Virus record (IMG/VR): IMGVR_UViG_3300042892_004166
Coordinates: 1-15,096 of that record
Source of the DNA: a virus
Lineage: Duplodnaviria > Heunggongvirae > Uroviricota > Caudoviricetes
DNA: 15,096 bases
Reading direction: 5' to 3' (one strand)
Shown here: positions 1 to 15,096 of the stretch, piece after piece
Position numbering within the stretch: the stretch's first letter is position 1
Layout of the letters: every line of letters starts with the position of its first letter
Notes under the pieces: generated by a model
Databases searched by the model: none
Seen by the model: the letters and a program-made list of their open reading frames with translations, nothing else
Told to the model about the DNA's origin: nothing
Program-made: the position numbers and the translations under genes

Positions 1-32
1 TTTAAATTAGAACTAACATTCTAATTATACTT

Positions 33-63
33 AAAGGGAACTGAGAAATCAGTTCCCTTTTTT
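33..63 (+). terminator. Rho-independent terminator of the upstream, off-window gene
   Basis: Perfect 12-bp stem AAAGGGAACTGA (33-44) / TCAGTTCCCTTT (49-60), GAAA tetraloop, T-run 58-63. Confidence 0.9.
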
Positions 64-65
64 GT

Positions 66-74
66 GATATATAA
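66..74 (+). promoter_or_regulatory. Putative phage late promoter (GATATATAA)
   Basis: The same 9-mer occurs at 7631, 10157, 12486 and 14603, always intergenic and 28-47 nt upstream of a start codon. It is one base from the T4-type late box NATAAATA. Confidence 0.7.
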
Positions 75-100
75 TCTATCATAACAAAATAAATTAAAAT

Positions 101-1210
101 ATGGAAACATTTGAAAATTGGTATACCAGTATACTTGAAGAGGTTGCAACAGCTCCTATTAAATCATTATCTAGAGATGTCGATACAATTATAGATTCTT
201 TAGGTAGTCTTGTTAAAGAATTAACTGAAGAACTTGATTCTCCGGAATTTAATGAATTAAACGAAGCTGATGCTGAAGGTCCAAGCAAAGTTTGGCAATG
301 GATTTGGTGGATGCCAAAGGCAATAAAAGCACAGTCAAAAGTCAATAAAATAAAATTGAATGTCACTGATATGGAATCAGCGGCCGAAGATGCTCCAGAC
401 GCAGAACAAAAGGCAAAAATTAATGCAAAAGCAAAAATTGCAAGAGATCAGGCAGGAGAACTTCAAAAGATGGTTGATGATAAATTTAATGCAAAAGGTG
501 AACTAGTTGCAAAGGCACTTCATAATGCAAAAATAGCTGGTCAAATCGCATCAATTAAAAGAGCTTCAGGATTAGAAGATGACCCGGAAAAGGTAGCATC
601 TTATAAAGAAAAAATGACTGAACTTCAAAATAAATACAAAGAAGATCAGGCTGCAATTAAAGAACTTGAACCTTCGGAAGATGATAAAAAGGCTGAAATT
701 GAAAAAAAGAAAGAAGAGCAAAAGAAATCTGATGATGCTAAAGCAGCACAAAAAAAATTAGATGATGATGCAGCTGCTTCTAAAGCTGCTAAAAAAGACA
801 ATACTGAAACTCCAGAAGAAACTGAAACTCCAGAAGAAACTGAAAAAGATCCAAAGGTAAAAGCATTAGAAGATGAAATTACAGGTGATGAAAAGAATTT
901 AGCAGATGCAGTAGAAGCAAAAGATACTAAAGCCATTGATTTATTAAAAGGTGCAATTGCAGGTAAAAAGAAAAGATTAGAAACATTAAAACAAAAATCC
1001 TCAGAATCTTTAGTTAATAGAGCAAACTCAGTTGGTTTAAATGAATTAGCATCTGAAATTGGTTCTAAGTTTGATTGGCAATTAGATGAAGGAACTATAC
1101 TGTATCAAAAATATGATGCAATAATTAAAAAGGCTGAATATTCAAATACCTTAAATGAATCTAAATACCAAAATCTAAGTGTTAAAGATAGATTCTCTAG
1201 ATTACTATAA
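101..1210 (+). CDS. Hypothetical acidic, Lys/Ala-rich coiled-coil protein; possible capsid-internal or ejection protein
   Basis: 369-aa ORF behind the late-promoter motif. N-terminus METFENWYTSILEE resembles T4-type capsid-targeting leaders. Several (I/L)-x-E motifs (ILE, LTE, LNE x3). ORF is secure; function is inference. Confidence 0.6.
   Translation: METFENWYTSILEEVATAPIKSLSRDVDTIIDSLGSLVKELTEELDSPEFNELNEADAEGPSKVWQWIWWMPKAIKAQSKVNKIKLNVTDMESAAEDAPDAEQKAKINAKAKIARDQAGELQKMVDDKFNAKGELVAKALHNAKIAGQIASIKRASGLEDDPEKVASYKEKMTELQNKYKEDQAAIKELEPSEDDKKAEIEKKKEEQKKSDDAKAAQKKLDDDAAASKAAKKDNTETPEETETPEETEKDPKVKALEDEITGDEKNLADAVEAKDTKAIDLLKGAIAGKKKRLETLKQKSSESLVNRANSVGLNELASEIGSKFDWQLDEGTILYQKYDAIIKKAEYSNTLNESKYQNLSVKDRFSRLL
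803..845 (+). repeat. In-frame 18-bp tandem repeat (ACTGAAACTCCAGAAGAA x2.4) encoding TETPEE
   Basis: Exact copies at 803-820 and 821-838, partial copy at 839-845. Confidence 0.9.
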
Positions 1211-1705
1211 TTTCGAATTTTTTCTAGCAATATTTAAAAACTCCTTTTGTTGATTCAATAGGAGTTTTTTTACGTGCTGTTGGAAGGCAACAGAAGATTT
1301 TAGGATTCTACCATCCACCATTTTACCGCCAAGAGTATCGTGATAATCAGGATGAACAAAGTTCTCCGCATTAAAGTTATTTATATTAGACCTGATAGGT
1401 TCTCCAGATAGAGCGCAAGTCCAATCAATTGTATCGTAACTATCCGAAAGCTCTTCACTTTTCATAAGCTCCCCAGTAGACCAATCATAATAATATTTGT
1501 CCCTCTTCGAATCATTTTTATATTTACACATCTCAAAGATAATATGTAGAAACTGGTCAGATTGAGCCCTTTCTTTCATTAATGGATTCTCTAATAGTAA
1601 TCGACGCTGTTGTCGCGAGAGTCCTTCATAACATACACCATACCTATTCCTTGGATAGGGTCCTCCAGTACGACGAATCTTTGGGTATTTGTTATTAAAA
1701 GCCAT
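1205..1705 (-). CDS. Hypothetical protein (166 aa)
   Basis: Fills the gap between two plus-strand genes. ATG start, ends TAG followed by in-frame TAA, overlaps the ORF 101-1210 stop by 6 nt. No family recognised. Confidence 0.75.
   Translation of the reverse strand: MAFNNKYPKIRRTGGPYPRNRYGVCYEGLSRQQRRLLLENPLMKERAQSDQFLHIIFEMCKYKNDSKRDKYYYDWSTGELMKSEELSDSYDTIDWTCALSGEPIRSNINNFNAENFVHPDYHDTLGGKMVDGRILKSSVAFQQHVKKLLLNQQKEFLNIARKNSKL
1236..1271 (+). terminator. Intrinsic terminator for the 101-1210 transcript, embedded in the opposite-strand CDS
   Basis: 10-bp stem AAAAACTCCT (1236-1245) / AGGAGTTTTT (1260-1269), extendable by TTG/CAA, T7 run at 1265-1271, starting 25 nt after the ORF stop. Confidence 0.65.
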
Positions 1706-1717
1706 ACAATATTTATC

Positions 1718-1746
1718 TGAAACTTATAGAGACCTTCTTATATAAT
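1718..1746 (+). promoter_or_regulatory. Candidate non-late promoter for the replication block, in a divergent intergenic region
   Basis: TGAAAC-N17-TATAAT (1718-1723 / 1741-1746). The -10 overlaps palindromic TTATATAA (1738-1745). AT-richness makes chance matches possible. Confidence 0.35.
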
Positions 1747-1769
1747 ACCTATAAACTTAAACCTAAAAA

Positions 1770-2720
1770 ATGATTCAAGCACTTTTTACAGAAAAATATC
1801 GTCCTAAAAATCTAGAAGATTTAATCCTTCCAGAACGTGTAATGTCGAAATTTGAAAATGGATTAACACAGAATATGTTATTGGCAGGTAGCCCAGGTAC
1901 TGGTAAAACTTCAACTGCAAAGGCTATTGTTAATCAATTTGGATTACCATACCTTTATATTAATGCATCTACCGATACTTCAGTCGACGTGATTAGAACC
2001 CGGATCACTGATTTCTGTTCAACGATGTCAATCCTAGATGACCAAGGAAAATTTAAGGTTGTTATATTAGATGAGGTTGATGGTGTATCTGACCAATTCT
2101 TTAAAGCACTTCGTGCAACCATGGAGCAGTTTGCAAGTAACTCCCGTTTTATTGCAACTTGTAATTATGTTAATAAAATTCCAGATCCAATTCTTTCACG
2201 GTTTGAAGTTATCAATTTTGACTTCGATAAATCTGAAGAGAATGAATTGACTAAGAAATATATTAGAAGGGTTTATGATATTTGTGGAAAAGAAGGAATG
2301 GCAATTGAAAAACCAGCCCTGGTAGAATTTGTTAAAAGAAACTTTCCAGACCTTCGAACAACTCTTAATAAGTTACAAGGTTATAAAACTCAAGGTACGC
2401 AGAATATTACACTCGATGATGTTAAGAAATTTAACTCAGTCTACAAGGATATGTTTGACCTGATTTTTAATCAAATGGACCCTGTAACTAATTATAAGTA
2501 TATTGTAGGAGAATATTCAAATAGAGTTGATGATGTGCTCCAAACACTTGGCCAAGAATTTATCGAATACATACAGACAGAAAAGCCACAAAACGCTCGA
2601 CACATTCCACAAATTGCAATCTGTGTTGCAGAACACCAGGCTCAAAGAACCCTGGTAATAGACCCGGTTATTACGTTACTTTCATGCACGTACAAAATAC
2701 AAGAAATTGTAAAAAATTAA
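1770..2720 (+). CDS. gp44: Sliding-clamp loader AAA+ ATPase subunit (T4 gp44 / RFC-small-like)
   Basis: LFTEKYRP (RFC box II), Walker A GSPGTGKT, Walker B ILDEVD, sensor-1 FIATCN, Arg-finger ILSRF, sensor-2 FPDLR; 316 aa. Confidence 0.93.
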   Translation: MIQALFTEKYRPKNLEDLILPERVMSKFENGLTQNMLLAGSPGTGKTSTAKAIVNQFGLPYLYINASTDTSVDVIRTRITDFCSTMSILDDQGKFKVVILDEVDGVSDQFFKALRATMEQFASNSRFIATCNYVNKIPDPILSRFEVINFDFDKSEENELTKKYIRRVYDICGKEGMAIEKPALVEFVKRNFPDLRTTLNKLQGYKTQGTQNITLDDVKKFNSVYKDMFDLIFNQMDPVTNYKYIVGEYSNRVDDVLQTLGQEFIEYIQTEKPQNARHIPQIAICVAEHQAQRTLVIDPVITLLSCTYKIQEIVKN

Positions 2721-2733
2721 AAAATAAATTGAT

Positions 2734-2770
2734 AAAAGTTTTCCCGTGTCAAAACTTTTGATTATATTTA
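2734..2770 (+). promoter_or_regulatory. Inverted repeat overlapping a possible Bacteroidota-type promoter
   Basis: AAAAGTTTT (2734-2742) / AAAACTTTT (2751-2759) is a perfect 9-bp inverted repeat. TATATTTA at 2763-2770 is one mismatch from the Bacteroidota -7 element TAnnTTTG. Confidence 0.35.
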
Positions 2771-2788
2771 CAAATAAATTATAGAACT

Positions 2789-4021
2789 ATGAAACTAGGA
2801 AAACATACACTTATTATCGATGGAAACTATTTCGTACATAGCAGACTTTTTGTACTTCCACGTCCTAAAAAAGAACAATTATTAGGAGACAGAGATGGCC
2901 AAGAACAATTTATGCGAAAATTGTGTATTGACTTTGCGTCAGAGGTCAGAAAGATGACACCCTTTGTCGACCAAATCGTAGTTGCAGTCGATTCAAAATC
3001 ATGGCGTAAAGACCTATTCCCAACCGCAGAATATAAAGGTACCAGAGTTGCCGATAGTTCAGTTAACTGGGAAAATGTATTTAATGTTTATACAGAGTTC
3101 CAAGATATTCTTGCAAAGCAGGGTGTAATCATTCATAAAGTTCCCGGTGCAGAAGCAGATGATATTCTATTCGGTTGGTCGACACAGTTAAACAATGAAG
3201 GTAAAAATTGTATTGTTTGGACAGGTGACCGTGACCTTATTCAATTAGTTAATTATAATGAAGCAACAGATGCATATACCTTATGGTACTATAATTCTAA
3301 GCGTAGATTGTTAGCATTCGAAGGTTTCGAAAACCTTATTAACAAACCTAATGAGGTAGAAATTTCAAATGATGACTTATTATTTAACATGGGTTCTGCT
3401 GATGTGCTAAATAACCAACTTAAAGGTGATTTTATCAGTTGGATTGCTAAAAACGGCGTAGAAATAGAAGAGATTAATTGCGATGATTTTATCTTCTCTA
3501 AAATCTTACAAGGTGATAAAAGCGATAACATTCAATCAGTCGTTTCATGGACTAAAAGAACTAGTACTGGTTCTATCCGAAACTATTCAATAACTGAAAA
3601 ACAGGCAATTCAAATCCTAGAAAAATATCGTGAAATTGAAGGTAACTTCCACATCGACCATTTTTTCTCTGAGGAACAGGTTAAAACTATAGTTAATATG
3701 ATTCATGATGTTGTTGGTAAATCTACAATTGATGAAATCCGTTTGCGATTCAATCAAAATCTAGACTTAATGTTACTTCACTTTAATACGATACCTGGTG
3801 GAATTCTAAAAGCAATATATGATGAAATTGAAAAAGATTTTACAGTTGAAACAAGATTGGCCGGATTAACTCAGATGGAAAAGATATTAGAAGGTACACA
3901 GTGGAATTCAAAAGGTGCAACCGGAAGTGGTGCTCCAAAGAGTTTTGACCCATTTGCAACGTTACAACTAGACAAAGTTTCTCAACAACCTGAAACTAAA
4001 AAAATAAACACGTTATTTTAA
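2789..4021 (+). CDS. rnh: 5'-3' exonuclease / flap endonuclease (T4 RNase H-like, FEN superfamily)
   Basis: Acidic active-site motifs LIIDGNY, VAVDSKSWRK, YKGTR, GAEADD, TGDRDLIQL and H3TH-type ILQGDKSDNI. Confidence 0.9.
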   Translation: MKLGKHTLIIDGNYFVHSRLFVLPRPKKEQLLGDRDGQEQFMRKLCIDFASEVRKMTPFVDQIVVAVDSKSWRKDLFPTAEYKGTRVADSSVNWENVFNVYTEFQDILAKQGVIIHKVPGAEADDILFGWSTQLNNEGKNCIVWTGDRDLIQLVNYNEATDAYTLWYYNSKRRLLAFEGFENLINKPNEVEISNDDLLFNMGSADVLNNQLKGDFISWIAKNGVEIEEINCDDFIFSKILQGDKSDNIQSVVSWTKRTSTGSIRNYSITEKQAIQILEKYREIEGNFHIDHFFSEEQVKTIVNMIHDVVGKSTIDEIRLRFNQNLDLMLLHFNTIPGGILKAIYDEIEKDFTVETRLAGLTQMEKILEGTQWNSKGATGSGAPKSFDPFATLQLDKVSQQPETKKINTLF

Positions 4022-4022
4022 A

Positions 4023-4193
4023 ATGACTAGCGAGGATATTTTAACAGAATTACTAATTGAAGCGCACAAAGACGGCGACTTTGACAAGGTTATTGCTGAG
4101 GTAAACAAATTACAAAAAACCGATATAACTAGTACACGAATTGAACTTTTTAAAAAAGCAATAAAAAATGTTAGACGAAACAAAACTGTTTGA
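4023..4193 (+). CDS. Small hypothetical helical protein (56 aa), not in the supplied ORF track
   Basis: Hand translation MTSEDILTELLIEAHKDGDFDKVIAEVNKLQKTDITSTRIELFKKAIKNVRRNKTV*. ATG is 1 nt after the rnh stop, the ORF fills an otherwise empty gap and overlaps the next ORF by 26 nt. Confidence 0.75.
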   Translation: MTSEDILTELLIEAHKDGDFDKVIAEVNKLQKTDITSTRIELFKKAIKNVRRNKTV

Positions 4194-4596
4194 TTTTATA
4201 AAAATAATATTCACCAAACCTGCTGAATATAAAAAAATAAGTAACCATAATAAGAAGCGACATCATTTCATGATTAATCGCTTCTTTTCGATTCAATACC
4301 CAGCAAATGCCCAATTATTTAATAAAAATGGGATTAATCCACTTGCAGTAATTGATAGTTGGTCTCTTGTTGCAGCCCGATTTAAAAGTGTACCGGGTTG
4401 GATTTATACTAAGACCAAAAAGTCAGAAAAAGAAGTGACTTCAAAAAGCAAATATATACCCTCAGAAGAAGCCATCTCATTCTTTATGCAAAGAAATGAA
4501 ATTGGCAAAAGAGAATTTAAAGAACTTGAAAAATTTGCTAAAGAAGAACTTTATACCTCTTTACAGAGAATAGAGAATTCGATGCAGGTATATTAA
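4168..4596 (+). CDS. gp62: Putative clamp-loader A subunit (T4 gp62-like)
   Basis: Motif order LFDFIK...FMINRFFS...ANAQLFN...GWIYTKTKK matches my recollection of gp62-family proteins (PFDFIN...FMINRGLS...ANEMN...KWAKK). Size fits and it lies near gp44. Needs HMM confirmation. Confidence 0.6.
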   Translation: MLDETKLFDFIKIIFTKPAEYKKISNHNKKRHHFMINRFFSIQYPANAQLFNKNGINPLAVIDSWSLVAARFKSVPGWIYTKTKKSEKEVTSKSKYIPSEEAISFFMQRNEIGKREFKELEKFAKEELYTSLQRIENSMQVY

Positions 4597-4605
4597 TATC
4601 CGACT

Positions 4606-5250
4606 ATGCAACAATTTGAATTTAGTTCGATCCCAACTGCGATCGACGTTACGCTGTACAAATATAATTACATTGACAATAAATTATGGGCACAAATCCA
4701 AAACGATATTGATTTTATCGAACTTGGAAATGACTCTATAATGGTATCGTCATCTCAATTAAAATACATATTAGATACATATTATCAAAATTCTATCAAT
4801 AAAATTAAATCGGTTGGTTCCGATTTTATGCATAAAGAAATCAACACAGTCTTTTTTCTTTTCCAAATATTAATAGAAATGGAAAATTTACAATATATCA
4901 AATTAACCCTCAATAAGGATAAAAAGTACTCCCGAATAATTGAAACTGATGGTATAAAAATGATTCAATTCAGTTTTAAACTACTAACTGCAACTCTGAG
5001 ACTTTATGATTTATATGAAGACACAGAACTTCCATTAGTTAATAAGATTCTAGAAGAAATTGAAGTATTCGAAGAGGGAATTCCATTTGCTAGACTTAAT
5101 GCAAAAGAACTCTATGATAGTATACTTTTCTATCTTGATGAAAAAGACCCTGAAGATTCCGATGCTGGAATAGTTACCGACATTTTAGATATACTTGAGT
5201 CAAAAATTGAAAAAGAGGACCCATTAATCCTATTAATTACCGACTACTAA
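4606..5250 (+). CDS. Hypothetical acidic protein (214 aa), possible internal two-fold repeat
   Basis: ATG 9 nt after the previous stop; last gene of the replication block; no family recognised. Confidence 0.75.
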   Translation: MQQFEFSSIPTAIDVTLYKYNYIDNKLWAQIQNDIDFIELGNDSIMVSSSQLKYILDTYYQNSINKIKSVGSDFMHKEINTVFFLFQILIEMENLQYIKLTLNKDKKYSRIIETDGIKMIQFSFKLLTATLRLYDLYEDTELPLVNKILEEIEVFEEGIPFARLNAKELYDSILFYLDEKDPEDSDAGIVTDILDILESKIEKEDPLILLITDY

Positions 5251-5258
5251 TATTTCGT

Positions 5259-5268
5259 GAATATATAA
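5259..5268 (+). promoter_or_regulatory. Variant late promoter (GAATATATAA)
   Basis: ATATATAA core in the short intergenic gap 26 nt before ATG 5285, at the replication-to-morphogenesis boundary. Confidence 0.55.
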
Positions 5269-5284
5269 AAGAAAAACATTTAAT

Positions 5285-5689
5285 ATGAATTTCTTTAGTA
5301 ATTTCGGTAAAAGAGAAGCATTAATCTATATTATAGTAACTCTTTGGGTAGGTATGGGACTTTTTGGAGCCTTTAAAGAGGCAAGCTTCACAGACCTTTC
5401 AGTATATTTTGGATCCCTAACAGCATACGCTGCAACTTATATATGGGCTGAATCCAAGAAACCAAGCTCAAAATCAGCAATTCTTAAGCCGGGACCAAAC
5501 TCTCGAAAAGAGGTAATGATATATGTTATTGTTATTCTTTGGGCTATCGCAGGTTGCGGAGCCATTTGGTTTAAAGCAAACTTAAATGAACTTGCACTAT
5601 ATTTTGTATCATTAACTGGATTTGTAGCATCTTGGCTAGCTGGAGAGGTTTATGCTCCACAAGACGAGGTAAATAAAAATAAAGACTAA
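5285..5689 (+). CDS. Four-TM membrane protein made of two tandem 2-TM repeats (holin-like candidate)
   Basis: Four hydrophobic segments. aa 9-56 and aa 74-121 align ungapped with 17/48 identities (manual count). Lys-rich linker and charged C-terminus. Holin role is inference. Confidence 0.65.
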   Translation: MNFFSNFGKREALIYIIVTLWVGMGLFGAFKEASFTDLSVYFGSLTAYAATYIWAESKKPSSKSAILKPGPNSRKEVMIYVIVILWAIAGCGAIWFKANLNELALYFVSLTGFVASWLAGEVYAPQDEVNKNKD

Positions 5690-5691
5690 TA

Positions 5692-7626
5692 ATGGTAACC
5701 AATTATACAGCAAATGAATACGGAGATTTCTTTGTCGCATCTATCCAACAACCATATCTTAATACAACCCAAGTTGACAACTGGGATATTGTTGTAGGTC
5801 TTAAAAAACCTCACATGACTGGTAATGTTACTGGTTCAAGTACATCATTGAATGTTTTTGGATATGAAACTCAATTCACTACGTCATTTGCTTCTGGAGA
5901 TTCTATAATTATTGGTAATATAACATACGAAATCGACGTTGTTATTAGTGATACTGAATTGACTGTTACTGAACCCTTACAATACAATTTTACAAATGCT
6001 AAATATTATACAACACCAGACCTTGTAAACTTTTTTGAATATGAATTTAGATGGTCCAAATCTGGAACAATTTTCTCTGAATTTGCTCCATTAAATCATG
6101 GAACAGGCTCTGGAGATATTCAAGGAATTACTTTTGACCCTACCAAGCCTCTTTATTTTGATATTAAGGCAGAGGTTGCTGGACTTGCAACTGGAAATAC
6201 GTTAACATTTCTTTCAATTACAATTTCAATTATAACCGGGGATGGTATAATAGTATCATGTCCAAATTTCTGTACTGATTGTACCGATCCTTTTGCAATG
6301 AATGGTTGCGCAAATATTCAAGTTACATGTAATGCATCAAACCAATTTAATCCATACGCTCTTACCAAATCAGTTAAAATGTATAAGCAACTTGTTAACA
6401 TTGTTAATGGAATTTTTGGACATGAGGTTACCTACTTTAAAACTGAACCTGACGCAAGAACATCTGATGTTATTTTGATGGAATATTCATTACATAATGT
6501 AACTGACAAGCAAACAATAAAGATAATGGTTCCAGATAATGAATTCCCTACAGAAGCTAGCACTTATGATATATTTGGAATTGAATTAGAGGACTTTGAA
6601 ATTCATATAACTGCTGAAGAGTTTGAAACTCATTTTGGGGCAGGAAAATATCCAAGAAACAAGGACTATATGTTTATTCCAATTATTAATAGAATGTACG
6701 AAATAAACTCTGTTTCTTTAGCAGATGAATTTAATAGAAGCCATTCATATTGGAAAGTTAAACTTGTTAAATACCAAGACCGCGGAGATGTTATCAAAGG
6801 ACAATTTGACGACGATACTGACGTATTAATAACTGGAATTGAAGAAATATTTGGAGAAAGAATTCAAGACGAATATAAAAAGAATCTTAAGCCGGAAATA
6901 TTCCAAACAGTTATTAATAAATATAACGATGGAATCCGAACCTTTGTTGATACAAAACTTGGAATAGTTGATTATGACTTAAAAAATAGATGGACTATTG
7001 TCAGCAAAAATCATTACAATTTTTTAAATATGACACTAGGAGATTCTGCTGTTGTTTACGAAGCTCAATCTGAAGTTAAATCAGGACATGGAATTGCATT
7101 CTCTTCATGGTTTGCCCCTCGATTTGCATCTAATTCAGTTTTAGATTATAGATTAATTGGAGATACTGCCGACAAGTTTTCAATAACAATAAGTAATACC
7201 GAGTTAATTGTTACAACACCACAAGGAGTACAATACTTTACACATGGAATAGCTTTTAACCCTGCAAAATGGTATGGTTATGTTGTTAATATCAATAATG
7301 AATTTCTTCAAATGTCTGCATCAATATATAGTCTTGATACGTCAAACAATATGATGCTTCCTCAAAGCGCTGGAAATAATTTAACTAATGAATTTACCCA
7401 AATAGTACCGCAACTTGAAGAACAGATTTGGACTTCTCAAGCAAAATTTGAATTACAAGCTAATAATATGATAATGACCAATATTAGAGTATTCGATACT
7501 CCTGTTGAATTTGAACAGCATTCAAATATTTTAAATCAATACGTTGTAAGAGATAATCAGCACGCAATTATTGTTGATAATGCAATTCCAAGCATAGGAT
7601 TCCAAAAATATGCCAATGCTCGTTAA
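5692..7626 (+). CDS. gp14: Neck / head-completion protein (T4 gp14-like core) with N- and C-terminal accessory domains
   Basis: aa ~219-362 follow the gp14 pattern (FGHEVTYF, DVILMEY, DIFGIE, PRNKDYMFIPIINRMYEI, YWKVKLVKY). Beta-rich N-terminal ~185 aa; LamG/ConA-like C-terminus (FSSWF, KWYGYVV, MTNIRVFD). Sits before the terminase genes. Confidence 0.7.
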   Translation: MVTNYTANEYGDFFVASIQQPYLNTTQVDNWDIVVGLKKPHMTGNVTGSSTSLNVFGYETQFTTSFASGDSIIIGNITYEIDVVISDTELTVTEPLQYNFTNAKYYTTPDLVNFFEYEFRWSKSGTIFSEFAPLNHGTGSGDIQGITFDPTKPLYFDIKAEVAGLATGNTLTFLSITISIITGDGIIVSCPNFCTDCTDPFAMNGCANIQVTCNASNQFNPYALTKSVKMYKQLVNIVNGIFGHEVTYFKTEPDARTSDVILMEYSLHNVTDKQTIKIMVPDNEFPTEASTYDIFGIELEDFEIHITAEEFETHFGAGKYPRNKDYMFIPIINRMYEINSVSLADEFNRSHSYWKVKLVKYQDRGDVIKGQFDDDTDVLITGIEEIFGERIQDEYKKNLKPEIFQTVINKYNDGIRTFVDTKLGIVDYDLKNRWTIVSKNHYNFLNMTLGDSAVVYEAQSEVKSGHGIAFSSWFAPRFASNSVLDYRLIGDTADKFSITISNTELIVTTPQGVQYFTHGIAFNPAKWYGYVVNINNEFLQMSASIYSLDTSNNMMLPQSAGNNLTNEFTQIVPQLEEQIWTSQAKFELQANNMIMTNIRVFDTPVEFEQHSNILNQYVVRDNQHAIIVDNAIPSIGFQKYANAR

Positions 7627-7630
7627 TTTC

Positions 7631-7639
7631 GATATATAA
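7631..7639 (+). promoter_or_regulatory. Putative late promoter (GATATATAA)
   Basis: Exact motif in the 32-nt gap, 28 nt before ATG 7659. Confidence 0.7.
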
Positions 7640-7658
7640 TTTAATAAAACAAATTTAT

Positions 7659-8303
7659 ATGTCAGAAAATAAAAGTATAAAAGACCAGGCAGAGGATATC
7701 CGAAAAGACCTTGACGAATTAATCGGGGCAGGAAGCGGAGAAATATCTGAAGTAATAGAAACTGATGTAGCACTTCCGGCAAGAAGAGCACAAAATCATG
7801 TAACTTTTGCCGAACTTAAAGAGAGCTCTACCCGAAAGGCTAAGAAAACTATTACTGCCTTAATGAAGTTCTATTTGGATGAGGATATTATAGAGCGAGA
7901 TGAGTATATTCAAGCTAAAAAGAAGATGGACGAAATGACAATGAGTTCATTAGTTTATCAACTTCAAGCCGGAGAGCGGGCTCTTACAACCTTGCTTAAT
8001 GCAATTGAAGATGGCGAAGTTGCTCCTAGAATGTTTGAAGTACTTGCAACCCTACAAAAATCAATGCTCGATATAATCAAATCTCAAACAATGTATTTAA
8101 TGGCAACTGAAGAGAGCGCCAAAAGAATTGCACGAGATATTGAGATATACAGAAAACGAGATAACATCAGAGAAATAGAAGTTTCAGGCGGAGACGCAGG
8201 TTCTGGAAATGTTCAAAGAGGTACTAAAGACCTAATGAGAATGATCCGCGAAGGAATCGATTCTTCCGAAGCTGACATTCAAGATGTTGAAATAACAGAA
8301 TAA
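7659..8303 (+). CDS. gp16: Terminase small subunit (T4 gp16-like)
   Basis: 1 nt upstream of the large terminase ATG. APRMFEVLATLQK and RGTKDLMRMI resemble the gp16-family PRAYEV and GSTxDL motifs; helical. Confidence 0.7.
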   Translation: MSENKSIKDQAEDIRKDLDELIGAGSGEISEVIETDVALPARRAQNHVTFAELKESSTRKAKKTITALMKFYLDEDIIERDEYIQAKKKMDEMTMSSLVYQLQAGERALTTLLNAIEDGEVAPRMFEVLATLQKSMLDIIKSQTMYLMATEESAKRIARDIEIYRKRDNIREIEVSGGDAGSGNVQRGTKDLMRMIREGIDSSEADIQDVEITE

Positions 8304-8304
8304 T

Positions 8305-10140
8305 ATGGCAAACGAAGGATATGTTGGAGACAACAAATGGATTCCCTCAGGAGAATCAGACCAGGATGCACAGAAACTAGTATGGTCAACTAAAATCATT
8401 AATGATTTAATGGTTGCGCTTGATAAAGGTTATAGACCCCAAGTCAGCATGCCATTCTACGAAGGAAAACAATTCCTACGAAGAGGTAATATTGTATTTG
8501 AATATACTGATGCAGAACTTAAAGAAATTGCAAAGTGCGCAAATGATATCGTTTACTTTGCAGAAACCTATGCGGTTGTAATGACCGATAATGGTATTCA
8601 ACAGGTAAAATTACGTGAATATCAAAAAGACCTCTTAAGGGACTTTCAACACAATAGATTTAATATTGTCTTAGCATCCAGACAGATGGGTAAAACTGTA
8701 ACTGCCAGTATTTTTAATGCATGGTACCTTACATTTAACTATGACAAAACAACCCTACTACTTGCAAATAAATCTGAATCAACAAAAGAGATTATTGACA
8801 AGGCTAAAGTTGTAATTGAGAACCTTCCATTCTTTATGAAGCCGGGAATTATCAAATATGATGTAATGAACGTAAGGGCTGATAATGGTTGTAGACTTGT
8901 TGGTCAGTCAACTACAGCTAAGTCAGGTATTGGTTTTACTATTCACAATTTATATCTTGATGAGTTTGCTCACGTTCACCCAACGATTGTAAACTCATTC
9001 TATGAAAACGTTTACCCTACGCTTTCTGCATCGAAGATTTCGAGGATTAATATTACCTCTACACCAAATGGATTTAATAAGTTCTATGAAATTTATGCCG
9101 ATGCTGAAAAGGGACTTAATGAATATAAAGCAACCCGAATAGATTGGTGGCAACATCCTGATAGGGACGATGCCTGGTATAAAAGAGAACTTGGAAACTT
9201 AGGTTCTGAAGATGCTTTTAATAGACAATACGGAAATGAGTTTACAAGTTCATCCAGTTTATTATTAAGTCCTGGCACTATGAAAAATATCCGAAAAAAT
9301 GCCAAGAAATTTGTTTGGCATGATATTGAAGAGTTTGAAAATGCCCATATTGATACTCAAGGATTTCTTTCATTTAATCCAAGTTTTGATATTGAAGAGG
9401 CCGGAAACGAAGAAAAATATTATCTATTTACAGTTGATATTGCAGAAGGAAATGGAGGAGACTATTCAGTTATAAATATGTTTGAAGTTGAACCACTTCC
9501 GGATAAAGACATAGAAAATTATATTAATCCAGGAGCGATGTATGATTTTTTCCGGATTAATCAGGTTGGAATATTCCGAAGTAATGAGCATCCAATCGAA
9601 GATTTTGCAAAAATCTTATACATATTAGCACTTGATGTATTTAATGCTGAAAACGTTAAATTGATTATTGAATATAATACTTATGGAAGTATCTTATTGC
9701 AATACCTTTCAACGGTTTTCCCAGGTCGAAATGAATTTGAAGATGAATTGGTCCTAAGATTTAAACACAGGCATGATGCAAAAGCACCAAAACCTGGAAT
9801 ACGACTTAAATCTGATAATAAATCAGTGTTTTGCCAAAACTTTAAAAAGTTTATAGAAATTAATCGTGTTAAAATAAATGACATTCAAACAGTTCAAGAG
9901 GCAAGTCTTTTTGGAATTGTTAAAAACGGAAGTTATGGAGCCCAGATGGGAAATGATGATTCAATCATGACATGCATTACCGCAACCGAATTTTTTACAA
10001 CAGTTGATTATGCCGATTATGTTGAAGAACTATTAGATATTATAGAGCCTGAAAAGCACTCTCTCATGGAGAAAATATTATATAAAAATAATGAAACAAG
10101 TGGAGACCTTCAGTATGACATATACGATTTGTTGGGATAA
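8305..10140 (+). CDS. gp17: Terminase large subunit (T4 gp17-like)
   Basis: Adenine-binding REYQ, Walker A ASRQMGKT, Walker B YLDEFAH, coupling motif TSTPNG, RNase H-fold nuclease motifs TVDIAEGNGGDYS, IEYN, NDDSIM. Uninterrupted 611 aa. Confidence 0.96.
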   Translation: MANEGYVGDNKWIPSGESDQDAQKLVWSTKIINDLMVALDKGYRPQVSMPFYEGKQFLRRGNIVFEYTDAELKEIAKCANDIVYFAETYAVVMTDNGIQQVKLREYQKDLLRDFQHNRFNIVLASRQMGKTVTASIFNAWYLTFNYDKTTLLLANKSESTKEIIDKAKVVIENLPFFMKPGIIKYDVMNVRADNGCRLVGQSTTAKSGIGFTIHNLYLDEFAHVHPTIVNSFYENVYPTLSASKISRINITSTPNGFNKFYEIYADAEKGLNEYKATRIDWWQHPDRDDAWYKRELGNLGSEDAFNRQYGNEFTSSSSLLLSPGTMKNIRKNAKKFVWHDIEEFENAHIDTQGFLSFNPSFDIEEAGNEEKYYLFTVDIAEGNGGDYSVINMFEVEPLPDKDIENYINPGAMYDFFRINQVGIFRSNEHPIEDFAKILYILALDVFNAENVKLIIEYNTYGSILLQYLSTVFPGRNEFEDELVLRFKHRHDAKAPKPGIRLKSDNKSVFCQNFKKFIEINRVKINDIQTVQEASLFGIVKNGSYGAQMGNDDSIMTCITATEFFTTVDYADYVEELLDIIEPEKHSLMEKILYKNNETSGDLQYDIYDLLG

Positions 10141-10156
10141 AATCCATTTTAATTTA

Positions 10157-10165
10157 GATATATAA
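10157..10165 (+). promoter_or_regulatory. Putative late promoter (GATATATAA)
   Basis: Exact motif in the intergenic gap, 36 nt before ATG 10193. Confidence 0.7.
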
Positions 10166-10192
10166 TAAAAGAAAAAAAATACACTTAAAATT

Positions 10193-12481
10193 ATGGCACT
10201 AAGTCCGCAATTATTAAATTTTAAGAGCTCAGGAGTTTATAGACTTGAGTTTGATAAATCTCAGACAGCAAATATAAATGTCGAGACTCTTAGATTAATG
10301 GTAGGTCACTCTAAAAAAGGTCCTTACAACACACCGGTTTTGATTGATTCAGTTGAAACTCTTGTAAATGTGTTTGGAAACATTGATAAAAGTTTAGAAA
10401 AAAAGGGAATGTTTTTCCACAGATCTTGTATCGAAGCACTTTCAAGAGGTCCTATATTAGCACTAAATCTTGAGCAATTTGTTCCTGGAGATATTGCATC
10501 TTACCAAAGTCCAGTAACCTGTGGAGGTGCTGGAGCAGTTAACATTACATCAGATAGTGGTAATTCAGGATACGCAGATTTCTTTGATAATGATAAATTC
10601 ATGGTTCCTTCAGATGCTGAAACATTAGCAACTATAGTTCCTGATAACGATCACGTCTTAAACTTTGTTAATATTAAACAAGAACCAATCACAATCATCG
10701 TAAGACAGGCTCAAGAAGTTAAAGAATTTGACTTAACTGCAAGAGAATGGTATGGTGTTGGAAATGTTCCAGAATACTTAAATGATTTCGATAAAATGTC
10801 AGATTTTATGGTTGATGTATTTGTATTCAAAGGAGAATTCGATGCTGCTGCAATGATAAATGACCCAATCTATTCTGCTTATTTTACAGCAGACGGTTTA
10901 GATAAAACAAAACTTGCACAATTTGCAAACCTTAGACAGGTTAGTTTAATTGCACAATACACAGGTTCTATCTTACCAGGATTTAAAGACCTTGAAGGTA
11001 GAAACTTATATATTGAATCAACTATTAACGCAGAAGCTAGAAGAACTGGTTTATTCTGTGCAGTTAATGAAGATGCAGTTATGGACGAACAAGGAACTCA
11101 AGTTGATTTTGTAGGACATGTTCATAATAGTGCTAATTCTTATGAATTACTATCTCACTATGTTCCTGCAGGTGATAGAGAAACTATATTTGATTTTATA
11201 ACTGATGGCGCTACTATAGGAACTGACAATACATTAGGTAGTTCAAATTTCACTGTAACTTATACGACTGGAGATGAGCCTACAACATTCCCAATTACAG
11301 TTGGACAATACGTTGATTCTGAGAATCTTGGAACTAGACTTGCAAGAGTTAATAGAATTGCAAAAGCAATAGTTGGCGGAGATACTATTTTTACAGTCTA
11401 TACTGATGTAGTACCGGATTACCAAAGTAGAATTATTAAATCTTATGAATCAGCTTCTCTAGTTTATAAGACATTTGTATTACAAAAAGCAAATATAACT
11501 GGAAAAGAAATAAGCGACTATTTATCTGTTCTTTCTGGAGGTAATGGAATCTATGATGCCCTAATCGACAAAGACATTATTGATTTTAGATATGTTGTAG
11601 ATACTTTTACATCTTTTGATGTGAATGGTTTAAACAACAAACGCAATCTTTCTCAATTAGCAAAAGATAGACAAAATGCTGCCGCAATCTTAAATGCACC
11701 AACAATTGAAGATTTCAAAAAATCTACAGACCCATCTTTCACAGATGCAAATGGAGCTTTTGATACTGCTTATATTGCAGATGGTGGTAATCAAGATAAA
11801 AACCCTACTAAAATATATGCTCTACCAAGTATAAATGAAGGTGCAAATTATGCATTCTACTACGGACCTGGTTTAATTGTAAGCGACAATGGAAAAGACA
11901 TTATTGTTCCTCCAGCTGCTTATGTTGCTAACAACTACATCGACAAATACACGAACGCCCTTCCATGGTCAATCGTTGCTGGTCCAAGAAGAGGAGTTGT
12001 ATCTGGTACAAACGTTAAAGGAGTTGAATATTCTTTTGACAAAGGTGATAGAGATATTTTAGAGCCATTTGGTTACAATCCAATTGTATTCCAAAGAGGA
12101 ACAGGTTTAACTATCTTAGGTAATAAAACTGCGCAACAATCTATTAAATCTGCACTTTCTTCTGCTCACGTAAGAGAGGTACTTATTTACATCGAAGATG
12201 GTATGGCAAATATTCTTAAAGATTACGTATTTGAATTTAACACTGCACAAACAAGACTTGAAATCAAGACCCTTGCAGATTCATTCTTACAAGGTGTTAA
12301 ACAAGATAATGGTATTTATGAGTTTAAAAATGTAATGGACTCTACGAATAACACTAATGAGATTATCGATAACAATATGGGTATAATTGATACTTACGTA
12401 GAACCAGTTAAAGGTTTAGAAATTGTAGTTCATAGAACAACAGTTTTAAATACTGGAGAAATTCAATCAGGTAACCTATAA
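10193..12481 (+). CDS. gp18: Contractile tail sheath protein (T4 gp18-like)
   Basis: N-terminal SSGVYRLEFDKS and GHSKKGPYNTPVLI; C-terminal sheath motifs VPPAAYV, PWSIVAGPRRGVV, RDILEPFGYNPIV, GNKT, SSAHVRE, FEFN. Confidence 0.95.
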   Translation: MALSPQLLNFKSSGVYRLEFDKSQTANINVETLRLMVGHSKKGPYNTPVLIDSVETLVNVFGNIDKSLEKKGMFFHRSCIEALSRGPILALNLEQFVPGDIASYQSPVTCGGAGAVNITSDSGNSGYADFFDNDKFMVPSDAETLATIVPDNDHVLNFVNIKQEPITIIVRQAQEVKEFDLTAREWYGVGNVPEYLNDFDKMSDFMVDVFVFKGEFDAAAMINDPIYSAYFTADGLDKTKLAQFANLRQVSLIAQYTGSILPGFKDLEGRNLYIESTINAEARRTGLFCAVNEDAVMDEQGTQVDFVGHVHNSANSYELLSHYVPAGDRETIFDFITDGATIGTDNTLGSSNFTVTYTTGDEPTTFPITVGQYVDSENLGTRLARVNRIAKAIVGGDTIFTVYTDVVPDYQSRIIKSYESASLVYKTFVLQKANITGKEISDYLSVLSGGNGIYDALIDKDIIDFRYVVDTFTSFDVNGLNNKRNLSQLAKDRQNAAAILNAPTIEDFKKSTDPSFTDANGAFDTAYIADGGNQDKNPTKIYALPSINEGANYAFYYGPGLIVSDNGKDIIVPPAAYVANNYIDKYTNALPWSIVAGPRRGVVSGTNVKGVEYSFDKGDRDILEPFGYNPIVFQRGTGLTILGNKTAQQSIKSALSSAHVREVLIYIEDGMANILKDYVFEFNTAQTRLEIKTLADSFLQGVKQDNGIYEFKNVMDSTNNTNEIIDNNMGIIDTYVEPVKGLEIVVHRTTVLNTGEIQSGNL

Positions 12482-12485
12482 TCGT

Positions 12486-12494
12486 GATATATAA
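12486..12494 (+). promoter_or_regulatory. Putative late promoter (GATATATAA)
   Basis: Exact motif in the 33-nt gap, 29 nt before ATG 12515. Confidence 0.7.
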
Positions 12495-12514
12495 AAAAAT
12501 AAAAATTAATTAAC

Positions 12515-13069
12515 ATGGGATTACCACACTATAATCAAGACCAAACGTCTAGAAAAGGTAGAAATTTTGAACCAATCCAGCCTAACCTGTTTGAAGTTAC
12601 AATACTTCCACCAGCTGGTGTTGCAGATGCTCCACTTTTATTACAGCACGTTAATTCAATCTCAGGATTAGAATTATATAAAGACATTGCTGCAGTAGAA
12701 CAAAAATACAAATGGGTTACTAGATCGTTCGCTGGTATGCCTGATGGAACTGCAGTTGATGTAACCATTAACTTCTCATTAAACTTAAATGAAGCAAATC
12801 AAGCTTATTTATACAAAGCAATGAGACAATGGTATAACTTAAGATACGATCCGAATACTGGTACAATGGGTCTTAAAAAAGATTACGTAGGTACTATTGT
12901 TATCGTACAGTTCAACAGAGCTGGAGATATTTATAGAACAGTAACTTTAGAAGATTGCCAAATTTCTTCAGCTTTAGGTTTTACTACTGAATTAAATTAC
13001 GATTCTAAGGATGCTGCTACATTAGAAGTAGGATGGAGATGTGATGCTTGGAAAGAAGTTCTAGCATAA
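12515..13069 (+). CDS. gp19: Tail tube protein (T4 gp19-like)
   Basis: 184 aa directly after the sheath. NLFEVTI, AMRQWYN, YVGTIVIVQFNRAG, TVTLEDC and terminal WRCDAW fit the gp19-type tube family. Confidence 0.88.
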   Translation: MGLPHYNQDQTSRKGRNFEPIQPNLFEVTILPPAGVADAPLLLQHVNSISGLELYKDIAAVEQKYKWVTRSFAGMPDGTAVDVTINFSLNLNEANQAYLYKAMRQWYNLRYDPNTGTMGLKKDYVGTIVIVQFNRAGDIYRTVTLEDCQISSALGFTTELNYDSKDAATLEVGWRCDAWKEVLA

Positions 13070-13082
13070 TTATTTTATAAAG

Positions 13083-13118
13083 TATAGGGAATAATTGATT
13101 TGTTCCCTATATTTTTTT
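13083..13118 (+). terminator. Rho-independent terminator after the tail tube gene
   Basis: Stem TATAGGGAA (13083-13091) / TTCCCTATA (13103-13111) followed by T7 (13112-13118). Confidence 0.8.
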
Positions 13119-13156
13119 GAAACAAAAACATAATATAATGATAATATAATATATTG
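13117..13156 (+). promoter_or_regulatory. Candidate sigma70-like promoter with a direct-repeat operator upstream of the RHH gene
   Basis: TTGAAA (13117-13122)-N17-GATAAT (13140-13145). ATAATATAAT repeated at 13130-13139 and 13141-13150 (11-bp period). Palindrome AATATATT at 13148-13155. No GATATATAA here. Confidence 0.35.
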
Positions 13157-13372
13157 ATGGATAAACTAACCAAAAAGTTACAGGTCTTATTATCAGAAGA
13201 TGAAGTAACTTTAATTAATCGAATAATACTTACTGAAGCTATCGAAACAGGACAAAGACCAATTTCAATCTCAGCATTTATTAGAGATGTTATAAGAACC
13301 GAAATAGACAAGAGAGCAGATACAATAACCAAATTTAATAAAATCGACATTAAAAAACTTAAAAACAAATAA
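13157..13372 (+). CDS. Ribbon-helix-helix (Arc/CopG/MetJ-like) DNA-binding protein
   Basis: Alternating strand KKLQVLL, helix SEDEVTLINRIILTEA, turn, helix SISAFIRDVIRTEI. ATG at 13157 preferred over the track's TTG at 13154. Confidence 0.65.
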   Translation: MDKLTKKLQVLLSEDEVTLINRIILTEAIETGQRPISISAFIRDVIRTEIDKRADTITKFNKIDIKKLKNK

Positions 13373-13375
13373 TTT

Positions 13376-14350
13376 ATGAATACAGAAAATGATTCAAATC
13401 TAGAAGAACAATATAAAAATATGGTTCAGTCTGTAGAAAACCAAGAGGTTTATGTAGAAGTTCCGGAACCAGCACAAGAGGCACCCTTAAATCTAGGAAA
13501 AGTTAACATGCAAAGATTTACTGGAGATAAAGCTGAAGATGCAGATTTTCACCTAGGTTACCACACAATTCCATTACTTTCATTACCTTCAGGTGGTATG
13601 TTTTACCCGGAAGGAACCGAACTTTCAATTAGATCTGCTAAAGTTGCAGAAGTTAGACATTTTTCAACGATTGATGAGACCAACGTGTTAGATATCGATG
13701 AAAAACTGAATACAATAGTAGATTCATGTACAAGAATTACATGTTCAATAAAAAGATTATCTTATAAAGACCTTTTAGAAGAGGACCGTTTTTACGTTAT
13801 TCTTTCTATTAGAGACTTAACTTTTCCAGAGCCAGAATCAAACTTAAAAATTGAGCACACTAGCAAAAAAGGAGAGAAGCATGATATTGAAATTAAAAAA
13901 GATTATTTTCAATACTTTAAAATTCCAACAGAACTTGACAAATATTATGATTCTGAAACAAAATCATTTCAAGTTGAAACGCGTTCATTTGGTACTATTG
14001 AAATGAAACCACCTGCTATCGGAGTTATGCAAAAAATTACTGCATATATTAAAGAAAAGCAGCAAAAAGGACTTAAAGTTGACCAGTCAGTACTTCAAAT
14101 CATTCCATACTTACACAAAGATTGGAGAACTTTTAATGACAAAACAATTTTTGAATTTGAAATTGAATTAAACGGTTGGACAAATAAAAAATACAATCTG
14201 GTTTATACGTTGGCTGAAAAAATGAAAGTCGGAATTCAACCAAACATGCTAGTACAATTAGGGGACGAGGAGGAAGAGGTTCCCATCAGTTTTCGCGACG
14301 GAATCAAATCTCTTTTCATTGTTCAAGATATCGCTGGAGAACTTCTTTAA
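13376..14350 (+). CDS. gp26: T4 gp26-like baseplate hub / tail assembly chaperone ('G-like')
   Basis: LSLPSGGMFYP, IRSAKVAEV, DLLEEDRFYVILSIRDLT resemble gp26-like proteins. Lies between tail tube and tape measure, the canonical chaperone slot. Confidence 0.65.
   Translation: MNTENDSNLEEQYKNMVQSVENQEVYVEVPEPAQEAPLNLGKVNMQRFTGDKAEDADFHLGYHTIPLLSLPSGGMFYPEGTELSIRSAKVAEVRHFSTIDETNVLDIDEKLNTIVDSCTRITCSIKRLSYKDLLEEDRFYVILSIRDLTFPEPESNLKIEHTSKKGEKHDIEIKKDYFQYFKIPTELDKYYDSETKSFQVETRSFGTIEMKPPAIGVMQKITAYIKEKQQKGLKVDQSVLQIIPYLHKDWRTFNDKTIFEFEIELNGWTNKKYNLVYTLAEKMKVGIQPNMLVQLGDEEEEVPISFRDGIKSLFIVQDIAGELL
14262..14350 (+). other. Putative programmed +1 ribosomal frameshift window
   Basis: The +1 frame is open from 14262 to the stop at 14565-14567. 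Three P-site re-pairing sites in the zero frame: TTT_CGC (14291-14296), CTT_TTC (14312-14317), CTT_TAA (14345-14350). GC is 40/90 here versus 16/60 at 14101-14160. Confidence 0.55.
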
Positions 14351-14567
14351 AACGAAGTTTCAAATATATCTTAAACTCCATACGCAACCATCGGAACTTG
14401 AGAGAATGGAATACTATGAATTCCATTATCTTGTTAAAGACTTGATAGAGCATATTAAGGAGGAGAATAAACAGAACACTAATCAAAATGATGCAGCATC
14501 AGGAATGATGGGTAATATGAAAATGCCTAACATGAAAATGCCAAATATTAGCATGCCGAAAATGTAA
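14319..14567 (+). CDS. gp51: T4 gp51-like ORF ('T-like'), probably expressed as a frameshift extension of 13376-14350
   Basis: SLENFFKTKF...SELERMEYYEF...LIEHIKEENK matches my recollection of gp51 (LENYYKTNF...TELENM.PWE...L.EEN). The only start ahead of the conserved part is a TTG inside the upstream gene; the first ATG (14406) would delete most of the conserved segment. Confidence 0.65.
   Translation: MFKISLENFFKTKFQIYLKLHTQPSELERMEYYEFHYLVKDLIEHIKEENKQNTNQNDAASGMMGNMKMPNMKMPNISMPKM
14514..14564 (+). repeat. 15-bp imperfect tandem repeat encoding NMKMP-NMKMP-NISMP-KM
   Basis: AATATGAAAATGCCT (14514), AACATGAAAATGCCA (14529), AATATTAGCATGCCG (14544), AAAATG (14559). Confidence 0.8.
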
Positions 14568-14570
14568 AAC

Positions 14571-14597
14571 AAAGGGTCCCTAATCGGGCCCTTTTTT
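14571..14597 (+). terminator. Rho-independent terminator closing the RHH-gp26-gp51 cassette
   Basis: Stem AAAGGGTCC (14571-14579) / GGGCCCTTT (14586-14594) with one G-U pair, T6 at 14592-14597, 3 nt after the stop. Confidence 0.85.
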
Positions 14598-14602
14598 ATT
14601 TG

Positions 14603-14611
14603 GATATATAA
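14603..14611 (+). promoter_or_regulatory. Putative late promoter (GATATATAA)
   Basis: Exact motif 5 nt after the terminator T-run, 47 nt before GTG 14650. Confidence 0.7.
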
Positions 14612-14649
14612 CAAAGATAAAACCTTTATCCCAAAAAAATCGACAATAG

Positions 14650-15096
14650 GTGACTCAAAGCAATAAACAAATTGGATTACTAACAAGCCCATTAAATAAA
14701 ATTCAAGACGCTACCGAAGCAACTGCGGTTATTCTTAATAGAATCGCTGAAGTTGTTCTTAACGGAACGAGTAGTAAATCCGGAGAGACCACTTCAGATG
14801 AGCTTAAAAAACAAACAACAATACTTACCGATATTCGAAGCATCTTAAGAGAGCAGAATAAAGTATTAGCATCAGGCGCTGGAGCAAAAGGTGGCGCTGG
14901 AGGAGGAATGTTCTCCCCAATGTCGGCTAAAGATGTTGGATTAACAGCGCTAATGATAGTTGGAGTTGCTGGAGCAATTGTTGGAGCAGCTGCAATATTT
15001 ACATTAGTTCCAGTTATTTCAATAGGACAATTACTTACAGTACTTGCAGTTGCAGGTATTTTTGCACTTATTGCACCTACATTTGTTAAAATAGCA
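14650..15096 (+). CDS. Probable tail tape-measure protein, N-terminal 149 codons, truncated by the window and absent from the ORF track
   Basis: GTG directly after an in-frame TAG, open to the window end: MTQSNKQIGLLTSPLNKIQDATEAT...SGAGAKGGAGGGMFSPM...LMIVGVAGAIVGAAAIFTLVPVISIGQLLTVLAVAGIFALIAPTFVKIA. Helical N-terminus, Gly/Ala linker, hydrophobic helices; follows the chaperone pair. Confidence 0.7.
   Translation, partial: MTQSNKQIGLLTSPLNKIQDATEATAVILNRIAEVVLNGTSSKSGETTSDELKKQTTILTDIRSILREQNKVLASGAGAKGGAGGGMFSPMSAKDVGLTALMIVGVAGAIVGAAAIFTLVPVISIGQLLTVLAVAGIFALIAPTFVKIA

Follow-up and report, generated by a model that had tools for sequence, protein, structure and literature searches.

Within the stretch of phage DNA analysed here (15,096 nt in full, the window), a 324-codon open reading frame, which we call ORF-A, overlaps at its 3′ end a small open reading frame in the +1 frame. 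The locus raises the question of whether these are two genes or a single gene whose second part is reached by frameshifting. The comparative evidence supports the frameshift fusion of a gp26-like and a gp51-like ORF that had been proposed in the initial annotation of this DNA, and we suggest, with a probability of about 0.72, that the two ORFs form one recoded gene in which ribosomes would slip by +1 at UUU_C.

The phage is an uncultured giant, a Lak/PAU-like jumbo phage. Although initially described as T4-like, it is not a close relative of T4. The tail tube gene is the upstream neighbour of ORF-A and lies in the same late unit (Table 1), and on the downstream side of the chaperone pair is a gene of 896 aa. 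Comparison with PHROG and Pfam gave no family match for this gene or for a 72-aa ORF at 13154-13372; by its position and size, the 896-aa gene is a possible tape measure candidate. Recoding of TAG is familiar from Lak relatives; it is unneeded here, the late genes of the window being uninterrupted under code 11.

Table 1. Features of the late unit around the proposed recoded gene (window coordinates)
Feature	Coordinates	Strand	Basis or remark
Tail tube gene	12515..13069	+	phrog_32623, phrog_45 and phrog_3629, all annotated tail tube
ORF-A, gp26-like chaperone (putative 'G' form)	13376..14350	+	324 aa, TAA stop, standard decoding
Most probable shift site, UUU_CGC	14291..14296	+	Invariance, entropy onset, upstream +1 stops
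Two-frame coding stretch (ORF-A tail and extension)	14292..14350	+	Entropy tables; L014 identity
+1-frame extension, gp51-like C-terminal domain (putative 'T' part)	14295..14567	+	90 codons plus stop
Alternative shift site, CUU_UUC	14312..14317	+	Aligns with T4-like U_UUU_UUC
CUU_UAA at ORF-A stop, disfavoured as shift site	14345..14350	+	Clade distribution; profile score
Terminator-like hairpin plus T6, end of late unit	14574..14597	+	Read from sequence
Downstream gene, start	14650..15096	+	896 aa, runs on to 17340 of the record

A frame scan confirmed that the small ORF overlaps the end of ORF-A and has no good start of its own. The open stretch of the +1 frame begins at 14262, just behind a TAG at 14259-14261, extends to 14567 and overlaps ORF-A by 89 nt; from 14262 to 14400, it contains neither ATG nor GTG, and the TTG at 14319 is its sole candidate among ATG, GTG and TTG. 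The product sizes first given, 324 and 396 aa, are right, the fusion amounting to 306 + 90 = 396 aa. All three slip sites that had been proposed are present: AGT TTT CGC (14288-14296), TCT CTT TTC (14309-14317) and CTT TAA with GGAGAA upstream. The overlap is indeed GC-rich, but the original counts of 40/90 against 16/60 nearby became 39/90 against 20/60 and 22/60 in the two flanks when recounted. CGC is unusual for arginine, as had been stated, accounting for 4 of the 153 Arg codons in the window; genome-wide, it is the second-rarest sense codon (25 of 26,563 codons, 0.94 per 1000).

The relation of the two frames is conserved. At all 13 loci from phage records (these include PAU, PTm1, pT24, MA9V-1/2, MaF61, Lak and LR7565xx) and at 79 + 80 + 5 loci from IMG/VR (~165 contigs in three clades), the small ORF occupies the +1 frame, so that +1 is the relation in every homologous locus examined. 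The overlap ranges from 62 to 146 nt among relatives, and the arrangement is far beyond chance. A locus search with PAU as query retrieved nothing but PAU itself. Across relatives, the small ORF has no conserved start, ATG or other, and the start points chosen by annotators differ. The comparison of homologues that had been recommended at the outset thus gives a conserved +1 overlap, a conserved slippery motif and suppressed synonymous variation. Three other accounts of the overlap were discarded: a sequencing error, given the same frames in ~165 independent contigs; transcriptional slippage, given T runs just 4 long; and use of the −1 frame, which happens to be open in the window but is variable in length and not conserved among relatives.

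Judged by its conserved motif, the +1 peptide is real, because FS(L/V)F..EN falls beyond the frame-0 stop in Lak and in locus L007 and recurs in the −1 ORF of Pelagibacter phage Mosig. Another locus, L014, carries a natural in-frame fusion of both frames (protein P0004), and the 49 nt at 14305-14353 are 100% identical between L014 and the window, compared with 77% for the remaining L014 DNA.

Both parts of the proposed fusion have been assigned to known families, and here the initial annotation agrees with PHROG, hhalign, Pfam (through relatives) and fold matches. ORF-A matches phrog_36717. The ORF-A of the window finds no Pfam match even at E 10; the PF12322 (T4_baseplate) cut-off of 24.5 bits is exceeded by its relatives PAU gp93, with 33.9 bits, and L001, with 29.1 bits. 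Aligned by hhalign, the ORF-A family matches gp26/gp51-N over 212 columns with 97.4% probability (E 1e-11), and these profile comparisons place ORF-A distantly within the T4 gp26/gp51 family. The extension matches phrog_634 ('baseplate hub assembly catalyst', E 1.9e-4), its family matches the gp51-C of T4-like phages (94% probability, E 1.4e-7), and it has SLENFFK in common with Mosig. The fused variants match the T4-like gp51 profile across the junction. Direct BLASTP of either ORF against T4 gp26 and gp51 gave nothing, and profiles were needed. In frame 0, the residues G-I-K-S-L-F (14300-14317) are present; the CxxC that precedes them is kept in PAU, L001, L006, pT24 and MA9V and has been lost in the window clade, which reads LGDEEEEV.

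A sequence search among solved structures yielded no relative. The structural comparison used an AF2 model of ORF-A (pLDDT 77.8). The model matches baseplate hub subunit and hub assembly proteins in BFVD with E 1e-10 to 1e-4 and TM 0.45-0.65, and AFDB clusters agree; every one of these matched structures is itself a prediction. A Foldseek search of the PDB returned no match for the model, HK97 TAC 2ob9 reaching just E = 3. With VIA-align, the best three of 48,161 chains were 2ob9 (Z 6.2), 3fgx (Z 5.1) and YqbN 3klu (Z 5.0), scores in the range that the tool rates as common; all three matches lie within residues 52-162, and 2ob9 superposes on the core (61-154) over 76 residues with an rmsd of 3.4. 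The modelled core thus bears a weak resemblance to solved tail assembly chaperones.

The point at which two-frame coding begins locates the probable slip. Third-position entropy stays at ~0.9-1.7 bits through the codon preceding TTT and collapses at TTT_C in two clades, falling from 0.87 to 0.26 bits in the window clade (p = 8e-6) and from 0.93 to 0.14 bits in the second (p = 9e-8). The onset of freezing is exactly TTT_C (14291-14294 in the window) in these two independent clades, and all of their unique sequences (56 and 52, respectively) have TTT followed by C. In three lineages (L001, L047 and L007-type loci), the +1 frame has stops two codons 5′ of TTT_C. The frame-0 residue following the Phe may be P, R or Q, and the first base of its codon is always C. 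UUU_C is retained in Lak, pT24 and L188-L191, in which the second site is not slippery; MA9V has no UUU_C at the first site, carries UUU_CUA at the second, and its upstream +1 peptide is unconserved. UUU_Ynn is a known +1-prone site in bacteria (PMC5009743). TTT-Y is avoided throughout this phage genome (odds ratio 0.22, p = 2e-33), and in-frame TTT_CGC occurs once in the 26,563 codons counted, at this site. Nevertheless, UUU_C stands in frame 136 times in long ORFs of the genome and therefore cannot work efficiently alone. By conservation and by the onset of freezing, TTT_CGC, one of the two sites favoured initially, fits best of the three.

Computation establishes the family membership, the conserved frame relation and the two-frame coding with its onset; the slip, its exact site, its efficiency and a role in assembly we infer, and we suggest the following decoding. 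The majority of ribosomes would translate ORF-A to the TAA at 14348 and yield a gp26-like chaperone of 324 aa. A minority would shift by +1 with tRNA-Phe on UUU 14291-14293; the tRNA would re-pair with UUC (14292-14294), and GCG (14295-14297) would be read in place of the rare CGC. The shifted ribosomes would go on to 14567 and give a 396-aa protein, a gp26-like body with a gp51-type C-terminal domain. The principle of G/GT pairs is that recoding sets the ratio of the two proteins. By analogy with T4 gp26/gp51 and lambda G/GT, the two forms would cooperate in tail or hub assembly in a ratio set by the slip.

A genuine frameshift 21 nt further on, at CUU_UUC, is the strongest competitor, although we consider it unlikely. 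The slip there could be a +1 shift of tRNA-Leu from CUU to UUU, a −2 shift of tRNA-Phe from UUC to UUU, or a tandem −2 shift (CUU to CUC, UUC to UUU), for which re-pairing is perfect in the window. CUU_UUC aligns in both frames with the heptamer U_UUU_UUC found in nine T4-like phages, G-I-K-S-L-F corresponding to G-L-x-D-F-F in frame 0 and L-F to F-F in the shifted frame. Against the T4-like fusion profile, a −2 junction at CUU_UUC scores highest, with 26.9 bits compared with 24.0, but this gap of 2.9 bits is small. A U-run is found at the second site in most lineages; however, it is missing from Lak (AUA_UUC), pT24 (GUC_UUU) and L188-L191 (UUA_UUC), where the position is not slippery. The natural fusion in L014 joins immediately 5′ of CUU_UUC and has no +1 residues from between the sites, and 3′ of CUU_UUC the variation moves to frame-0 first positions, making the +1 frame the dominant constraint. 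Nevertheless, the seven codons before CUU_UUC are already frozen at third positions, with means of 0.20 bits in the L006 clade (p = 0.0016) and 0.51 bits in the window clade (p = 0.03). Over this interval, every second residue of the +1 frame (F, T, S, L) is kept in the window clade and nearly all are in the L006 clade, and in no locus does a +1 stop fall between UUU_C and CUU_UUC. The initial annotation had offered CTT_TTC as an equal to TTT_CGC, and we place it second.

It is less probable still that the small ORF stands as a gene of its own, started at TTG 14319 or by re-initiation at the ORF-A stop, with no fusion made. Separate small genes with ATG have been annotated in PAU, MaF61, MA9V, PTm1 and pT24, but these starts are scattered and always 3′ of the conserved N-terminal motif; the TTG is present in the window, but L001 and L006 have TTA in its place and the +1 constraint sets in 28 nt 5′ of it. 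Some T4-like phages do have an ATG that overlaps the gp26 stop or follows right behind it. The invariant frame relation across loci sits poorly with independent initiation, and fused architectures exist in nature in T4 gp51 and L014. A prfB-like +1 shift at CUU_UAA, another of the original suggestions, is very improbable. GGAGAA does stand 6 nt 5′ of the CUU-stop in the window clade as a potential aid and CUU_UAA also ends ORF-A of the L001 clade, but the site is missing from PAU (UCU_UAA), the L006 clade (GAA_UAA), MaF61 and pT24, the +1 constraint starts 57 nt before this stop, and fusion there drops the conserved +1 motif and gives the lowest score with the T4-like gp51 profile (15.7 bits against 24-27 for the other junctions).

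Taking the +1 slip at UUU_C as the preferred reading, we can compare the locus with known systems. T4 gp26 (208 aa) and gp51 (249 aa) are baseplate hub assembly chaperones, and gp51 has been described as essential for hub assembly, absent from the particle and of unknown function (Leiman et al. 2010, PMC3004832). The two T4 proteins are related (E 2e-6) and PF12322 spans both. T4 gp51 combines a gp26-like domain with the C-terminal extension, as predicted for the 396-aa product; in T4, however, the two are separate, divergently transcribed genes for which recoding is unneeded, whereas the ORFs of the window overlap. ORF-A is longer than T4 gp26 and, alone, falls short of the Pfam model. A 'short gp51' has been described in T4-like phages (Sullivan et al. 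2010, PMC3037559), the cyanophage protein being without ~200 N-terminal residues. We find that T4-like cyano-, pelagi-, vibrio-, aeromonas- and rhizobiophages possess a homologous overlapping pair with a slippery run near the gp26 3′ end, and the extension motif FF/LF...SLE.(F/Y)(F/Y)K.NF is common to these short-gp51 phages and the window family. In the T4-like phages, the short gp51 is in the −1 frame, and the canonical heptamer U_UUU_UUC precedes the stop by one or two codons in each of 9 loci; the Mosig −1 fusion aligns colinearly with T4 gp51 in one HSP. The window instead has a +1 frame, 57 nt of two-frame coding and, probably, UUU_C in place of the −1 heptamer. Our literature search found no publication on this +1 slip or on the T4-like −1 slip.

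Lambda gpG/gpGT exemplifies the conserved frameshift in tail assembly chaperone genes (Xu, Hendrix & Duda 2004; reviewed in PMC5009743). Like lambda G/GT, the window has a pair of overlapping ORFs downstream of the tail tube gene, predicted short and frameshift-extended forms, and a frame relation that is conserved among divergent phages; unlike it, the shift would be +1 rather than −1, and there is no sequence homology. The haloarchaeal myovirus HSTV-2 likewise has a tail-chaperone pair for which a +1 instead of a −1 shift is predicted (cited in PMC5009743), although its proteins and host domain are unrelated. Examples of +1 shifting at UUU_Ynn are Yersinia YopN-TyeA and influenza PA-X, with UCC_UUU_CGU (PMC5009743). 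As in PA-X, P-site UUU would re-pair to UUC and a CGN Arg codon comes next in the window; the host and context differ from both examples, and relatives of the window have CCC, CAA, CCU or CGA as the following codon.

We lean, with some reserve, towards gp26/gp51 being the contractile-tail counterpart of G/GT throughout the T4 superfamily and the Lak/PAU-like jumbo and megaphages: an ancient pair that would be expressed by a −1 shift at U_UUU_UUC in T4-like marine phages, would have changed to +1 at UUU_C with 57 nt of dual coding in one megaphage-rich lineage, and would have been split into two genes in the T-evens. The G/T analogy of the initial annotation gains from the T4 gp51 architecture and the weak fold match, but the downstream gene shows no PHROG or Pfam family match. 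If correct, a frameshift fusion to gp26 would account for an essential gp51 that is not part of the particle, for its 'catalytic' action and for the truncated-looking gp51 of cyanophages, and would link hub chaperones to G/GT. The window would add a +1-shift lineage that includes Lak megaphages from the guts of humans and animals, and with it a natural system for a change of frameshift direction in which both products are kept. For annotation, ~100 codons that are now either overlooked or called as a small orphan gene would be corrected.

Turning to factors that might assist the slip, we found no stimulator: RNA folds of 14297-14376 and 14255-14360 are not above shuffled sequences (z = −1.0 and +0.4) in a region that is nearly invariant, and a GAGG-rich stretch upstream of the site has unconserved spacing. 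The phage encodes a tRNA-Arg(ACG) expected to read CGC, and relatives have common codons such as CAA after UUU, so that starvation at the A site is no general feature of these loci. An unusual tRNA, whose anticodon loop has 8 nt, was also considered and is irrelevant to the shift site, because in-frame UCA is absent from 14288-14350.

The window opens the 117-kb record of an uncultured phage (33-35% G+C, 29 tRNA genes) and carries a late morphogenesis block in which terminase, sheath and tube genes precede ORF-A, the gp26-like reading frame. The initial annotation gave the right coordinates, the right three candidate shift sites and the right product sizes (324 aa by standard decoding, 396 aa by +1 fusion). 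Its description of the overlap as GC-rich also stands, with slightly different counts: 39/90 against 20-22/60 in the flanks. The only possible start codon of the +1 ORF before 14400 is TTG 14319. The 896-aa gene downstream matches no PHROG or Pfam family; its position alone makes it a tape-measure candidate. Between the tube gene and ORF-A is a gap of 300 nt that contains a 72-aa ORF starting with TTG (13154-13372), for which PHROG and Pfam likewise gave no family match.

Coordinates of features around the ORF-A/+1 ORF overlap
Feature	Position	Remark
Sheath gene	10193-12481	
Tube gene	12515-13069	
ORF-A	13376-14350	324 aa
+1-frame ORF relative to ORF-A	open 14262-14567	
UUU_CGC	14291-14296	candidate site
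CUU_UUC	14312-14317	candidate site
CUU_UAA	14345-14350	candidate site
Hairpin plus T6	14574-14597	3' of +1 ORF
896-aa gene	starts 14650	

ORF-A alone matches no Pfam family, and its only PHROG match, phrog_36717, is a family without an assigned function. Relatives of ORF-A occur in PAU (gp93), in Lak megaphages, LR7565xx megaphages, PTm1, pT24, MA9V and MaF61. Two of these proteins, PAU gp93 and that of LR756500, score above the gathering cut-off of Pfam PF12322 (T4_baseplate), a model that spans T4 gp26 (1-206) and T4 gp51 (1-201) as well. A profile of gp26 and the gp51 N-terminal region matches that of the ORF-A family with 97.4% probability (E 1e-11, 212 columns), and the AlphaFold model of ORF-A (pLDDT 77.8) resembles predicted structures labelled baseplate hub subunit or hub assembly protein. 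Several results (PF12322 relatives, profile match, predicted structure) thus place ORF-A in the T4 gp26/gp51 family. The +1 ORF matches phrog_634 ('baseplate hub assembly catalyst', E 1.9e-4), and its family profile gives a 94% match to the gp51 C-terminal family; the names 'gp26-like' and 'gp51-like' are therefore both justified.

When the ORF-A core was compared with 48,161 solved chains, the three best matches all fell on residues 52-162: the HK97 tail assembly chaperone 2ob9 (Z 6.2, rmsd 3.4, 76 residues), 3fgx (Z 5.1) and YqbN 3klu (Z 5.0), YqbN being an XkdN-type tail chaperone. Since these Z scores (5.0-6.2) lie within the range that the tool calls common, and Foldseek found no PDB match for the ORF-A model, the fold link to solved tail assembly chaperones is suggestive only. 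T4 gp26 and gp51 are classed as hub assembly chaperones, gp51 being absent from the particle (PMC3004832), and their role parallels that of lambda G/GT (PMC5009743).

Alignment of homologues, which the initial annotation had proposed as a check, bears out a conserved +1 overlap. In 13/13 homologous loci from phage records the small ORF lies in the +1 frame and is already open 62-146 nt before ORF-A stops; its annotated starts, where given, are at varying positions, all downstream of the conserved N-terminal motif. The same arrangement occurs in IMG/VR contigs of the window's clade (79 contigs, 61-95% protein identity), the LR745206 clade (80) and the LR756500 clade (5). A frame-0 motif, F-x-x-G-(I/L)-x-x-(L/I)-F, is always 11 codons ahead of the ORF-A stop, offset by a few codons in MaF61. 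The +1 motif, FS(L/V)F..(L/W)EN, is a genuine protein motif and no by-product of frame 0, because it lies 3' of the frame-0 stop in LR756501 and Lak, and Pelagibacter phage Mosig has it again, as SLENFFK, in its gp51-like ORF. Judged from these comparisons of sequence, the arrangement is real, strongly conserved and of the recoding type.

In LR756501 (L007:3758-3950) and Lak-C1 (L004:3824-4100) an insertion has carried the conserved +1 motif past the frame-0 stop and so has partly undone the two-frame overlap. In Lak-B5 an apparent stop interrupts the +1 frame 18 codons past the frame-0 stop, where Lak-C1 is open.

The onset of two-frame coding was located from the entropy at each codon position in the window's clade (56 unique sequences) and in the LR745206 clade (52). 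In the former, variation sits at frame-0 third positions up to codon 14288 (0.9-1.7 bits); TTT 14291-3 is invariant, as is the C that opens the following codon; over 14291-14311 alternate +1 residues (F, T, S, L) are conserved, as are the frame-0 residues; and from 14312 onward variation moves to the first positions of frame 0, the third positions of the +1 frame. In the LR745206 clade the onset is equally sharp and falls on an invariant TTT CCC. The suppression of synonymous variation anticipated for a recoded overlap is found in both clades, third-position entropy collapsing at TTT_C: the mean falls from 0.87 bits in ORF-A before the onset to 0.26 bits in the overlap (p = 8e-6) in the window's clade, and from 0.93 to 0.14 bits (p = 9e-8) in the other. 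The frame-0 residue after the Phe is P, R or Q, its codon invariably beginning with C. In three lineages (LR756500, the related locus L047 and six LR756501-type loci) a +1-frame stop stands two codons ahead of the +1 Phe codon, which confines entry into the +1 frame to TTT or the codon before it.

Given that a frameshift occurs, we place the slip at UUU_CGC with a probability of about 0.7. In bacteria the tetranucleotide UUU_Ynn is known to be prone to +1 shifts, and the influenza PA-X cassette is UCC_UUU_CGU (PMC5009743). Across 82 long ORFs of the whole record, a pyrimidine follows TTT in 247/937 cases and TTC in 241/390 (odds ratio 0.22, p = 2e-33), a bias consistent with avoidance of +1-prone UUU_Y. 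CGC is the second-rarest sense codon of the genome, and of the 26,563 codons counted, 14291 is the one place with an in-frame TTT_CGC. The phage-encoded tRNA-Arg(ACG), the common codons that follow UUU in relatives, 136 other in-frame UUU_C in the genome and a search near the shift region that found no RNA stimulator all speak against a simple 'hungry codon' model. Slippage at CUU_UUC, for which homology is the argument (in both frames the site aligns with the slip site of T4-like phages), is less likely: that position is not slippery in Lak, pT24 and the related loci L188-L191, yet UUU_C is retained there, and third positions are already suppressed over the seven codons between the two sites (0.51 bits, p = 0.03 in the window's clade; 0.20 bits, p = 0.0016 in the LR745206 clade). 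Against a T4-like fusion profile, junctions at CUU_UUC score 26.9 bits (-2) and 24.3 bits (+1), and a +1 junction at UUU_C scores 24.0 bits. The stop site CUU_UAA (15.7 bits, with 10.7 for ORF-A alone) has very little probability.

In MA9V the first site is without UUU_C and the second is UUU_CUA; the +1 peptide upstream of the latter shows no conservation. LR756504 (L011:3680-3800) has neither UUU_C nor UUU_CUA; a nine-A run directly follows a +1-frame stop and there is a +1-frame ATG, so that its extension may be reached by another route, transcriptional slippage or its own start.

In the LR745206 clade (L107-L186), GAG GAG GTC, located between 87 and 79 nt ahead of the ORF-A stop, is free of synonymous variation and contains the anti-Shine-Dalgarno-complementary GGAGGT, 16 nt ahead of TTT CCC. 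G(G)GAGGTC-like stretches stand 16 nt ahead of TTT in PAU, LR756500 and L188-L191; in the window the spacing to TTT is 10 nt, the codons being variable within its clade. Outside the window, in a cluster of 26 tRNA genes, ARAGORN reports a 90-nt class II tRNA (G000:C1:35112-35201; '?(Gln|Ser)', 8-nt anticodon loop, four-base anticodon ttga) that could be tRNA-Ser(UGA) or a quadruplet reader; as the shift region has no in-frame UCA, it is not linked to the frameshift.

A -1 counterpart is found in 9/9 T4-like phages with a short gp51 (Mosig, P-SSM2, S-WAM2, Syn33, Vibrio nt-1, phiM9, phiAS5, pf16 and ACP17): gp26 ends in G-L-x-x-F-(F/L)-x-stop, coded by T_TTT_TT(C/G/T), and a gp51-like ORF starts in the -1 frame at this heptamer, immediately 5' of which phiAS5 has a -1-frame stop. 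With the Mosig -1 ORF as query, tblastn matched 623 phage records; among the records listed, the match begins at query residues 1-13 and mostly lies under both gp26 and gp51 annotations. The short gp51 proteins of such phages lack about 200 N-terminal residues (Sullivan et al. 2010, PMC3037559). In T4, by contrast, genes 26 and 51 are divergently encoded. T4 gp51 looks like a separately encoded 'GT' form, because its residues 17-171 are similar to gp26 (E 2e-6), the Mosig -1 fusion aligns with it in a single HSP spanning the junction, and the C-terminal domains of the two are colinear. We found no report of a gp26-gp51 frameshift in the published literature; the predicted gp26/gp51-family shift, with its +1 direction, UUU_C site and long two-frame overlap, is on this evidence a new form of the frameshifted tail-chaperone principle. 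In several cyanophages an AGGGA-like stretch (the conserved Gly codon) precedes the heptamer by 8-10 nt, an arrangement like that of dnaX.

On a JGI metagenomic contig (3300000949; L014:1-860, counterpart of about 13760-14700 in the window) a gene pair of the window's type is naturally fused in frame: a deletion of 109 nt relative to the window connects ORF-A (...NKKYT) with the +1 frame (NLFSLFK...). The ORF of the 234-aa product, P0004, begins at about ORF-A residue 130, where the contig itself ends only 21 nt away. Past the junction come 49 nt (window 14305-14353) that match the window at 100% identity, against 77% for the remaining DNA. The window's frame-0 tail would be reachable there by a -1 shift only, and an A_AAA_AAA run lies just upstream.
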